DNA of 63,588 nucleotides, the filler included. It is 8 parts of 8 records of this genome, joined end to end, with 100 filler letters (N's around TTAATTAATTAA, not from the genome) between each part and the next. Parts side by side here need not be neighbours in the genome. Positions count along the whole stretch, not along the records: positions 6,409 to 15,729 come from SRR31156797_40762; 7 more parts are not named here. One strand, given 5' to 3'. Shown one piece after another: positions 1-63,588 of this stretch. Positions within the stretch are counted from its first letter, which is position 1, and each line of letters starts with the position of its first letter. The notes beneath the pieces were generated by a model, which worked only from the letters and a program-made list of their open reading frames with translations, ran no database searches and was not told where the DNA came from. A program made the position numbers and the translations under genes.

Positions 1-30
1 GACTTCCGGGGTGACTTCCGGGGTGACTTC
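1..30 (-). repeat. In-frame 12-bp tandem repeat GAAGTCACCCCG (EVTP)n, cut by the contig end
   Basis: + strand reads gacttccggggt gacttccggggt gacttc, which is 2.5 copies. Confidence 0.9.
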
Positions 31-1248
31 TGATTTTCCTTTTCTGCGAAGAATCAGCACGAATGCCCCATCTTCCAATCTGAATTCCGGTTCTTTCAGA
101 TCATGCTTTTTGCAGAGCTGAATCATATCCAGAGTACCGGTTCCTGCTTTTTCGATGTACTTTGCAAGAAACAGGGGTTCTGCAATAAGAGGATTGGCCG
201 GGTGGGATGCATGAGGCTTACGCAGGCTTTCGAGAGATAAGGATGGTGGCAGTTCTCCGGGATTCCATATTTCCAGGCGGTCGGCAAAAAGCATTATCTG
301 TACACTGGCATTGCTGGTATAGTCCCGATGGGCAATTGCATTGACAATCCCTTCAGCTACAACAGCTTGTGGAATGTCATATTCCACAGGTGCTTCAGGT
401 CCCTTTTCTCTGGTACCTACTGAACGTGTAAGTTTTGACATCACGAAATCAACGGATTGGTCTACAAGATCAAAGACTGTTCCTTTATAAATTTGATAGG
501 ATGGGATAGGTTTCTGAATTTCCGTGCCGTGAAAATGCAGACATTTTACTTCAGATGTTATCAAAAATCTTTGAGGCAAGTTACCAAATAGAAGAATCGC
601 TGCATGCGATGGAACTTCTTTTTCCATGAGATTCAGGTGTTTCAAAGCATCCAGTGTAGAAGTATCTTCATGCAGTGCATATTCTCTTGCATTTCGTGCA
701 CGTGAAATGAACCATTTGATCTTTTCCAGGGAGATATCATCAAGTGTTGCACCGGAACATGCAGAGGCATCGAAGGGTCCGGTGCGAATTCTTCCTGTGT
801 GTTCAAGATACTGCACTAAGGCTGCATAGACAGCGGTTGTCAGTTCAGGCTGGCTTGAAAATCGACGACGTACAAGTTGTTCATCGGCAATTGAAATGAG
901 TTTCTCCATTTTAGGATGCCTTTCTATGGAATCAACACCTTTTATAAAAACAAATCTGGTTTTTGACGTTCTGGTAGCTTCTTCAAATTCCCTTTGGGTT
1001 GGTGAAATACCTTCTTCGTCTTCCCATCCATATTGCTCACCAAACAGAGCAAGATAGATGGTGCAGTTCTTCACTTCATCCAGATAGACCTCGTTTGCCT
1101 TCCTGTCAACAGCAGGGAGATTCTCAAACATAAAAACATCAAAGAAACGACTAAGCATTGGGTCACCACTGATAAAATCAAAAAGAGACCCGCGCTCGGA
1201 TGCAAACTCTTTCTGGACACTGCTGATAAAGATGGTGAGTCTTTTCAT
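1..1248 (-). CDS. DUF4062 domain + HATPase_c_4 ('RecG C-terminal'-like) protein, 3'-truncated by the window edge
   Basis: Not in the ORF track. Manual translation from ATG at 1248 (SD-like AGGAGTGA upstream) gives MKRLTIFISSVQKEFASER...GISPTQREFEEA (DUF4062-like) and ...EGIVNAIAHRDY...DRLEIWNPGELP...NPLIAEPL...IEKAGTG (HATPase_c_4-like). The frame is open to base 1. Confidence 0.85.
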   Translation of the reverse strand, partial: MKRLTIFISSVQKEFASERGSLFDFISGDPMLSRFFDVFMFENLPAVDRKANEVYLDEVKNCTIYLALFGEQYGWEDEEGISPTQREFEEATRTSKTRFVFIKGVDSIERHPKMEKLISIADEQLVRRRFSSQPELTTAVYAALVQYLEHTGRIRTGPFDASACSGATLDDISLEKIKWFISRARNAREYALHEDTSTLDALKHLNLMEKEVPSHAAILLFGNLPQRFLITSEVKCLHFHGTEIQKPIPSYQIYKGTVFDLVDQSVDFVMSKLTRSVGTREKGPEAPVEYDIPQAVVAEGIVNAIAHRDYTSNASVQIMLFADRLEIWNPGELPPSLSLESLRKPHASHPANPLIAEPLFLAKYIEKAGTGTLDMIQLCKKHDLKEPEFRLEDGAFVLILRRKGKSEVTPEVTPEV

Positions 1249-1375
1249 TTGAATTCACTCCTTATGATAGAGATGTGATTAAAGATTGTTTGATAACAAT
1301 AGCTTTCATGGATAATAAAGATATTTTGGAACAGGAAGGCTTTGAGGACATCGTTTGGTCGATTTCATCTCTGAA

Positions 1376-1582
1376 ATGGACCTGAGTCTTTCAGACGGAT
1401 CAGCATACACCGGTGCAATAAACACAGACGGAACAGAAGCCTCTGCACTTTCTGTAAGCATCGATGCTACAAGCACATGGACTCTCAGCGGTGACAGCTA
1501 CATTACAGAACTAAGTGGAAGTACCGAAAACATTGACCTGAACGGTTACACACTGTATGTAGATGGAGTTGCTTTCGAGTGA
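1376..1582 (+). pseudogene. Orphan 3' fragment of a secreted beta-helical/surface protein gene
   Basis: MDLSLSDGSAYTGAIN...STWTLSGDSYITEL...NIDLNGYTLYVDG resembles the C-terminal end of large secreted beta-helix proteins. There is no N-terminal part, and an oligo-T tract follows (about 1606-1640). Confidence 0.55.
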
Positions 1583-1765
1583 GTCTTTGAGGATGGAGGG
1601 GGAGTTTTCTTCTCTGTTGTTTTTTCTTTTTTTTATTATCTTCAGGCATTTCAATTCTGATACAAGCTGGTTGTAAGGGTTAAGAGAACTTCCGGGGTCG
1701 GATTACAAGTCGTGCCGGATATTGATATGTGGAACGGGGAGAATGTGCTGTTCTGCAGGGTGAGG

Positions 1766-1801
1766 AAATGGATGCCAGAGGGCATCTATTTCTTATTTTT
1801 T
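1766..1801. terminator. Hairpin plus T tract between convergent genes
   Basis: AAATGGATGCC-AGAG-GGCATCTATTT (11-bp stem with one G-U pair), followed by CTTATTTTTT. Confidence 0.45.
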
Positions 1802-1861
1802 GCCTTCAATATCTTGAAGTTGAACATTTAAGACTTACATTATCTAATAATCAACAGTCTC

Positions 1862-4465
1862 TCAATTAATATCGCATAGAGACATGTTTTCAAATTGTTC
1901 AATCAAGTGTTTAGGAGTTAATTGTGAAGATTCCAGTCCTTCTAGCAACTTAAACCTAATTGATTCTCTATTGTATCTACCAGATTGAGACCTAATCCTT
2001 CGTAATAGGCCCGTAATTGTTTCAAACATTTGTCTTATATCATCAATATGAATATAATACAAATCATCGGAATGTGCAATAGCATGGTCATCTAGTTTGT
2101 TTCTCTTCGATATAACTACGCATATCTTCTTTTTGTAATCATCATAGTTTTTGTGGTTTAACTTTGCCCATTTATAATGACCTTGGCTTTGTCTACAGGT
2201 ATCTACAGAAATTACTCCCTCTTCTTTTTCTTGACTTTTAGCTTCAAACAATATGATGATTTCATCATTTAATGTCCATACTGAATCAGGATCCGCATCC
2301 TTCCCTGGATGATAAGAATCAAAACCGAGTAATTTTCCCAAATTGGTTATTCCTTCTTCAAATGAAGAGGAATTGTCATCATAGATGTAATCGTGGAATA
2401 CTTTCATTTTTTTCTCGAATTGCGGTCCTGTTAGTTTCAGTTTATGAAGCATATCCAGAATGCTATCCATAGCATATCCTGTTAAATTATCAACGCTTTC
2501 ATGATCACTTTCTGTTTTTTCAACAGAAGAAGGTAATTCGGAAAACCAATTAATCATATTTGCACAAATTTTTGCCCTGTCAAAATATTCAATATATGTT
2601 GCTTTCCAATGACTATCTTTGGTATTAGCAAAATGAAGCAATGCAGCTGAACCAGCAAAATAATTCCATAGGGCTCTGTACCCATCAAAATCAGAACCTG
2701 AAAGTGCATCTATAATACTTTCAGCTTTTTCTACAGCTCCGGCATAGTTTTTATTCCAAAGGTCATATTCAAATTGAACTTCATTTATTACTACCTCACT
2801 TAAAGCCTTGGTTCTAGGATCATCGATTGAATCAGTCTCGTCCCTAAATGTTAGTATATTTTCCTCTGCTTCTTTCCATTCATCACCTTGTTCCATAAAA
2901 ACATTAGTTATATAAGCTAAAGTGTCGAGGTCAGCATCCTTACACTGCTCAAGACCAAAATATAATTCTGCCTGCAACTCAGGATGTAGTTTTTCATTAT
3001 TTTCTTTTGCTAAGCAGAACTCAAACAGACTACTCCCAATTGGAACAACCAAGGAATAGTCAGTTGATCCTCTTGTGCAACGGCCTGTAGCCTGAGTGAA
3101 ACGAGTAGTAACACGATCAGATAACAATGAATTCATTTCAAGTCGTGAAAGTAAAAATCCTTCTTGGAGATTTGTAAATCCAGGATATCCCACTATAAAC
3201 AGTTGACGACATGCGTCCCCTGGCAAATCAATACCATCATATCGATTAGTGAGTATAAGAACTGCTGCCTCAGATGAAGTGAACGTATCTAGTGATTCCT
3301 CAATGGACTTGGAATCATAGATATCATGAAAAATACATTCACTTTCTATATAATATTTTATTATATCTGCAATATCTTTATTTGGGCATAAAATAAGTGT
3401 TCGACTGTTTTCATTTACCATATTAGTAAGAAAATCAATATATTCACTGAAAGAATAATTATAGTCGGGGAATAGAAAAAGACGTCTACCTGATCCTTGT
3501 TTATCCCAACCATGTGGAATACTTATTCTTTCAATTTTAGGAATTCCTATTATCCTTTCTAGTTCTCCACCTGCACCTAAAGTTGCAGACATGTAAATTC
3601 TCTGAGAAGCTTGGCTAAATGGATAATGTGAGAGTGTTGGTGGGATCCAAGGCCTAATTAAAACCTCACTGCGTGAGATAAACAAATTGCATGCAAACAA
3701 ATTGTCCTGTATCGTTTTCCATGTAAAAAATAGATTTTTGTCATCAGAGGTTATGTTTTCTTCAAGTAACTCACTTAATTCATTAAGCCGCATTAAAAAA
3801 ACATGGTTTGGAACTTTTTCAATTATATTTTTAATATCAGACTGACTTCTAGTTCTTAACTGATTTACAAAAATAGATGGCAATTCATCCTCAAAAAGAT
3901 TAACTATTTTCTTAAATAAATCATGATTGAAGCTAATATTTAGTGACCACATTGAACTTATGTAACCTTCAGAACCATGTGCATCGTCACAAATGACTAT
4001 ATTTGAATTGTTGAAACGAGGATTAATGTTAAATAAAGCACTGTATGGAGCTATTGCAATAGCATCTGAATTCACATAATCGTTAAATTCTTTAGTTGGA
4101 TATTCTTTTTGTTTTCCTACAAAAGCATGAGCCTTTATACCATAAGTTTCAGCGTAAGAATGGACTTGATGAACTAGCTGCTTTGTAGGACAAAGATAAA
4201 GCACCCGTTTACCATGTTTGGTTCTATGAAATTCCCCTATTAAAAGACCGACAAGGGTTTTACCGCTCCCAGTAGGTAGTTGGAGAGCAACATCCTTGGA
4301 AGTGATGTACTCGTTATTATACTCTCTTAAAATATCTGCTTGATGAGACCATAAACTTTGTATGCTTGGATCCCTACCTTTTAAATTGCGAAAAAGAGAC
4401 TCGGGGTCATCAGCTCCATGTGACTTTAAACCAATTTTTTTAAAACTAAATTTTTTTTCTGGCAT
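1862..4465 (-). CDS. SF2 (DinG/XPD-like) helicase with C-terminal PD-(D/E)xK nuclease; Hna-like antiphage protein
   Basis: Q motif (LWSHQ), Walker A PTGSGKT, DDAH, MSATL, RYDGIDLP, QATGRCTRG, and C-terminal DPDSVW...LFEAK. The gene is visibly more AT-rich than its neighbours. Confidence 0.8.
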   Translation of the reverse strand: MPEKKFSFKKIGLKSHGADDPESLFRNLKGRDPSIQSLWSHQADILREYNNEYITSKDVALQLPTGSGKTLVGLLIGEFHRTKHGKRVLYLCPTKQLVHQVHSYAETYGIKAHAFVGKQKEYPTKEFNDYVNSDAIAIAPYSALFNINPRFNNSNIVICDDAHGSEGYISSMWSLNISFNHDLFKKIVNLFEDELPSIFVNQLRTRSQSDIKNIIEKVPNHVFLMRLNELSELLEENITSDDKNLFFTWKTIQDNLFACNLFISRSEVLIRPWIPPTLSHYPFSQASQRIYMSATLGAGGELERIIGIPKIERISIPHGWDKQGSGRRLFLFPDYNYSFSEYIDFLTNMVNENSRTLILCPNKDIADIIKYYIESECIFHDIYDSKSIEESLDTFTSSEAAVLILTNRYDGIDLPGDACRQLFIVGYPGFTNLQEGFLLSRLEMNSLLSDRVTTRFTQATGRCTRGSTDYSLVVPIGSSLFEFCLAKENNEKLHPELQAELYFGLEQCKDADLDTLAYITNVFMEQGDEWKEAEENILTFRDETDSIDDPRTKALSEVVINEVQFEYDLWNKNYAGAVEKAESIIDALSGSDFDGYRALWNYFAGSAALLHFANTKDSHWKATYIEYFDRAKICANMINWFSELPSSVEKTESDHESVDNLTGYAMDSILDMLHKLKLTGPQFEKKMKVFHDYIYDDNSSSFEEGITNLGKLLGFDSYHPGKDADPDSVWTLNDEIIILFEAKSQEKEEGVISVDTCRQSQGHYKWAKLNHKNYDDYKKKICVVISKRNKLDDHAIAHSDDLYYIHIDDIRQMFETITGLLRRIRSQSGRYNRESIRFKLLEGLESSQLTPKHLIEQFENMSLCDIN

Positions 4466-4595
4466 ATTAGCAAAGGAGCTTGCAAACTACATAAATTTTA
4501 TCATTTGTATGTGTATATATGATATATTTGCATATTTTCTAAAAAAAATCCAATTGATTGTACTGGAGTAGCAACTTTTCAGAAGATGCGACACT

Positions 4596-4604
4596 CTTAA
4601 ATAC
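4596..4604 (+). promoter_or_regulatory. Archaeal-type TATA box upstream of the leader ORF and ilvB
   Basis: CTTAAATAC. TTAAATA (4597-4603) ends 23 nt before the leader ATG at 4627, which fits archaeal TATA-to-start-site spacing. Confidence 0.55.
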
Positions 4605-4626
4605 CACCTCCCCCAATCCTAACCTA

Positions 4627-4695
4627 ATGTCTAACCCTACCACAACTCACACTTTACGCAATGTGTCTGTAGTAGTGGTAGTGCTACACGCTTGA
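4627..4695 (+). CDS. Putative Val-rich leader peptide MSNPTTTHTLRNVSVVVVVLHA
   Basis: 22 codons plus TGA, including GTG TCT GTA GTA GTG GTA GTG CTA (6 Val, 5 of them consecutive). It lies directly upstream of acetolactate synthase, like the bacterial ivbL/ilvL leaders. Confidence 0.7.
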   Translation: MSNPTTTHTLRNVSVVVVVLHA

Positions 4696-4736
4696 ACTAA
4701 CAAAAGAAACTTTTCTGGTTCAAGTGCGCTGTTTTA
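4687..4736 (+). terminator. Attenuator-like long hairpin overlapping the leader stop codon
   Basis: CACGCTTGAAC pairs with GTTCAAGTGCG, with an inner AAAAG/CTTTT stem, followed by CTGTTTTA. Confidence 0.55.
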
Positions 4737-4796
4737 TGATAACTTTACTGAATAGTGTATCCTGTGCCGGGATTGTTTCTTTCATGGAGATTTACA

Positions 4797-6308
4797 ATGG
4801 AAGAAATGAATGGAGCAGAAATATTAGTTAAGAGTCTGGAGGACCTCGGGGTCAAACAAATCTTTGGTTATACCGGGGCGGCGATACTGCCGGTTTTCCA
4901 TGCACTTGAGCAGAGTAACATCGAGATAGTTATCAATTCCAACGAGCAGTCAGCAGCATTTAGTGCAGCCGGTTATTCCCGGTCATCAGGCGATGTCGGT
5001 GTTGCCATAGTCACATCTGGACCTGCGATTACCAATACGCTGACCAGTGTTGCCGATGCCTATGGTGACAGTATCCCACTGCTTGTCTTTGCAGGGCAGG
5101 TCCCGGCACACAAGATAGGCACTGACTCGTTCCAGCATATCAATGTCGAAGGAGTCTTCGGGGATGCTGCAAAGAAGGTCATGCTCGTTTCGGATGGAGA
5201 TGACCTCGAAGCTATTGTCAAGGATGCATACTACTTTGCAATGTCTGGAAAACCAGGGCCTGTTGTCATAGATATACCACTGGATAAACAGCAGAAGATG
5301 CATGAATATCTGGACATGAACGTCATGAGGTTCGAGGAGAGCTACCACGATGACAGGCACCTGTGCGAGGAACAATGTGAAGAGTTCTATCAGATGTTCC
5401 TGAAATCACAAAAGCCACTTCTCTATCTTGGAGGAGGTCTCAACTCAGAAGCAGGAAGCCAGGCTATTCGGGAGTTCAATGAATACTTCGGTATACCTTC
5501 GGTCAACACCCTCATGGCAAAAGGTGTCATCAACGGCAACGATGATCTCAACCTCGGCATGCTCGGGATGTTCGGCACACCATACGCCAACATGCTCATT
5601 CAGGAGAACGACTTCTTCTTCGCCATCGGAGTCCGCTGGGATGACAGGGTTGCGGAAAAGGTCGGCTTTGCCATAGGCACTGACATAGCCTATATCGATA
5701 TCAATCCCGAGAAGATGCACCAGATAAAGATAGAACGTGGACCTAAATTCTCATTTATCGGAGATGCTGCCACGGCTATAATGGACCTGCTCAACTATGC
5801 GAAAAAGCATAACATCACCCTGAATATCCATGAATGGCAGCAGCGTGCCAGATCCCTGAAGAGATCCTGGCCTCTGGACCACAACCGGGAATCTGAGTAT
5901 ATCCAGTCTGCCGAGGTCATGTCTCTGCTGTCGAACTATGTTGATGGCAACACCAAGGTTACCACAGGTGTTGGCAACCATCAGATGCTTGCAGCCCAGT
6001 ACCTCCCAATGCAGAAGGCAAAATCCTTCATGAGTTCCGGTTCCTTTGGAACAATGGGCTTTTCCATGCCAACGTCCATCGGTGCCCATTATGCTAATCC
6101 CGATGCAAGGGTCATAGCCATCGACGGTGACGGCAGCCTGCGGATGAATCTGGGAGAGCTGCACACCATTGCATCGCTGAACCTGCCCATCAAGATACTC
6201 ATGCTCAACAATAGAAGTGATGGGATGGTCCAGAACCTTCAGGATGCTGCCTATAATGGAAAGAGGACCGGGACACAGAGACCGAAGGATGTCCGTTTCG
6301 CTGAGATC
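4797..6308 (+). CDS. ilvB: Acetolactate synthase large subunit (ThDP/FAD-dependent), 3'-truncated
   Basis: GAEIL..L...GVKQIFG, EQSAAF, TSGPAITN, GQVP..KIGTDSFQ, KPGPVVIDIP, LGMLGMFG, GVGNHQM, SGSFGTMGF, GDGSLRMN...NN. The ATG at 4797 follows GGAGA. Confidence 0.85.
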
Positions 6309-6408
6309 NNNNNNNNNNNNNNNNNNNNNNNNNNNNNNNNNNNNNNNNNNNNTTAATTAATTAANNNNNNNNNNNNNNNNNNNNNNNNNNNNNNNNNNNN
6401 NNNNNNNN
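6309..6408. other. Artificial contig spacer (N-TTAATTAATTAA-N); six more at 15730, 23098, 31530, 40527, 53047 and 58329
   Basis: Identical 100-bp spacers with stops in all six frames. Composition and gene content change across most of them. Confidence 0.98.
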
Positions 6409-6410
6409 TA

Positions 6411-6455
6411 CCCCGGGTTAAAACCCGGGGCTATTGCTCTAATCCCTTCAGGATT
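6411..6455. repeat. REP-like palindromes at the contig start
   Basis: CCCCGGGTT-AA-AACCCGGGG (6411-6430) and AATCC-CTTCA-GGATT (6441-6455). Confidence 0.6.
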
Positions 6456-6480
6456 AAAATGCAAGATTAAAATCGGATAT

Positions 6481-6517
6481 AAAAAAACAGGGCAATATGC
6501 CTTCATATCGCCCTGTT
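6481..6517 (-). terminator. Rho-independent terminator at the end of the minus-strand operon
   Basis: Minus strand: AACAGGGCGATATG-AAGG-CATATTGCCCTGTT followed by a T run. Confidence 0.8.
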
Positions 6518-6534
6518 AATACCTAAACAAACAA

Positions 6535-6921
6535 TCATTGAGCTTTGAGCCACTCTTTGGCTTCGTCATGTGAGAAAAACCGCTCATTGATAAATTTATC
6601 ACCTCTCTCCTTCACAATATTATTAACCGCAAATTTTACGAAAGGATCGTCTTTGATTACTGTGGCAGATACTTTATATCCAACCTTTTCTGCTTCGGGC
6701 AGCCATACCTCGTTTAACCATACTTGATCGGACCGACCAAATATAACTGCCTTGGAATTATCAGTAAGCACTTTATATGCATTGTTTTCCCTCAACACAT
6801 CAATTACCATCATACATGCTTCACGGAATTTATCACTTTTAGGTGCTCCATTCCACTCTATAACAGCTGCTTCTGCTTCTGAATCGTACCATATTTTACA
6901 GTAATCAGAGTCTAAATACAT
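6535..6921 (-). CDS. STAS/SEC14 (SpoIIAA-like) small protein
   Basis: 128 aa with the pattern V.IEWNG...FREA...VLTDNS...DQVWLNEVWLP, typical of Bacteroidota STAS/SEC14-like proteins. Confidence 0.65.
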   Translation of the reverse strand: MYLDSDYCKIWYDSEAEAAVIEWNGAPKSDKFREACMMVIDVLRENNAYKVLTDNSKAVIFGRSDQVWLNEVWLPEAEKVGYKVSATVIKDDPFVKFAVNNIVKERGDKFINERFFSHDEAKEWLKAQ

Positions 6922-6926
6922 GATTG

Positions 6927-7958
6927 CTATTTTAAAAAGTTTCTAATTGATTCATTCAATTTGCCTGACTTTTCAAGGGGTAAAAAGTGGCCACATTGTG
7001 GTACCATCACCAATTCACTATTTGGAATTTTTGAATGACCATATTCAGCAATTTTCTGTGTGCACCCGGGATTCAAAAATCGGTTAGGAATCAAATTATC
7101 ATTTTCACCAAATAGGATTAAAGTAGGTTGTTTAATTTGATCTAGCTTATCAATAACAGGCTGATCAACCATTCCATGAACTGAACGAACTACGGTATAG
7201 CAGTAATTATCAAAATCAGCAGCAGATCGCATTGCTAACCTATCAGTTATTATAAACTCTGCGTCATCAGGCATATTATAAAAATTGTATGCAGCATTTG
7301 TAACAACCGCATCTGCCGGAGTTAGTTTGACAAGAGTCAGCGTCATCACATCTCTAAACCAGTCTTTTTGTCCCTCTGAAAAACGCTCAAAACCGGCTGG
7401 TGCAACTAATACTAATTTCTTCACTCTATCAGGATATTGCAATGCAGTCACCATAGATATTTGTCCACCCATACTATGACCAGTCAGCACCGCCTTCTCA
7501 ATATTCAGTTTATCCATCAATTCTACTATGATAGAAGCATAATAAGTCATGCTGCCCTCATGCGGATTTTTACTTGATTTACCATAACCTGGCAAATCCA
7601 CAGCGATTACACGGTAGTCGGATTTTAAATCTTCAATATTTTTTTCCCAGGCACGTAAATACGTTCCAAGTCCATGAATAAAAATAATGGTTTCTTTACC
7701 CTGACCTTCGTCAACGTAAGCCAATTTGACATCATCAGACAGCTCTGCGTATTTTACTTCAAATGGATATTGTAAATCTTTGGACATGCTTTCCATTGGA
7801 ATTACTCTACTATATTGCGAAGCTGAGGTTATAGTTTTACCAACTGCTTTAAATGGCATTCCAATTACACTCAATGTTTTTTTTGTTATCGTACATGAGC
7901 TCAATCCAAGCAGTGCCATCAAACTTCCTATAAGTATAAATTTCATTGTCTTTCTCAT
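6927..7958 (-). CDS. Alpha/beta-hydrolase (esterase), predicted lipoprotein
   Basis: HGLG oxyanion segment, GHSMGG nucleophile, GENDNL Asp and CGHFL His. N-terminal signal ends in the lipobox LGLSS-C. Start is 7958 or 7946. Confidence 0.85.
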   Translation of the reverse strand: MRKTMKFILIGSLMALLGLSSCTITKKTLSVIGMPFKAVGKTITSASQYSRVIPMESMSKDLQYPFEVKYAELSDDVKLAYVDEGQGKETIIFIHGLGTYLRAWEKNIEDLKSDYRVIAVDLPGYGKSSKNPHEGSMTYYASIIVELMDKLNIEKAVLTGHSMGGQISMVTALQYPDRVKKLVLVAPAGFERFSEGQKDWFRDVMTLTLVKLTPADAVVTNAAYNFYNMPDDAEFIITDRLAMRSAADFDNYCYTVVRSVHGMVDQPVIDKLDQIKQPTLILFGENDNLIPNRFLNPGCTQKIAEYGHSKIPNSELVMVPQCGHFLPLEKSGKLNESIRNFLK

Positions 7959-7969
7959 TGCTTTAGATT

Positions 7970-9568
7970 TTAGAACATTAACCATTTAAATACTATAAAC
8001 GCAGTCCATGGATCCAATGGACGATCATCATTAAAAACGCCATTCACATCCGATCCATAAGTGTCGTCGTTACTATCATAAAAATCACCTAACCAAACAT
8101 AGGCGCCATGCACTCCTATACTCATAAACGGACCAAAATTATAGGAAACTTTTGCGTTTAACTCTGTTCCTAAATTCGCCCCACCACCTTCAGGTTTTGC
8201 AACACTCATGGCATAAGCACCACCAATTTTAGTGTTTAGTTTGTGTGGTATCACATCATACGAAGCATTCACTGTTCCACCCATTAAACCATATCCCATA
8301 TTTGAGAAATCGGCAACCAATGGAGTAAAGCGATTGACTACATTTCCATGTGGGAATAATAAATAAGCACCACTACCAATAAATACATTACCAGGAGAGG
8401 CCCACATATTTCCAGTCAACACACCATTATATTTTTTATCTTCCAGACCATTATCATCACCGCTGGCATAAATAAAATCAAAGGTAATCACATCGTTAGA
8501 TGTTTGACCATAACGGTAACCACCATTCAGATTAGCACCATATCCAGAAATATCAGCACCTGTCTCCCAGTTTCCTGCATATGAAACATCGGCTATACCG
8601 AAGTTGTAATTAAAAAATCCACCTCCAAAGAAACGACCCATCATACGATCAGCGTTATGACTAAAAAATGTACCTACCCAGATGATATCCGCTGCATAAG
8701 GATTCGGACCAAAATCAAATTTAAATGTACCATTATAAGCATTCAACTGAGTTGCGTTTAAACCCTGACCAAGAATTGAAACACCACCGGCACCATTGGC
8801 ACGGTCCCGCACATAGTTTGCCGATAATCCAACACGCGTAATTTTGGCTACATGTTGCTCATACATAAGCTCAGCCATCGTTACATCATCATTTTCCTCT
8901 ATCATTGATTCGTAAAGCTTGAAGAAACCACCTTTAAAGCGGTAATAATCAGCATCTTTACGCACAGTCACACCAACACCTTCAGTACCCCAATAACCCA
9001 AACGATAACCGGTTGTAAGCATCTTATCAACGGTGGTACGATATGGATTAAAAGGTGAATCAAACATACGTTGTAACCCAAGGTTAATGGCCCAACCTTT
9101 TCCGGGACGTAGCTCTATTTCAATGTTTTGAGTTTGTAAATTTACTTGATCACCAGCCGGTGCACTACCAAAGTTCCCCCCTGTTCCGTAAGCCACATCA
9201 CCCCAAGTCCAATCTATTTCAAAAGCAGCCCTTAAGATGGCTTTACCATTGAATAATTTAGGCTGGTAAATAAAAAATGGAAGTAGGCGCTGTTCAGCAT
9301 AAGCTGTTGTCAGTGTATCACTTGTGCTAGTGGTGTTTTGACCAAACATACGGCCAATAACCTGTCCTTTTAATAATGAATTTTGAGGATAAAAATTGGA
9401 AGTAACACCCTGAGTTAGGAAGAAGGCTAAAAACTGAAACTCCCTTTCTGGTTCCCTTGGAATATCATTTTTAAAAATAGGAACGGGCTCGTTTTTAGAC
9501 AACTGAGCTTGAATCTGTGGAGATCCTACCAGTAGAAGAACTGCAATAAACAATAGAATTTTTCTCAT
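7970..9568 (-). CDS. Outer-membrane beta-barrel (porin-like) protein
   Basis: Sec signal peptide, Gly/aromatic-rich amphipathic strands, and C-terminal ...FIVFKWLMF with terminal Phe. Confidence 0.7.
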   Translation of the reverse strand: MRKILLFIAVLLLVGSPQIQAQLSKNEPVPIFKNDIPREPEREFQFLAFFLTQGVTSNFYPQNSLLKGQVIGRMFGQNTTSTSDTLTTAYAEQRLLPFFIYQPKLFNGKAILRAAFEIDWTWGDVAYGTGGNFGSAPAGDQVNLQTQNIEIELRPGKGWAINLGLQRMFDSPFNPYRTTVDKMLTTGYRLGYWGTEGVGVTVRKDADYYRFKGGFFKLYESMIEENDDVTMAELMYEQHVAKITRVGLSANYVRDRANGAGGVSILGQGLNATQLNAYNGTFKFDFGPNPYAADIIWVGTFFSHNADRMMGRFFGGGFFNYNFGIADVSYAGNWETGADISGYGANLNGGYRYGQTSNDVITFDFIYASGDDNGLEDKKYNGVLTGNMWASPGNVFIGSGAYLLFPHGNVVNRFTPLVADFSNMGYGLMGGTVNASYDVIPHKLNTKIGGAYAMSVAKPEGGGANLGTELNAKVSYNFGPFMSIGVHGAYVWLGDFYDSNDDTYGSDVNGVFNDDRPLDPWTAFIVFKWLMF

Positions 9569-9607
9569 TCTTTTGATCTTAATCTAATTCCTTAACTAAA
9601 GTAAATG

Positions 9608-9655
9608 AAAAAGGTGCAAAATAGCATGAATACTTATCATGCTACTGCACCTTTT
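9608..9655 (-). terminator. Intra-operon terminator-like hairpin downstream of the lipoprotein gene
   Basis: AAAAGGTGCA...TAGCATGA / TCATGCTA...TGCACCTTTT. Confidence 0.7.
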
Positions 9656-9666
9656 ATTTACCCTAA

Positions 9667-10179
9667 TTAATTTAATTTCAAATATTTTTGAATATTAATT
9701 GTGCCTAATGCACCACCGTTAGAACTTCCAAATCCTCCTTCTGGAGTAGGAGCTGAATTACCAATTGCAGGCTCCATTTGAACCACTTCATATTGCATAT
9801 CGTAACCAGCGGCTCCCATAGTAATTTCAAATATACCCTCACTTGTTACGGCTGAAGGAGCACTTTGATTTAATACGATTGTATAGATATCACCTACCTC
9901 TGATTTAGTTTGAACATAAGTACCAATATACTCAGTTTTCACGCCAGTTACATCATAAGATTCAACTAAATAAGTCTGATTTTCATTGAAACTTGCATAA
10001 ATTGAATCAACTGCGAAATATGTAACTAAAAGAGGTGCTACATTATCACCAGAAGAATACCATTCTCCAATTATTCCTACGCTTGTTTCATTTGTGTTAT
10101 CATCATCGTCTTTTTTACAACTGAAAAGAACTGCTGCTGCCAACATGGCAATCATTGATAAATAAAGTACTTTTTTCAT
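9667..10179 (-). CDS. Surface-exposed lipoprotein
   Basis: Lipobox VLFS-C followed by KKDDDDN, which matches the Bacteroidota lipoprotein export signal. Confidence 0.8.
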   Translation of the reverse strand: MKKVLYLSMIAMLAAAVLFSCKKDDDDNTNETSVGIIGEWYSSGDNVAPLLVTYFAVDSIYASFNENQTYLVESYDVTGVKTEYIGTYVQTKSEVGDIYTIVLNQSAPSAVTSEGIFEITMGAAGYDMQYEVVQMEPAIGNSAPTPEGGFGSSNGGALGTINIQKYLKLN

Positions 10180-10214
10180 AATATTAATTTTTAGTTTTCT
10201 TTATTGATTTTATA

Positions 10215-10222
10215 CAAATTTA
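10215..10222 (-). promoter_or_regulatory. Bacteroidota -7 promoter element
   Basis: TAAATTTG (TAnnTTTG) about 35 nt upstream of the lipoprotein ATG. Confidence 0.55.
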
Positions 10223-10398
10223 ATTTCTAATTAATTCTAGATTAACTTTGGTTTCCATTTAAAAGAGGCTGACTTTTCATGTTCTCACACCACTTTTTAT
10301 CACTATGCACTGATTAACAAATACTTACAGACAATAAAAACAACCCTGACCTCACAAACATCAACTAAACACCTAATTTACAGCAGTATACAATTCAG

Positions 10399-11427
10399 CT
10401 AACCCCATTTTATGACATTTGCCGCCCAGGCATATCCAATTCCTGCTGCTATCATTGAAATTACCGTACCAGGTTGAATTTTACCTTGTTCCAAACCTAA
10501 GTGTAATGATATAATTTGATCTATCTGTCCGGCATGCCCAAATTGACTTAAATACACAGACTGATCTTCTTTCAATCCCAGCAAATCAAGCATTACATGA
10601 TGCATGGAACGTTTGAAATGAAGTACTGCCAAATAATCAATGTCTTTTCTTGTCATACCTGACTTTTTCAAAGATTGATCGATACAATGCATCCAATTAT
10701 CCATAGATACCTCATTTAGACGTTCTTTCATATGTGCCTCCTGCATTAAGGTAAGGGATTTATATGCCTTATCCACATTGGCACATGTAATTGGAATGGC
10801 CGTGCCACCATAAACAACTCCGGCATCACGCGCCATACTTCCATCGCTCATTACATGCGAACCTAATATTTGATTGCGCTCATACCCCTTTTGTAAAATC
10901 AATGCACCACCGGCTGCTGACAGATTGAACATCATTGACATGGTTTTATCGGTATAGTCCACAAAGTCTCCATTGCGATAACCACCTGCAATCAAAACCG
11001 TTTTGATTTCCTCATCGGCCAGCATCATATCTTTAGCCATTTTTATGGCACTAATAGTAGAACAACAGCGTTGCTGTACATCTATAGCCCAGGCTTTGAG
11101 GGCACCTATTTTTTCCTGTATGTAAATTCCGCTAGTTGTTAAAGGATACTCTTTCCACTCTTCACCAATGCTTAAAACCAAATCAATATCCAGCGGATCT
11201 ATACCTGTTCTATCGATGGCATCTTGGGCAGCCCAAACGCCCATATCCTGGGTACCATCTTCTTCACCGGGAATTACCTTTTGCTCAATTCCCAACTTTT
11301 CACGAATGGCTTCAGCTGTCCACACACCATTCGCAGCTGCTGCTATTTCTTCGGCAGACTGTCTACCTTTGGGAATGTATAAACCATAACCGACAATGCC
11401 GATGGGTATATTTTTCTGTGTATTCAT
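10399..11427 (-). CDS. KAS III/FabH-like condensing enzyme (Cys-His-His type)
   Basis: IVGYGLYIP, DVQQRCCS (catalytic Cys), AVLHFK, FGHAGQID, AAGIGYAW. Confidence 0.85.
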   Translation of the reverse strand: MNTQKNIPIGIVGYGLYIPKGRQSAEEIAAAANGVWTAEAIREKLGIEQKVIPGEEDGTQDMGVWAAQDAIDRTGIDPLDIDLVLSIGEEWKEYPLTTSGIYIQEKIGALKAWAIDVQQRCCSTISAIKMAKDMMLADEEIKTVLIAGGYRNGDFVDYTDKTMSMMFNLSAAGGALILQKGYERNQILGSHVMSDGSMARDAGVVYGGTAIPITCANVDKAYKSLTLMQEAHMKERLNEVSMDNWMHCIDQSLKKSGMTRKDIDYLAVLHFKRSMHHVMLDLLGLKEDQSVYLSQFGHAGQIDQIISLHLGLEQGKIQPGTVISMIAAGIGYAWAANVIKWG

Positions 11428-11441
11428 TTCAAATTAGGTTT

Positions 11442-12953
11442 CTAATATTTTTCGTCATGTCTAAGCACTCTGCGATCGATTTTTCCGGCATTATTCAAAG
11501 GCAGCTCATCCAGAAATTCAATATACTGAGGAATTTTATATTTGGCCAGATTTTTCAGGCAGAAATCAATTACTTGTTGCTCTGTAAGATCCAAACCATC
11601 TTTTTTCACAATAAATGCTTTACCTGTCTCGCCCCATTTTTCATGGGTTACACCAATTATTGCGACATCCTTGACCTCATCCATTTGCATAATTAAGTGC
11701 TCAACTTCAGCTGGATACACATTCTCACCTCCAGAAATATACATATTCTTAATGCGATCAACTACGTAGTAATATCCTTCCTCATCACATTTCATTAAAT
11801 CGCCTGTATGAAACCATCCATCCCTAATTGTATTTTCAGTAGCTTCCTTATTTTTCCAATAGCCCGGGGTTACAGTATCTCCTTTCAATATGAATTCCCC
11901 AATCTCATTGGTGCCTACTTCATTGCCTTGCTCATCTACCAATTTTACATCGTAAAAGAAGTTAGGCGTACCAATAGAGCCTTGCTTACGAATAGCATCT
12001 GAATGATCCAGGGATGTTACATTTGGACCAACTTCCGTTAGGCCATATCCCTGACGCACTGGAACACCTTTATCTGCCCAGGTTTTAATCAACGGAATAG
12101 GCATAGCCTCTCCTCCTATTACAAAATATCGAATACGCTCAAGATTAACAGTTTTAAATTTAGACGAAGCTTCCATCATTTTTAACATAGTAGGAACTCC
12201 CCAAAAAATAGTGTGTTCATCTTTCTCCATTTGCTCTAATACAGCATCAGCGTCAAAATTGCGCATAAGTAATGTATAAGCACCATGCAATACAAAAGTA
12301 GCTAACAATACATTCCAACTACCAGTATGAAAAGGAGGTGCACAATTGATAGCTCTGTCACTTGAAGTTATATCTAATCGAATCTCAGTATTCAGACAAT
12401 TCCAGAACAGCATTTTATGAGTATACATTGCCCCTTTGGGAAAAGCTGTTGTGCCTGATGTATAGATTAGAAATATTGGATGGTTTTCATCGAATGGTTC
12501 CTCCAATCTATATGAAGGATATTTCTTATTTCCAAATTGTTCAAACAATTCCGAGAGGTTATTCATCTCTAGCTTATGTTCAACTTTTTCGAAATGATTT
12601 GCCTTTTTAATTTTATCGGCAAATTGATCTTCCCAAATAACCAAAGAAGGATCGCTGTCTGTGAGCATAAAATCCAATTCTCTGGAAGTCAATCTGTAGT
12701 TTAATGGAACTAAAGTAATCCCTGACTTTTGTGCTACAGAAAACAAGACCATGTACTCCAGGTTATTTTCGGATAGAACAGCTACCCTATCTCCTGTTTT
12801 TAAACCCAACGATTCAAAAAACCAGGCTGAAGTAGCATTTGCAAGATTATTTACCTGATGATAAGTAAGTTCCCGCTGAGTTTCATACTCTCTAAAAGCA
12901 ACCTTATCAGGGTCATATATATTCCATTTATCGAACCAATCGAAATGTATCAT
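11442..12953 (-). CDS. Acyl-CoA synthetase (FACL/MenE-like)
   Basis: YTSGTTAFPKG, QGYGLTE, WFHTGD, DRIKNMYISGGENVYPAEVE, AKYKIP, GKIDR. Confidence 0.9.
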   Translation of the reverse strand: MIHFDWFDKWNIYDPDKVAFREYETQRELTYHQVNNLANATSAWFFESLGLKTGDRVAVLSENNLEYMVLFSVAQKSGITLVPLNYRLTSRELDFMLTDSDPSLVIWEDQFADKIKKANHFEKVEHKLEMNNLSELFEQFGNKKYPSYRLEEPFDENHPIFLIYTSGTTAFPKGAMYTHKMLFWNCLNTEIRLDITSSDRAINCAPPFHTGSWNVLLATFVLHGAYTLLMRNFDADAVLEQMEKDEHTIFWGVPTMLKMMEASSKFKTVNLERIRYFVIGGEAMPIPLIKTWADKGVPVRQGYGLTEVGPNVTSLDHSDAIRKQGSIGTPNFFYDVKLVDEQGNEVGTNEIGEFILKGDTVTPGYWKNKEATENTIRDGWFHTGDLMKCDEEGYYYVVDRIKNMYISGGENVYPAEVEHLIMQMDEVKDVAIIGVTHEKWGETGKAFIVKKDGLDLTEQQVIDFCLKNLAKYKIPQYIEFLDELPLNNAGKIDRRVLRHDEKY

Positions 12954-12963
12954 TGTAATATTT

Positions 12964-14511
12964 TTAATTCTCTTGAAATTTCTTTTTTGTAAATTGATGT
13001 ACTGTTATACCAACCAATGTGCTAATTACAATGGCAGTTGAGGCTGCAATGGCCGGATTTCGGACTACTCCTGTCAAAAATTTGGTGAAAAATCCAAAAT
13101 TCAAATCAAATTCAGCCACTAAAACAGGTATTAAGTAATATACGCTAAAATGTACAACTATGGAAGTAATTGTTGCTGCCAGCGGTGCGCGGAAATCAAC
13201 TTTTTTAATAAATATCCCAAACAACACAGGTATAAAAGCAGCTGAAAAATAAGCATACACACCATTTTGAGCTAAAATCCCCACACTCAATTTTGGTGCT
13301 ACTATTTGATCCCACGAAATTACGACTGTGATTATTGCTAATCCTACAATAGCTAATTTATTGATGGTTAACAATTGCTTTTCGCTCAATTTCTTTCTGG
13401 ACAAAGGTTTTACAATATCAGATGTAATTGTAGTAGAAACAGACTGAATCAAACCTTCCAATGTTGACAAACCCGCAGAAATTAATCCGAGGATTACAAT
13501 CAATCCAATACTTACCGAAACCCAACCCTGTGAAAATGCAGCCACCACGTAAGCCGGAATTATGCCATCATTTTTCAATGGTTCACCCAAATAAGTCAGG
13601 TCAGGAAAGGTTAAACGTGCATATAATCCTGTAAATGCCACAGCAAAAAACAGCACCTCTGCAATAACAGCTACAGTCAAAAACTTATTGACTTGCTTAT
13701 CGTTTTTCAAAAGCAACGATTTGGTAATGATGTGTGGTTGCACCACCACAGCAATACCCACAATTATTTGAGCAAAAATGATTTCGTAATAATCCCTAAA
13801 AAGCAAACTTTCCGGATTAGTTGGCTTTGCCAGCATGGGATCAATGTTTCTAAGCTTTTCAATAAATCCATCTATCCCTTCCTTGAAATGCTCATAACCG
13901 GATGTCAGTAAAATGATTGCCACAACAATCATCACAACTGCCTGAATGGTATTGGTATACACCATAGAATTTGCACCACCGAACATAATATAGCCAAAAA
14001 CAAATACGACCAAACCAATCAACACATACATTTCATCGATATCCAATGTTTTCGATAACACCTTGGTCAAAGCCACGGCTATTAAAACGATGAAGGTAAT
14101 AACCAGCAATGACATAAATGCCATTAGTAATGAATAGGTTTTACTATTATAACGATCACCAATCCACTGTGCGAGAGTTAATGCTTTAGTTTTTTGTCCG
14201 TATTTCCTGAAGCTTTTGGTAAGAACAATCAACGAAATTAATGCTGCCATAGGAAAAAACACGACAAAAGATAACACCCCACTTATTCCATAATTAGCTA
14301 TAAACCCAGGGTTTACAACAAACGTGGCAGCACTCGTAATGGAAGCTGCCAGTGATAATCCCACTGCAACTGGTGAAAACTGAATATTTCCGATGGCAAA
14401 ATCAGAAATGGACTGCGTTTTTAAGGCACCACGAATTACAAAAAACAAAATAGCTGCTGCATAAATTGATATGAGCACCCATGTACCTGCGACTAAAGTA
14501 TTTGTTTCCAA
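12964..14511 (-). CDS. Sodium:solute symporter (SSS/PanF-like)
   Basis: About 13 hydrophobic segments, SLAASITSAATF, GG..SMVYTNTIQ, QPHI, SAGLST. Confidence 0.9.
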   Translation of the reverse strand: METNTLVAGTWVLISIYAAAILFFVIRGALKTQSISDFAIGNIQFSPVAVGLSLAASITSAATFVVNPGFIANYGISGVLSFVVFFPMAALISLIVLTKSFRKYGQKTKALTLAQWIGDRYNSKTYSLLMAFMSLLVITFIVLIAVALTKVLSKTLDIDEMYVLIGLVVFVFGYIMFGGANSMVYTNTIQAVVMIVVAIILLTSGYEHFKEGIDGFIEKLRNIDPMLAKPTNPESLLFRDYYEIIFAQIIVGIAVVVQPHIITKSLLLKNDKQVNKFLTVAVIAEVLFFAVAFTGLYARLTFPDLTYLGEPLKNDGIIPAYVVAAFSQGWVSVSIGLIVILGLISAGLSTLEGLIQSVSTTITSDIVKPLSRKKLSEKQLLTINKLAIVGLAIITVVISWDQIVAPKLSVGILAQNGVYAYFSAAFIPVLFGIFIKKVDFRAPLAATITSIVVHFSVYYLIPVLVAEFDLNFGFFTKFLTGVVRNPAIAASTAIVISTLVGITVHQFTKKKFQEN

Positions 14512-14523
14512 AGTATTTTCTTT

Positions 14524-15513
14524 TTAATAAATAAAACTAGCTCCGGCAAAGGCTAATCCACCACCTGAACCAATAAACATAATTGAATCGCCACGCTTGA
14601 TTTTACCCGCATTCAATGCATCTTCAAAAGCCAAAGGAATACATGCTGAACCTGTGTAGCCATAATAATGCATACTGGTTTGAGCTTTATCATGTGGCAA
14701 TTTCAAACGATCCATAGTTTCACGAATGCTATTAATATTTATTTGAGTTAAAAAAAACTGACTATAATCTTCAATCGGTGTAGCCGTTCTTTTAGATAGT
14801 TCCAATGCGATGGCTGACCATGTTTCAGGGTTTATATCCGGTGGAAATTTTTTATCTATGCTTAATAAATGTTTCTTGTTGGCCACCATATCTGAGGTTA
14901 CTGGTTTGAATGTTCCACCTGCAAAAATGCCCATATAATCGTGATATTGTCCATGAGTAATTAGTCGGCTAGCTTGAAAACCTCTATCAGAATAATCCTC
15001 AGCTTTAAGAATAAATGCACCTGCGCCGTCTGCAAACAAATTGGCTGTTTTCTTATCCAACTGATTGATATACTTACTCATGGCATATGCACCAATAACT
15101 AAAACGTTCTCATACCGTTCATCAGCTTTGATATATTTTGTTGCCACATCCAATGCAGTAACAAACCCTGCACATGCCGTATTGATATCAAACGTACCTG
15201 CATTCTTCAAACCAAGCATGTATTGAACTTTGGAAGATGTACTGGGAGAAATAAACTCTGGTGTGTCTGTAGAAATAATCAGCAAGTCAATATCTTCCGG
15301 CTTCATATTGCCACGTTCCAATGCCTCTTTCCCAGCGGCCGCAGCCAAATCAGCCGTTGACTCATCTTCAGCGCACCAGCGACGCTCTTTTATTTCGACA
15401 AACTCCTCCAACCAGTCACTCACATTTTCACCCAATAATTCATCAAAATAACTATTAGGTACAACCCTTTCAGGAACATACATGCCGTTGGAATGGATTA
15501 TTGCATTTCGCAT
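14524..15513 (-). CDS. KAS III/FabH-like enzyme with a degenerate decarboxylation site
   Basis: DINTACAGF (Cys), LFADGAGA; FLTQIN replaces HQAN and YGYTGSA replaces GNTSAA; GSGGG. Confidence 0.85.
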   Translation of the reverse strand: MRNAIIHSNGMYVPERVVPNSYFDELLGENVSDWLEEFVEIKERRWCAEDESTADLAAAAGKEALERGNMKPEDIDLLIISTDTPEFISPSTSSKVQYMLGLKNAGTFDINTACAGFVTALDVATKYIKADERYENVLVIGAYAMSKYINQLDKKTANLFADGAGAFILKAEDYSDRGFQASRLITHGQYHDYMGIFAGGTFKPVTSDMVANKKHLLSIDKKFPPDINPETWSAIALELSKRTATPIEDYSQFFLTQININSIRETMDRLKLPHDKAQTSMHYYGYTGSACIPLAFEDALNAGKIKRGDSIMFIGSGGGLAFAGASFIY

Positions 15514-15607
15514 ATTGCTAAATTTTAGTTATAGAAAGAGGAAAACTTACTTCGGAGTTGTCATATTCCTCAATATTTATCATTTATAGTGTTTACATTA
15601 AACTAAG

Positions 15608-15729
15608 TCTCTGATAAAGAAAGCTACATTTTTGAGGCTTTAGAAGTATTGAAAATCAGGAGTCCCGATTCTCGGGATGACTGATTGAAATACAAGAGTA
15701 ACGAAAAAAATGGAGTTTTCTTGCAGAGA
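15608..15729. repeat. About 122-bp nested palindromic (MITE/REP-like) element at the contig end
   Basis: Imperfect terminal inverted repeats TCTCTGATAAAGAAAGCTACATTTTT / AAAAAATGGAGTTTTCTTGCAGAGA, and inner AATCAG..TCCCGA-TTC-TCGGGA..CTGATT. Confidence 0.6.
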
Positions 15730-15950
15730 NNNNNNNNNNNNNNNNNNNNNNNNNNNNNNNNNNNNNNNNNNNNTTAATTAATTAANNNNNNNNNNNNNNN
15801 NNNNNNNNNNNNNNNNNNNNNNNNNNNNNAAAAAATGCTACGATGAAGCTCTCTATTAAAATTACCGTTTCAACTACGTTGCCGTTCTAGGCAATTCAGA
15901 GAGTATTTACTAATTAGTTCAATCAATATTTCACAAAATTTTTTCCACAT

Positions 15951-17390
15951 ATGTCTGACAAAAAAACAATGATTTTGTCTTTAGCAAAATTAAAAAATAT
16001 AAAATTTAGTGTAATCTGGCAAGATATAAAAGAGGCCATTTCGGGAACAGAACGAGATTTTACAGAAACCAGTCTGGGCAAGGCTATTTTTATTTTAGCC
16101 GTTCCAATGGTTTTGGAGATGATAATGGAATCGGTATTTGCCGTAGTCGATATTTTCTTTGTTTCGAAGTTGGGTGCCGATGCTGTTGCAACAGTTGGTA
16201 TAACCGAATCGGTAATGACCATTGTTTATGCCGTTGGAATGGGATTAAGTGTTGCCACAACAGCACTTGTTTCGCGCCGGATTGGCCAAAAAAATAAAAA
16301 AGATGCCGGTGTGGTTGCCTTTCAGGCAATTCTGGTAGGAGCAATTATTTCAACTTGCATAGCCATTCCCGGGGTATTATTTGCACAATCGTTTTTAAAA
16401 ATAATGGGGGCAACCGATAAAATGGCTGCTGAAGGCTATCTCTTCCCTGCCGTTATGTTTGGCGGTAATATCGTTATTATGCTGCTGTTTATAATTAATG
16501 CCGTATTCCGAAGTTCGGGAGATGCTGCCATTTCGATGCGGGTAATGTGGTTTGCCAACATCATAAATATTATTCTCGATCCGCTGTTAATATTTGGAAT
16601 TGGTCCGTTTCCTGAATTGGGTTTAATGGGAGCAGCAATTGCGACAACAACCGGGCGTGGTTTAGCAGTAATTTACCAATTCTACCTGTTGTTTAGTGGT
16701 AAATACCGTATTCGGTTATTTATAGATAGCCTTAAAATAAAAGTTGGAGTAATGCTTAAATTGCTTAAAATATCAGGTGGTGGAATTCTTCAAAATCTGA
16801 TAGCTACTTCGAGTTGGGTTTTACTGGTAAGAATCATTGCAGTTTCTGGTCCGGAAGCGTTGGCCGGCTATACCATTGCAATTCGTATAATCATATTTTC
16901 ATTGCTTCCTGCATGGGGATTAAGTAATGCAGCTTCTACCCTGGTTGGTCAGAATTTAGGTGCCGGACATCCCGATCGCGCAGAACGATCGGTGTGGATT
17001 ACAAGTTATGTAAACTTAATTTTCATGGGCATTTTAGGAATTATTCTTGTCTCTTTCCCTGAAACTTTTATTCGTATGTTTATTAACGACCCTGTAGTAG
17101 TAAACAACGGAACATTGGCTTTGCGAATTATTAGTTTTGGATTTCTTTTTTATGCCATGGGAATGGTTTTGGTTCAGGGATTTAACGGCAGTGGCGATAC
17201 TATTACACCAACAAAAATTAATCTATTTAGTTTCTGGCTTTTCGAAATACCACTTGCGTATTTTTTGGCAATTGTACTGGATATGGGATTAACAGGTGCC
17301 AGTATTTCAATTGTTGCAGCTGAATCGATGTTAGCTTTAATTGCCTTCATTTTATTCAAAAAAGGAAAATGGAAATTTAGAGAGGTATAA
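15951..17390 (+). CDS. MATE family efflux transporter
   Basis: LAVPMVLE, VDIFFVSKLG..AVA.VG, LVSRRIG, NIILDPLLIFG, LVGQNLGAG; about 12 TM segments. Confidence 0.95.
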   Translation: MSDKKTMILSLAKLKNIKFSVIWQDIKEAISGTERDFTETSLGKAIFILAVPMVLEMIMESVFAVVDIFFVSKLGADAVATVGITESVMTIVYAVGMGLSVATTALVSRRIGQKNKKDAGVVAFQAILVGAIISTCIAIPGVLFAQSFLKIMGATDKMAAEGYLFPAVMFGGNIVIMLLFIINAVFRSSGDAAISMRVMWFANIINIILDPLLIFGIGPFPELGLMGAAIATTTGRGLAVIYQFYLLFSGKYRIRLFIDSLKIKVGVMLKLLKISGGGILQNLIATSSWVLLVRIIAVSGPEALAGYTIAIRIIIFSLLPAWGLSNAASTLVGQNLGAGHPDRAERSVWITSYVNLIFMGILGIILVSFPETFIRMFINDPVVVNNGTLALRIISFGFLFYAMGMVLVQGFNGSGDTITPTKINLFSFWLFEIPLAYFLAIVLDMGLTGASISIVAAESMLALIAFILFKKGKWKFREV

Positions 17391-17598
17391 TTTAAACCAT
17401 TGCTGTAAAAGCAGTTGTTCTTTATGAAACTATGTTTGATAAAATTAAAATCAAAAAGATAATTTGTTGATTATAACCATTTATAACATAATGTTATTGC
17501 AACAGATTTCATATATTTTGCCAAATAATTATTTAGGAAATGAACGTTTTTTAATCTAAATTTAAGAAATTCAAATACCTAAATTATTATAAACCATT

Positions 17599-20439
17599 AT
17601 GAAAATAGACGGCATTGAAGAAAATTCCTACAGCTTATTAAATGAACTATTTGAAGGGTGCCAGATAATTGGTTTCGACTGGAAATACAAATACTTGAAT
17701 AATGCTGCCTGCAAACAAGCCCGTTGCAACAAAAAGGATTTGTTAGGATATTCATTTGTTGAAAAATGGCCGGAAATAACAAAAACCAAATTATATAAGC
17801 TGATAAAAGATTGTTTAGAAAATCGAAAAACGCATATAACCGAAAATAAATTCGAATTCCCCGATGGAGAAATTGGTTGGTTTGAATTAAGAATTCAACC
17901 GGTTCGGCAAGGAGCCTTTATCTTATCGCTTGATATATCTGAGCAAAAGAACAATGAAAACGAACTTCAGGAAAATCGTGAAATATGGAAATTTGCAACC
18001 GAAGGTGCTGGCGATGGAGTTTGGGATTGGAATGCACAAACCAACGAAGTTTTCTTTTCAAAACAATGGAAAGAGATGTTGGGTTTCAGCGAAAACGAAA
18101 TTGGCAATACACTGGAAGAATGGGATAAACGGGTTCACCCCGATGACAAAGAACAAGTTTATGCCGATCTCAATAATCACCTTGAAGGAAAAACAAAATT
18201 TTATAGAAACGAACATCGGGTATTGTGTAAAGACGGTTCGTACAAATGGATTCTGGATCGGGGTAAGGTTTTTCAATGGACTAATGATAATAAACCAATA
18301 CGTGTAATTGGTACACACACCGATGTGTCGGAACAAAAATACACAGAAAAATTATTAAAAGAATCAGAGGAACGTTTTGCTAAAATATTCAATTCAAGTC
18401 CTATTGCAATTTCATTATCACATTTGCCTGAAGTATCATTTGTTGAAGTAAATGACCAGTGGTGTAAAATGACCGGATATTCAAGAAATGAAGCCATAGG
18501 AAAAACAGTTGTCGATTTAAAACTAAAAAAAGAAGTAAAAGAAAATAGCCAAATACTAAATAAATTAAGAGAAGAGAAAACGAAGGAAATAGAAGGCGAT
18601 TTTACTACAAAGAGTGGAAAAATAATAAAAACTCTCAGTTCAATTGAATTAATAGAAATAGGAACCGAAAAGTTTGTGTTGTTTCTTACACTTGATATAA
18701 CAGATAAAAAAAAGGCAGAAATTGAAATAAATTACCAACAGGAGTTATTACACCAAATGGGAAAGCTGGCAAAAGTTGGTGGTTTTGAATTTATACCAAA
18801 AACCGGTGATGGAAAATGGACCGACGAAGTTGCCCGAATTCACGACATGGATCCTTCAGAATATACAAGCAGAGATGTTGGATTATCGTTTTATAAAGGG
18901 GAATCGAAAGCTAAAATTGAAAAAGCAGTAAAAGATATCAGTGAAAAAGGCATCCCCTATGATCTTGAGTTGGAACTAACTACAAAAAAAACGAAAAAAT
19001 GGATTCATTCAATGGGATATCCTGTTTTTGAAAATGGGAAAGTAGTAAAAGTAAGAGGTTCTGTTCAGGATATTACCGATCGAAAAAAGGCAGAAGAAAA
19101 ATTAAAAAATAGTGAAACATTAAACCGAAACCTGGTAGAACACCTTCCGCAGAAAATTTTCATTAAAGACAAAAACTCCATTTATATTTCGTGTAACGAT
19201 AATTACGCCAAAGGACTAAATTTAAAACCACAAGATATAATTGGAAAATCGGATTTTGAATTATACCCTAAAGAATTTGCAAAAGAATTCCAAAAAGACG
19301 ATAAAGAGGTAATTAAAGAAGGTATTATTAAAGATTTTGAAGAAAAATATTTTTCACAGGGAAAGGAAAGTTTTGTACATACTGTAAAAATACCCTACCG
19401 CAACGATAAAAATAATATTATTGGCGTACTGGGCGTATTTGAAGATATTACCGACCGAAAAATTGCAGAAGAAAATATCATAAGAAATGAAAACCTTTTA
19501 CGACTTTTTGTTGAATACTCGCCTGCCGCAATTGCTATGTTCGATAATGCAATGCGATACATTGTTGCCAGTAAAAGGTTTAACCTCGATTATGGTTTAG
19601 GTGAACAAGATTTAACAGGTAAATCGCATTACAATATTTTTCCGGAATTATCAGAAGAGCATAAAAACATACACAAACGTTGTTTAGCAGGAGAAACTTT
19701 AACTAATGAAGAAGACCGTTTGGTTCGCTCAAATGGTAAAATAGATTGGGTACGCTGGGAAATACGACCGTGGTATGAAAATGACAATACAATAGGTGGA
19801 ATCATTTTCTTTTCCGAAGTATACACCAAACAAATGATTATTCAAAACCAGTTGAATAATGAAAGAGATCGTTTTATGGGGGTGGCTAAAACAGTTCCCG
19901 GACTTATTTGTTCTCTTCAATTATTTCCTAATGGCGATATTAAAATGCCCTTTGCCAATTCCAGAACTATCGGTATTTACGGATTCCCCCCGGAAAAATT
20001 AGCCGAAGATTTTAATGTTATTTTCAATAATATCCATCCCGATGATATTGAAAAAGTAAAACAATCAATTTCAGAATCGGCCGAATTAATACAACCCTGG
20101 AAAGACGAATTCAGGTATAATCATCCACAAAAAGGAGAAATATGGATTGAAGGACATTCGATGCCACAAAAAGAAGAAGACGGAAGTATAATATGGCATG
20201 GCTACATTAACGATATTACTGAAAGGAAAAAAGCAGAAGAAAAAATTATAAAATTTAACGAAGAACTGGAAAATAAGATATTAGAGCGGACAAAAGACCT
20301 AAATATAAAAATTGCTGAAATAGAACGAATGAACCGTCTTTTTATTGGACGCGAGTTACGGATGAAAGAGCTAAAAAGTATCATAAAAGAACAGGAAGAG
20401 AAATTAAATGCAATTTCAAAAACTGACAATGAAAAATAA
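17599..20439 (+). CDS. Multi-PAS (about 7 PAS/PAC) cytoplasmic sensor with no output domain
   Basis: Repeated PAC ends (DISEQK, DVSEQK, DITDKK, DITDRK twice, DITERK) and VHPDD/IHPDD motifs. It ends in a coiled coil (GRELRMKELK) with no H-box or GGDEF. Confidence 0.85.
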   Translation: MKIDGIEENSYSLLNELFEGCQIIGFDWKYKYLNNAACKQARCNKKDLLGYSFVEKWPEITKTKLYKLIKDCLENRKTHITENKFEFPDGEIGWFELRIQPVRQGAFILSLDISEQKNNENELQENREIWKFATEGAGDGVWDWNAQTNEVFFSKQWKEMLGFSENEIGNTLEEWDKRVHPDDKEQVYADLNNHLEGKTKFYRNEHRVLCKDGSYKWILDRGKVFQWTNDNKPIRVIGTHTDVSEQKYTEKLLKESEERFAKIFNSSPIAISLSHLPEVSFVEVNDQWCKMTGYSRNEAIGKTVVDLKLKKEVKENSQILNKLREEKTKEIEGDFTTKSGKIIKTLSSIELIEIGTEKFVLFLTLDITDKKKAEIEINYQQELLHQMGKLAKVGGFEFIPKTGDGKWTDEVARIHDMDPSEYTSRDVGLSFYKGESKAKIEKAVKDISEKGIPYDLELELTTKKTKKWIHSMGYPVFENGKVVKVRGSVQDITDRKKAEEKLKNSETLNRNLVEHLPQKIFIKDKNSIYISCNDNYAKGLNLKPQDIIGKSDFELYPKEFAKEFQKDDKEVIKEGIIKDFEEKYFSQGKESFVHTVKIPYRNDKNNIIGVLGVFEDITDRKIAEENIIRNENLLRLFVEYSPAAIAMFDNAMRYIVASKRFNLDYGLGEQDLTGKSHYNIFPELSEEHKNIHKRCLAGETLTNEEDRLVRSNGKIDWVRWEIRPWYENDNTIGGIIFFSEVYTKQMIIQNQLNNERDRFMGVAKTVPGLICSLQLFPNGDIKMPFANSRTIGIYGFPPEKLAEDFNVIFNNIHPDDIEKVKQSISESAELIQPWKDEFRYNHPQKGEIWIEGHSMPQKEEDGSIIWHGYINDITERKKAEEKIIKFNEELENKILERTKDLNIKIAEIERMNRLFIGRELRMKELKSIIKEQEEKLNAISKTDNEK

Positions 20440-22708
20440 ACTTATTAATCTAATAGATTTTAAAAAAGTAGATATTTTACTCGAAGGTTTTAATAAAACT
20501 ACCGGATTTGTAACTGCCATTCTCGATTTAGAAGGAAATATTTTATCAAAATCGGGATGGAGGAAAATATGTACCGAGTTTCACCGTGTACACCCCGAAA
20601 CGGCAAAGAAATGTACTATAAGCGATACTGTTTTGGCAGGTAAAATGGCAGAAGGAGAAAAATATCATTTCTACAAATGTTTAAATGGACTGGTTGATGT
20701 TGCTGTTCCTATTTTTTTAAGAGGAGAACATATAGCAAACCTTTTCTCGGGACAATTCTTTTTTGAAAAACCAGACAATAATTATTTCATAAAACAAGCC
20801 AGTACCTACAATTTTAATGAAAAAACCTATCTGGATGCACTTCAGAATGTTCCTGTTGTTTCAAAAGAAAAAGTAAAAATTGCAATGAATTTTCTGTTGG
20901 AAATGACAGATTTAATTGTTGAAATGACCATTCAGCGACTTGAACAGGAAGAATTAAACATTGCATTACAAGAGAGCGAAGAAAAATACCGCCTGTTACA
21001 CGAAGCCTCCGGTGTTGGAATCGGCTATTATACCCCAGATGGGATTGTAATATCTTACAATAAAATTGCTGCCCAAAATATGAATGGCAAACCCGACGAT
21101 TTTATCGGAAAATCATTCTTTGAACTGTTCCCGAAACCAGCCGCTGAATTTTATATGGATAGGATTAGAAAGGCTGTTCAAGATTCATCTTCTCAAGAAT
21201 ATGAAGACGAAGTTCCATTGCCGGGCGGCGTTCATTGGTTTAAAAGTATTTATACTAAAATTCAGGATAAGAATGATAAAGTAGCCGGAATACAAATCAT
21301 TTCAACAGATATAACAGAACGTAAACAGCTGGAAGCAGAAATCCTTCAGAAAAATTTAAACCTCACAAGTTTATTGGATATTAGCCAAAAACTTTCTCTT
21401 ACACTGGATCTTAAAGTTGTATTACAAAAAATTATTTTAAGCGCAATTGAATTAATTAATTTAAATACCGGTGCAATTTATTTGGTAAACAACGACAATC
21501 TTTATCTTGGTGCTACAATTCCGGAAATTCCGGCCGACTTTCCTGATGTTTTCAGGCATTCAACATTAAAAGAACATCCTAAATTACTTCAGGCAGTTTC
21601 TTCCAAAAAACTAGTAGTTATACCAGATATGACTAAAGCAAAACTTTCGAAAGCAGAACAAGAAATCTGTGAATCGCGAAAAATGCGAACGCTTATTTAT
21701 CTGCCTCTAATAATTGAAAAACGTGTTTTGGGAGTATTACTCCTTGCAACACAACATACTCCACGTACATTCACCGAAGAAGAAATAAATATTTATCGCA
21801 CCATGTCAGGTCAAGCTGCACTGGCCATTTATAACAGTCAACTTTACGAGGAAATTTATAAACTCAATACAGAACTTGAAAACACGATAAAAGAACGTAC
21901 ATCAGAATTAACAAGAAAAACATATGAACTTACCCAAAGCCAGGATGCCCTTTTAAATATTGTTGAAGACTTAAATGAAAAATCGGAATTGGTTGAAATA
22001 AGCAGACAAAAACTAAAAGAGAAAAACAAAGAGCTGGAAACTTTTACTTACTCGGTATCGCACGACTTAAAAGCACCATTGAGGGGAATCGACGGATATG
22101 GAAAATTACTTCAGGAAATGTATGCAGATAAAATTGATGATGAAGGAAAACAATTTATTAAAACAATAAGAGAAGGAACAAAGCAAATGCATCAGCTTAT
22201 TGAAGATTTGTTAACTTTTTCGAGATTGGAAAGAGCAACTCTGAAGTTTTCTCCGGTAAACCTCCAAAAAGCAATCAACAGCGTTTTACATATTTTTAAA
22301 AACGAAATAAAAGAGCGTAAAATAGTAGTAAATAATAATGTCCCCGAAATTGAACTTATTGCAGACAATAATAGTTTATCTATTGTTATTCAAAATATTA
22401 TAGAAAATGCTATTAAATTTACCAAAGAAGTAAAAATACCAGAAATAAATATTAATTTACAGGAAAACAAAAATACATTGACTTTATGTATTTCTGACAA
22501 CGGAATTGGATTTGACATGACGTATAAAAACCGGATATTCGAAATTTTCCAACGACTTAACCTTCCGGAACAGTACCCGGGAACCGGAATTGGATTGGCT
22601 CTGGTACAAAAATCGATGGAACGACAAGGTGGAAAAGCCTGGGCTGAAAGCAAATTAAATAAGGGCTCTACTTTTTATCTCGAATTTCATAAAAAACAAA
22701 TGCCATGA
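20429..22708 (+). CDS. Histidine kinase PocR-PAS-GAF-HisKA-HATPase
   Basis: PocR (ICTEFHR...C...YKCLNGLVDVAVPI..SGQFF), PAS, GAF, H-box SVSHDLKAPL, NIIENAIKF, DNGIG, GTGIGL. The start overlaps the upstream gene end. Confidence 0.92.
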   Translation: MKNKLINLIDFKKVDILLEGFNKTTGFVTAILDLEGNILSKSGWRKICTEFHRVHPETAKKCTISDTVLAGKMAEGEKYHFYKCLNGLVDVAVPIFLRGEHIANLFSGQFFFEKPDNNYFIKQASTYNFNEKTYLDALQNVPVVSKEKVKIAMNFLLEMTDLIVEMTIQRLEQEELNIALQESEEKYRLLHEASGVGIGYYTPDGIVISYNKIAAQNMNGKPDDFIGKSFFELFPKPAAEFYMDRIRKAVQDSSSQEYEDEVPLPGGVHWFKSIYTKIQDKNDKVAGIQIISTDITERKQLEAEILQKNLNLTSLLDISQKLSLTLDLKVVLQKIILSAIELINLNTGAIYLVNNDNLYLGATIPEIPADFPDVFRHSTLKEHPKLLQAVSSKKLVVIPDMTKAKLSKAEQEICESRKMRTLIYLPLIIEKRVLGVLLLATQHTPRTFTEEEINIYRTMSGQAALAIYNSQLYEEIYKLNTELENTIKERTSELTRKTYELTQSQDALLNIVEDLNEKSELVEISRQKLKEKNKELETFTYSVSHDLKAPLRGIDGYGKLLQEMYADKIDDEGKQFIKTIREGTKQMHQLIEDLLTFSRLERATLKFSPVNLQKAINSVLHIFKNEIKERKIVVNNNVPEIELIADNNSLSIVIQNIIENAIKFTKEVKIPEININLQENKNTLTLCISDNGIGFDMTYKNRIFEIFQRLNLPEQYPGTGIGLALVQKSMERQGGKAWAESKLNKGSTFYLEFHKKQMP

Positions 22709-23097
22709 ACAACAAAAACAAAACTTTACCTATTCTTCTTGTTGAAGATAATCCAGTAGATATTGATCTTACATTGAGGGCTTTCAAAAAAAAGAATTTA
22801 ACAAATCCAATTATTGTGGCGCGCGATGGTGAAGAGGCAATCGGTTGGATTTCGAAATGGGAAAAGGGCGAACAAACCCCAATTGTAGTATTACTCGATT
22901 TAAAACTACCAAAGTTTAACGGGCTCGAAGTTCTAAAAAAAATAAAATCACATGCTGTTTATAAATCGGTCCCTATTGTCGTACTCACATCTTCTTCATC
23001 CGATAACGATATTGAAGCTGCTTACGAATTAGGCGCCAATTCGTACATTGTAAAACCTGTCAACTTTGAAAATTTTGTTGAAGTAGCGGCACAAATA
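22705..23097 (+). CDS. Single-domain response regulator (Rcp1-like), 3'-truncated
   Basis: LLVEDN, LLDLKLP, VVLTSS, GANSYIVKP; ATGA overlap with the kinase. Confidence 0.9.
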
Positions 23098-23197
23098 NNN
23101 NNNNNNNNNNNNNNNNNNNNNNNNNNNNNNNNNNNNNNNNNTTAATTAATTAANNNNNNNNNNNNNNNNNNNNNNNNNNNNNNNNNNNNNNNNNNNN

Positions 23198-23232
23198 TGT
23201 GGAGTGAATTTTAAAAAGTTTGCAACAGAACC
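23198..23232. mobile_element. IS6-family terminal inverted repeat; the element runs off the contig end
   Basis: Minus strand GGTTCTGTTGCAAACTTT, compared with the IS1216/IS257-type end GGTTCTGTTGCAAAGTT. Confidence 0.75.
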
Positions 23233-23360
23233 CTCTTTTGATCCATTTTTACCATCTGTGTCTCAATTGGCAAATGTGTTGTTAGATGAGTGTATGATAG
23301 ATTCCTATTATGTCAAGTTCTACAGACGTAAAAATCCATTTTAGATTCTTTATAAACAAT

Positions 23361-24353
23361 TTACCGTTGCTCTAAATCAACAAATTTTACCATATCATCA
23401 ATTATAACATTAAGATCATCTTGCACTACATAATCTGCATAATCTAAAATTGGTGCTTCATTATCATTATTAATTGCAATAATAACATTAGAATTTTTTA
23501 TACCAACTAGATGTTGGGATGCACCAGAAATTCCAAAAGCGAAATAAATATTAGGTGAAACGCTTAAACCTGACTGTCCTATTTGTCTATCCTTAGTTAT
23601 TAACCCTTCCTCTACTGCTGCTCTTGTGCCAACAATTTCCGCACTGTATCTATCCGCAATCTTTATTATTTTTTCAACTGCTTTTAAATCTTTTACACCC
23701 CTTCCAATTGCAAATAATATTTTAGAATTCTTCCACTCATTACTAGGTTTATCCTCTTTTTCTACCTTTTCTAATAAATTAACTTTTGAAGAGAGAGAAC
23801 TATATACAGATTTGCTAACTTTGAAAAACTCAACGTCACAGTTTGACTTTACACAATTCTCCAATTTTTGAAATACATTTTCGTTTATTGTGCACATTTG
23901 TATTCTACTATTTATGCACTGGATTTTAGCTATTACCGATTTATTTAAAGCTGCTCTTGAAAACTCATATTCATTTTGTAAGTTAATATTAATCTCAATA
24001 CAATCAGCTATCAGACCAGATTCAAGCCTTGTAGCCAATACGGCTGCAGCACTTTTACCAAATCTATTACTTGGAAACAAAGTAATTTCAGGTTCATACT
24101 TACTTATTATTCTATCCAGGATTTCCACAGCTTCAAATTTATCGCAATCTGTGTATTCGCAAATAATCACTTTATCTGCACCACAAGTGCACAGTTTATC
24201 AAAATCTATATCATCTGCCTTCCCAATACACACTGCAGTGACTTTGATTGATTTAGATTGTTTGAGCTCATAAGCTTTGCTCAACAATTGTAAACTATGA
24301 TTATCGTCACAAGCATTTTTATTACAGACTACAAATATATCATCATACTTCAA
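23361..24353 (-). CDS. etfA: Electron transfer flavoprotein alpha subunit
   Basis: GRGV, GTRAAVE.G, QIGQSG..VSP, FGISGASQHLVG, IAINND..API. Confidence 0.93.
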   Translation of the reverse strand: MKYDDIFVVCNKNACDDNHSLQLLSKAYELKQSKSIKVTAVCIGKADDIDFDKLCTCGADKVIICEYTDCDKFEAVEILDRIISKYEPEITLFPSNRFGKSAAAVLATRLESGLIADCIEININLQNEYEFSRAALNKSVIAKIQCINSRIQMCTINENVFQKLENCVKSNCDVEFFKVSKSVYSSLSSKVNLLEKVEKEDKPSNEWKNSKILFAIGRGVKDLKAVEKIIKIADRYSAEIVGTRAAVEEGLITKDRQIGQSGLSVSPNIYFAFGISGASQHLVGIKNSNVIIAINNDNEAPILDYADYVVQDDLNVIIDDMVKFVDLEQR

Positions 24354-24363
24354 TTTCTCTACC

Positions 24364-25122
24364 TCAACTATTCCTATTTATTATGTTAAAAATCTGGGTG
24401 GATTTTTCAGATGAATTACCTTCAACTATTTTTGTGCTTTTTTTAAACATGCAATTGGATATATTCATCACTTTAGTTTTAGAACCTTGCAAACCACATT
24501 TTGCTTTATCTATACCTAAAGTGTCAGCATCAAATATATGTATATCTCTACATTGTGCTTTTTTAAGATTAAACAAGCTAATCTTATTTGTAATCAAAGA
24601 AAAATCCTTATAAACAATAAGTGCTGGTATCTCAATACGTCTAGTCTCTATACAATTAATATTTGAAATTTTAACAGTCACACTTTTATTACAAGAATCA
24701 ATTATCTCAATTACATCGGTAACATATGGAATCTTCAATCTCTCTGCAAGACCTATACTTACTTGTCCAGTTTCACCATCAACTGATGCTGCACCACAGA
24801 TGATAATATCATAATCCCCAATTTTTTTTATACCCATTGATAATACATACGATGTGGCAAATGTATCTGAGCCTGCAAATGTGTTATCATTAAGTAAGTA
24901 GACTTCATCAACACCAAGTGCAAAACATTTAGTTAACGAATCCTTCACTTGTTTCACTCCCATAGTTAAACATATGAGATTGAAATCTTTGATTTCTTTT
25001 AATTCTGATAGTTTGTTTATTGTTAACAAATCATAAGGGTTTATAGTATAGTTATTTTTCAGAGCTGATTCCTGATGTACTAAGTCAGCTCTTACAACTT
25101 TAATGCAATTTATTATGTTTAT
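24364..25122 (-). CDS. etfB: Electron transfer flavoprotein beta subunit (apparent ATA start)
   Basis: FAGSDTFATS and CG..SVDGETGQV. The frame is open upstream of the ORF-track start: (I)NIINCIKVV...INPYD, beginning at an ATA 8 nt after GGGAGG. Confidence 0.88.
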   Translation of the reverse strand: MNIINCIKVVRADLVHQESALKNNYTINPYDLLTINKLSELKEIKDFNLICLTMGVKQVKDSLTKCFALGVDEVYLLNDNTFAGSDTFATSYVLSMGIKKIGDYDIIICGAASVDGETGQVSIGLAERLKIPYVTDVIEIIDSCNKSVTVKISNINCIETRRIEIPALIVYKDFSLITNKISLFNLKKAQCRDIHIFDADTLGIDKAKCGLQGSKTKVMNISNCMFKKSTKIVEGNSSEKSTQIFNIINRNS

Positions 25123-25148
25123 TTTAATTTCCTCCCTTCAGCTATAAC

Positions 25149-26291
25149 CTAGCTAATATTATATGTTGACAACATTTTAAAGATTGTATTCTTCTGCATT
25201 TCATTTGTGCCAGAATAAATGCTACAAGCCAGCGCATCTCTCAGTTCTCTTTCTACTTCATACTCTTTTGTATATCCATATCCTCCAAATATCTGTATTG
25301 CATCTCTGCATGTTTGTATATAGTGCTCGCTAACATATAGTTTAAATATCGACGTTTCTATATATGCTGTTCTGTTTTTATCTTTTAATGTTGCAATTTT
25401 ATACATCATTAACCTTGCCATTTCAATACTTACTTTCATATCTGTAATCTTATGTGAAATCGACTGATAATCGCCAATTGGTTTACTAAACTGCTTTCTA
25501 GTAGATGCATGTTCAGTACACTTTTCCATTATCCTCCGCATAACTCCTATATGAGGAACAAATTCATAGCATCTCTCCCACTCAAGCGCACTAGTTAATA
25601 TATTCATGCCTTGATTCAGTTTTCCTAATATGTTATTTTTAGTAATTCTACAATTACTAAAAATAATTTCTGATGTTGGGCATGCTCCTAACCCCATTTT
25701 TTCAATGTTAGGCCCAACCTTAACCCCATCAATACTTCTATCAACGACAAAAGCAGTTAGTTTCCTTATTGGTTCTTTCTCTGTTAAAGCAAATACAATA
25801 AACACATCTCCAATTGGACCATTTGATATAAACATTTTATTCCCATTTAGCAAATATCCATCTTCACATTCAACTGCAGTGGTCATCATGTTCAATGCAT
25901 CAGAACCAGCCTCAACCTCAGTAATTGCTATTGCCCCAATTTTTTCACCCTTAATCATTGTCTCTAAATATTTATTTTTAAGAAATTCAGATCCATACAA
26001 ATAGATTAAGTTCTGTGTAACCCATATATGGTTGTTAACAGCAAATATTAATCCGTTGTTCTTACACCTATACCCTAGTTCTTCAAAAACTAAAGCTGCT
26101 GTAAGATTATCTTCACCTAAACCACCATATACCTCGCTAACTGTAATACCCAGTAGTCCAAAATCAGCTATCATTTTCCACATATCTGGTGAAAATTCCT
26201 CTAAATACTGCTCCTCGTTTAAGTTGTTTTCAGCAAACTCACCAACCGCATTTATTATTTGCTTTTGTGCTTTACTAATAGTAAAATCCAT
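25149..26291 (-). CDS. Acyl-CoA/acyl-carrier-protein dehydrogenase (FAD)
   Basis: AITEVEAGSDA, NGNKMFISNGP, KMGL, R.QF.KPI..YQ, QIFGGYGY, IYSGTNEMQK. Confidence 0.9.
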   Translation of the reverse strand: MDFTISKAQKQIINAVGEFAENNLNEEQYLEEFSPDMWKMIADFGLLGITVSEVYGGLGEDNLTAALVFEELGYRCKNNGLIFAVNNHIWVTQNLIYLYGSEFLKNKYLETMIKGEKIGAIAITEVEAGSDALNMMTTAVECEDGYLLNGNKMFISNGPIGDVFIVFALTEKEPIRKLTAFVVDRSIDGVKVGPNIEKMGLGACPTSEIIFSNCRITKNNILGKLNQGMNILTSALEWERCYEFVPHIGVMRRIMEKCTEHASTRKQFSKPIGDYQSISHKITDMKVSIEMARLMMYKIATLKDKNRTAYIETSIFKLYVSEHYIQTCRDAIQIFGGYGYTKEYEVERELRDALACSIYSGTNEMQKNTIFKMLSTYNIS

Positions 26292-26328
26292 TCTTCACCT
26301 CCAGCTTTTTCATAGTAAATTAATCAAT

Positions 26329-27354
26329 TTAGCAGACAACTTTTATATAATCTGGGTACTCTTTTATCTGCTTTAAATCAGCAATAAACTTAACTTTCTT
26401 ATCATTACCATTAACCTCTTTAAATCCATTCAATTTAAACGTAATGTACATTATTCTATTTCTGTCGGTAATTAGAAAATCTGAATATAAATCTATTTTT
26501 GCTTTTAATGCTTCATTCATAATAAAATTAATCATTACTGATCCTACGCCTTTTGACATGACTCTGCAAGACATCAGCAGTAACTTAAGAGTCCAAGCAT
26601 TATCATCCTTTTTAATAACCATAATACCAATTTTCCCATAGCTGCCATATTTATCTTCAAGTTGTGAAGCATAGACTTCATAATCATTAGATTCTATCAT
26701 ACTTTTAAGTTCATTATATGAATAAACTATTCCAGTTGAGTTTAGCTGATGAGTTCTTACTGTTAATTCTTCTGCTCGTTTTAGATCTTCTTCATTAGCT
26801 TTAGATATAGTAAATTTCATTTTCAAACTAGCCAAAAACTCCTCTTTAGGACCTACGAACTCATCCTCATGCATATTCCTTATTAAATTATTCTGGTATA
26901 GCTTTCTCCTATTCTTTGAATCTTCTGTAACGAATCTTGGGATAAACTCCGGCATCTGTAGCATCATTGGTATAAATTTAACATCAAGGCACAATACATC
27001 GCAATGCGTATATTTTACTTCGTCTCTTTCAAATGCTTGATCATCAACAAATGCAATAGTATCCATGCCAATATTAATAGATTCCTTAATTCTTAAAATA
27101 CTAGTTGACTTTAAATTCCAATTAATCTGTGGATATAGAAAATATTCACTCAAATTGAATTCATCTAATTTTTTCATAGCAGATTCATGTTCATTTTTGC
27201 TACTAATTGAGTTTAAAACACCTCTTTTATCAAGTTCTTTTATTACTTTTACGGTCTCTTCTTTCAGTTTGACATCATCACCTTCAGAAAGTATTCCGTT
27301 CCATACAGTATTATCTAAATCCCATACAACACATTTTATTTTTCTAGTTTCCAT
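26329..27354 (-). CDS. fkbH: FkbH-like glyceryl-ACP synthase (HAD-IIIC)
   Basis: VWDLDNTVW, SISSKN, FVDDQAFER, RTHQLN, LLLMSCRV. Confidence 0.93.
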   Translation of the reverse strand: METRKIKCVVWDLDNTVWNGILSEGDDVKLKEETVKVIKELDKRGVLNSISSKNEHESAMKKLDEFNLSEYFLYPQINWNLKSTSILRIKESINIGMDTIAFVDDQAFERDEVKYTHCDVLCLDVKFIPMMLQMPEFIPRFVTEDSKNRRKLYQNNLIRNMHEDEFVGPKEEFLASLKMKFTISKANEEDLKRAEELTVRTHQLNSTGIVYSYNELKSMIESNDYEVYASQLEDKYGSYGKIGIMVIKKDDNAWTLKLLLMSCRVMSKGVGSVMINFIMNEALKAKIDLYSDFLITDRNRIMYITFKLNGFKEVNGNDKKVKFIADLKQIKEYPDYIKVVC

Positions 27355-27377
27355 TTGTCACTCCTTAATATGTTCTA

Positions 27378-27608
27378 CTACATCTTAGATTCAATTAATG
27401 TTACAATGGCATCAACACTTCTAAAATTATCGATTTCAAAGTCACTGTTAGATAGTGTAATATTGAACTCATTTTCAATATAAGTTACTAATTGCATTGA
27501 AAAAAGTGAATTTACTATCCTAGTTTCAAACAAATCCTCACTATCACTAAACTGATGTCTTCCAACAAATCTCTCAATAAACTTTCTTACTTTTTCCTTA
27601 GTACTCAT
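27378..27608 (-). CDS. Acyl carrier protein (FkbJ/ZmaD-like)
   Basis: MSTKEKVRKFI...IVNSLFSMQLV.YIE.EF...NFRSVDAI; the start follows AGGAGA. Confidence 0.88.
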   Translation of the reverse strand: MSTKEKVRKFIERFVGRHQFSDSEDLFETRIVNSLFSMQLVTYIENEFNITLSNSDFEIDNFRSVDAIVTLIESKM

Positions 27609-27639
27609 ACTATCTCCTTTATTATTTTTTTGGTTTCTA

Positions 27640-28488
27640 CTAATACTCATAAAACCCTTTACCTGATTTCCTACCTAACTCATTACTTTCTACCATTTTC
27701 CTTAACTGCTTTGAACACAAAAATCTACTGTCTTGATAATATTGGTACAAAACATCAATAGAGTTTACCACTGTATCAATTCCTATTAGGTCAGCCGTCT
27801 GTAATGGTCCCATTGCGTGACGAAATCCTTTCACAAATATCTCATCTATCTGCTCAGGTGTTGCAACTTTTTCATACACTAGATTTGCTGCCTCGTTCAT
27901 TAATAAATGTGACAACCTATTAGAAACAAAACCAGGGCTGTCATTTACTATAACATACTGCATTTCAGCATCATATAATAAATCCGTAACAATTCTAATT
28001 GTTTCATCTGATATTTGTCCACTTCTTATTACTTCAACAAATCCTTTCATAGGTACTGGATTCATAAAATGCGCACCAATTACCTTCTCTTTGCGATTTG
28101 TAAATGACGCAATCTCCACAATCGGTATACAAGATGTATTTGCTAAAAACACACAACCTTCTTTGCATATTTTGTCAATTTCTCTATAAACTTCTTTTTT
28201 TAAATCTACAACTTCAGGTATGTTCTCAATCACTATATCTGCTTGCGCAAGCACTTGGTAGTTAATATCAAGCGAAATCCTGCTAATTACATCCTCAACA
28301 TCTATATTTTCTTTGCTTACCATATTTTGGATTCTTAGGCTCCTATTTATTTCACTATAACTTTTGTCTAGTATTTCTTTACTAAGGTCAATTAGTAATA
28401 TTTTGTATCCATAACTTGCAAATCTTTGTGCTATGCCAGTCCCCATTACTCCTGCACCCAAAACTCCAATAACTGTAGCATTTCTCAT
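27640..28488 (-). CDS. 3-hydroxyacyl-CoA/ACP dehydrogenase (FkbK/ZmaG-like)
   Basis: GAGVMG, ENIPE, ANTSCI, HFMNP, GFVSNR, MGPLQTADLIG; adjacent to the ACP and fkbH. Confidence 0.88.
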   Translation of the reverse strand: MRNATVIGVLGAGVMGTGIAQRFASYGYKILLIDLSKEILDKSYSEINRSLRIQNMVSKENIDVEDVISRISLDINYQVLAQADIVIENIPEVVDLKKEVYREIDKICKEGCVFLANTSCIPIVEIASFTNRKEKVIGAHFMNPVPMKGFVEVIRSGQISDETIRIVTDLLYDAEMQYVIVNDSPGFVSNRLSHLLMNEAANLVYEKVATPEQIDEIFVKGFRHAMGPLQTADLIGIDTVVNSIDVLYQYYQDSRFLCSKQLRKMVESNELGRKSGKGFYEY

Positions 28489-29192
28489 GCAAATTTTTCC
28501 TCCTTATTTATTATGTTAAATATATAATTGTTTATATACTCAATCACTTCATTCTTACGAATAAAGAAATGGTCACCACTAAATACTTCACTATGTATAT
28601 TACCATTCACTAGCATTTCCCAATTTTTAATTCCTTTTAATGTACTTTTATCTTTATCTCCATTTAGCAGGACTACTTGACTCTCTATCTTCTCTACATC
28701 CCAGTTATATTCATAAGTATTCATCATATTGTAATCATTTCTAACCGATCTTAAAATCATTTTTTTCATTACAGTATTCGAAACTAAGTCTTTAGAAACC
28801 CCTCCTGTTCTCACCATTCTTCTTAGCAACATATTATCAGTTAACCAATTTATTCGGTTCTTCCGAAAGTCTGATGGAGCACAAGTAGCAGCAAAAAACA
28901 AACATTCTGGAATAGGGCTATTATTTTTTCTTATTAAGTGATATAGTTCAAAACCTAAAATGCCACCCATACTATGGCCGAAAACACAATAATTATTAAA
29001 ATCACATTCTTTTCCAATAATACTATATATTTTTTTTACAGTTTCATCAAAAGTTTCCCAGTACTTCTTATCATATAATTTACCGTGTCCAGAATATTCT
29101 ATTGGGACTACTGTAACCTCTCTAAAATACACCCCCCATTTTGAATATGTGTATGCGCTTCCACCAGCATTAGGCAGACAAAATAAATGCAT
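28485..29192 (-). CDS. Type II thioesterase
   Basis: LFCLPNAGGSA, FGHSMGG, GDHFF. Confidence 0.92.
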   Translation of the reverse strand: MHLFCLPNAGGSAYTYSKWGVYFREVTVVPIEYSGHGKLYDKKYWETFDETVKKIYSIIGKECDFNNYCVFGHSMGGILGFELYHLIRKNNSPIPECLFFAATCAPSDFRKNRINWLTDNMLLRRMVRTGGVSKDLVSNTVMKKMILRSVRNDYNMMNTYEYNWDVEKIESQVVLLNGDKDKSTLKGIKNWEMLVNGNIHSEVFSGDHFFIRKNEVIEYINNYIFNIINKEEKFA

Positions 29193-29219
29193 TATTACCT
29201 CCTTTAGCTCAGTTGATTA

Positions 29220-31529
29220 TTAAACAATCTCATCTAAGTACTTAGATAAATCTTCCAGTACATCATACTTAAATAATTTTTCTAGTTCTACCTCTTTTAT
29301 TTTTATAAGTTCATTATGAACACGAAGCATACTGATAGAGTTCCCGCCTATATCAAAAAAATTATCCATACGAGAAACTTCTTGTATTCCTAACACATCT
29401 TTCCAGATTTTCGAAACTCTCTTTTCTGTCTCAGTTCGTGGTTCTTTTAGTTCTTTATTTATATTTCTATTAATTTTGTAATCTTGAAGTTTTTTTCTGT
29501 CCAACTTCCCATTTGAAGAGTATGGCATTTTATCAATATTTACTATGAAGTTTGGAATCATATATTTTGGTAATTTTGATTTCAAATACTCGTTAATATC
29601 CTTTATAGATAAATTATCACCTTGTACAAACATGCATATGTTTTTTTCACCGGCTATTTCTTTACAAATAACAGCAGATGTTTTTACCAGTTTATGCGTA
29701 TTCATTACATTCTCAATTTCACTAAGCTCTATCCTAAATCCTCGTACTTTTACTTGACTGTCTTTCCTTCCAATGTACAAAATGTTATTATCTTTAATAA
29801 TTCTAACCATATCTCCTGTCCTATACAGCATTTCACCATCAAGAATATCACATTCTCTAAAAACTTCATTGGTCATCTCTCTTTTACCATGATATCCATT
29901 TGATAAACCTATACCTCCAATAAACAGTTCACCAACAAATCCCTCAGGTAATAATCTATATGATTTATCAAGAACATAAAGATTAACATTATCAATTGGT
30001 TTTCCGATAGGAATAGCATTATTATTAACGATATCATACTTTGTAATTTTATATGATGCTGCAATATCAGTGCACTCAGTAGGACCATATGTATTTATTA
30101 TTTCACCATTAAAATTATCGCTTTGATATAAAGGTTTTAATTTGTCAGTCTGTATAGATTCTCCACCCAAGAAAATTTTTCTTAATGAATTAATCTCATT
30201 AAAATTATTAAAACTGTTTAATTCGACAAAAGGATAAAACATGCTTGGTGTGCAATTTAATATCGTTACATTATTTTTATTAATAATCTCTGACAAATAC
30301 TTTATATCTAAGTATCCAGCTTTTGGAATTGTCAATTTACCACCGCGCATAAGTGTTGCAAAAATATTTTTCTGTGCCAAATCAAAACTTGTAGCAGCTA
30401 ATAATATATTATTATCCTCTTTATCAATATTAAACTCATAAATATACCAATTAAGTAGATTCTCAAAAGAACTGAGTTTTACATCTACTCCTTTGGGATG
30501 TCCAGTAGAGCCAGATGTATATAACAGATATATAGAACGATTTTCGCTGTATTCTTTTTCAATGTTTATCATAGAATAATTCCCCATAGTCTTTCCTAAA
30601 ACATTAATCACTTTGCAGTTAACATTATATAAATCAACATCATTAAAATTTACTAATAATAATTTGGGGTTCGCATCACTCAATATATAATTTATTCTAC
30701 TATTAGGATAATTTCTATCAATAGGTATATAAGATGCGCCTGCTTTTATAACTCCTAATACCGTATAAACAAATTCTACGGACCTATCCATCAAAATTCC
30801 AATACAGTCATTTTCTTTAACGCCTTGTTCAATAAGCATATTACCAACTATATTGGAATACTCATTCAATTCTTTAAAGCAAATTTCTTTATTTTCACTA
30901 ATAAGAGCTATACTTCTAGGTTGACTTTTAGCCATAGTGTATATTTGTTCAAGTATCTGTAAATGTTTATCATCCCTAATCTTGGTGTCATTAATTTCAT
31001 AAATCTGCCTATTGTATTCAGATCGTGTAAGCATTTGTATGTCTTTTAGTATAATGTTATTATTTTTGATTACAGCCTTCAAAATCTCAATAAAGTGTCT
31101 AAACAGATTATTAATTGTCTTTGAAGAGAACAATCTACACACGTATTCTATTTCCATTACACGTTCCTGATCTTTTTCATAAATCGTAAAAGTTAAATCA
31201 AATTTAGGATTACTATCATATATTTTTAATCCAGAAATTTTCATATTAGGAAGCTGTATGATTTCCTGATTTGTATTCTGCATAGCGAACAGAACATTAA
31301 AAAGCGGACTTTGTCCTTTTGTTGTTTTTACACCTAATTCATCAATTATGTCATTAAATTGGCAATCTTGATTATCCAAATCATCTATAATGTTTTTTTT
31401 CAAAGAAGCCAGATTCCATTCAAACGACTTATTTATATTAAGTTTTGTGTATATTGGCAAAGTGTTAACAAACATGCCTACTACATTTTGAAGCTCAATA
31501 TTCCTTCTTCCTGCAACAGGACTGCCTAC
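29220..31529 (-). CDS. NRPS, C-terminal C-A-PCP module, 5'-truncated
   Basis: Frame is open to the contig edge (VGSPVAGR...VGMFVNTLP, C domain); YTSGSTGHPKG, NTYGPTE, YRTGD, QVKVRGFRIEL, NGKLDR; PCP NFFDIGGNS. Confidence 0.95.
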   Translation of the reverse strand, partial: VGSPVAGRRNIELQNVVGMFVNTLPIYTKLNINKSFEWNLASLKKNIIDDLDNQDCQFNDIIDELGVKTTKGQSPLFNVLFAMQNTNQEIIQLPNMKISGLKIYDSNPKFDLTFTIYEKDQERVMEIEYVCRLFSSKTINNLFRHFIEILKAVIKNNNIILKDIQMLTRSEYNRQIYEINDTKIRDDKHLQILEQIYTMAKSQPRSIALISENKEICFKELNEYSNIVGNMLIEQGVKENDCIGILMDRSVEFVYTVLGVIKAGASYIPIDRNYPNSRINYILSDANPKLLLVNFNDVDLYNVNCKVINVLGKTMGNYSMINIEKEYSENRSIYLLYTSGSTGHPKGVDVKLSSFENLLNWYIYEFNIDKEDNNILLAATSFDLAQKNIFATLMRGGKLTIPKAGYLDIKYLSEIINKNNVTILNCTPSMFYPFVELNSFNNFNEINSLRKIFLGGESIQTDKLKPLYQSDNFNGEIINTYGPTECTDIAASYKITKYDIVNNNAIPIGKPIDNVNLYVLDKSYRLLPEGFVGELFIGGIGLSNGYHGKREMTNEVFRECDILDGEMLYRTGDMVRIIKDNNILYIGRKDSQVKVRGFRIELSEIENVMNTHKLVKTSAVICKEIAGEKNICMFVQGDNLSIKDINEYLKSKLPKYMIPNFIVNIDKMPYSSNGKLDRKKLQDYKINRNINKELKEPRTETEKRVSKIWKDVLGIQEVSRMDNFFDIGGNSISMLRVHNELIKIKEVELEKLFKYDVLEDLSKYLDEIV

Positions 31530-31629
31530 NNNNNNNNNNNNNNNNNNNNNNNNNNNNNNNNNNNNNNNNNNNNTTAATTAATTAANNNNNNNNNNNNNNN
31601 NNNNNNNNNNNNNNNNNNNNNNNNNNNNN

Positions 31630-32011
31630 GGGGCGTGCCCTCTCCTGTGTAAAGAGAGAGGATTAAGTCCCAGCCGCCCTCTTCCTCTCTCCAGTGGAGA
31701 AGGGCTAAACGGCCCTCAGGTGATTTGGAAATGCCGAGAATGATCCCGTCTGCCGGGAGGGAGCCTAATTCCTGCCCTTCAGGAAGGGTATAAACCGAAA
31801 CATCGCTGCCGGTCCCGTTCCTCCCGCTGCGGTAGAGGTAAAGGCGCCCCTCCTCGAAAGCCGCCATCGAGACGCGCGCGGGGGGCCCGCTTTCCAAGGG
31901 AAGATCATCCCGGCCGAGGTCCCCCAGATACTCCAGACCTCGGGAACAGGAGAAGCACAAGGCCGCACAAAGAATCAGCAGGCCCCAGAGGAGAAGTGCC
32001 GGCAGTCTCAT
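31630..32011 (-). CDS. Putative lipoprotein, 3'-truncated
   Basis: MRLPALLLWGLLILCAALCFS-C signal and lipobox; runs into the gap. Confidence 0.55.
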
Positions 32012-32073
32012 ACAGGGAAGAATAACCTGATCAGGCTTTATAGTAAACAATCGCCTACCCTTCCTCGGATGCG

Positions 32074-32979
32074 TCAGAGGGGAAGGCGCTGCAACTCGAT
32101 CGTAATAGCTTCTCCTGCATAGGGAACAGAAATTCTGGGCAGCTGCGTCGTATCCATCCCCTCAGGATTAGCAATCCAATGCCCGTAGAATTCGACAGCC
32201 TCCTCAGCTGTCAGGCCGGCGAGACCGAAGTAATCCCCGGACCCGGGCTGATCGTCGCCGTCCATGCTGACGAAGGCAGAGATCCAGTAGGAGCCCTCAG
32301 GAATGCCCTCAAGATCCAGGATCCGCTGTTCCCCGTCTCCCTCGGACCAAGAGAGATTCTTCGCTGCACCGGCACCGTTTTGAACAGGATCCTCAGCCAA
32401 AGAAAACATCAGGGACGTATTGCAGAACAGACCGTCCCAACCCGACAGATCCGTCCCGGACGGCAGGCGCAGGGTCAAGCCCCTCAGGGCATGGCTTCCT
32501 TTACGGACCATCCAAAATGAGCCCGTATTCTCTGTTACTCCTTTCTCTCTGTAACCGGAACAGACAATCCTGAGATTCCCTCCGAAGCTCTGGGCGCTTC
32601 CTTCGTAGAGGGTCTGACCGAGAAAATCCTCGTACAGCCCGCTCCCCTCCAGGGTGAGGGACAAGCCTTCCCCCGATATCTCGGCCTCCACGGGAGTCAC
32701 ATCCTCCTGTGTACCTGCGTCCCCGTCTACATCCACCGTCATATCACCCCATACACGTTTTTCCTCCTGATACAGTTGCAGGGAAAAATCGAAATACCGA
32801 TCATTATCTCCCATGCCGTCAGGTCCGAAAAGCCTCACAGCCCCCTCATAAAGACCAGCGAAATCAGGTTGTTCCCCCACGGAATCTCCGCTTCCCCCCG
32901 ACCCCATAGAGCAGGCAGAGAGCAGTCCCGAAGCCAGAATAACTCCATGTAATATGTTCCTCAGGAAACATCCCTTCAT
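32074..32979 (-). CDS. Putative lipoprotein of unknown function
   Basis: MKGCFLRNILHGVILASGLLSA-C lipobox; C-terminal G.Y.ISAF.SMDGD.QP..GD motif, like Ca-binding DUF2141-type beta modules. Confidence 0.65.
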   Translation of the reverse strand: MKGCFLRNILHGVILASGLLSACSMGSGGSGDSVGEQPDFAGLYEGAVRLFGPDGMGDNDRYFDFSLQLYQEEKRVWGDMTVDVDGDAGTQEDVTPVEAEISGEGLSLTLEGSGLYEDFLGQTLYEGSAQSFGGNLRIVCSGYREKGVTENTGSFWMVRKGSHALRGLTLRLPSGTDLSGWDGLFCNTSLMFSLAEDPVQNGAGAAKNLSWSEGDGEQRILDLEGIPEGSYWISAFVSMDGDDQPGSGDYFGLAGLTAEEAVEFYGHWIANPEGMDTTQLPRISVPYAGEAITIELQRLPL

Positions 32980-33511
32980 TTTATTAATCACCCTGCGTAC
33001 CTCCACATTATGATGCTTATAATATACCTTGCATTCTTCCAGGGAGAGACTCATTTCTCCATAGGCAATTCTGCGGATTCATCCTGGGTGTTTCTGCCTA
33101 TAAAGACCTCCCGCTGCGTTCTCATTCCTGAAAGAATTAAAACACTCTTTCAATATAATAGCATTTCTATCATTTTACAGAGAGGTTCATAATGGAGCCT
33201 GAAACTACTTTTCTCCCATATTATATGACGATTCTGTTTATACACACATAATACGGAAGGCAATGGCGGAGACGATAATGACAGACTGAAGCACAGACCT
33301 GTGAAGATAAAGTGGCAACTGAAGGGATATACCCAACTCTGTCAAAATGGGCAAAGGCTTTGAAATATGGTATGAACAAAATCAGCAGAACAGCCCAATA
33401 CCCCGGTCTGTACAATATCAGTTACGGCACATAACACCGGGTGCTATGTCATAAAAATCGAAAATAGAAAATGACTTGTCTCACCATCACCAAATCACAA
33501 TACAGTACGTC

Positions 33512-33841
33512 GTAATGTTAACGGTGAAATAATCGTCTACCATGAAGGCGGCTCGTGCAGTTTCAATTGGATAATGATGATTCAGGGCAGTTTAGCAGAT
33601 AGCTTAACTTAAAGAAGGAGCAGGAAAAGAGCTCTACGATAGAGGTCCTTATCGGTCCCTCCCGGATATTGGTTTCTCAGCATTTCGATGAAACCCATTG
33701 AATTCGAATCGAAGAACCATTGAGGACCATCGCATGATAGTAGGCTTCAGTAATTTGAACATTTACATAAGACCTGACTATACAGACATGAGAAGGCAGA
33801 TCAATGGATTATCAATCCTGGTAGAAGAAGACTTGAAATGA
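33512..33841 (+). mobile_element. Degenerate IS66-family remnant (tnpA 3' end and tnpB 5' end)
   Basis: 33734-33841 encodes MIVGFSNLNIYIRPDYTDMRRQINGLSILVEEDLK*, matching the IS66 TnpB motif TDMRK.I.GL. It overlaps (ATGA) a stop-interrupted TnpA-like tail, IEVLIGPSRILVSQHFD. A possible GTAA terminus lies at 33512. Confidence 0.7.
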
Positions 33842-33860
33842 CCATAGCCTGCCTGCTCAT

Positions 33861-34970
33861 CTACACGTTAAACTTGAAGAACATCACGTCTCCGTCCTGA
33901 ACGACATACTCCTTCCCTTCCATCCGCATCCTGCCGGCGGCCTTGATGGCCTGCTCGCTGCCCGACTCAAAAAGGTCGTCGCAATGATAAACGTCGGCTT
34001 TGATAAAGCCCTTCTCAAAGTCGGTGTGAATAACCCCGGCTGTCTGGGGAGCCTTCATGCCTTCATGGAAGGTCCATGCCTTGTTTTCAACGCCTCCGAC
34101 GGTGAAGAAGGTTCTCAGCCCAAGGGTTTTGTACGTGGTCTTGATCAGGCGGCTCAGACCCGATTCCTCAAGACCCGCCTCCTCCAGGAAAACAGCCCGT
34201 TCTTCGGGATCGTCCAGGGCGGCGATATCCGCCTCCAGCTTTCCGCAGAGGACCACGACCTCGGTCCCCTCCGCTTCGGCGATCTCCTTCACCTTCTTCA
34301 CGTAAGCGGATTCCGACTCCAGACCGTCCTCATCCACATTACAAAGATAGATCTGCTTCTTCATTGTTATCAGATGAAGGTCCTGTACCAGTTCCTGCTC
34401 ATCCTCGGTCAGTCCCATGGCCCGGGCGGCCTTGCCCTCTCCCAGGTGGTCCTTCAGCCTCTCCAGCAGAGGCTTGAGGGCCAGGGCTCTCTCGCGGGCC
34501 TGCTTGTCGCCGGCGCGTGTGAAACGCTCGTTCTTGGTGATTCTATTCTCAACGGTTCCCATATCCGCCAGGGCCAGCTCGATGTTGATAACCTCGATGT
34601 CATCGGCGGGACTGATCTTGTTATCCACATGGACGATGTCCTCGTTCTCAAAGCAGCGCACAACGTGGACGATCATGCCCACCTCGCGGATATTGGCCAG
34701 GAACTTGTTTCCCAGTCCCTCACCCTTGGAGGCGCCCTTCACAAGTCCCGCGATGTCGACGAACTCGACCGCGGCGGGGATCACCTTGTCGGCAGGAACC
34801 ATCTCGGCGATCCTGTCCAGACGCTCGTCGGGAACGGATACGATTCCCACGTTGGGGTCGATGGTACAGAAGGGATAGTTGGCCGCCTCGGCGGGGGCGG
34901 CGGTCAGGGCGGAAAAGATGGTGGACTTGCCCACATTAGGGAGTCCGACGATACCGCAATTCAAACTCAT
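33861..34970 (-). CDS. ychF: Redox-regulated ATPase YchF
   Basis: GIVGLPNVGKST, ANYPFCTIDPN, DIAGLVKGASKGEGLGNKFL, EGKEYVVQDGD. Confidence 0.98.
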   Translation of the reverse strand: MSLNCGIVGLPNVGKSTIFSALTAAPAEAANYPFCTIDPNVGIVSVPDERLDRIAEMVPADKVIPAAVEFVDIAGLVKGASKGEGLGNKFLANIREVGMIVHVVRCFENEDIVHVDNKISPADDIEVINIELALADMGTVENRITKNERFTRAGDKQARERALALKPLLERLKDHLGEGKAARAMGLTEDEQELVQDLHLITMKKQIYLCNVDEDGLESESAYVKKVKEIAEAEGTEVVVLCGKLEADIAALDDPEERAVFLEEAGLEESGLSRLIKTTYKTLGLRTFFTVGGVENKAWTFHEGMKAPQTAGVIHTDFEKGFIKADVYHCDDLFESGSEQAIKAAGRMRMEGKEYVVQDGDVMFFKFNV

Positions 34971-35004
34971 AATAACTCCATTTCAGATCCGATCGAATGC
35001 CTGT

Positions 35005-35223
35005 TCAGACACTGAGATCGGTCTTGTGCTCTTCATCAATCTTCTTCAGCCGGGTGGTCTCACGGAAGCTGGGACAGGGAAAGCCCGTGGCCTTCTTCAC
35101 CTCAATACAGGGAAGCTGCCTCGACTTGATCTCGAAGACCTTGCAGCCTCTGGGGAATGAGGGATCCCAGGTTACATAAAAATACTCGCATTTCAGGCAG
35201 TCGGGACCTCTGGATACACCCAC
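35005..35223 (-). CDS. Small Cys-rich conserved protein
   Basis: CLKCEYFYVTWDPSFPRGC..F..KS..LP...V...TG..C; GTG start; sits in the operon upstream of ychF. Confidence 0.7.
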   Translation of the reverse strand: MGVSRGPDCLKCEYFYVTWDPSFPRGCKVFEIKSRQLPCIEVKKATGFPCPSFRETTRLKKIDEEHKTDLSV

Positions 35224-35232
35224 GGCAGCCGG

Positions 35233-36747
35233 CTATTCCTCTTTCAGATAGTACTGCATCAGCTGAAGGAAGTAATAGATCTTTTTATACACCTCGGTCA
35301 TCTCGTCCAGGATGGGAAGCTCGCCCATCATATCGACCTCTTTCCAGTTCACCACCAGCTCGTGCTTGGGGGCCTTGAAGTCGTCGATACAGCGCTTGAT
35401 GTTCTTTCCGACGGCAAAGAGATTCTGTACCGAATCGTTGATAATACTCAATCCTTCGGCATTGATATTCTTTAAAACATTCCGCATGGCGTCCAGGGCG
35501 TTTCTGTCCCGCTCAGCGGTTTTGGACAGACGCTTGAGCTTCCCGCCCAGTTCACTCTCATCGGCCAGATTGTTGTCGAAGGCGAGAAGGCTCTCGGACA
35601 GGGACATCAACTGATGATAGGACTCTGAAAACTGCTGTGAGGCCAGGCTGGTAGTCCATTTACCGGTGATCAGAAGCTTGTCCACCACCTGACGGATCTG
35701 TCCCTTGTAGTAGTCCAGGAAGAAGGCCTTCAGGTAGTTCATGGGCTCTACGTACTTGTAGCCCGTATCGATTCTTTTTGAGAAGGCCATATTGCTCTTC
35801 TCCGTGTAGTACTTCATCCGGACAACCGTAGTCGTCCCGAAGACGCTCATCAGCATGGAATCCCGCTGGCTCTTTTTCCGCTCCCCCACGATGCTCATCA
35901 GGGTGTTCTCAGCGTTCTTCTTGATGTCGCTCAGATAGTCTTCCACAATCTCGTAGCTGTTCAATTCGGGCAGGGCTTTGTAAGTCGGGTCCTCGTCCAG
36001 GTGCTTGATCATCAGATTGACGATCCTGGTCTTGCGGAACTCCTTGATGATGCCCAGGACCTTCTTCCATCCGTCCCTGGAGATGACCTCCATATCCCTG
36101 TACTGGGCCAGGATATTCAGGATGGACTCCCAGTCGGCGTCAAGGTCCATGGAAGGGAGCATGACATCGAAATCCTTCAGGTCGTCCAGGATATACTCGC
36201 CGTTGATGCTTTCGAAGCGTGTCAGGTAACCATAGTCCCGTTCGGGGAGCATGGAATCAAACTTCTTGAGGAGGAAGTAGTAGTCAAAGCGTATAAACTC
36301 CTGCAGGATCATCAGGCTGTTGTAAAGGGCGTTTATCTTCCGGGCCAGTTGAAGATCGATGAAGGTATAGATCTCAATCAGCTCGTCCTTTATCTTGTCT
36401 CTGACCTGTTTGAGATTCTTTACGTTCTTGCAGCGCTGGCGGATGTTATCCTCTGTAAGTGAATCTAACAGCTCCAGCTGCTCTTTGGACAGAAAATTTT
36501 CTACCACCACAGACTTGATGACTCCCGAGCCCGTCAGCGACTCCAGAAGGACCTGGGCCGGCCCCACTTCCTTATAGATGTCATAAAACAGTTTAGCCAG
36601 AGCCGGCTGGGCGGTGTTTCCTTTCAGGCGATAGTATTTACCGCGCTTCTTCAGATCCTTCCGGATCTCCTTGAGAAGCCTTTTCTTCTCTCTATCGGCA
36701 TCACCCATATTGGCGAAGATGTTCAGGACCTTCTCAAAAATACTCAT
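35233..36747 (-). CDS. Spirochaete conserved protein (DUF5312-like)
   Basis: 504-aa helical protein with FDYYFLLKKFD, Y.EPMNYLKAF and H.L..NWKE. Confidence 0.7.
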   Translation of the reverse strand: MSIFEKVLNIFANMGDADREKKRLLKEIRKDLKKRGKYYRLKGNTAQPALAKLFYDIYKEVGPAQVLLESLTGSGVIKSVVVENFLSKEQLELLDSLTEDNIRQRCKNVKNLKQVRDKIKDELIEIYTFIDLQLARKINALYNSLMILQEFIRFDYYFLLKKFDSMLPERDYGYLTRFESINGEYILDDLKDFDVMLPSMDLDADWESILNILAQYRDMEVISRDGWKKVLGIIKEFRKTRIVNLMIKHLDEDPTYKALPELNSYEIVEDYLSDIKKNAENTLMSIVGERKKSQRDSMLMSVFGTTTVVRMKYYTEKSNMAFSKRIDTGYKYVEPMNYLKAFFLDYYKGQIRQVVDKLLITGKWTTSLASQQFSESYHQLMSLSESLLAFDNNLADESELGGKLKRLSKTAERDRNALDAMRNVLKNINAEGLSIINDSVQNLFAVGKNIKRCIDDFKAPKHELVVNWKEVDMMGELPILDEMTEVYKKIYYFLQLMQYYLKEE

Positions 36748-36836
36748 AGTATCATCTTTCCTGCAAAGCTCCGGGGGAAAATTTTGACCATGTATTTAAT
36801 TTAGGGTAAATTATACCAACTGTCAACGGAGAAGAG

Positions 36837-37811
36837 ATGCCGGGATCGAGACAAACACTGAACAGTAAATCAATTATAGAGGCGTTAAAAAAGCAGGGAT
36901 TCTCTCATGCCGCCCTTGTCCCGCCCGGGGATTCCGTAAACGATCTTGCCAGGGATGCGGGCCTGGATGAGGGGGGAAGCGTCATCATAGGATTCTTCCC
37001 TTTTCGGGATCCCGAGGCCCCGGCTGCCGGGCTTATCGCCCCGTTCGCACGAAGCAACCACTACAGGGAGATCATCATCCGGATGAAGCAGGCCCTCAGG
37101 GATTCTGGCGAGCCCTTCTCCTCCCTGACCCGTCGGGATGTCCGCCTCTTCTCCAATTCAGCTCTCCCCGAGAAGGAACTCGCCCTCAGGGCCGGACTCG
37201 GCTTTCAGGGACGCAACACCCTTATCATCAATGAAAGATACGGGAGCCGGGGGCTGCTGGGAGGATTGATCCTGCCCTTCTCCCTGTCCGATCAATCGGA
37301 ACAGAAGAGCAGGAAGAGAGGATCCTGCGGTTCCTGCCGCAGCTGCGAGCGGGCCTGCCCCGGGGGAGCTCTGAAAGAGGGACGCCTGGACCGCGAGCGC
37401 TGTTTACAGCACTGGAGCACCGACGACCGCCCCATCCCCGACGCTCTCAAGGAGCGCTGGGGAGTGAGGATCTACGGCTGCACCATCTGCCAGGACATAT
37501 GCCCCTGGAACAGAAAGGCCCGTCCCCGGGGGGTATCCGTAGACAGAGGAAGACTGGAGCCCGAACCGGGATTGGAATTCTATCTGGGCCGCGGCGAAGA
37601 GGAGATAAAGGAAGGTCTGAAGGGGAGCGCCCTGGGTATGGGATGGATCAAGGGCGCCCATCTGATCCGAAACGCCCTGGTTTCCGCAGGCTGGTCGAAG
37701 AGAAAAGACCTTCTCCCCCTCATTGAGAATCACAGGAATTCGGAAACAGAGATTATTCGCGATGCGGCCCTCTGGGCCCTGAAAAGGATCAGACCAGACC
37801 GGGAACCGTAG
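36837..37811 (+). CDS. queG: Epoxyqueuosine reductase
   Basis: EKELA.RAGLGFQGRNTL.I...YGS, CGSCRSCERACP, RERCL, YGCTICQDICPWN, RNAL, and a HEAT-like tail. Confidence 0.85.
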   Translation: MPGSRQTLNSKSIIEALKKQGFSHAALVPPGDSVNDLARDAGLDEGGSVIIGFFPFRDPEAPAAGLIAPFARSNHYREIIIRMKQALRDSGEPFSSLTRRDVRLFSNSALPEKELALRAGLGFQGRNTLIINERYGSRGLLGGLILPFSLSDQSEQKSRKRGSCGSCRSCERACPGGALKEGRLDRERCLQHWSTDDRPIPDALKERWGVRIYGCTICQDICPWNRKARPRGVSVDRGRLEPEPGLEFYLGRGEEEIKEGLKGSALGMGWIKGAHLIRNALVSAGWSKRKDLLPLIENHRNSETEIIRDAALWALKRIRPDREP

Positions 37812-38286
37812 AGGTCAGAATCTGTCCCATCTTGTCCAGCTCATGCATCCTGGTATAGACGGGGCTCTTCACCTTATGGGATTTGACATCCAGTCGGACC
37901 ACCTTCAGATAGAGCTCGTTCAGGCGATCGGCAAGGATATTCAGATTGGACTTCAGGTTGTCTGCGGCCATGCCGGCGAGCACCCTTTCGGAGGGAGAGG
38001 CGTCTTTCAGGAAGTTGCTGTTCTTGAGTCCGGGAAGAACATCCATACGGGCCCTGTAAATGAAAACGGCCAGAGAATAGATACCGTTATACAGTTCTTC
38101 GAACTTGTAGCCCTGATTCCGGTACATCTCGAGCTTATCGGTAATGCTTTCGATCGCATTCCTCTGATCATAGGGCATATCCATGGACAGAAGAGCCGAA
38201 CGGATATAGGAGTTGCTCATATTGCTTTTGTAATGCTTGCGAACCTCATCAAGCAAATCAAATATCTCATAATCAAAAACAGGCAC
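37789..38286 (-). CDS. Conserved hypothetical protein
   Basis: 165-aa ORF with a GGAGG SD before GTG; its 3' end overlaps the convergent queG. Confidence 0.7.
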   Translation of the reverse strand: MPVFDYEIFDLLDEVRKHYKSNMSNSYIRSALLSMDMPYDQRNAIESITDKLEMYRNQGYKFEELYNGIYSLAVFIYRARMDVLPGLKNSNFLKDASPSERVLAGMAADNLKSNLNILADRLNELYLKVVRLDVKSHKVKSPVYTRMHELDKMGQILTSTVPGLV

Positions 38287-38336
38287 GAATAAACCTCCAA
38301 GGTCTATCTAATATTGTAGCGTGATTCGCCAAAAAC

Positions 38337-39260
38337 TCAATCCCCGGATGAAAGATAAAGTGCCCCCTGACGGCTTCCGCGCCGCTCAAGCTCATTCCTG
38401 ACAAGAGAATAGACCGCCGACTTATTGAGAAAGGCCCCCGGTATCTTATGCCTCTTCCCGGGCGTGTCGGTGGTCAGCCTCATGATTATCGTCTCCTCGG
38501 GAAGCCGTTCCAGGGCATCGGCCACATAAGCGACGTGCCGGCGGCTGGAGGGGAAGGAGAGCTCTCCCAGGGCGTACTCGGCAAAAAGAGGAGAGCCTGT
38601 GGGGATATGAAGGTTATGAAATTTGACTCCGTCGGGCTTCAGCCCGGCCAGATACTTCACGCTGTCTGAGATTTCCGGACCGTCCTCTCCGGGCAGGCCG
38701 AAGATCAGATGGGCGGCGATCTTTACACCGGCCTCTCTCAGCATCCCGAAGGCCCGTTCGAAACAGGCCCGGTCATGTCCCCGGTTGATCCTCTCCAGGG
38801 TGACGTCGCATGCGGATTGGAGCCCCAATTCCACCCAGACGTCAAAACCTTCCCTCTTATAACTGCCCAGAAGGGCGGAAACCTCTTCATCGACGCAGTC
38901 GGGCCGGGTCGAAACCACAAGCTCAACGAAATTGCCAAGGGAGAGACCATGGTCATAGATGCGCTTCAGTTTGCCCACAGGGGCGAAGGTACTGGAGTAG
39001 GCCTGAAAATAGAGGATGTACTGACTGGCTCCGTAACGTTTCTTCATGGCCGCCATAGAGCTTCGGATCTGCTCCTCCATCGCGATATCCTCTTCTCCCA
39101 GATAGGTGGATCTGACGCCGTAGACATCGCAGTAGCGGCAGCCCGGATTCGTCCGCTCACTCCCGCGGTTGGGACAGGAGAAACCGCCGTCCACACCGAT
39201 CCTGTAAACGGTTCCGCCGTACTTCGATTTGAGGTAGTCGCTGTAGTTACGAAAAAGCAT
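38337..39260 (-). CDS. TIGR01212 (YhcC-family) radical SAM protein
   Basis: DGGFSCPNR......GCRYC, YFQAYS.T, STRPDC, WVELGLQS, INRGH, GVKFHNLH. Confidence 0.92.
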   Translation of the reverse strand: MLFRNYSDYLKSKYGGTVYRIGVDGGFSCPNRGSERTNPGCRYCDVYGVRSTYLGEEDIAMEEQIRSSMAAMKKRYGASQYILYFQAYSSTFAPVGKLKRIYDHGLSLGNFVELVVSTRPDCVDEEVSALLGSYKREGFDVWVELGLQSACDVTLERINRGHDRACFERAFGMLREAGVKIAAHLIFGLPGEDGPEISDSVKYLAGLKPDGVKFHNLHIPTGSPLFAEYALGELSFPSSRRHVAYVADALERLPEETIIMRLTTDTPGKRHKIPGAFLNKSAVYSLVRNELERRGSRQGALYLSSGD

Positions 39261-39322
39261 ATCACATTATTACGGCTCCCCCGCTTATTGACAACCCGGA
39301 CCCCAGCGCCTACAGTCAAGTC

Positions 39323-40526
39323 ATGATTCATCGTTTCACCCTTTTCTGCGCCCTGCTCCTCCTTCTCTTCAGCTGTAAAAAGGAGAATCCCCAGTTGACG
39401 GTTTACTCGGACAGCCCCGAGGCCGCCGTCATGGTAGACCTTTTCAACCAGACTCAGAAGCGCTTTCGCGCCCGCTTCATCTATGCCTCCGCAGAACAGA
39501 GAGAGGGAAGCGGCCCCGGAAACAGCGAGGTCGTCATCTGCCGCGACATCCACAGCTCCGTGTACAAAGAAAGGATGAGAAATCTGGACGGCTACAGGAC
39601 GACGCCCTTCGTTTCGTCCATATACCCGGGCATACTCAGAACCGGTGTGAGGGGGAACGAACTGAAAACGATTCCCATCTCCCTGGAGCTTCCGGCCGTT
39701 CTCAGCCCCCCCGGCCTGGGAGAGGGCAACAAATTCATCAGCTGGGATGAGATGACGAAGATCTCCCGGGACTTCAATGAATGGAAGGATGAGCTCCTGG
39801 TCCGATGCGGCTTCTCTCCGCTCTGGTCCGACAGCTTTCTCAAGGCCTTGTTCAATACGAACGTCAGCCTCGGTGCCGGAATGGATTCGGAAGCCGACTT
39901 CCATCCCGTGACAGAAAGCGCGGACAGCCTGGTCGATTGGATTCAGGATCTGAACGGGGGCCTTGAAAGGGACAGCTCTTTTTCAGATAAGTACAGATAC
40001 ATCCCCGACTACAGACTGATAATGGAGGGAAGAAGCGGCTTCACGGTCCTCCCTCTCTCCTCATGGGCCCAGCTGCCCGATTCCATAAGCCGGGAGCTGG
40101 ACATGCGCCTGCTGAACCCAGGCAACGGACTGATCGCCCTGAATATCATATCGGTAGGGCTTCCCGAATCCTCGGAAAACCCCGAGGGAGCCGCCGTGTT
40201 CCTTGAGTGGCTGCTGAAAGATTCGACCTGGGAAGACTATCTGAAGCTCAACTCGCGCTACAGGGATGAGAGCTTCACCTTTCTCGGTGGCCTCTCCGCT
40301 TCCGAAGACCTCAATGTCAGGCTCCTTCCCGAATACTTCCCCGCCGCGGCCGGCATCACCCCCCGGAAAGGGGAGTTCGATATTCAACCCGAGCTGCCAC
40401 CCCAGTGGAGCAAGGCCTGGGAGGATCTTTTCCTTCCCCTTTTCAGAGACAGGATTGAGGGCGGCGACGTCAGGTTTTCCGAAAAATACAAAAAGTGGGA
40501 GCTCCAGAATCCCGATCCCTGGGAAT
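39323..40526 (+). CDS. Lipoprotein, solute-binding-protein-like; runs into the gap
   Basis: LLLLFS-C lipobox; IPISLELPA and A..FLEWL motifs of SBP_bac-type proteins. Confidence 0.7.
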
Positions 40527-40626
40527 NNNNNNNNNNNNNNNNNNNNNNNNNNNNNNNNNNNNNNNNNNNNTTAATTAATTAANNNNNNNNNNNNNNNNNN
40601 NNNNNNNNNNNNNNNNNNNNNNNNNN

Positions 40627-40650
40627 GGGAAACACTTGCAAGTGTTTCCC
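40627..40650. repeat. REP-like perfect palindrome at the contig start
   Basis: GGGAAACACTTG-CAAGTGTTTCCC. Confidence 0.6.
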
Positions 40651-40735
40651 CTTCCCGATTCCCTTCAGAAACATTTAATTTGCTTCGCACATATCTTTCT
40701 AGGACTGTCGTCGATTAAGGGCAGTTTCACTTTTG

Positions 40736-40770
40736 GCAGGCTGGTCTGATTTTGACCGGGCTGCTTTTTT
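40736..40770 (+). terminator. Rho-independent terminator-like hairpin
   Basis: GCAGGCTGGTC-TGATTTT-GACCGGGCTGC-TTTTTT. Confidence 0.6.
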
Positions 40771-40836
40771 ATTTGGTCATTAGTTTGTTGTGGGTAAAAT
40801 TTACAGAGGGCGTCATTTTATTGTATCGCTTTTATT

Positions 40837-41394
40837 ATGATTAAACACAGAACCGAAAGGCTTGTTTTGCGTGGATGGCAATCCTGCGATTACGCACGTT
40901 TTGCCCGTATTAATGCTGATCCTGATGTTATGCGTTATTTTCCAGCGCCTCTTTCAGAAGCGGAAAGTAATGCCAATGCTGATGTGATAAGGGGGTTGAT
41001 TGAGGAACGTGGCTGGGGATTCTGGGCTGTCGAGATACCGGATGTTGCTCCTTATATCGGCTTTGTCGGTTTGCATATACCAATTGTTAAATTGCCTTTT
41101 TCGCCATGTGTAGAGATCGGTTGGCGCTTAGATAAACAGTTCTGGGGGCATGGTTATGCCACAGAAGCGGCCGTGTTTGCATTGGAATACGGTTTTTTAA
41201 GACTTGATCTGGATGAGATTGTTTCCTTTACTTCTACGCAAAATAAAGCGTCACAAGCAGTGATGAAAAGACTCGGCATGCGCCGTGAAAGTGAAACATT
41301 TGAGCATCCGTCAGTTCCTGTTGGCAATTCTTTGCGTGAGCATTTTCTTTATCGGTTACATAGGGATGCTTGGGTTGAAATACAGCGCGGATAA
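40837..41394 (+). CDS. GNAT (RimJ/RimL-type) N-acetyltransferase
   Basis: TERLVLR, EIGWRL...FWGHGYATEAA, N.ASQ.VM.RLGM. Confidence 0.92.
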   Translation: MIKHRTERLVLRGWQSCDYARFARINADPDVMRYFPAPLSEAESNANADVIRGLIEERGWGFWAVEIPDVAPYIGFVGLHIPIVKLPFSPCVEIGWRLDKQFWGHGYATEAAVFALEYGFLRLDLDEIVSFTSTQNKASQAVMKRLGMRRESETFEHPSVPVGNSLREHFLYRLHRDAWVEIQRG

Positions 41395-41516
41395 GTGAAT
41401 TTTGCAGGACTCAAAATTATTCCAAATTGCGTTTTTGGACTCGTTCTGCGCCAAGTCTATTTAGTATGCTTTTGCCAAGTGTCTGATAATTAGTTGTATT
41501 TATTGTATTGAATTTG

Positions 41517-41533
41517 TTGGCCTCCTTTATGCA
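41517..41533 (+). promoter_or_regulatory. Sigma54 -24/-12 promoter
   Basis: TTGG-CCTCCTTTAT-GCA gives GG-N10-GC, 44 nt upstream of the ATG at 41577. Confidence 0.65.
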
Positions 41534-41576
41534 AAGTTAAATGAAAAGAGTAATTAATTTCAGAACAGGAGGCATT

Positions 41577-42083
41577 ATGCTCATCGCTGTAAGTGCAAAT
41601 AATTCTAATGTGGATAGCCCGTTTGAACCTCGTTTCGGCAGGGCTGCTGGGTTTATGATCTTCAATAGCGAAACTGGCGAGAAATATTTTGTTGATAACT
41701 CCGTCAATGCTCAGGTTGCTGGCGGGGCAGGATTACAGACAGCTCAGTTACTGGCTGATCAGGGTGTTAATGTTGCTATTTCCGGTACTTTCGGCCCTAA
41801 GGCTGAGCAGGCTTTACAGGCAGGCCGCATTGAAATGGTTGCTGTGCAGTCCGGTTCTGTGCGTGAACTTGTCGAGAATTATGTGGCTGAATTCGCTGGT
41901 GGCGGTCAGCCTGTTGCTGATTTGAAAAGGTCACCCAATAGCTTGAATCGCTTTGGCGGTGGATGCCGTCGCATGGGTGGAAGTGGACGCGGAATGGGTA
42001 TGGCTGGAGGCGGTCGTGGCATGGGGGGCGGCGGTCGCGGTATGGGCGGTGGAGGCCGTGGTATGGGCGGCGGACAATATTAG
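41577..42083 (+). CDS. NifB/NifX-fold (Orange protein-like) protein with Gly/Arg/Met-rich tail
   Basis: IAVSA...PRFGRAAGF...GGAG.Q.AQ...G.FGPKA; tail (GGRGMGG)n; AGGAGG SD. Confidence 0.88.
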   Translation: MLIAVSANNSNVDSPFEPRFGRAAGFMIFNSETGEKYFVDNSVNAQVAGGAGLQTAQLLADQGVNVAISGTFGPKAEQALQAGRIEMVAVQSGSVRELVENYVAEFAGGGQPVADLKRSPNSLNRFGGGCRRMGGSGRGMGMAGGGRGMGGGGRGMGGGGRGMGGGQY

Positions 42084-42100
42084 AATACAGGAGGTTCAGG

Positions 42101-42478
42101 ATGACTAAGATCGGAATGATCCGCTGTGAAAAGAACGAGAATAAATGTCCGTTGACTAATTGTATTAAATCACATGATCAGGCCATACAGGGCTTCAGTG
42201 CTTATGAAGAATGTTCACTGGCAGGTGTTTTTACCTGCCGTTGCCCCGGTGGCAATTTCACCGAAATGGTCAAGATTTTAAAAGCCAAGGGTGCGGAATC
42301 CGTGCATGTAGTGACCTGCTCCTTCTCTAAAAAAGAGCAGGACGGTTGGAAATTAGGAAATGGTTTCTGCGATAAAATTGATGAGCTGGCAGGTTGTGCC
42401 GCAGCAGAAGCTGGTATACCTGTTACCAAAGGAACAGCCCATCTTCCGGAAGGATATAAACCTGAGGTGTTCAAGTAG
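42101..42478 (+). CDS. CGGC-domain-like metal-binding protein
   Basis: KIGMIRCE....CP...C, G.FTCRCPG, VH..TC, FC, GTAH; AGGAGG SD. Confidence 0.8.
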   Translation: MTKIGMIRCEKNENKCPLTNCIKSHDQAIQGFSAYEECSLAGVFTCRCPGGNFTEMVKILKAKGAESVHVVTCSFSKKEQDGWKLGNGFCDKIDELAGCAAAEAGIPVTKGTAHLPEGYKPEVFK

Positions 42479-42511
42479 TCCTATTAGACAACGCCGCGAA
42501 GCATAATAAAT

Positions 42512-42548
42512 AAAAAAATCCCCGCACGGTTAATCATGCGGGGATTTT
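42512..42548. terminator. Bidirectional terminator between convergent genes
   Basis: AAAAAAATCCCCGCA-CGGTTAATCA-TGCGGGGATTTT. Confidence 0.8.
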
Positions 42549-42570
42549 AAATTGTTTTGCTAAAAGCAGT

Positions 42571-43449
42571 CTAGATCAGGCCGCTTTTTTTGAGCTGTGC
42601 TTCGAGTTTTGCACTGCTTTCGTCCATGAGCGGAACCAGCGGCAGTCTGAAGGATGTCTCAAATTTACCCATCATACCCAGAGCTGTTTTCACCGGGATG
42701 GGGTTGGTTTCAACGAACATGACCCTGTTCAGAGGCTGCATCTTGAAGTGCAGTTCCTGAGCTTTTTTCATGTCCCCAGCCTTGTATGCCGCACACATAC
42801 CGGACATCATGTCAGGTACAATGTTGGAGACAACGGAGATTACGCCGTGTCCGCCAAGGGAGAGCAGGGGCAGTACTGTGAAGTCGTCACCGGAAAGTAC
42901 GGTGAACCCTTCTGGGCACTGTTCGATCACATCGGAAACCTGACCGAGATTGGCGGTTGCTTCCTTTACACCAACAACATCGGGAACTTCATTCGCGATC
43001 ATGGCAATAGTTTCGGGCAGGGCATTGAGTCCTGTCCTTCCTGGAACATTGTAAAGGATGAAGGGCATGGATGCCTCTTCGGAAAGGGCTTTAAAGTGCG
43101 CCAGCAAGCCCGCCGGGGTCGGTTTATTATAGTATGGTGTAATCTGGAGGGTGGCATCTGCGCCTGCCTGTTTAGCAAGCTTAGTCAGGTTTACGGCTTC
43201 CTTAGTATTGTTGGAACCCGCGCCAGCGATGACCGGGACACGTCCCTTGGCCTGCTCGACACAGATTCTAATAACCTCACCTTGTTCGTCATGGGTCATT
43301 GTTGCCGCTTCGCCGGTAGTACCGCAAGGTACAAGACCGTCGATCCCCTGTTCGATCTGCCACTCGATCAGTTCGCGGTATGCGTCCTGATCAATCTCTC
43401 CGTTCTTGAACGGAGTGACCAGAGCAGTGAATGCTCCTTGGAATGTCAT
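42571..43449 (-). CDS. dapA: 4-hydroxy-tetrahydrodipicolinate synthase
   Basis: [42 protein letters not shown]. Confidence 0.97.
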
Positions 43450-43470
43450 GTTAAAGCCTCCAAATTTAAT

Positions 43471-44358
43471 TTACTTATCGTCCGAAATACCACTGAGCAG
43501 CTTTACGACTTCCGGCTCTTCGCGGAGCTTTTCAGTCAAGGTCTGCAGAAACCATTTTACGTTTTGGCCGGAAGACCATTTAAAGTCTTCACCTCTTGAA
43601 GGCCAGTCGTAGATATCGATCCTGTTGACCGCTTTTCCGGTAGGGTAGCTGCGAACCCACAATGTCTTACCTTTTGCGGTAAGGCTGCCGGATAGTCCCG
43701 GTCCGTCACCGCTCCCGAGGAGAATGTCCGGAGGAGCCTCGCCAATGACCGGATTGGCGAGAAATTTTTTCTCCCTGAAGTAGCCCCATGAACTCATGGC
43801 AATTACCAGATCCGCCTTATCCCTGTTTTCATTGATCAGTGTGGCGCATTCATCAATAAGATCATCAGGAAGGTCGTCGGAGCCTTTTTCAAGGTATGGA
43901 AGAATGATTATTGCCGCCTTCTTACCATTGGCAATAGGCTTATAGATAACCTGTGCTTCCATGTTGCCGATCCAGTTTTGCGTAATTCCTTTGGGGGAAT
44001 TTTGCAGAAAACTCATTTCGGCAGGACTAAGAATTCCTAAATCATAATTAATGATTTGGAAAGCTTCAGTCAGCGCATTTCGTTTTTTATCGGAAACTTT
44101 TTCGCCGGAAGTCGGCAGAAATTCAAAAGCACCGCCCAGTATCAGGACGTCATGTTTCTGTGCTACCCGCAGATCCAGAAGATAACCGGCCCTCCGGGCC
44201 AGGCCCCCAAGGGTTTTGTTTCCTCAGGTGGGGCAGGGATTCACAGTCCCGAAAGTATTGGCGGTGTCAGCAATAGACAATAGCACATCCTTACCAGCAT
44301 GGGCCACTGAGGTCCCCATGCTGGTAAGGATAAGAAAAGCAAATATGAGAAGGCGCAT
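43471..44358 (-). CDS. UshA-like selenoprotein (295 aa, Sec at codon 45)
   Basis: ATG at 44358 overlaps the upstream TAA. Signal peptide, then ...DTANTFGTVNPCPT-TGA-GNKTLGGLARRA, in frame with the 181-aa ORF in the track. TGA is at 44224-44226. Confidence 0.85.
44186..44202 (-). promoter_or_regulatory. Putative bacterial SECIS hairpin
   Basis: Minus strand CTGGCCC-GGA-GGGCCGG; the G-containing loop is about 28 nt downstream of the in-frame UGA. Confidence 0.7.
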
Positions 44359-44633
44359 TAAGCGTTCAAATATTCTTTCAGTTCTTTACCGGGACGGAAA
44401 AAAGGCAGTTTCTTGGGGGTAACGTCTACGACAGCACCTGTTTTAGGGTTGCGACCGGTGTACCCTTTGTATTCTTTCATTTTAAAGCTGCCGAATCCTC
44501 TGATTTCAACTCTGTCGCCGCGAACAAGTGCCTCTTTGATGGCATCTACAAATGCATCAACAATTTCGGCTGATTCATCCACGTGGAGACCCTTTTCTTC
44601 CGCAAGACCCTTGATCAGTTCGCTTTTGTTCAT
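44358..44633 (-). CDS. ihfB: HU/IHF family DNA-binding protein (IHF-beta-like)
   Basis: MNKSELIK...GDRVEIRGFGSF...GRNPKTG...PFFRPGKELKE. Confidence 0.85.
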   Translation of the reverse strand: MNKSELIKGLAEEKGLHVDESAEIVDAFVDAIKEALVRGDRVEIRGFGSFKMKEYKGYTGRNPKTGAVVDVTPKKLPFFRPGKELKEYLNA

Positions 44634-44726
44634 GTCCTCTCCCACATCGTGTTGAGTGTGACAAGCTAGTGTTTTACCATTTCTAATACAACTATGCCGA
44701 AAAGTTACCCTTTTCGTCAAGCATAA

Positions 44727-45551
44727 TTAGTCGTCCAGTGTTGGAAATTTTTTCATGACAGGTTTTTCACTGAGTCTGCCCATATTTTCCATTCTGATTT
44801 TCTGAATTTTGACCGCAATATTCAGGATATCTCGGCTGGCTTCAGATTTCGGTGCATACTTAATGAAAGGAATCTGCCGTCTTACAGCTTCTGTTACCGC
44901 CGGATCATAGCGCACATAGCCCATATTTTTCAACTTAATATTAAGAAATTTTTCGCAGGCCATATTCAAGCGTTCAAAGGTCTCCCGGGCTTCTTTGTTG
45001 TTGGATGCCTGGTTTACTATTATGTTGAAATCACTGACATTGTGTTGAGAGTGCAGCACCTTGATCAGGGCGTAGCTGTCAGTCAGTGAGGTCGGTTCCG
45101 GTGTTATGACCACGATTCTCATTTGAGTCATGGCAGCAAAAGAGAGCACTGTTCCGTTGATTCCGGCACCGAGGTCGAGCACTAGATATTGGTATCCGCC
45201 TACAAGATCGGTTATTTTGCTGAACAGGAGCTCCTGCATATCTTCGTCCATTTCAACCAGTTCCGGTACACCGGAAGCTGCGGGCAGGATATCGAATTTC
45301 TTTCCTTGTTCAATAGGGATGACAATATCGGACGGTTTGGCTCCGCTGGTGAGCAGGTCTTGCATATTTGATTCCGGGGAAATGCCCAGCAGAACATCAA
45401 GGTTGGCCAGTCCTAGGTCGCAGTCCATGAGCAGCAGGCTGTTTCCTCCGGTGTTTAAAGCATAGGAAAGATTAAGGGAGAGGTTGGTTTTCCCGACTCC
45501 GCCCTTACCGCTCATGATAGCAAGGCTTAATGTTTTATTGGCGTTGATCAT
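44727..45551 (-). CDS. MinD/ParA family ATPase (FlhG/FleN-like)
   Basis: SGKGGVGKTN, DCDLGLAN, DLGAGI, TPEPTSLTDSYALIK. Confidence 0.9.
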   Translation of the reverse strand: MINANKTLSLAIMSGKGGVGKTNLSLNLSYALNTGGNSLLLMDCDLGLANLDVLLGISPESNMQDLLTSGAKPSDIVIPIEQGKKFDILPAASGVPELVEMDEDMQELLFSKITDLVGGYQYLVLDLGAGINGTVLSFAAMTQMRIVVITPEPTSLTDSYALIKVLHSQHNVSDFNIIVNQASNNKEARETFERLNMACEKFLNIKLKNMGYVRYDPAVTEAVRRQIPFIKYAPKSEASRDILNIAVKIQKIRMENMGRLSEKPVMKKFPTLDD

Positions 45552-45566
45552 GTCTTATCTTTTCCT

Positions 45567-46439
45567 TTAGTTTCCCGTGAATAAAAATTTTTTTTCATTG
45601 GCGTGCACAAGGGTTTCCTTGGTCACTGTTTCAAAATCCAGAATGTCGGCAGAGTAGACCTGATCTTTGCCGGACTTTTTGGCATCGTAAAGGGCCTTGT
45701 CCGCCTTACTTATCAGTTCATGCATTTCAACTTCTACCATGCCTTTAAAGCAGGATATCCCGGCAGAGCAGGTTACTGAAAAAGTCTCATTGCTTCCTGG
45801 TATGGTAAAAGTCAGGCCGCGAATTTTTTCCAGCAGTCTCTCGAGTAATTGTTTGGCTTTTACCAGCCCCACCCCGGATAAGATGATTGCAAATTCCTCC
45901 CCGCCGATGCGGGCAACGAGGTCGTAGCGCCGTGAGTTCTGGGAAAGGAGGTCTGCAAAATCAATCAGTACTTCATCTCCTTTCAGATGCCCCCACGTAT
46001 CGTTGATTCTTTTGAAATTATCCAGATCAAGTATAGCAAGAGTTAAAGGGGTTCTACTTCTTCTGGTTCTTTCTATTTCCTGATCAAGGGTTCTTTCAAA
46101 GACCCTGCGGTTGGAAAGTCCGGTCAGTGGGTCATGTTCAGTCTTATAGGAAAGTTCTCGCAAAACTGATTGCACGTGGTTGAGATGCGGGGCCATGTCC
46201 CGGTCAAGGGGGACAGTCATCCAGTCATTCAATCCGTGTCGTTCCGCAAGAATTTCCCAAGCCTGAAGAGTCATCCCCGGGCAAAGCCGTAATACGGCAA
46301 GTCCTTCCGGGCATTCGTGGGCGTGGCAAACTCCTTTCTCATTACAGAATCTGTCTCGCACGGAAAGTAGTTCCTCGAGAAGACTGGCTTCATTTTCAGC
46401 GATGTACTCAGCGCTCATTTTCTCCGCCGTATGCGTCAA
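45567..46439 (-). CDS. Diguanylate cyclase
   Basis: DPLTGLSNRR, DLDNFKRINDTWGH..GD, RRYD I-site, GGEEF. Confidence 0.92.
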   Translation of the reverse strand: MTHTAEKMSAEYIAENEASLLEELLSVRDRFCNEKGVCHAHECPEGLAVLRLCPGMTLQAWEILAERHGLNDWMTVPLDRDMAPHLNHVQSVLRELSYKTEHDPLTGLSNRRVFERTLDQEIERTRRSRTPLTLAILDLDNFKRINDTWGHLKGDEVLIDFADLLSQNSRRYDLVARIGGEEFAIILSGVGLVKAKQLLERLLEKIRGLTFTIPGSNETFSVTCSAGISCFKGMVEVEMHELISKADKALYDAKKSGKDQVYSADILDFETVTKETLVHANEKKFLFTGN

Positions 46440-47527
46440 GCATGTATTTTCTGATCAGGCCGTCAAGTTCGCCGTCCAGAACCGCTTCGACATTGCCGTC
46501 TTCGGCTCCGCAGCGATGGTCCTTGACCAGTCGGTAGGGTTGCAGAGTGTATGTCCTGATCTGACTGCCGAATCCGATAGAATCTTTGGTGGCGTAGTCA
46601 GCTCTTTTGCTTGCTTCCTGCCTCTTGAGTTCCTGCTCGTAGAGCCGGGACTTGAGGACTTTCATTGCGGTTTCTTTGTTTTTCAGTTGAGATTTTTCAT
46701 TCTGGCACTGAACAACAATGTTGGTGGGCAGGTGTGTGATGCGTACCGCAGAGTTGGTTTTGTTGACGTGCTGCCCGCCGGGACCGCTGGCCCGGAAAAC
46801 ATCAAGGCGGATGTCCTCGTCTTTGACTTCAATTTCAATATCTTGTGAAATTTCAGGATATACGTCTACGGAGGCAAAGGATGTATGTCTTCTGCCTGAA
46901 GCATCAAAGGGAGAAATGCGGATCAAACGATGGATCCCGGCCTCTCCTTTGAGGAAACCATATGCGTAGAGTCCTTCAACACGAAGAGTTACGCTTTTGA
47001 TTCCGGCTTCATCATCAGGCTGGTAGTCAAGATAGCTGGTTTTCCAATTGCGTTTGTCTGCCCAGCGCAGGTACATGCGCAGCAACATTTCCGCCCAGTC
47101 CTGTGATTCGATTCCACCCGCTCCGGGGTGAATTTCAAGAATAGCTGTGCTTTTGTCTTCCGGTCCGGAAAGCAGGGCGGCAAGCTCGGTTTGTTCCACA
47201 AGCTTAGCAAGCTTTTCAACGTTCTCGGAAAGGGCTTCAAGGATTTCCTGATCCTGATCTTCCGAAGCCATCATCAGCCATTCTTCAACATCATCTTTGC
47301 TTGAAGAAAGGCTTTCATAAGAAGCGACCTTTTCTTCAAGCATGGATTTTTCGCGCAGGACCGGGGTCAGTGCGTCCGGTTTGTCCCATGCACCGGGTTT
47401 GCTCAGGTCGTGTTCTATTTCTTCAAGTCTTTCCTTGCTCTGTGCGTGGTCAAAGACGCCCCCAAAGGGATTCGTATTTTTCTATGCAGGCTAAAGCCTT
47501 GGATCTGAGGTCTGAAAATTGAAGCAT
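46408..47527 (-). CDS. prfB: Peptide chain release factor 2 with programmed +1 frameshift
   Basis: ATG at 47527, 25 codons ending GGG CGT CTT TGA C (47449-47455); the +1 frame joins the ORF with SPF and GGQ motifs. Confidence 0.96.
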
Positions 47528-47544
47528 GTTTTGAAATAATTCCT

Positions 47545-49071
47545 TTATATTTTTATTTCCGTCGGTTTTTTGCGACGGTTAATAATTATCCATATTGCAC
47601 CGAGCAGGGTCAGTACCAGCGGAGTGTTGGTTACAGCTTTGTAGTTGGCGTGGTAAAAAGTTTCACCGTTTATCAGTTCTGCTTTAGCTGCCACTGCCGC
47701 ATCTACAAAGAGTTCGGTTGCGTGGCTGACCCGGCCCAGCGGATCAATGCAGGCGGAGATACCGGTATTGGTTCCCCTGAGCATATAGCGGCCCTGTTCC
47801 ACAGCCCTCATGGTCACTAAGTTGAGGTGCTGACGTGGTGCGGAAGTATCGCCGTACCATGCGTCATTGCTGATATTTATCAGCAGGTTGGCGCCTTTTA
47901 CTACTCGTTCTTGTGCTAGTTCCGGAAAGATACCTTCATAGCAAATGAGTATCCCCATAGCAAGGTCGCCGCTTTTCAGCGGAGAAGCATCTGAACCGGG
48001 GATAAAGTCCCCTGCGCCCTGCACCAGTTTGCCAAGCGGGAGATACTCTTTGAATGGCATATATTCGCCGAAAGGTACCAGATGGGATTTATCGTACCAT
48101 TCCATATATTTCTTATCTGGCGAAATAAGATAAGCCCGGTTGTATAGAGAAAAATTACCTTTGCTGTGTAGTACGTAGCCAGGGGCTCCGGTAAGAATCG
48201 GGGTTTTGGTTTCTGTTGCGAAATTCATGAGTTCCGCGCGCATTATTCCGCCATCCTGTAAATAAAAGGGCATGGCGGTTTCCGGCCAGAGCACAAGATC
48301 GGTTTTCTGGATCACCTGTCTGCTCAATCGGAGGTATTTTTCGAAGGTTGTTTTTTTATACTTTGCGTCCCATTTTTTTGCCTGATTAATGTTTCCTTGA
48401 ATCAGGCCGATGGAAGTGTCTCCGGTTTTTGTCAGATTAGAAAATTGTTCAGGGGTGGTGCGTATGCCGCCGAGGATAATTATCAGTGCGACAACAGCAA
48501 TGGCCCATATTTTAGCAGGGTGGGATGTTTTCCAGCACAGTATTGCCGTTGCCACGGATACCAGCAGGCCTGAAAGTCCGTAAGCGCCGATAAAGGCAGC
48601 ACCCTGAATCCATTCCGGCCTGAAAGCCAGAGCTGAGGATAGGGTCATCCACGGAAAACCGGAAAATAGAAAGCCTTGTGCTGTCTCCATGCTGGTCCAG
48701 AGCAATCCGCAGAATATGCAGAGTGCAAAGGGGGAGAAGGCTCGGGCTGCATAGTTGAGGATGTAAGTGTAAATGCCGTAGTAAGTACCCATCAGCATGG
48801 CGACCAGTATGGGGCACGGGATGGCCAGCGCCCAGGAAAGGCCACCATAAACTCCTACGGGGTAGGCGATCCAGTACATGCAGGCCAAGGATGCCAGTGA
48901 GCCGGCTATCCAGCCCTGTTTCAGGGCTTTGCGCGGAGAGTTGGCCGAGAAGGCAATCATGCCTAGGGCCAGCGGAAAAGCGAGGATCGCAGCGGGAAGG
49001 TGGTGCAGGGGATTGGCGTAACCAAGCCCTGCAGACAACATTGCAATGAGAATTGGAACAGCTGGATGCAT
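47545..49071 (-). CDS. lnt: Apolipoprotein N-acyltransferase
   Basis: GFPW, QGNI, WPET, K.HLVPFGEY, ICYE, SNDAWYG, RAVE, NTGIS. Confidence 0.96.
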   Translation of the reverse strand: MHPAVPILIAMLSAGLGYANPLHHLPAAILAFPLALGMIAFSANSPRKALKQGWIAGSLASLACMYWIAYPVGVYGGLSWALAIPCPILVAMLMGTYYGIYTYILNYAARAFSPFALCIFCGLLWTSMETAQGFLFSGFPWMTLSSALAFRPEWIQGAAFIGAYGLSGLLVSVATAILCWKTSHPAKIWAIAVVALIIILGGIRTTPEQFSNLTKTGDTSIGLIQGNINQAKKWDAKYKKTTFEKYLRLSRQVIQKTDLVLWPETAMPFYLQDGGIMRAELMNFATETKTPILTGAPGYVLHSKGNFSLYNRAYLISPDKKYMEWYDKSHLVPFGEYMPFKEYLPLGKLVQGAGDFIPGSDASPLKSGDLAMGILICYEGIFPELAQERVVKGANLLINISNDAWYGDTSAPRQHLNLVTMRAVEQGRYMLRGTNTGISACIDPLGRVSHATELFVDAAVAAKAELINGETFYHANYKAVTNTPLVLTLLGAIWIIINRRKKPTEIKI

Positions 49072-49072
49072 T

Positions 49073-49891
49073 CTAGTTACCGGTTGGCGGGTCTATTAGG
49101 ATTGAAGTGATCTGCTTGGCATCGCCTTCATGGACGGTGAATTTATAGCCTGAAATATTAATAAATTCTCCGACATGGGGAATCCGGCCTGTTAGTTCGG
49201 ATATGTACCCGCCGATTGATTCCACATGCTCTGAGTCAAGGCTCAAACCAAGTTTTTCGGAGACCTCTGTCAAGGGAACCCTGCCGGAGATAAGAAATTT
49301 ACCGTTTTCCAGTTCATTGAAATCTGAGGGACGGTCAGCGTCATGTTCATCGGAAATGTCACCGACAATTTCTTCAAGAACATCTTCCATCGTGATCATA
49401 CCTGATGTTCCGCCATACTCATCCTGTAGGATAGCCATGTGTATGCGTCCGGTCTGAAATTCCTTGAGCAGAGATTTAACCTTGATGTGTTCGGAAACAA
49501 AGAAAGGTTTCCGCATGATTTCTTCAAGCGGTGTATCATTTTTCCCTCTAAGTAGCGGGGCGATGATGTCTTTGGCGTGGATGATACCAACTATGCGGTC
49601 TTTGGTGTCCTGATAAACAGGAATGCGGGAGTGCCCGTGCTCAATAATCTCTTCGGCAACATCAGACAGACCGCTGCCTATTTCAACACCGATCATATCT
49701 GTGCGGGGGATCATGATTTCGTGGGCTTCGGTGTCCTTGAGTTCAAGAACGTTGAGCAGCATGGAAACGACTTCTTCTTTGATTTCGCCGTCTTCACTTG
49801 CTTCAAGGATGTGCTCTTCAAGGGGAGAGTCAGATTTTTTAAAAATATTGACCATTTTGGCCCACAATCGGCCTTCAGAACCGTCGTCCAA
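49073..49891 (-). CDS. CorC/HlyC family CBS-domain protein
   Basis: IMIPR, GHSRIPVY, DEYGGTSG.IT.EDVLEEIVGDI.DE; likely TTG start after AGGAGA. Confidence 0.9.
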   Translation of the reverse strand: MDDGSEGRLWAKMVNIFKKSDSPLEEHILEASEDGEIKEEVVSMLLNVLELKDTEAHEIMIPRTDMIGVEIGSGLSDVAEEIIEHGHSRIPVYQDTKDRIVGIIHAKDIIAPLLRGKNDTPLEEIMRKPFFVSEHIKVKSLLKEFQTGRIHMAILQDEYGGTSGMITMEDVLEEIVGDISDEHDADRPSDFNELENGKFLISGRVPLTEVSEKLGLSLDSEHVESIGGYISELTGRIPHVGEFINISGYKFTVHEGDAKQITSILIDPPTGN

Positions 49892-49994
49892 TTCAATTCT
49901 CCTTTTTGCGGTTGTTCCAATTTTAATAAGCAAATAGAAATCAGGGTTATGGTTATATCTACTTATTATGTGCTGTTCGTGTCAACAGGCTTAA

Positions 49995-51029
49995 TTATTC
50001 GTTACCTTCCCTGTAAAGTTCAAGGTAAAGGTTATAGGTCCAGTCGTCCATTTCCGGGCAACCGTTTTGATCGACTTTTTCCCATTTGGGTTTCTTGGTG
50101 TCTTCGTCAAATCCCATAAATTTGGATTCAAAGGAAAGTCCAAGCTGTGCCCGGCCTTGAGTCGGGTCTATGTAGGCTCGTCTGACTTTGGTAACAAAAA
50201 GATAGCGGACAATACCTCTGTCACCGAAATCGACAAGGCTGAGCAAAACCAGAAAATTATGACCCTTGTTCAATTTGAACCGTGCAGCACGTTTGTTTGT
50301 CATATGGGTTAGCTCAAGTGAAATGCCACCACCTGATATATCTGAAAGAAATACATTGGAGTCCTTTCCACCCATGTGACCCGGGGCATATTCTCCGTTT
50401 GTGGCGATGAATTTTAGTCCTGCATTTAGGCCCTGTTTGGTGTCCGGGATAATGTTTGCATAGTCGTAATGACGTGAGGGCGGGGAGACCCGCAGGAATT
50501 CTCGCTTCTGGGTTTGCTCAATGTGGTCAGGTAACGCAACGAACAGATTGAAATATTGCGATCCTTTAGCTTTTACATCGGTAATGATTGAAGTAAAATT
50601 ATAAAAAATTACCATGCCCGCCTGTTTAGCAGGGACATGAAAGAATCCCGTTACTTCACGGCCTAACCATGATTTAGCAACGTTTCCATTGGCCGGCATT
50701 TCAAGGACAAGGTGATCGGTTACGTCGTCAATGGCGCAGGCAACGGTTCGGCGTTTTTCTGATTTAGAATGAAAGCTGAGATCAATTTTTGAACGGTAGA
50801 CAAGGGCCGTTTCAAATATTTTATCAAGTTGTTCTCTATCGGTTATCCAACTGGTGGGGACAACGTTGAGTTTCTTTTTTAATTCCCTGTTATTGTACCA
50901 GAGTACTGCGGCGACAATGGCAATAAGACAGAACCCCACCACAATCAGCATATTAACTGTCTGCTGTGGGAGCCCTGTTTCTCCGAACCCGCGCAGGGTC
51001 TTATATAAGAATTCCTGATCTACTGCCAT
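49995..51029 (-). CDS. Membrane-anchored PilZ-like protein
   Basis: One N-terminal TM helix; QKREFLRV (RxxxR) and DISGGG (DxSxxG). Confidence 0.7.
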   Translation of the reverse strand: MAVDQEFLYKTLRGFGETGLPQQTVNMLIVVGFCLIAIVAAVLWYNNRELKKKLNVVPTSWITDREQLDKIFETALVYRSKIDLSFHSKSEKRRTVACAIDDVTDHLVLEMPANGNVAKSWLGREVTGFFHVPAKQAGMVIFYNFTSIITDVKAKGSQYFNLFVALPDHIEQTQKREFLRVSPPSRHYDYANIIPDTKQGLNAGLKFIATNGEYAPGHMGGKDSNVFLSDISGGGISLELTHMTNKRAARFKLNKGHNFLVLLSLVDFGDRGIVRYLFVTKVRRAYIDPTQGRAQLGLSFESKFMGFDEDTKKPKWEKVDQNGCPEMDDWTYNLYLELYREGNE

Positions 51030-51125
51030 CTGTTAGCCTTGCCTTTAATGTTAAAGCTCTTTGTTTACTTATACTTATTTTTTATTATTTTGAAAAGTAA
51101 ATGCTCTAACCAACTAGTCTAACAA

Positions 51126-53009
51126 TTAAATGGCACCGATTTTCTTCAGATGAATCTCAATTGAGGAAACCGCAGCCGGGGTAATTCCCGAAATCCTGCT
51201 GGCCTGCCCAAGGGTCAGGGGGCGGACTTCTGTAAGTTTTTCAACCGCTTCCCGGGTCAGTCCTGCTACTACGGAGTAATCAATATCCTCAGGCAGGGAG
51301 ACGGATTCCATTTTGCGGAATTTATCGACCAGTTCTTGCTGGCGCACAAGGTAGCCTTCGTATTTGATCTGGGTTTCCGCTTCCGCAATGATGTCATCGG
51401 CATAGTTTTCAATCTCAGGCTTGAAATGGATCATGTCTGTTATTGAAAGTTCCGGCTGGCGGAGTATTGCTGCAAGTGGGACAGCCTTGTTGGGTACTGT
51501 TCCACCTATGCTATCGATGATTTCGCGGGTGGGTTTATCCGGTCTGATCTGGGTGGAGTTCATAATTCCAAGAACTTCATCAAGCCCTTTCTTTTTGGCG
51601 GAATAAAGCGCCCAGTGGTCGTCTTTGACCAATCCCAGTTCTCGTCCGATTTTTGTGAGGCGCAGGTCGGCATTGCCTTCACGGAGCAGCAGCCTGTATT
51701 CCGCACGGGAAGTGAACATGCGGTACGGTTCCAGTGTCCCTTTGGTCACGAGATCGTCCACCAGCACGGCAATGTATGCCTGATCACGGGAGAGCAGGAA
51801 AGGATCACGACCGGTCAGCTTGCAGAAAGCATTGCAGGCTGCCCAGAGTCCCTGGGCAGCAGCTTCTTCGTAACCGGAAGTACCGTTAATCTGTCCAGCC
51901 AGATAAAGGCCGGGAAGTACCTTGGTTTCGAGGGTCGGCAGCAGCTGGGTAGGCGGTACGAAATCATATTCAATGGCGTAGCCCGGACGGACAATCTGGG
52001 CCTGCTCCAAACCTTCGATGGAGTGGATCATGCGTTTTTGCACATCCAGCGGAAGGCTGGTTGGTATACCGCTGGGATAGACTTCAGGGCTGTCGTATCC
52101 TTCAGGTTCAAGAAAAATCTGGTGGCGTTCCTTTTCAGGAAATCTTGCTACCTTATCTTCAATGGAAGGGCAGTAACGCGCTCCGGTTCCTTTGATCACA
52201 CCGGTAAACATGGGAGAGCGTTCAAAGCCGCTACGGATGGCCTCATGGGCCTTTTCATTGGTGTAAGTAATGTGACAGCTTACCTGCGGCAGACTGATTT
52301 TCTTGGTCCGGAAACTGAACGGTTGCGGCGGATTATCGCCGTGCTGTTCTTCAAGCTTGTCGTAGTCAATAGAATCCTTGAGCAGGCGGGGGGTAGTTCC
52401 GGTCTTGAGCCGCCCCAGTGTCAGTCCAGCCTCTTCAAGACTTTTGGACATACCAACGGAAGCCGGGTCACCCATGCGTCCGCCACTGAAATTTTCCATC
52501 CCAATGTGAATCAGTCCCTGCAGGAATGTTCCGGTGGTCAGCATCACCGAACGGGAATGGAACTTTTCTCCGATCCCGGTCATAACGCCCGCAGCTTTGC
52601 CGTCTTCAATTATCAGTGATTCAGCAATATCCTGCCGGACCCAGAGGTTCTCTTGCGAAAAAATATCCTTCTGGACCACGCGCATGTATTCATTGCGGTC
52701 CATCTGGGCACGGCTGGCGCGAACAGCAGGGCCTTTGCGGGTGTTTAGGATACGGAACTGGATTCCGGCCTTATCGGACCAGAGACCCATGTAGCCGCCC
52801 AGCGCGTCAATTTCCTTGACCATGTGTCCCTTGGCAAGCCCGCCGATGGCAGGGTTGCAGGACAAATGTCCGATGCGGTCCACATTAATGGTCAAAAGCA
52901 GGGTTTTCAGGCCAAGGTTGGCGGCAGCCATGGCGGCTTCGCAACCGGCATGGCCCGCACCTGCGACAATAAGGTCGAACTTTTCTGGCGGAGGTAATTT
53001 TCTGATCAT
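51126..53009 (-). CDS. mnmG: tRNA uridine-5-carboxymethylaminomethyl synthesis enzyme
   Basis: GAGHAGCEAA, SCNPAIGG, RLKTGT.PR, RYCPSIEDK, AGQINGTSGYEEAA, EPYRMFTSRAE. Confidence 0.98.
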   Translation of the reverse strand: MIRKLPPPEKFDLIVAGAGHAGCEAAMAAANLGLKTLLLTINVDRIGHLSCNPAIGGLAKGHMVKEIDALGGYMGLWSDKAGIQFRILNTRKGPAVRASRAQMDRNEYMRVVQKDIFSQENLWVRQDIAESLIIEDGKAAGVMTGIGEKFHSRSVMLTTGTFLQGLIHIGMENFSGGRMGDPASVGMSKSLEEAGLTLGRLKTGTTPRLLKDSIDYDKLEEQHGDNPPQPFSFRTKKISLPQVSCHITYTNEKAHEAIRSGFERSPMFTGVIKGTGARYCPSIEDKVARFPEKERHQIFLEPEGYDSPEVYPSGIPTSLPLDVQKRMIHSIEGLEQAQIVRPGYAIEYDFVPPTQLLPTLETKVLPGLYLAGQINGTSGYEEAAAQGLWAACNAFCKLTGRDPFLLSRDQAYIAVLVDDLVTKGTLEPYRMFTSRAEYRLLLREGNADLRLTKIGRELGLVKDDHWALYSAKKKGLDEVLGIMNSTQIRPDKPTREIIDSIGGTVPNKAVPLAAILRQPELSITDMIHFKPEIENYADDIIAEAETQIKYEGYLVRQQELVDKFRKMESVSLPEDIDYSVVAGLTREAVEKLTEVRPLTLGQASRISGITPAAVSSIEIHLKKIGAI

Positions 53010-53019
53010 GGACTGATAA

Positions 53020-53046
53020 GCCTCCGGCGGCCCTGCCGGGGGCCTT
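53020..53046. repeat. Desulfovibrio-type intergenic repeat end (GCCTCCGGCGGC...)
   Basis: GCCTCCGGCGGC at 53020-53031 is the reverse complement of GCCGCCGGAGGC at 53185-53196. Both lie at contig breaks. Confidence 0.7.
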
Positions 53047-53146
53047 NNNNNNNNNNNNNNNNNNNNNNNNNNNNNNNNNNNNNNNNNNNNTTAATTAATT
53101 AANNNNNNNNNNNNNNNNNNNNNNNNNNNNNNNNNNNNNNNNNNNN

Positions 53147-53196
53147 AGAAACTTTTTTCAAAAAGTTTCTTTGGACTTCGGAGAGCCGCCGGAGGC
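53147..53196. repeat. Desulfovibrio-type intergenic repeat end with an internal palindrome
   Basis: AGAAACTTTTT-TC-AAAAAGTTTCT, then ...GCCGCCGGAGGC. Confidence 0.7.
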
Positions 53197-53209
53197 CAAG
53201 GAGCAATAA

Positions 53210-54091
53210 ATGCCCGTAAGTATGACCGGATTTGGTCGCGCTGAGACCACCGAAGACAAATGGAGCCATGTTTGGGAAATCCGCAGTGTTAATTCCCGTT
53301 TTCTGGACCTGAAATGGCGGCTGCCCAATTCCTTGCGCGGTTATGAATCACGCTGGGAAAAGATTGTCCGCAAATACGGTTCCCGTGGCCGGGTGGACCT
53401 TTCCCTGAACCTTGAAGTTTTTAGCACCGAACTGCTGGGTATCAGCCTGAATAGATTGCAGGCCACAGCTATGCTTGATCAGCTTAAAGCTATGGCAGCT
53501 GAAGACGGTGTGGAATTCACCCCGGATTACAACAGACTTTTCAGTATTTCCGGCTTGTGGCGCGATGCTTCCAGCGAACCAGACCCGCAGATGGCTAAAT
53601 CCATCAGTGAAGGTCTGGAAAAGGCTCTGGCAAACTGGAAGGAGTCCAGAAAAGACGAAGGCGATGACCTTGTTCGCGATCTTGAAGAGCGTTTTACCCT
53701 GCTTAAAGAATACACTGAGCAGGTTAAAGTTAAGATTCCTGAAATTCTTGAGACCAAGCGCGCTGCTCTGATTGAAAGAGTTAAGGGCAACATGGAAAAC
53801 CTCGGCGCGGAATACATTGAAGACCGCATGGTGCAGGAAGTTTCCATTTTGACCGACAAGCTTGATGTTTCCGAAGAAATCACCAGACTTGATGCCCACC
53901 TTGAGCGTATTTTTGAAGTTCTGCGTGGTAACAAAGACGCCGGTAAACGCCTTGATTTCCTGCTGCAGGAAACTTTCAGGGAAATTAATACCTGTGGCAA
54001 CAAGTGTCAGGATTCCGAGGTGAGCAGGATTGTTGTCGAATTTAAGGCCGAACTTGAAAAATGCCGTGAACAGGTACAAAATATCGAGTAA
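53210..54091 (+). CDS. yicC: YicC/YloC family endoribonuclease
   Basis: SMTGFG, EIRSVNSRFLD, DVSEEITRL..H, GKRLDFLLQE..REINT, E..REQVQNIE. Confidence 0.95.
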   Translation: MPVSMTGFGRAETTEDKWSHVWEIRSVNSRFLDLKWRLPNSLRGYESRWEKIVRKYGSRGRVDLSLNLEVFSTELLGISLNRLQATAMLDQLKAMAAEDGVEFTPDYNRLFSISGLWRDASSEPDPQMAKSISEGLEKALANWKESRKDEGDDLVRDLEERFTLLKEYTEQVKVKIPEILETKRAALIERVKGNMENLGAEYIEDRMVQEVSILTDKLDVSEEITRLDAHLERIFEVLRGNKDAGKRLDFLLQETFREINTCGNKCQDSEVSRIVVEFKAELEKCREQVQNIE

Positions 54092-54100
54092 TCCGGTAAA

Positions 54101-54361
54101 ATGCAGAAGCAGACATTATTAAATATAGGTTTCGGTAACTTCGTGGTTTCAAGTCGCGTGATCACCATCGTCAACCCTTCCTCTTCACCCATGCGCAGAC
54201 TGCGTGAGGATGCGAGACAGGAAGGGCGGTTGGTGGATGCCACTCAGGGGCGTAAAACCCGCTCGATTATTGTTACCGATTCCAACCATGTCATTCTTTC
54301 GGCGATTCAGGCGGAAACCATCGGGCACCGTTATACTTCCGAGGAGGGTGAAAATGACTGA
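54101..54361 (+). CDS. remA: DUF370/RemA family protein
   Basis: [41 protein letters not shown]. Confidence 0.9.
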
Positions 54362-54986
54362 TAAACTTATCCCGGAAAAGAAAGGACAGGTGCTGGTTCT
54401 CTGCGCTCCGTCCGGTACTGGAAAAAGTACGCTGGTAAAAAAATTGCGTGCTGATTTTCCCCAGATCGGCTTTTCAATTTCCTGCACCACCCGTGATCCG
54501 CGTGAAGGTGAAGTGGATGGTAAGGATTACTTTTTCCTGAGCGTTGATGAATTCAACGAAAAGCTGGAATCCGGGGAATTTGCCGAATGGGCTGAGGTCC
54601 ATGGTAATTTTTACGGTACCCCGAAAAAGCCGGTGGAAAAAATGCTCTTTAAGGGCATGGACATTCTTTTCGATATCGATTTTCAGGGCTGTATGCAGCT
54701 GATGGAAACCATGCCTGACGGGATTTTCGTTTTCCTGATGCCCCCGTCTTACGGTGAGTTGCGCAAACGTCTTGAAGGGCGCAATACCGATACTGAACAT
54801 GTCATTAACCGCCGCATGATGAATGCCATGAAGGAAATGGCTTCCGCGCCGAAGTTTGAGTACTGGATTGTCAATGACGATCTGGATAAAGCATATGGCG
54901 AGCTCAAAGCTATTTATCTTGCCGGAAAAAACCGTCCCTGCAGTAATCCGGGACTTCTCGAAAGTATTTTAAGCACTTGGGAGTAA
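54354..54986 (+). CDS. gmk: Guanylate kinase
   Basis: [34 protein letters not shown]; true start is the ATG at 54354 after GGAGG. Confidence 0.96.
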
Positions 54987-54987
54987 T

Positions 54988-55680
54988 ATGTCTGAATTAG
55001 TAGTCGCCCTTGATTTTAAAGATGCGCAGAGTGCCATTGAAATGGCTGAAAAAGTTCGCGGAGTAGCCCCTTGGGTCAAAGTCGGTCTTGAACTTTTTTG
55101 CGCTGAAGGTCCTGAGATTATTACCCGCTTTAAGGATATGGGTTTTAAGGTTTTTGTGGATCTTAAATTTTTTGACATTCCCAATACCGTTAAAGGAGCG
55201 GTCCGTTCCGCCACTCGTGCCGGAGCCGATATGCTCAGCCTGCACGCCCTTGGTGGAGAACGAATGGCAATTGCCGCCCGCGAAGGCCGTGCCGAGGGTG
55301 CTGGTGGAGAAGCCGGACCGTTGCTCATGGCTATTACCATCCTGACCAGCATGGACGAAGATGATATTCCTTTCCCGGTTCCTAATGGCCTCGGCTCTGC
55401 TGTGCTCGATCTGGCCCTTGCTTCATCTCAGGCCGGATTGGACGGTGTGGTCTGCTCCGGGTTGGAAGTGGAAGCCATCAAGGAAAAATGCGGTAAGGAT
55501 TTTTTGGCTCTGACCCCGGGCATCCGTCCCGCTTCTGTCTCCGATGACCAGCGCAGGGTTGTTACCCCGTCGCAGGCTGTGGAACGCGGTTCTAACTTCC
55601 TTGTTGTCGGCAGGCCTATTACCGGTGCTGATAATCCGGCTGAAGCTGCACGTAGGATCGTTTCTGAAATGAATTCCTAA
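54988..55680 (+). CDS. pyrF: Orotidine-5'-phosphate decarboxylase
   Basis: VALD, KVGLEL, DLKFFDIPNTV, TPGIR, DDQ.R, VVGRPI. Confidence 0.97.
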   Translation: MSELVVALDFKDAQSAIEMAEKVRGVAPWVKVGLELFCAEGPEIITRFKDMGFKVFVDLKFFDIPNTVKGAVRSATRAGADMLSLHALGGERMAIAAREGRAEGAGGEAGPLLMAITILTSMDEDDIPFPVPNGLGSAVLDLALASSQAGLDGVVCSGLEVEAIKEKCGKDFLALTPGIRPASVSDDQRRVVTPSQAVERGSNFLVVGRPITGADNPAEAARRIVSEMNS

Positions 55681-55693
55681 GAGAGGTTGTTTT

Positions 55694-56518
55694 ATGGCTG
55701 CCAACCGAATTACCGGAGTTTTTTCTTCCCGTACCGAATCAACAGTAGGTACCGGAACCACTATTCGCCAGTCAGTGCAAAAGACATACTGGTTTGTGGA
55801 AGAGCTGAATACCGGTGCTTTGGAAGTGCAGCCATTGAACAGCAACAATGTCCCTTCCGGGCCGAAGATGACAGTTGAGCGGGAAACTTTCCTCAGCAAT
55901 TATCATCCTGAACCGGAGTTTTATGCTGAAGTTGTGCGGCCGAGTATGGATGTTTTGAATGGTTCCATTCAACGCGGTGAGGGGCATCGCGTTAATGGTG
56001 AAAGCTATAGCGCAGAGTATGAATTCGGTCATGCTATTGATGTAGACGAGGAAAATGTGCGGGCCAACTTCGGACTCGGTTTGACCTACCTTGAGCGCGG
56101 GGAAACTTCCCGTGCCGAGGATGTCTTCCGCAGACTGGTGGGCATCGGGGCGATTTATGAGCCGCAGCATAAACACCTTTTCAACGATTTCGGCATAAAC
56201 CTGCGTCGTAACGGGATGATTGAACAGGCTCTTGAGTATTATCACAAGGCCGAAGAGATTAGCAAACATGACGAGAATCTTTGTTTGAACATTGCCCGTG
56301 CTTATTATGAAAAAGGCAGCTTTGATAGTTGCATCAAGTATATAAAGAAATCCCTGACGTTGAATCCTGAACTGGAAGAAGGGGTCATGTTCTGGTCCTA
56401 TCTTAAAGGCATCGGTTATATCTCTGATGAGGAAGATGATCTGAACATTGACATGGGTGCTTCCAAGAAGAAACAGGAAAAAGACGGTCCTATTATAGAT
56501 CTCGAGATAGATTTCTAG
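55694..56518 (+). CDS. TPR repeat protein
   Basis: NVRANFGLGL.YL, HKHLFNDFGI.LR, DENL..NIARAY. Confidence 0.85.
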   Translation: MAANRITGVFSSRTESTVGTGTTIRQSVQKTYWFVEELNTGALEVQPLNSNNVPSGPKMTVERETFLSNYHPEPEFYAEVVRPSMDVLNGSIQRGEGHRVNGESYSAEYEFGHAIDVDEENVRANFGLGLTYLERGETSRAEDVFRRLVGIGAIYEPQHKHLFNDFGINLRRNGMIEQALEYYHKAEEISKHDENLCLNIARAYYEKGSFDSCIKYIKKSLTLNPELEEGVMFWSYLKGIGYISDEEDDLNIDMGASKKKQEKDGPIIDLEIDF

Positions 56519-56542
56519 TCTGAAAATCCACGGAGCCATCAA

Positions 56543-58276
56543 TTGCCTAAAATCTGGAAGCTTAGAAGCGAGGAGGAACTTCCTTCCTCCATACCTGCTA
56601 TTGCCGATGAACTCGGTATCACCGAACTGCTTGCGGAAATCCTCTGGAACCGTGGTTTTCAGAGTCGTGAAGATATGGATCTTTTTCTTTCTCCCGGCTT
56701 GCGCAATCTCTGCCAGCCTAAGGAAATCCCCGGGCTGGAGCTTGCAGCGCAGGTTCTGGCAGACGGACTTGCGGCGGGCAAGAAGATGGCTGTCTGGGGC
56801 GATTACGATGTGGATGGGGTAACCTCCACCGCTGTGGTTAAAACTTTCCTTGCTGATCGTGGTTATGAATGTGACCACTATCTGCCCAACCGTCTGGAGG
56901 AAGGCTACGGCCTCAACGTGGACGGAATCAAGAAGCTGCATGAACAGGGTATAGGTCTGCTTTTGACCGTTGACTGTGGTATCACCAACAATGCTGAAAT
57001 CGCTGCAGCTAACGAATTGGGTATGACCGTGGTCGTCTCTGACCATCACCTCCCCGGTGAGGAGCTTCCTCCTGCAGCTGCCATCTGCAATCCCCGCCTT
57101 ACAGAATACAATGGACAGACTTTTGAAGACTGCCCCTGCGCAACTTTAGCAGGGGTGGGCGTGGCCTTCATGCTCATGGCCCAGTTGAACAGGTTGCTGC
57201 CCGGTGATCCAGCGGATGTGCGCGCTTATCTTGATTTTGTGGCTCTAGGAACCATCGCTGATGTGGTGGAACTTCAGGGCCAGAACCGCATTCTGGTCAA
57301 GAATGGTTTGCTTCTGCTCAAAGAAGCAAAGCGTCCCGGGCTGGCTGCCCTGAAAGTGGTCAGTGGCTATGACATGTTTGCAGCTATCGGGGCCGGACAG
57401 GTCGGCTTCGGGTTGGCTCCGCGCATCAATGCTTCGGGCCGTATGGGCGATCCGGGCAGGGCACTCCAGCTGCTTATGGCCGAAGAGATGGAAACAGCGA
57501 GGCCCATTGCCAAAGTTCTGGATGAATTGAATACCGAACGCCGTGCCGAGGAAGATCGCATTTTACAGGAAGCCCTTGCGCAGGCCGAAGAGCATATCAA
57601 AAGAGATAACCGTGCTGGACTGGTTCTATATTCCAAGAACTGGCATCCGGGCATCATCGGTATTGTGGCATCGCGCGTAGTAGAAAAATTTTATCGTCCC
57701 ACAGTAATGCTTTGTGAGGAGGATGGAGTCGTCAAGGGATCGGCCCGTTCCATTAAGGAATTTCATATCCACGAAGGGCTGACCTCCATGTCCGAGCTTT
57801 TCCTTAACTTCGGGGGCCATAAGTTGGCTGCTGGTATGTCCTTCAAGGCGGACCTGCTTTCTGAATTCCGGGAGCGTTTTGACCAAGCGGTGATTGATAA
57901 GATCGGCTCCGAACCACTCAAAGCTTCACTTAAAGTGGACCGTGAATTGCCACTGGAAAATATTGATTACGTGCTGCTCAAGGAGCTGGAACTCATGCAG
58001 CCTTTCGGCATGGGTAACCCTGAACCAGTGTTCACCACCCCTCCTGTTGAAGTTCTGGAGCGCAGGCCCATGGGCAAGGCCCACGTGAAGCTCACCATCA
58101 CCGATATAGAAAAAAATCGCAAAATGCCCGCTAAGGCATGGCGCATGGGTGAAGAACTCGGTTCCGAACTCATCGGAACCACCATGCGTTTCGCTTTTTC
58201 CCCCAAGATCGATAAGTTTAATGGTATCCCTACTATTGAACTTACCATTCGTGATTATACACGCCGCAAAAGGTGA
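56543..58276 (+). CDS. recJ: Single-stranded DNA exonuclease RecJ
   Basis: GDYDVDG, PNR..EGYG, TVDCG, SDHH, GTIADVV, PRINASGR, GSARS, GGH..AAG, PFGMGNP. Confidence 0.97.
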   Translation: MPKIWKLRSEEELPSSIPAIADELGITELLAEILWNRGFQSREDMDLFLSPGLRNLCQPKEIPGLELAAQVLADGLAAGKKMAVWGDYDVDGVTSTAVVKTFLADRGYECDHYLPNRLEEGYGLNVDGIKKLHEQGIGLLLTVDCGITNNAEIAAANELGMTVVVSDHHLPGEELPPAAAICNPRLTEYNGQTFEDCPCATLAGVGVAFMLMAQLNRLLPGDPADVRAYLDFVALGTIADVVELQGQNRILVKNGLLLLKEAKRPGLAALKVVSGYDMFAAIGAGQVGFGLAPRINASGRMGDPGRALQLLMAEEMETARPIAKVLDELNTERRAEEDRILQEALAQAEEHIKRDNRAGLVLYSKNWHPGIIGIVASRVVEKFYRPTVMLCEEDGVVKGSARSIKEFHIHEGLTSMSELFLNFGGHKLAAGMSFKADLLSEFRERFDQAVIDKIGSEPLKASLKVDRELPLENIDYVLLKELELMQPFGMGNPEPVFTTPPVEVLERRPMGKAHVKLTITDIEKNRKMPAKAWRMGEELGSELIGTTMRFAFSPKIDKFNGIPTIELTIRDYTRRKR

Positions 58277-58428
58277 TTGTTGAGTAATTTTAGTCTGTAT
58301 AATAAAAAAGGCCGTTCTCGCGAGAACGNNNNNNNNNNNNNNNNNNNNNNNNNNNNNNNNNNNNNNNNNNNNTTAATTAATTAANNNNNNNNNNNNNNNN
58401 NNNNNNNNNNNNNNNNNNNNNNNNNNNN

Positions 58429-58497
58429 GGGATCAACTTCGAACGGCACTCCGTCAGGTCCTGTAACTGTACGTTTTTTCAGATCATCGTTACTCAT
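58429..58497 (-). CDS. 5' fragment of the next operon gene (NuoB-like by position only)
   Basis: GAGGA SD then ATG: MSNDDLKKRTVTGPDGVPFEVD, cut by the gap. Identity is inferred from gene order, not from motifs. Confidence 0.4.
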
Positions 58498-58504
58498 ATC
58501 TTCC

Positions 58505-59410
58505 TCACACTGTTAAAATTGCAATTAAGCCGACAAGGGCAGGAACTTTAAGGAACCAACTAATAGACTGATCAACACGGAATCTTGGAAAAGCGACTCC
58601 GATAAATACAGGCCACATATAGAGAAGGAACACTTTAAGGATCATTACAGGCCAGTTCGTTGCACCACCAAAGAAAAGATTAACAAAAAGAACGGTCTTA
58701 GCCATTGGAAAGATCGAACGATTTGTCTGAAGAAGTGCAAGAAAAGTTGAATGATACTCAGTTGGAGGACCTATAGGGATCTCCTGAGGAGCAAGTACAA
58801 CATCAAAAGGCGAACGCATCATTGAACCAAGTATTGCAAAAAGTCCTGCAACACTTGCAATAGGGTTGGTTACTAGTGTCCAGTTCATTATTCCACCTTG
58901 CTGAGCTGCGACGATCTCAGATATTGAAAGAGTCTGATACTGGGCGGCAACAGCAATTACAGCTAGAACAAGAGGAACTTCAGCAGCTGTCATCTGTGCA
59001 AGACCTCTTGAAACTCCAACCGCTGAGTATGGATGTCCACTTTCTCCAGCTCCCAAAGCCATTCCTAATGTTCCAAAAAACATAAAATATAAAATGAGAA
59101 CAAGGTCACCTGAAAATGAAAAGTTCTGAAAATAGATCGATCCGAAGATAACAGGCATGAAAAGGTACATTCCAATTCCGCCGGAAAGTCTAAAAACGGG
59201 TCCAAGGTGGAACATAATTCCGTGAGTTACAGATGACCTGATGGAATAGTTCTTAATAAGGTCGATATAAGGCTGATACCATCTTATTCCATGTCTTCTT
59301 CCAAGTCTTGCTCCGATCTTTCGGACAACACCCTGGATAACAAGTCCAACATTAACAATGATGGAAAGTGCCGATAGGGCATATAGAATTTTTATCCATT
59401 CAAATTGCAT
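58505..59410 (-). CDS. Complex I subunit 1 (NuoH/MbhM-like) membrane subunit
   Basis: RKIGAR..RR.G...YQP..DLIK, SG.PYS.VG..R, RSPFD...A..E...GP.TEY, PRFRVDQ. Confidence 0.9.
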   Translation of the reverse strand: MQFEWIKILYALSALSIIVNVGLVIQGVVRKIGARLGRRHGIRWYQPYIDLIKNYSIRSSVTHGIMFHLGPVFRLSGGIGMYLFMPVIFGSIYFQNFSFSGDLVLILYFMFFGTLGMALGAGESGHPYSAVGVSRGLAQMTAAEVPLVLAVIAVAAQYQTLSISEIVAAQQGGIMNWTLVTNPIASVAGLFAILGSMMRSPFDVVLAPQEIPIGPPTEYHSTFLALLQTNRSIFPMAKTVLFVNLFFGGATNWPVMILKVFLLYMWPVFIGVAFPRFRVDQSISWFLKVPALVGLIAILTV

Positions 59411-62400
59411 CAGACACCTCCAATTATAAACAGGTAACAGGCAGCACTAAAAAGTAAAATATGTATCGTGTATGTCTGCGGTGTTCCTGAAAAGAGTCTT
59501 ATGAAAAGTCCGCCCGTAGTATTTGCAAATTCTGCAACTCCATTCCAGAATTTAGTAGCTAAAGGATTTACAAGAAATCCAAGCGCTTTTTTATATGGAG
59601 CAAAAAAGTTATATGCAAAATGAGTAAGTTCCGGTCTGGCAGGTCTTTCAGCAGCAAAAACAATGTTAAACTGTTTAACTTTCACAGCTTTTCTATTTAA
59701 GATCAAGAGCCAGATAAAAACAAGAACAAAGATAACTCCGGTCACATACATTATCATTCCACCGTCCCAGTGACCAAGAGGGCTTGTTGCAAAACTTCCT
59801 TCCCAGCTAAGAGCATTTTCAGGGAAGTGCTTTATAAGAAAAGAACCTATTGGTTTAAGTACAGCGTTTGGAATTATACTAAAATACATGATCGCGCCGA
59901 TAAGCAGATACTGTGGAATAAGATACCAGATAGAAGCTTCCTTAACTTTTCTGTTCTTATCCTTCATCTGTCCAAGGAAGATGGTGTGGATAAGTCGGAA
60001 ACAATAAAGGAAAGCGACAAGACCTGCAAAAGTTATGACAGTCCCTGGAAGATACCAGCCGCTAAGAATAATTGCGTTATAGCTAAGCCATTTACCCGCA
60101 AACCCCGTTAATGGAGGAACTCCGGAAAGAGCGATTATGCCTATCATTACCGAAATGAAACTTAGAGGCATATTCTTAATTAGTCCACCCATTTCATACA
60201 TATTTCTAGTTTTAACTCTTGAGACCACACCACCAACGGCAAGGAAAAGCTGAGCTTTAAAAATGAAGTGATTTAAAGCAAAGGCAACTGCTGCTAACCA
60301 TCCGATATGATTCATCATGCCGAGGGCGAACACTACATAGCCAAGTTGTCCTACACTTGAATATGCCAGAAGTCTTTTTGCATCTTCTTCAAATGCAGCC
60401 ATGAGATTTCCAATTAGAGCCGTTATCGCACCGACCCAACCAAGAACATAGTAGAGGTCAACTCCTCCAATACTTTGAGGACCCATTTCAAGCATAACAA
60501 CAATAAGTCCGAAAATCCCTGCTTTAAGTAAAATAGCAGAAACAACAGGAGATACATCGGTCTCAGCTTCACTGTGAGCTCCGGGAAGCCAGATGTGAAG
60601 AGGAAGTGCAGCTGTTTTTGTAAGAAATCCGATCACAAGAAGAATAAAGATCACTGCATGGTTAGGTCCTGCAGTTGCAAGTGTTCCAAGATCAAGCTGA
60701 TTCATATTAGCAGCTGATAACAGCCCGAATCCGGCAAGCATAGCGTAAGCGCCACCAAGAGAAAATAATATATAGGAAAAAGCATGAGGCATTGATTTCT
60801 TTCCTCTTAAAATAAGGAAGTAACTACCAATTGTCATAAGTTCCCAGGAAAAGAAGAATTCCATTGTCGTTGCGGCAGTTAATAAGCCGCTGAGTCCTGC
60901 ATACATCATTAGAGCAGAAGGGTAGAATCCTATCCTTTTACCTTTTGAGTTAAATCCTGCTATAGCGACAATAAGTCCTCCAACAAGAAAGACGATAGCA
61001 AAGACAAACCTGAACTCATTAAGTTGAGGATAAAGAGTGTAGAACTGATATCCAAGAGTTCCTATTAAAAGAGCATTTTTAAGTTTTGCAGGAAGAAAAT
61101 CAATAACAAGAGCTATGCCGATCACTGAAAGGAAAGGAACCATGATTAAAACAGTGTTGTCAAAACCATTATTTAAAGGAATAATGATCGAAAGAGCAAT
61201 AACTCCAAGTGAAGGAATTAAAAGTGGTAGTGCTTTCGAAGGCATTGGACATCCGATCTCAAGTTTAGTTTCACCTTTTATAGCATATCCCAACCAACGC
61301 ATGAGGTAGGCAGCTTCAAGTAAAGATCCTAAAAGAATTAAACTCATCCACATATAGTTAGAAGTAGATGCAAGTTCTTCTATCAATGTCCATTTTGCAT
61401 AAAAAGTAGGAAATGGAGGGAAGGCAAGTATTGAGAAAATGAAAACTGACATGAGAAAAATGAAGAAAGGTTTATTTTTTAAACCTGCCCAGTCCTTTAT
61501 CTTTTCAATTCCAAAAGTTTGAGATATCCAGAAAAGTCCAGCCTTTGAAAGGGCATGAACCACAACAATTGAAGAAGCGATAAAGAATGTCTGTTCTCCA
61601 AATATATCACGAAGTCCAATAACAGTAACAGCAAGTCCAGTCTGCGCTATTGAGGAGTATCCAAGCATCTTGTTCGTTTCTTTTTGCCTAAGTGCTGAAA
61701 GACCTGCGGCAACGAAGGTTATAAGTCCGGCACCTGCTGCCGGAGTATTCCAGAACGATCCGGCAATGGGAAGAAATTTGTAAAGTGCAAACAACCCTGC
61801 AGTAAGTCCAGCTCCTGATATTACAGCTGAAATTCCTGCCGGTGCTGACCCGTAAACATCAAGTGCCCATCCGTTAGCAGGAAATGGCTTGAGTTCAAGA
61901 ATTAGAGCAAGAAAAAGAAAGAATCCAGCTAAAATTCCAATTGTTCCCGAAAGTGAGTCAACTGAGTCTATTGAAAGAACACCGGTATTCACATAAACAA
62001 GGATGGCTCCTAGTATTAGGAAAAGAGATATGATCCCGGTAGCTATCAACCATGAAAACCCGGCTTTCAGTGTCTTTTTTGAAGTGTTGAAAAGGAGCAT
62101 TCCAGCAACTGCAACAGAACTGATCTCAATAAATACGAAGTAGTTAAAGATATCTCTGGTCATTACAATTCCACTCAAAGCCATGAAGTAGAGGATGTAT
62201 GTGACTGTTGCAAGTCGACCATTTCTGTTAATAAATTCAGTCAGATAAGTGATTCCTAGTAAACCAGTTAGATTTATTAGAAAAAGGGCTGCGGCTTCTT
62301 CAAATCCAACCTTTAAGGCAATTGAAAAAGGAGCTGCAAATCCGGCTGTTGACTGAATGAACTCATTTTCTCCAAAAAAGAGGATGTCAATGATCCATAG

Positions 62401-62535
62401 TCCGGATAGAGAAGATGCAAAGGCAAAAGACAGAGCGGCTATCCAATAGGAAAGCTTTGCATGTTTTTTTGCCACAGCGGCCGTAAAAAAGGCCGTTCCC
62501 AGATAGAGGGCTATTAAAATAACAGGTGAATTCAT
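59410..62535 (-). CDS. Fused double antiporter-like subunit (two MrpD/NuoL-M-N-type domains)
   Basis: Domain 1: FVFIEIS, ELKPFPANGW, MLGYSSIAQ, HALSKAGLF, FYAKW. Domain 2: FSWELMT, TKTAALPLHIWLP, LLKAG, LLAYSSVGQ, GVPPLTGFAGKW. Confidence 0.9.
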   Translation of the reverse strand: MNSPVILIALYLGTAFFTAAVAKKHAKLSYWIAALSFAFASSLSGLWIIDILFFGENEFIQSTAGFAAPFSIALKVGFEEAAALFLINLTGLLGITYLTEFINRNGRLATVTYILYFMALSGIVMTRDIFNYFVFIEISSVAVAGMLLFNTSKKTLKAGFSWLIATGIISLFLILGAILVYVNTGVLSIDSVDSLSGTIGILAGFFLFLALILELKPFPANGWALDVYGSAPAGISAVISGAGLTAGLFALYKFLPIAGSFWNTPAAGAGLITFVAAGLSALRQKETNKMLGYSSIAQTGLAVTVIGLRDIFGEQTFFIASSIVVVHALSKAGLFWISQTFGIEKIKDWAGLKNKPFFIFLMSVFIFSILAFPPFPTFYAKWTLIEELASTSNYMWMSLILLGSLLEAAYLMRWLGYAIKGETKLEIGCPMPSKALPLLIPSLGVIALSIIIPLNNGFDNTVLIMVPFLSVIGIALVIDFLPAKLKNALLIGTLGYQFYTLYPQLNEFRFVFAIVFLVGGLIVAIAGFNSKGKRIGFYPSALMMYAGLSGLLTAATTMEFFFSWELMTIGSYFLILRGKKSMPHAFSYILFSLGGAYAMLAGFGLLSAANMNQLDLGTLATAGPNHAVIFILLVIGFLTKTAALPLHIWLPGAHSEAETDVSPVVSAILLKAGIFGLIVVMLEMGPQSIGGVDLYYVLGWVGAITALIGNLMAAFEEDAKRLLAYSSVGQLGYVVFALGMMNHIGWLAAVAFALNHFIFKAQLFLAVGGVVSRVKTRNMYEMGGLIKNMPLSFISVMIGIIALSGVPPLTGFAGKWLSYNAIILSGWYLPGTVITFAGLVAFLYCFRLIHTIFLGQMKDKNRKVKEASIWYLIPQYLLIGAIMYFSIIPNAVLKPIGSFLIKHFPENALSWEGSFATSPLGHWDGGMIMYVTGVIFVLVFIWLLILNRKAVKVKQFNIVFAAERPARPELTHFAYNFFAPYKKALGFLVNPLATKFWNGVAEFANTTGGLFIRLFSGTPQTYTIHILLFSAACYLFIIGGV

Positions 62536-62885
62536 TTTTGTTCCCCGTATTTACTTATATCCAAAGTTCCGTTTTTTTGATAGAGACGCATAACAAAAAC
62601 AAGCATGAGAGCGGTAATACCAAATCCTATAACAATTGCGGTCAGGACAAGTGCCTGAGGCACAGGATCAACTATGTTGGCAAGAGGATTGCCAAGAAGC
62701 TCGGTTTTATCAAGAATTGGTGCTGTTCTGTTTTTCAAATATCCAAAGCTTACAAGAATAACATGAATTCCAGTGTCAGCAATTGAAAACCCAATGATCA
62801 TTTTTATAAGGTTCTTTCCTGAAATAACAGCGTAAAGACCTATAATGATCAAAAGAGAGCCTGTAAGTAGTCCGATAGTAGTCAT
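62532..62885 (-). CDS. mnhC: MrpC/MbhG-like subunit
   Basis: NLIKMIIG, VDPVPQALVLTAIVIG, GTLDI. Confidence 0.9.
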   Translation of the reverse strand: MTTIGLLTGSLLIIIGLYAVISGKNLIKMIIGFSIADTGIHVILVSFGYLKNRTAPILDKTELLGNPLANIVDPVPQALVLTAIVIGFGITALMLVFVMRLYQKNGTLDISKYGEQK

Positions 62886-63568
62886 TTTTCTCCCTCCGCA
62901 TTTTTCAGTTTTATCAATACCGTTGAGAGTTCTGAGCCGACCTTGATCCCGATGAGAACGGATATTACAGGAATGATTCCAGCTGAAAGGAGCTTGCCCG
63001 GGTTTCCTGCACCAAGCAGTGTCGCATCAAGAAATCCGCCTGCAAGGAAAAGGCCTGCAAGTCCAAGTATTACGTAAATAACGCCTGAAATTGATTCAAG
63101 CCAGCTGAAAAGAGAAGGCGCGCCATTTGTATCAGGATCAGCAAGAATTAGCAGAAGGAGCGATGAGGCAAGCACGGCTCCACCTTGAAATCCGCCACCT
63201 GGTGTAAGATGTCCATTCACTGCGATATAGACTCCGGTAAGGAAGATAAATGGAAAGATAACACTTGAAGAAGTGAGCAGAAGTTCACTCGAACGGCTTT
63301 TCTTTTCTCCATTTCCACCTTTAAGAAAAAAAGCGAGTATAGATGCAACAAGAAAAAGCACTGTGACTTCGCCAAGAGTATCAAGTCCACGATAAGTCAC
63401 AACAACTGAAGTAACAAGGTTTGTTGCTCCAAGTTCTGCCAGCCCGTTCTCTGCGTAGTGTGAAGCTGCAACACCGAGGGACTGAGGATCTGAAAATCCA
63501 GTGATCATCCTGGCAAATGCAAGTCCGAAAACAGCAAGGACCATAAATATAAAAAGTTTTCTAACCAT
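62882..63568 (-). CDS. mnhB: MrpB/MbhE-F-like subunit
   Basis: NLVTSVVVTYRGLDTLGEVTVL, GHLTPGGGFQGG, G.KVG.EL. Confidence 0.9.
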   Translation of the reverse strand: MVRKLFIFMVLAVFGLAFARMITGFSDPQSLGVAASHYAENGLAELGATNLVTSVVVTYRGLDTLGEVTVLFLVASILAFFLKGGNGEKKSRSSELLLTSSSVIFPFIFLTGVYIAVNGHLTPGGGFQGGAVLASSLLLLILADPDTNGAPSLFSWLESISGVIYVILGLAGLFLAGGFLDATLLGAGNPGKLLSAGIIPVISVLIGIKVGSELSTVLIKLKNAEGEK

Positions 63569-63588
63569 TTGTTTCCCTCTTCATTCTG

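Follow-up and report, generated by a model that had tools for sequence, protein, structure and literature searches.

Leader-peptide attenuation is a textbook bacterial mechanism. Among the enterobacterial branched-chain leader attenuators, ivbL lies before ilvBN and ilvL before ilvGMEDA, and leaders of this kind are also found at trp, leu, and his. A related four-segment logic is used by the translational attenuators of ermCL-ermC and cat, where helices 1:2 and 3:4 form by default with the gene start in 3:4, and a ribosome stalled on segment 1 allows 2:3 to form and releases segment 4. The attenuator of Corynebacterium glutamicum ilvBNC was reportedly studied by Morbach et al. in 2000. Archaea couple transcription and translation and use a eukaryote-like polymerase with termination at oligo-T; to our knowledge, a ribosome-read amino-acid gauge has so far been described only from bacteria.

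In C. glutamicum, a Val-rich leader peptide without a ribosome-binding site is described before ilvB of ilvBNC, together with a three-hairpin model (PMC11857589). The mycobacterial leaderless polycysteine sORF Ms5788A is described as gauging charged tRNA and controlling translation initiation by alternative pairing (bioRxiv 10.1101/834739). No description of leader-peptide attenuation in archaea was found in a full-text literature search, in agreement with the original prediction that the mechanism is not established there, and the supplementary sORF and uORF lists of Tufail et al. 2024 (PMC11456600) may already include the Methanosarcina uORF.

The present study concerns the 5' leader that precedes an orphan paralog of acetolactate synthase in Methanolobus and other Methanosarcinaceae. 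It holds a conserved uORF with a Val run and mutually exclusive helices, and covariation is seen in the long helix (d:e). The leader probably acts as a ribosome-read valine gauge, i.e., as a leader-peptide attenuator.

Compared with the enterobacterial leaders, the locus has in common a run of end-product codons in a short leader ORF before a gene of the acetohydroxyacid-synthase family, mutually exclusive helices that would be chosen by ribosome position, and a hairpin followed by a U tract. It differs from them in its archaeal host, its TATA/BRE promoter, its apparently leaderless uORF, a stop codon within the hairpin arm, and an extra helix predicted to mask the start codon. The 3' arm of the hairpin pairs with sequence located 3' of the U tract, so that there is no 2:3 antiterminator, and archaeal polymerases are described as terminating at oligo-T with no hairpin required. 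The present leader resembles the enterobacterial ones neither in sequence nor by any Rfam match. With Ms5788A it shares a short ORF that is leaderless there and apparently so here, a run of codons for a single amino acid, and predicted translational control of the next gene. However, the mycobacterial element is bacterial, reads Cys, and masks the SD, whereas here Val would be read, masking is predicted for the start codon with the first codons, and a conserved oligo-T tract lies 3' of the first hairpin. A Val-rich leader peptide without a ribosome-binding site ahead of an ilvB-family gene is also shared with C. glutamicum ilvBNC, but that system is described as bacterial, as transcription attenuation with an intrinsic terminator, and as acting on the canonical ilvBNC rather than on an orphan paralog. 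The four-segment logic of ermCL-ermC and cat is the same as that modelled here; the stall there depends on an antibiotic and the nascent peptide, whereas a shortage of charged tRNA at the codon run is proposed here.

Locus, host, and promoter

The window, which is the whole stretch of 63,588 nucleotides that was analyzed, consists of eight contigs joined by N linkers, and the locus lies on positions 1-6,308 (SRR31156797_40704). The features of the locus are listed in Table 1. The protein search assigned the contig by record titles to Methanolobus, family Methanosarcinaceae, with the downstream gene product being 95% identical to a Methanolobus profundi protein, which confirms the archaeal origin proposed earlier. 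A DUF4386 protein returned a Pfam match with its full length and none with a 60-residue fragment.

Table 1. Positions of the leader elements and the downstream gene in the window.
Feature	Position	Strand	Remark
Promoter: BRE-like CTC and TATA box TTAAATA (4597-4603)	4594..4603	+	TATA centre 27 nt 5' of uORF ATG; alignment column conserved
Leader ORF (putatively leaderless), 22 sense codons and TGA, peptide MSNPTTTHTLRNVSVVVVVLHA	4627..4695	+	Present in 41/43 archaeal loci
Helix a:b, CTACCAC (4637-4643) with GTGGTAG (4675-4681, within Val run)	4637..4681	+	97.5% of cells paired
Val run GTA GTA GTG GTA GTG, presumed sensing codons	4669..4683	+	Nearly invariant nucleotides
Stop-codon hairpin c:d: 5' arm 4689-4699 (GCT TGA), inner stem 4702-4706/4710-4714, 3' arm 4716-4726	4687..4728	+	
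Long helix d:e: AAAGAAAC and CTGGTTCAAGTGCGC (4703-4727) with GTATCCTGTGCCGG and GTTTCTTT (4757-4782)	4703..4782	+	RNAalifold consensus
Oligo-T tract, candidate archaeal termination or pause signal	4732..4735	+	TGTTTT columns invariant or nearly so
Apical motif TTTACTGAATAGT, loop of long helix	4744..4756	+	Nearly invariant columns
Start-codon helix e:f: TTGTTTCTTTCATG (4773-4786) with ATGGAAGAAATGA region (4795-4809)	4773..4809	+	
Acetolactate (acetohydroxyacid) synthase catalytic-subunit paralog	4797..6308	+	TPP_enzyme_N/M/C domains; cut by contig end

The TTAAATA box ends 23 nt 5' of the uORF ATG, as originally described, and a similar heptamer (at least 6 of 7 positions matching) starts at -29 to -33 from this ATG in 38 of 43 loci. 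The uORF was likewise correctly described as lacking an SD: there is no SD-like 4-mer at -15 to -4 in the window, and one occurs 5' of the uORF in only one of 43 loci. This geometry of TATA box and SD supports the leaderless translation that had been proposed, with a transcription start presumably at or next to the uORF ATG.

For a cultured relative, one contig assembled from an RNA library has its first base 1 nt 5' of the uORF ATG, crosses the T tract, and reaches 229 nt into the gene. The RNA libraries were read as assembled contigs, and the ends of these cannot prove the start or end of a transcript. The pieces from RNA run X1 stop at a graph bubble (30-nt overlap, two variant contigs), run X5 gave a 180-nt piece of low depth, and the X6 contig also spans the promoter.

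Downstream gene

The best NCBIfam match of the downstream gene was TIGR00118. A full-length orthologue scored 510.8 bits against this model, which is under the cut-off of 538.35, so that a role of the paralog in Val synthesis is a presumed one. In the window, the gene is truncated at position 6308 because the window was joined from contigs. The paralog and the canonical IlvB encoded in the same genome share 36% identity, and the best PDB relatives of the paralog are all AHAS catalytic subunits. It is monocistronic with no ilvN beside it, and the genes flanking it differ between genera. The canonical ilvB-ilvN-ilvC genes are located elsewhere; in the three genomes inspected, canonical ilvB either belongs to a cimA/leuA-like-ilvB-ilvN-ilvC cluster or follows a tandem repeat. 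A Val-rich uORF was sought 5' of canonical ilvB and of the cimA-like gene in these three genomes and was not found.

The gene is an orphan paralog of the acetolactate synthase family and not the canonical ilvB. Enzymes of this family form the precursor of Val, in keeping with the proposed valine gauge. The original prediction, which placed an acetolactate synthase about 100 nt 3' of the uORF, was right about the family and wrong about the identity as ilvB, given the score below the cut-off and the true ilvB-ilvN-ilvC at another site.

Conservation of the leader ORF

The 22-codon Val-rich ORF is present as previously described, with its ATG at 4627 and its TGA at 4693-4695, and 101 nt separate its stop from the ATG of the next gene (4797). 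A total of 43 archaeal loci were fetched, in which a uORF was counted when it started with ATG, carried at least three consecutive Val codons, and ended 91-123 nt before the orthologous gene. Such a uORF was found in all but two of them, and 42 of the 43 loci were included under a looser Val/Leu criterion. According to record titles, the loci with a Val-run uORF belong to Methanolobus, Methanococcoides, Methanomethylovorans, Methanosarcina, Methanohalophilus, and Methanohalobium. At one locus (L026), the Val run is kept and an in-frame start codon is absent. A covariance model of the leader matched 25 of 151 genomes of the order, and all 22 primary matches examined sit directly 5' of the same paralog.

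The upstream regions of the orthologues were aligned, and the ATG-started uORF with its Val run was kept in 41 of 43 loci. The Val codons are nearly invariant in their nucleotides, so that RNA pairing (helix a:b) appears to constrain the run, not codon identity alone, which counts against the gauge. The run always ends three codons 5' of the stop, and GCTTGA is invariant. The uORFs are 22-27 codons long; seven distinct gap runs fall within the uORF, each with a length divisible by three, and just three of 20 gap runs are so in the next 124 alignment columns behind it. Of the 279 Val codons in 40 uORFs, 262 (93%) are GTA or GTG, compared with 270 of 1219 (22%) in the gene behind them. Five consecutive GTN codons occurred once in one relative of 2.7 Mb and 6-22 times in five other genomes on both strands, and they were rarer than a reversed control pattern (29-83 matches) in every genome. 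Nine of these other places, in four genomes, were considered as further leaders and rejected, as each falls within a gene or on its opposite strand and does not look like a leader.

The uORF could also encode a functional hydrophobic micro-protein, or the RNA could be the target of a protein, small molecule, or tRNA, with the reading frame being incidental to regulation. Conservation of the Val run and its neighbouring columns in nucleotides beyond what the codons need would suit such a reading, and so would the conserved loop motif TTTACTGAWTAGT and the conserved TGG after the T tract. Yet free variation is seen over the N-terminal two thirds of the peptide, and the run comprises 3-8 Val across the loci; leader peptides typically behave in this way, and functional proteins do not. 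The hydrophobic stretch is also not long enough to cross a membrane. Many small ORFs without an assigned role are reported to be translated in M. mazei (Tufail et al. 2024, PMC11456600), which is in line with a micro-protein. An element acting as RNA alone would not need its frame to be kept through seven of seven distinct gap runs, and it matches no Rfam family: the Rfam 15 search of the whole window gave no match at the gathering score, and at E values up to 10 the region 4560-4840 gave just two matches at chance level (E = 3.4 and 4.9). This alternative is considered very improbable, and the leader peptide read by a ribosome is retained as the preferred reading. For that reading we infer that the uORF is translated.

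Competing helices in the leader RNA

Three of the four predicted helices are thermodynamically better than shuffled sequences when folded alone. The exception is helix a:b (z -1.68), in which changes are mostly one-sided and covariation is absent; its support is limited to conservation. The stop-codon hairpin c:d reaches -14.8 kcal/mol (z -3.61), and its core pairs are invariant across 40 sequences; compensatory exchanges were noted in the window (A-U replacing G-C) and twice in the distant locus L039. The oligo-T tract, which follows 5-6 nt 3' of the hairpin, is T4 in the window and mostly T5, sometimes T6 or longer, in the relatives.

The long helix d:e reaches -31.0 kcal/mol (z -5.71). In the alignment, 97.6% of its cells are paired, and compensatory changes were found in eight pairs and 17 cells; the score was reached by none of 500 shuffles, and slid controls were far lower. 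The long helix and hairpin c:d are mutually exclusive. None of the helices tested accounts for the conservation of the apical motif. The start-codon helix e:f (-11.2 kcal/mol, z -3.10, 95.6% of cells paired) leaves the SD of the gene, GGAG (4786-4789), at the edge of its loop and has GTTTC in common with the long helix. No compensatory change occurs in this predicted helix over ATGGAAGAAAT, because one side of it is coding. Codons 2-3 of the gene are GAA in 62 of 62 cases, compared to 432 of 950 later in the gene.

The four segments c, d, e, and f are laid out such that c:d and e:f are compatible with each other, while d:e excludes both. In the consensus folds, no conserved partner of the hairpin 5' arm (c) other than d was seen. 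An antiterminator (2:3) overlapping the 5' arm of the terminator was not found either, since the sole conserved competitor pairs the 3' arm with sequence 3' of the T tract; lying downstream of the oligo-T, this alternative helix therefore cannot act as a classical antiterminator.

A mechanism in which the ribosome selects the fold may be proposed from this layout. Hairpin c:d, with the oligo-T on its 3' side, would take its 5' arm (c) from the last three uORF codons and the stop; segment d could alternatively pair with e in the long helix, and e with the start-codon region f. With plentiful Val-tRNA, the ribosome would finish the uORF and leave, c:d and e:f would form, and the start codon would be masked; c:d with the oligo-T may additionally stop the polymerase. 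With charged Val-tRNA (perhaps also Leu-tRNA) being scarce, the ribosome would dwell on the last Val codons and cover c, upon which d would pair with e, f would be freed, and the enzyme would be made. We infer in this way the selection of the fold by the ribosome, the direction of control, and the output, which would be translation, termination, or both. The anatomy is no less compatible with control of access to the start codon than with termination.

The main output could instead be transcription attenuation, where c:d with the oligo-T terminates before the gene is reached, except when c is occupied by a ribosome that has paused on the final Val codons as the polymerase crosses the T tract, and where the long and the start-codon helices are secondary, e.g., for mRNA stability. 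A stable hairpin followed by invariant TGTTTT columns is in favour of this, as is the persistence of the hairpin, the stop within its arm, and a T-rich run in the distant L039 with its two compensatory pairs. The distance of the tract from the stem and its mere four T in the window are not. Oligo-T is named in a review as a termination signal of archaea, which is also established knowledge, but review coverage reports little evidence that terminators of M. mazei need upstream structure. A degenerate second copy (L083), which has kept the uORF, the hairpin, and the T tract and is missing segment e, again speaks for termination; the position of the sole alternative partner of d, 3' of the T tract, leaves no antiterminator in time and speaks against it. 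The RNA-library contig that bridges the T tract also argues against termination, although read-through is expected in any attenuator. Termination as the main output is regarded as rather unlikely, and it is compatible with the preferred valine gauge.

Fold modelling with and without a ribosome

The valine gauge was modelled as an ensemble over 40 leaders, with a ribosome footprint slightly wider than P-14 to P+15. In the free RNA, the pairing probabilities of c:d, d:e, and e:f were 0.80, 0.09, and 0.72, respectively. When the A site held the last Val codon or one of the next three codons, c:d fell to at most 0.02, d:e rose to 0.65-0.68, and e:f was reduced to 0.42-0.48, and in nine Methanosarcina-type leaders e:f went down to 0.05-0.19 under the same A-site positions. 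On the second-last Val codon, the flip was half complete in the model. Ribosomes on the first Val codons of the run left c:d intact. The sensor role would thus be confined, in the model, to the last one or two Val codons, and severe starvation could even favour the off state. The unpaired probability of the AUG shifted modestly from 0.44 to 0.50-0.53.

When leaders are folded one by one, the long helix is not part of the lowest-energy structure, and imposing it carries a mean penalty of 7.0 kcal/mol in the free RNA and of 4.5 kcal/mol with a ribosome on the last Val codon. The penalty is at most 1 kcal/mol in just eight of 40 leaders. In most leaders, single-sequence minimum-energy folding with a footprint of P-14 to P+15 failed to open the start codon, and the flip is visible only with the slightly wider footprint and the ensemble view.

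The same model bears on a reversed, coupling-dependent logic, in which smooth translation to the stop would block c:d in the first round and turn the gene on with plentiful valine, and an early Val stall would allow c:d and turn the gene off. The product would then be a valine-insensitive synthase that sustains Ile and Leu synthesis while valine inhibits the main enzyme. With the A site 6-9 codons before the stop, a range that includes the first Val codons, c:d stayed at 0.70-0.78, which agrees with this logic. A terminating ribosome would also cover the hairpin arm, because the stop codon lies within it, but the ribosome on the stop codon restored the start helix e:f to 0.66. That the run ends three codons before the stop, where a ribosome on the last Val codon covers half of c, would be odd if c had to stay free. 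The paralog without an adjacent ilvN and with flanks that vary by genus, as opposed to a canonical ilvB that has ilvN, would fit such a product; still, we know of no characterised amino-acid leader that is not induced on starvation. The reversed logic is considered improbable, and induction on scarcity of charged Val-tRNA remains the favoured direction for the gauge.

Implications for Methanosarcinaceae

The original prediction held that stalling at Val codons regulates ilvB. A regulatory role of the Val codons is supported at the sequence level by their conservation, the frame-preserving indels, the codon skew, and the exclusive helices, but the gene that would be regulated is the orphan paralog and not ilvB. 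The wider proposition is that in Methanosarcinaceae, including Methanosarcina, an acetolactate synthase lacking a regulatory subunit is controlled by a true ribosome-mediated attenuator, with a leaderless Val leader whose stop lies in a hairpin, a three-helix relay gating the start codon, and probably oligo-T termination as well; we judge the chances of it being correct in this full form to be about even.

Maps of transcription start sites and 3' ends of Methanosarcina have been published, and genetic tools exist for this genus; Dar et al. 2016 reportedly provided Term-seq data for M. mazei. A Ribo-seq data set of M. mazei is also published (Tufail et al. 2024, PMC11456600). Given these resources, attenuation in archaea could be tested directly on the present leader family, which is a concrete case and is strongly conserved in Methanosarcinaceae. 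In addition, a second acetolactate-synthase-like enzyme is flagged whose control is apparently tied to valine, which bears on the engineering of branched-chain amino acids in methanogens. If the proposed gauge is true, sensing of amino acids by leader peptides would not be a bacterial speciality and would work with an archaeal polymerase.

Conservation of the leader and identity of the downstream gene

The Val-rich leader upstream of the gene starting at 4797 is a real and strongly conserved element, and it is very probably regulatory. The analysis was restricted to the first contig (1-6308, G+C 0.40), the end of which truncates the gene at residue 504. The window comprises 8 contigs with G+C from 0.306 to 0.536, and given this spread the bin may mix organisms.

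Species-representative genomes were scanned with the 504-residue product, yielding 45 loci, 43 of them archaeal as labelled. The top locus, at 95% identity, is from Methanolobus profundi, and the remaining archaeal loci belong to Methanolobus, Methanococcoides, Methanomethylovorans, Methanosarcina, Methanohalophilus, Methanohalobium, and three more distant archaeal MAGs. The two bacterial loci share 25% identity. As these relatives are archaeal, so is the contig, in agreement with the original prediction. The product contains three TPP-enzyme domains and, among NCBIfam models, matches the acetolactate synthase large subunit best, although a full-length orthologue scored 510.8 bits against a cut-off of 538.35. 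All three relatives' genomes examined also encode a distinct, canonical ilvB (871-876 bits) with ilvN- and ilvC-sized ORFs behind it, and this IlvB shares 36% identity with the protein considered here. The earlier naming of the gene as ilvB thus stands at the level of the acetolactate synthase family and fails for canonical ilvB; the gene is referred to here as the paralog. Its closest solved structures are all AHAS catalytic subunits. The paralog stands alone: its neighbours in Methanolobus are unlike those in Methanosarcina, and in neither is it followed by a small-subunit gene. The divergent neighbour in the window is an 867-residue DEAD/ResIII-type helicase-like protein, for which no match to the previously mentioned DUF4062 was seen.

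No Val-rich uORF was found before canonical ilvB or a preceding cimA/leuA-like gene in the relatives' genomes checked. In two Methanolobus genomes the canonical ilvB-ilvN-ilvC cluster begins with the cimA/leuA-like gene, whose 5' region contains a conserved hairpin, GCTGCTACT..AGTAGCAG, with no amino-acid-run uORF at either site. In one Methanosarcina genome, about six tandem 22-nt units lie upstream of canonical ilvB.

Positions of the leader, its variants, and neighbouring features
Feature	Position	Strand	Remark
TTAAATA box	4597-4603	+	ends 23 nt before uORF ATG
uORF	4627-4695	+	peptide MSNPTTTHTLRNVSVVVVVLHA + TGA, read from sequence
Five Val codons	4669-4683	+	GTA GTA GTG GTA GTG, within uORF
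Segment a	4637-4643		CTACCAC
Segment b	4675-4681		GTGGTAG, within Val run
Segment c	4689-4699		contains GCT TGA
Segment d	4703-4727
Post-T-tract site	4736-4741		ATGATA
Loop motif	4744-4756		TTTACTGAWTAGT
Segment e	4757-4786
Segment f	4795-4809		contains the gene's ATG
Paralog ATG	4797	+	101 nt after uORF stop
Helicase-like neighbour	1862-4465	-
Linkers	6309-6408, 15730-15829, 23098-23197, 31530-31629, 40527-40626, 53047-53146, 58329-58428		N44-TTAATTAATTAA-N44
Variant leaders, relative loci L026 and L003	upstream of 4001 in each locus
Degenerate leader copies	L081 1501-1632, L082 1501-1626, L083 1501-1593
cimA/leuA-like gene hairpin	L085 about 2235-2262, L086 about 2420-2447	L085 reverse
Tandem units	L047 about 1190-1330	reverse	GAAATTCAGTTGAGTTCGTAAT

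Coding signature of the uORF

In the window, the uORF, its five Val codons, and the spacing of the TTAAATA box read as originally described, and no SD-like motif was found upstream of its ATG. Conservation in relatives was found as well: 41 of 43 archaeal loci have an ATG-started ORF that holds at least three consecutive Val codons and ends 91-123 nt before the paralog. Of the two exceptions, L026 keeps the hairpin, the T tract, and a Val-rich run of nine codons (eight Val, one Ala) with no in-frame ATG, GTG, or TTG, while the uORF of the distant L039 is rich in Val/Leu without VVV. L003 lacks both the usual ATG and the TATA box, and its uORF of 35 codons opens at an ATG lying 39 nt upstream of the usual site; the L026 and L003 variants may reflect misassembly or genuine variation. 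In 38 of 43 loci a TATA-like heptamer has its first base at -29 to -33 relative to the uORF ATG, and an SD-like 4-mer occurs at -15..-4 in only one.

The first two thirds of the peptides vary freely, and their end consists of a run of 3 to 8 Val, at times broken by one Leu, Ile, or Ala. The run is followed by exactly three codons and a stop in every uORF found except that of L014, where TAA directly follows the Leu codon. Alignments comprised the window and 39 loci, leaving out L003 (longer alternative start), L026, L035 and L039 (distant, gene start poorly alignable), and the two bacterial loci. All seven distinct gap runs inside the uORF are multiples of three, compared with 3 of 20 in the 124 columns between uORF and gene. 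Val codons of the 40 uORFs were GTA (177), GTG (85), GTT (13), and GTC (4), against GTC (610), GTT (339), GTA (204), and GTG (66) across codons 1-500 of the genes behind them; such a skew would be expected of a sensitive leader but is confounded by common ancestry and by RNA pairing. Runs of five GTN codons are rare in the genomes searched, with one match in one genome and 6-22 in five others, fewer than a reversed control pattern in every genome, and the other sites fetched all fell within genes or on the strand opposite them.

Searches with a 133-position covariance model of the leader gave hits in 25 of 151 genomes drawn from the order to which a Methanosarcina relative belongs, in 4 of 6 from its GTDB genus, and in 36 of 151 from the class, the last sample overlapping the earlier genomes. 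All 22 primary hits examined lie directly before the paralog. Three Methanolobus-like genomes hold a second, degenerate copy 0.8-4.4 kb from the first, preceding a gene for a 172-residue DUF4386 membrane protein; the ATG is lost from two of these copies, and the third retains uORF, hairpin, and T tract without segment e. No Rfam family matches the leader.

RNA structure and covariation

Folded alone, the window leader forms a:b, c:d (the stop-codon hairpin), and e:f (the start-codon helix) at -51.2 kcal/mol (z -3.40). Individual values were -14.8 kcal/mol for c:d (z -3.61), -31.0 for the long hairpin d:e (z -5.71), -11.2 for e:f (z -3.10), and -14.7 for a:b (z -1.68, not significant). RNAalifold of 41 leaders preferred d:e over c:d. 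In pair counts of 40 leaders, 87.5% of cells are paired in the structure with a:b, c:d, and e:f, which, its core being invariant, shows no covariation above shuffles. With d:e formed instead, 97.6% of cells are paired and compensatory changes occur in 8 pairs (17 cells); none of 500 shuffles reached any measure and every slid control was far lower. Within d:e, GAAAC:GTTTC becomes GAAAT:ATTTC in Methanohalophilus, AAAAT:ATTTT in Methanohalobium, and GGAAC:GTTCC in one Methanolobus. Compensation in c:d is seen in the window, with A-U in place of the G-C of other loci, and in L039 (GCTTAAAC/GTTTAAGT), where a TAA stop occupies the same place.

Since d pairs with either c or e, and GTTTC of e with either d or f, the segments form a four-segment relay with two alternatives, c:d plus e:f or d:e, and the uORF stop codon falls within c. 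GAA is used at codons 2-3 of the gene in 62 of 62 cases, compared with 432 of 950 Glu codons later, which fits an RNA-level constraint on f; a general gene-start preference could also explain this bias. The loop motif is nearly invariant, as is a TGG directly 3' of the T tract in most relatives. None of the helices tested explains either, and both could serve in protein binding, in pausing, or in a tertiary contact.

Following c:d, the TGTTTT columns are invariant; the tract counts four T in the window and five (at times six or more) in most relatives, and this conserved hairpin with oligo-T may add premature termination. Three points bear on this possibility: a review (PMC13675443) describes archaeal polymerases as terminating at oligo-T largely independently of structure, the T tract lies 5-6 nt from the stem, and the competing helix d:e lies downstream of it.

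The leader in RNA libraries of relatives

A query with the Methanosarcina-type leader listed 24 sequencing runs, 19 recorded as RNA, including pure-culture transcriptomes of three organisms carrying the conserved part. The evidence, in the form of assembled contigs, shows that the leader is present in RNA libraries of cultured relatives. In the culture library X15, a 414-nt contig (depth 231) extends from 1 nt before the uORF ATG across the T tract and 229 nt into the gene, and a contig of run X6 spans the promoter too. Both are consistent with a leaderless, read-through transcript, while contigs prove neither start nor end.

Ribosome modelling and proposed mechanism

Ensemble pair probabilities were computed for 40 leaders with a blocked footprint reaching 14 nt upstream and 17 nt downstream of the P-site codon's first base (P-14..P+17).

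Modelled pair probabilities by ribosome position
Ribosome position	P(c:d)	P(d:e)	P(e:f)
Free RNA, no ribosome	0.80	0.09	0.72
A site 9-6 codons before stop (first Val codons included)	0.70-0.78	0.10-0.15	0.67-0.68
A site on second-last Val	0.33	0.36	0.57
A site on last Val or three codons after	0.02 or less	0.65-0.68	0.42-0.48
A site on stop codon	0.00	0.56	0.66

For A-site positions from the last Val to the third codon after it, the nine Methanosarcina-type leaders of 26/27 codons reached 0.85-0.90 for d:e and 0.05-0.19 for e:f. In the model, the open state therefore belongs to ribosomes dwelling at the end of the run rather than merely terminating ones. Opening of the AUG itself rose only from 0.44 to about 0.52. 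In minimum-energy structures with a narrower footprint the start codon stays masked in most leaders, and forcing the long helix even when a ribosome occupies the last Val cost 4.5 kcal/mol on average (at most 1 kcal/mol in only 8 of 40).

The reading with most support is that the leader acts as a ribosome-read valine gauge and has translational-attenuator topology. When charged Val-tRNA is scarce, the ribosome would dwell on the last Val codons and cover c, so that d would pair with e, the start region f would be freed, and the synthase paralog would be made. With ample valine, the ribosome would leave, c:d and e:f would form, and the gene would be masked. This direction of control is inferred. 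A real competitor is a reversed, coupling-dependent logic in which the gene would be expressed under ample valine, because stalls early in the Val run leave c:d intact in the model; such a logic would be biologically sensible for a synthase lacking a regulatory subunit.

Leader-peptide attenuation is known as a kind, and the archaeal setting and own topology of this valine-gauge candidate set it apart. The full-text literature search found no description of leader-peptide or ribosome-mediated attenuation in archaea, and the word stem 'attenuat' is absent from a 2026 review of termination across domains. A Ribo-seq study of M. mazei (PMC11456600) places 10% of its new sORFs in 5' UTRs as potential uORFs and, outside its supplementary tables, mentions neither attenuation, valine, nor acetolactate. 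The nearest published analogue found is a mycobacterial leaderless polycysteine sORF, described as a translational attenuator (10.1101/834739). The main value of the finding is that the element occurs in Methanosarcina species (as labelled), a genus open to genetic testing.

Follow-up and report, generated by a model that had tools for sequence, protein, structure and literature searches.

A conserved Bacteroidota locus that probably scavenges short-chain polyhydroxyalkanoate breakdown products

Introduction

What could bring two FabH-like proteins together with an outer-membrane barrel, an exported hydrolase, a symporter and an acyl-CoA ligase in one Bacteroidota locus? A first-pass annotation of the sequence proposed that an ester or polyester is hydrolysed outside the cytoplasm and that the acid is imported, activated to its CoA ester and passed to FabH-fold enzymes, with hydroxyalkanoate oligomers as one candidate substrate. 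In the literature that we searched, we found no description of such a gene cluster. Here we consider it likely that the locus serves the uptake and catabolism of 3-hydroxybutyrate (3HB) or its oligomers, a reading suggested by phaC and phaB neighbours, in-cluster depolymerases, a MaoC hydratase and an acetoacetate-CoA ligase in related clusters.

Results

The window, i.e. the whole stretch of 63,588 nucleotides that was analysed, consists of eight contigs linked by N44-TTAATTAATTAA-N44 spacers. The locus contig (6409-15729) lies between the spacers at 6309-6408 and 15730-15829 and carries only the eight co-oriented genes of the first-pass annotation, all of them on the minus strand. According to the ORF calls, these encode a FabH-like protein, KASa (329 aa, 14524-15513), an SSS symporter (515 aa, 12964-14511), an AMP-forming ligase (503 aa, 11442-12953), a second FabH-like protein, KASb (342 aa, 10399-11427), a lipoprotein (170 aa, 9667-10179), a barrel protein with a signal peptide (532 aa, 7970-9568), an alpha/beta hydrolase lipoprotein (352 aa, 6927-7985) and a small protein (128 aa, 6535-6921). 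Profile matches in Pfam and NCBIfam bear out both KAS III folds as well as the SSF, AMP-binding and Abhydrolase_1 assignments; for the 170-, 532- and 128-aa proteins they yield no domain. The contig end truncates the locus 216 bp upstream of KASa. A TPP enzyme and a MatE gene were ruled out as locus neighbours, as they reside on other contigs across the spacers. The earlier observation that the contig lacks an ACP, KAS I/II and SusC/D is correct, but uninformative, since the stretch is made of joined contigs and the one at hand holds only eight genes.

On the minus strand, a predicted intrinsic terminator at 6486-6517 (14-bp stem with six G-C pairs, then a T run) lies 18 nt beyond the stop of the 128-aa gene and would close the operon. 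The sole long intergenic gap of the locus, 219 bp at 10180-10398 by ORF coordinates, may contain an internal promoter on the same strand: TAAATTTG at 10222-10215, 36 nt ahead of the ATG, appears to resemble the Bacteroidetes -7 consensus, TAnnTTTG. The 128-aa protein itself is possibly a small STAS/SEC14-like accessory protein, as its closest ESM-Atlas clusters carry these names (score 0.95; a lead only); its family occurs in only 7 of 80 related loci.

These 80 loci were kept from among barrel relatives in 394 species genomes. They comprise the barrel in 79 cases, the lipoprotein and the hydrolase in 74 each, the SSS symporter in 61, a KAS protein in 54, the ligase in 53, a short-chain reductase (SDR) in 51, a TPR protein in 42, a thiolase in 36 and a CoA-transferase in 13. 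Gene order, the loss of which had been named in advance as evidence against the proposal, is maintained in the 80 relatives, and the arrangement is far above chance; lipoprotein, barrel and exported esterase are nearly always side by side, with the lipoprotein adjoining the barrel in 74-76 of the 80. Just upstream of KASa, past the contig end in our case, relatives encode an acetyl-CoA acetyltransferase-type thiolase (TIGR01930, 502.8 bits) and the SDR, a FabG/PhaB-like reductase (NF004198, 303.4 vs cut-off 296; acetoacetyl-CoA reductase, 262.9) that stays under the cut-off of the BdhA model PRK12429 (209.8 vs 258). As the conserved families of the 80 loci include no hydratase or acyl-CoA dehydrogenase, the enzyme set appears minimal for C4.

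Across lineages, a KAS protein with the residues Cys/Thr/Tyr (C/T/Y, see below) accompanies the hydrolase plus the ligase or transferase, while the transport part is an AlgE-like barrel in some lineages and a TonB-dependent receptor, Liv-type ABC system or MFS permease in others. Such an exchange of transport parts is expected for an uptake pathway, and the overall pattern of the cluster appears catabolic.

The 170-aa protein carries the lipobox LFSC followed by KKDDDD. A lipobox-like Cys is found in 77 of the 79 ORFs of its family, and in 75 of these 77 at least two D/E stand within the six residues after it. The model (pLDDT 86.8) has eight antiparallel strands and aligns in VIA-align with the Tp0751 lipocalin (Z 10.0) and a lipocalin-family protein of Bacteroides ovatus (Z 9.7), so that the protein is probably a surface-exposed, lipocalin-like lipoprotein. 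Its neighbour, the 532-aa protein, possesses a signal peptide, a C-terminal Phe and, in its model (pLDDT 62, pTM 0.67), 18 long strands. Foldseek places AlgE first (4azl, E 1.8e-17, TM 0.53/0.65), with MOMP and OccK/OprD channels as the next matches; PF13372 matches 5 of 16 aligned relatives, the 532-aa protein itself reaching only 13.9 bits. We predict an outer-membrane 18-strand channel with an AlgE/OprD-like fold and no plug. Together with the lipoprotein, such a barrel agrees with the postulated utilisation without TonB, related clusters having a TonB-dependent receptor in its stead, and other lineages an ABC or MFS system.

The 352-aa hydrolase matches Abhydrolase_1 (Pfam, E 1e-37) and has the lipobox LSSC, with no acidic run behind it. 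Ser171, Asp296 and His333 are kept in 82 of 83 aligned sequences, and a hydrophobic N-terminus is found in 71 of the 73 copies that adjoin the barrel, a comparative basis for the suggested ester cleavage outside the cytoplasm. We regard the protein as an exported lipoprotein and candidate periplasmic esterase. Solved relatives include 4f0j, MhpC and the PHB depolymerase 8ynv, the last with a match confined to the N-terminal half (E 3.2e-22).

The SSS symporter (PF00474, E 1.6e-37) is present in 52 of 57 loci with sufficient upstream DNA. Its best NCBIfam equivalog is PanF (113 bits, cut-off 328). This permease of the sodium:solute symporter family would be the importer of the inner membrane. 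The ligase contains AMP-binding and AMP-binding_C domains (Pfam) and reaches no NCBIfam equivalog cut-off; its best solved relatives are the feruloyl-CoA synthetase/fatty-acyl-CoA synthase 8wev/8weu (323 bits) and FadD13. Among the 57 loci for which 7 kb or more of upstream DNA was available, 42 encode the ligase, 12 a CoA-transferase, none both and three neither, and the best solved relative of the transferase is a 4-hydroxybutyrate CoA-transferase (3gk7, 352.7 bits). An activation step thus appears to be required, for which either enzyme would suffice, in accord with the proposed conversion of the acid to its CoA ester.

KASa comprises the N and C domains of ACP_syn_III (Pfam), but scores under the NCBIfam FabH cut-offs (236.9 vs 249; 206.1 vs 292.1). 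Aligned to solved FabHs, it has Thr at the position of the catalytic His (TQIN vs HQAN) and Tyr at that of the catalytic Asn (GYTGS vs GNTSA), and the Cys/Thr/Tyr pattern is common to 52 of 52 KASa-type sequences. By these residues, KASa appears to belong to a distinct subfamily of FabH-fold enzymes rather than to canonical KAS III, and it lacks the His and Asn required for decarboxylative condensation, retaining the acyl-accepting Cys alone. KASb falls into the NCBIfam family PRK06840 (NF005308, 455.3 bits vs cut-off 315); its Cys is present, its His is displaced by one column and a His replaces the Asn. The corresponding motifs RCC/LHFKR/GHAGQ are conserved in 20 of 20 KASb-type sequences, and weak solved relatives include ChlB3, CerJ, DpsC and PqsC. 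KASb was found in 17 of the 57 loci that were compared for ligase and transferase.

Of five carrier genomes checked, none has a PHA synthase, and none an ACP near the cluster, where its presence had been suggested as a sign of lipid biosynthesis; other FabH paralogues in carrier genomes do adjoin ACP genes, and four of the five encode a canonical FabH elsewhere. On these grounds, the cluster appears not to be biosynthetic. KASa and KASb are better seen as pathway members than as condensing enzymes of fatty-acid synthesis.

In six loci, genes for a class III PHA synthase and PhaB adjoin the module (class III PhaC, 445 and 434.7 bits, cut-off 365.3; PhaE-like, 31.4, cut-off 25.7; PhaB, 350, cut-off 302.1). 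Five further associations concern extracellular scl-PHA depolymerases within the cluster (L161, L173, L158, L160 and L091); these clusters, from Algivirga pacifica, one further genome and three metagenome loci, also hold orthologues of KASa, ligase and symporter. The type-1 scl-PHA depolymerase model, with a cut-off of 150, yields 237.6 bits for L173, 294.7 for L158 and 294.3 for L091, the L160 enzyme being a tblastn match only. In A. pacifica JCM 18326, the genome that bears L057, a single same-strand cluster encodes in this order an SSS symporter (56% identity to ours), a TonB-dependent receptor, a KASa orthologue (61%, C/T/Y), a ligase (54%), a cytoplasmic hydrolase paralogue and three depolymerases of the extracellular type-1 scl-PHA family (274, 267.2 and 280.4 bits vs 150). 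By their coordinates, the ligase and hydrolase ORFs overlap by 8 nt, as do the hydrolase and depolymerase ORFs. An acetoacetate-CoA ligase adjoins the L173 cluster (834.9 vs cut-off 520.9), and L132-type clusters of another lineage include a MaoC (R)-hydratase. Comparatively, the thiolase and reductase, the phaE-phaC-phaB genes and the depolymerases thus favour the hydroxyalkanoate oligomers that had been named as a candidate substrate.

Several findings weigh against PHB. Depolymerase, thiolase and reductase are absent from the locus contig and were not found on the other seven contigs; depolymerases adjoin the cluster in only two of eight order-level carriers and, among metagenome loci, were found only in L158, L160 and L091 (tblastn). 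The hydrolase scores far under the NCBIfam PHA-depolymerase cut-offs (111.5 vs 300; 62.7 vs 250.6), with C-C hydrolases and lactonases being equally close to it, and a PF10503 esterase was not seen in two of the five carrier genomes. The closest solved relatives of the ligase use feruloyl and fatty acyl substrates, and the symporter has no characterised close relative.

Discussion

The contig probably carries most of a conserved locus that scavenges what is left when short-chain polyhydroxyalkanoate (PHB) is broken down, namely 3HB and small oligomers of it joined by ester bonds. The analysis establishes which genes are present, their conserved order, the signal and active-site motifs, the folds and the genomic associations. 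Every link to PHB is an association by gene neighbourhood, from which we infer the substrate, the direction of transport, the reactions and the role of the KAS proteins; judged by comparative genomics alone, all elements of the first-pass annotation that were open to testing are supported. In the proposed pathway, the lipocalin-like surface lipoprotein and the AlgE/OprD-like 18-strand channel would let oligomers through the outer membrane independently of TonB, and the exported Ser-Asp-His esterase would shorten them in the periplasm. The SSS permease would bring in 3HB, perhaps the dimer too, whereupon the ligase, or in other lineages a hydroxybutyrate-type CoA-transferase, would form the CoA thioester; a FabG/PhaB-like (R)-specific reductase and a thiolase, which relatives encode past the point where our contig ends, would then lead to acetyl-CoA.

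Classical extracellular PHB utilisation, with secreted PhaZ, 3HB-oligomer hydrolase, 3HB dehydrogenase, acetoacetate activation and thiolase, has the same logic and end products, with secreted depolymerases (here in related clusters), an oligomer esterase, formation of a CoA ester and, on the way to acetyl-CoA, a thiolase next to an (R)-specific oxidoreductase. Our locus differs in its own outer-membrane channel and the accompanying surface lipoprotein, its SSS permease, a FabG/PhaB-like reductase in place of a clear BdhA, one or two FabH-fold enzymes foreign to the textbook pathway, and a contig without a depolymerase of its own. Polysaccharide-utilisation loci of the SusC/SusD type in Bacteroidota are likewise co-regulated sets in which a lipoprotein at the cell surface and a transporter in the outer membrane are combined with a hydrolase in the periplasm, a permease in the inner membrane and enzymes in the cytoplasm, and sister clusters of another order do employ a TonB-dependent receptor. 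By Pfam, however, domains of a TonB-dependent receptor, Plug or SusD occur in none of our eight proteins; the transporter would be an 18-strand AlgE/OprD-like barrel, the lipoprotein a lipocalin-like domain of 150 residues and the substrate not a glycan. With AlgE and Pseudomonas OprD/OccK, the barrel shares the 18-strand monomeric architecture (Foldseek E 1e-8 to 1e-9 for OccK/OprD), but only 12-14% sequence identity. OccK channels prefer small carboxylates. Unlike AlgE, an exporter, the barrel stays under the Pfam Alginate_exp cut-off, has no alginate genes nearby and occurs in a context that speaks for import.

The alternative that survives best, though we consider it unlikely, is a locus of the same uptake-and-activation type that would handle a different small ester or hydroxy acid, such as 4-hydroxybutyrate/lactone derivatives, hydroxycinnamate esters or other short acyl esters, PHA being just one substrate or a coincidental neighbour. 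It would account for the generic hydrolase family (MhpC, BphD, PcaD, esterases), for a feruloyl-CoA synthetase as best solved relative of the ligase, for the 4-hydroxybutyrate used by that of the transferase, and for PF10503 including feruloyl and acetylxylan esterases as well. However, the in-cluster depolymerases pass a specific scl-PHA type-1 model (237-295 bits vs cut-off 150), and phaEC-phaB, acetoacetate-CoA ligase, MaoC (R)-hydratase and the acetoacetyl-CoA-type thiolase indicate (R)-3-hydroxyacyl units, whereas the conserved families include no 4-hydroxybutyryl-CoA dehydratase, enoyl-CoA hydratase/aldolase or acyl-CoA dehydrogenase.

Very unlikely is a biosynthetic role, in which the two KAS III-like enzymes would condense an imported and activated acid, as PqsABCD or OleABCD do, and the hydrolase would free the product for export through the barrel. 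While KASb retains Cys and two His, the His and Asn of decarboxylative condensation are missing in all 52 KASa-type sequences; and while AlgE exports, the outer-membrane part of relatives is a TonB-dependent receptor, an importer, their other transport parts being solute-binding-protein ABC systems and symporters. Ligase, FabH-like enzyme, alpha/beta hydrolase and SDR do make up the parts list of OleABCD and also of the Pqs pathway, but a CoA-transferase can stand in for the ligase, so CoA activation fits and a beta-lactone synthetase does not. The cluster has no conserved ACP, dehydratase or inner-membrane exporter, and secreted depolymerases are found in the same clusters. OleA, which catalyses a non-decarboxylative Claisen reaction, resembles KASa only in part, the match to solved chains being limited to residues 32-156 (E about 1e-16); unlike in OleABCD, where FabH/thiolase-like, alpha/beta hydrolase, AMP-ligase and reductase superfamilies also occur together, KASa is without His and Asn, the ligase is swappable and the hydrolase exported. 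CerJ, ChlB3, DpsC and PqsBC similarly put the thiolase/FabH fold to purposes beyond FAS initiation; these, however, have His (and Asp or Asn) beside the nucleophile and serve secondary-metabolite synthesis, whereas KASa has Thr and Tyr there, in a catabolic, transport-linked context. Least probable is the salvage of short or branched-chain acids as fatty-acid primers, imported, converted to acyl-CoA and handed over to FAS by a FabH-like enzyme: the FabH fold, a weak likeness of the ligase to the branched-chain acyl-CoA synthetase MbcS (233.7 bits vs cut-off 850) and the conceivable use of a Cys-only FabH as acyl-CoA:ACP transacylase would suit it, but KASa should, by its active-site residues, be incapable of condensation, four of five carrier genomes encode a canonical FabH at another site, the ACP that adjoins their other FabH paralogues is lacking here, and exported esterase, thiolase and depolymerases would be without a role.

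To our knowledge, the classical PHB pathway requires no FabH-like enzyme, so the 3HB reading has no reaction to assign to the best-conserved cytoplasmic gene. Most likely, KASa would act on a 3HB-(oligomer) thioester, in an acyl transfer or a thiolytic step; in its boldest form, we propose by analogy that CoA would cleave a PHB-type ester bond to give 3HB-CoA directly. Unlike KASa, the PhaZ1 enzyme of Ralstonia eutropha attacks granules inside the cell and is not known to have a FabH fold. For PhaZ1, thiolytic cleavage of PHB by CoA to 3HB-CoA is described in PMC3430594 (citing Uchino et al. 2007), which is a precedent for such chemistry. As regards ecology, Lentimicrobiaceae, which include carriers of the cluster, made up 20 of 100 16S clones from an anaerobic PHB-fed reactor (PMC6066499), which lends the 3HB reading only circumstantial support.

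Results

Layout of the locus

The eight minus-strand open reading frames of the locus were found at exactly the coordinates of the first-pass annotation. Pfam and NCBIfam confirmed the folds of the two KAS III-like (FabH-fold) proteins, here KASa and KASb, as well as the SSF permease (SSS symporter), the AMP-forming ligase and the Abhydrolase_1 protein (hydrolase), and gave no assignment for the 170-aa lipoprotein, the 532-aa barrel and the 128-aa product. The genes are mostly spaced by 5-14 bp, with a 16-bp overlap between barrel and hydrolase and two longer gaps, of 219 bp before and 98 bp after the lipoprotein gene. Between the lipoprotein and barrel genes, a hairpin (GGTGCA...TGCACC) with a T run (9607-9652, minus strand) could act as an attenuator that sets the lipoprotein-to-barrel ratio; a strong intrinsic terminator lies 3' of the last locus gene (6517-6486, minus strand). 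A sigma-70 promoter scan returned 24 sites against a shuffle mean of 35.6, the sigma-70 model being uninformative for Bacteroidota.

The window is split into eight contigs by seven N44-TTAATTAATTAA-N44 spacers (6309-6408, 15730-15829, 23098-23197, 31530-31629, 40527-40626, 53047-53146 and 58329-58428), so that the genes flanking the locus in the window are not its true neighbours. Since the contigs differ in G+C, with about 0.31 at 22-31 kb and about 0.55 at 34-40 kb as the extremes, the bin may also mix organisms. The locus contig stops 216 bp upstream of KASa, which deprives the earlier remark that the contig contains nothing else of its weight.

Traces of the locus were seen in one metatranscriptome run, which contained 7% of the sampled words. 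Its contigs match pieces of the barrel gene (156 nt) and of the lipoprotein gene (361 nt), both with 0 differences, and cover pieces of the 128-aa and SSS genes, leaving most of the locus uncovered. These matches are evidence of presence in an RNA library only, neither a proof of transcription nor a habitat call.

Gene content and order in related genomes

Among 8000 candidates scored, 818 database proteins were related to the barrel at E <= 1e-3, and none of the 120 relatives listed bore a functional name; a barrel homologue of Carboxylicivirga taeanensis is one of the entries. A scan with one genome per species yielded 394 barrel relatives, the best 80 loci of which are all labelled Bacteroidota. 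Clustering all open reading frames of these 80 loci placed the barrel in 79, the lipoprotein and the hydrolase in 74 each, the SSS symporter in 61, a KAS III-like protein in 54, the ligase in 53, a 247-aa short-chain dehydrogenase/reductase (SDR) in 51, a 476-aa cytoplasmic TPR-like protein in 42, a thiolase in 36, a 436-aa CoA-transferase in 13 and the 128-aa protein, an accessory gene, in 7; SDR and thiolase number 51 and 36 also in the subset of 57 loci whose sequence extends 7 kb or more upstream of the barrel.

The first-pass annotation had made its reading depend on a conserved gene order and had suggested looking for partners such as reductases. Order is indeed kept across the 80 loci, in three main recurring forms, and both a reductase (the SDR) and a thiolase emerged as partners. 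Order A reads TPR, thiolase, SDR, KASa, SSS, ligase, lipoprotein, barrel, hydrolase; order B reads thiolase, SDR, SSS, CoA-transferase, KASa' (the KASa-type copy of transferase loci), KASb, lipoprotein, barrel, hydrolase; and order C, that of the window's clade (L002, L003, L004 and L010, with no visible thiolase in L003), reads thiolase, SDR, KASa, SSS, ligase, KASb, lipoprotein, barrel, hydrolase. L002, L004 and L010 have SDR and thiolase genes at this place, which makes these two the most likely losses at the end of the window contig. In close relatives, 9-137 bp separate the end of the SDR gene from KASa; the 216-bp KASa leader of the window holds a small hairpin (TCCCGA-GAA-TCGGGA) with a T-rich stretch (15663-15677, minus strand), so the upstream arrangement may differ in the window organism. 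On the window's other seven contigs, tblastn detected no orthologue of thiolase, SDR, TPR protein or CoA-transferase, the sole match of that search being the hydrolase query to the locus's own hydrolase gene.

The 476-aa helical protein (L009:1191-2624 and 41 other loci) accompanies clusters with the barrel as well as those with the TonB receptor and may be a regulator of the pathway. It has no Pfam or NCBIfam match; the ESM Atlas labels it TPR-containing and shows it in Bacteroidota only, the name 'TPR' for the 477-aa neighbour of the locus being a cluster name, which we treat as a lead only.

Envelope proteins

The barrel protein has a signal peptide and a terminal Phe. Its AlphaFold model, built with 16 relatives, comprises 18 long strands at moderate confidence (pLDDT 62, pTM 0.67), and Foldseek placed AlgE first (4azl, E 1.8e-17, TM 0.53/0.65), followed by Campylobacter MOMP and then OccK/OprD channels. 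The predicted model thus shares the 18-strand outer-membrane fold of AlgE, whereas at the sequence level the window barrel reaches only 13.9 bits with Alginate_exp (PF13372; gathering cut-off 25.2), a model matched at E <= 0.1 by 5 of the 16 aligned relatives (best 6.9e-5). As for its neighbourhood, the conserved companions of the barrel over the 80 loci (lipoprotein, hydrolase, SSS, KAS, ligase, SDR, thiolase, TPR protein and CoA-transferase) include no alginate synthesis or export family. Unlike SusC/SusD polysaccharide utilisation loci, none of the eight window proteins matches the Pfam models TonB_dep_Rec, Plug or SusD.

In the lipoprotein, the lipobox Cys directly precedes KKDDDD, an acidic run that resembles the Bacteroidota surface-export signal. 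A lipobox-like Cys is present in 77 of 79 open reading frames of this family, and at least two acidic residues follow within the next six positions in 75 of these 77. The lipoprotein model (pLDDT 86.8) is an eight-strand antiparallel barrel, for which Foldseek gave no match at E <= 0.001 and VIA-align found APCDD1 (Z 10.1, rmsd 4.5, 125 residues aligned), the Tp0751 lipocalin (Z 10.0, rmsd 2.7, 99 aligned) and a lipocalin-family protein of Bacteroides ovatus (Z 9.7, rmsd 3.7, 106 aligned). Complex predictions for barrel residues 22-532 and lipoprotein residues 22-170, run without supplied alignments, scored 0.00 twice, which speaks neither for nor against binding. The nearest ESM Atlas clusters of the 128-aa protein are labelled STAS/SEC14 (score 0.95), with PF11964 in 13% of one cluster, again a lead only.

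Two divergent FabH-fold enzymes

KASa carries both ACP_syn_III domains of the thiolase fold (PF08545, E 2.4e-25; PF08541, E 7.6e-22) and aligns end to end with the solved FabHs 2ebd and 1zow, keeping the catalytic Cys and replacing His by Thr and Asn by Tyr. This Cys/Thr/Tyr triad is present in 52 of 52 KASa-type sequences. When 1.84 billion cluster representatives were searched with KASa, 14,138 matched at E <= 1e-3; in an alignment of 128 full-length sequences from the best 150, the window's included, 101 have Cys/His/Asn and 18 have Cys/Thr/Tyr. As the latter include most of the best-scoring full-length matches, KASa belongs to a discrete subfamily. Lacking His and Asn, it is predicted to be incapable of the decarboxylative Claisen step, and by analogy with FabH chemistry the acyl-Cys half-reaction should still be possible. 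KASb exceeds the cut-off of NF005308 (PRK06840, '3-oxoacyl-ACP synthase') with 455.3 bits against 315, its orthologues in four of five carrier genomes scoring 452-468; all 20 KASb-type sequences have the Cys, a His shifted by one column and His in place of Asn.

Several biosynthetic readings of these enzymes were considered. Fatty-acid synthesis is not favoured by the curated FabH models, for which KASa stays below the cut-offs (NF006829, 236.9 vs 249; TIGR00747, 206.1 vs 292.1), nor by the gene neighbourhood: an ACP encoded just beyond the contig had been named beforehand as an observation that would speak against a utilisation locus, and no PP-binding (ACP) gene lies in the contig region of the cluster in any of the five carrier genomes, four of which encode a separate FabH above cut-off. 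Other FabH-like paralogues do adjoin small PP-binding genes (G001:C8:187918-189156, G001:C10:57400-59058 and G002:C85:5631-6844, in two carrier genomes) and probably represent separate, biosynthetic KAS III systems. The locus also differs from OleABCD, in that KASa has neither the His nor the Asn of an OleA-type active site and in that its ligase is mutually exclusive with a CoA-transferase, which does not fit an OleC-type beta-lactone synthetase. A flexirubin/dialkylresorcinol pathway was rejected, with DarB-type models at 42-46 bits against 450-550 and FlxB at 223 against 340. Neither the cluster nor a Cys/Thr/Tyr FabH was found to be described in the full-text literature searched, most subscription journals excepted. 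One possible KAS-hydrolase fusion (P0159) was set aside, since it looks like a chimeric or frameshifted open reading frame.

Activation, reduction and thiolysis

In the 57 loci with sufficient upstream sequence, 42 encode the ligase, 12 the CoA-transferase, none both and 3 neither. KASa' and KASb occur together in all 12 transferase loci, and KASa in 38 of the 42 ligase loci. That two unrelated enzymes, both makers of CoA thioesters, replace each other argues that this step is the CoA activation of a small acid. The closest solved relative of the transferase is 4-hydroxybutyrate CoA-transferase (3gk7, 352.7 bits). By its match to TIGR01930 (502.8 bits), the thiolase belongs with the acetyl-CoA acetyltransferases, and the SDR is FabG/PhaB-like (NF004198, 303.4 vs 296; acetoacetyl-CoA reductase, 262.9 vs 302.1) and less like 3-hydroxybutyrate (3HB) dehydrogenase (209.8, cut-off 258). 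No hydratase or acyl-CoA dehydrogenase is among the conserved families of the 80 loci. To judge from these assignments, activation, an (R)-type 3-oxoacyl reductase and an acetoacetyl-CoA thiolase would make up a minimal route from (R)-3-hydroxybutyrate to two acetyl-CoA; of its enzymes, the window has the ligase, and reductase and thiolase are seen only in relatives.

Association with polyhydroxyalkanoates

In six Saprospiraceae-type loci (L053, L061, L064, L067, L075 and L077), genes for the synthesis of polyhydroxyalkanoate (PHA) storage polyesters lie beside the SSS-ligase-lipoprotein-barrel-hydrolase module. The proteins scored, from L053 and L064, comprise class III PhaC (445 and 434.7 bits, cut-off 365.3), a PhaE-like protein (31.4, cut-off 25.7) and a bona fide acetoacetyl-CoA reductase (350, cut-off 302.1), making synthesis of polyhydroxybutyrate (PHB) by these six phaEC loci possible. 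For the Bacteroidales-type carriers, PHB synthesis was rejected, none of five genomes containing a PHA synthase in a search with a positive Caulobacter control. A PhaC_N protein is also encoded in L135, one of the metagenome loci described below.

Secreted depolymerases, as used in extracellular PHB utilisation, are encoded in related clusters. Algivirga pacifica JCM 18326, on which we found no relevant literature, has a second locus (L161, in the genome of L057) with all genes on one strand: a LytTR regulator, SSS, a TonB-dependent receptor, a KASa orthologue, ligase, a hydrolase paralogue without signal peptide and three secreted proteins. Identity to the window proteins is 56% for SSS, 61% for KASa (with TQIN and GYTGS kept), 54% for the ligase and 35% for the hydrolase paralogue, and the open reading frames of ligase and hydrolase, and of hydrolase and depolymerase, overlap by 8 nt. 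With 274, 267.2 and 280.4 bits, all three secreted proteins exceed the cut-off (150) for extracellular type-1 short-chain PHA depolymerases, and the last one has an fn3 domain. When 201 genomes of the same order were searched with the L161 KAS, 8 carriers were found, whose clusters combine SSS, SDR, KAS, ligase, hydrolase and TPR protein with either a TonB-dependent receptor or the lipoprotein and AlgE-like barrel. In one of them, L173, the KAS cluster ends with a type-1 depolymerase gene (237.6 bits) towards which an adjoining acetoacetate-CoA ligase is transcribed (L173:5153-7090; TIGR01217, 834.9 bits, cut-off 520.9); given this separate enzyme, the cluster's own ligase is probably not an acetoacetate enzyme. 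Type-1 depolymerases were further found in the metagenome loci L158 (294.7 bits), L091 (294.3 bits) and, by tblastn only, L160. The window's 9.3-kb contig contains no secreted short-chain PHA depolymerase.

One study of a PHB-fed anaerobic reactor assigned 20 of 100 16S clones to Lentimicrobiaceae and 14 to Prolixibacteraceae (PMC6066499). Several cluster carriers are labelled Lentimicrobium or Lentimicrobiaceae, a circumstantial link to PHB.

The Cys/Thr/Tyr enzyme in metagenomes

Seeding a metagenome scan with 12 divergent Cys/Thr/Tyr KAS sequences retrieved 578 relatives. From these, 80 loci were retained; a KAS reading frame was picked in 67 of the loci and has the Cys/Thr/Tyr motifs in 63. 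In the 28 loci where at least two reading frames flank the KAS on each side, the two nearest genes include a hydrolase in 22 cases, a ligase or transferase in 19 and one of each kind in 15. The AlgE-like barrel was seen in just one of the 67 loci. The other loci fall into three variants: an MFS permease and a large TonB-type barrel, together with a TetR regulator and a MaoC (R)-hydratase; a Liv-type ABC transporter and its binding protein; or SSS and a TonB receptor. A constant enzymatic core whose transport parts change with the cell envelope is the hallmark of catabolic uptake.

Regulators of 406-456 aa, each with two TetR_N domains, adjoin Cys/Thr/Tyr KAS clusters in four loci (L081:11132-12352, L083:9764-11134, L087:4757-6010 and L113:6776-7999). 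In other lineages, KASb-like genes stand separate from the KASa-ligase-hydrolase set and have a ligase of their own as partner (L095:79-2654, L097, L126 and L135:3224-4276), which hints at two sub-modules.

Discussion

PHB and related polyesters serve as a major carbon store in microbes and, commercially, as a bioplastic. To our knowledge, the passage of soluble PHB fragments across the Gram-negative envelope, and their use by anaerobes, are poorly described. Comparative genomics supports the original proposal of a non-TonB ester or polyester utilisation locus, and we would best describe the locus, from its gene content, as a variant of PHB-product utilisation in which a TonB-independent channel assisted by a lipocalin works with a periplasmic esterase, a symporter and a CoA-activating step. 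A biosynthetic role is counted against by the lack of a PHA synthase and of a nearby ACP gene in all five carrier genomes and by the canonical FabH encoded elsewhere in four. If the predicted roles hold, the locus offers a full parts list for such a pathway, from the channel with its surface lipocalin to the activation step, and the Cys/Thr/Tyr FabH homologue a marker gene for clusters of this kind.

What KASa contributes is more speculative. A cytoplasmic esterase paralogue is also present in eight loci, which suggests that ester-linked oligomers reach the cytoplasm. Our best guess for KASa is that it removes 3HB units from oligomer-CoA, by transfer or by thiolytic cleavage; for thiolysis of PHB to 3HB-CoA, PhaZ1 provides a precedent (PMC3430594). 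On a bolder reading, in which KASa is a depolymerising transacylase, the ligase or CoA-transferase would load CoA onto the carboxyl end of an imported 3HB oligomer, the KASa Cys would attack the neighbouring oxo-ester, freeing (R)-3HB-CoA as the leaving alcohol, and CoA would then release the shortened acyl chain from KASa as a new CoA thioester. Thr and Tyr could serve as proton donors to the leaving alkoxide, in place of the His/Asn enolate hole, and KASb may be a heterodimer partner of KASa. By such thiolysis, a polyester would be dismantled with one activation per chain, sparing ATP in energy-poor anaerobes. Retro-Claisen cleavage of acetoacetyl-CoA and transfer to ACP are possible alternatives, and we consider it unlikely, on balance, that KASa is a new kind of depolymerising transacylase. 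Were it a thiolytic or transacylating depolymerase, the thiolase superfamily would gain a new reaction, one that could also help to turn waste bioplastics back into CoA esters or chiral hydroxy acids.

Two further features recur downstream of the cluster. Giant reading frames of 2817-2839 aa lie 3' of the hydrolase gene in L006 (13134-21590), L009 (13072-21588), L039 (6435-14885) and L040 (13136-21589); the one scanned, in L009, has GH94 supersandwich, GH94 catalytic and glucoamylase domains and is cyclic-glucan-synthase-like by its predicted domains, and these genes are probably unrelated neighbours. In L018 (12931-18127) and seven other loci, the cluster is followed by a trio of an opposite-strand radical-SAM protein, a small OMP_b-brl_2 protein and a CotH/LTD protein with a type-IX secretion tail.
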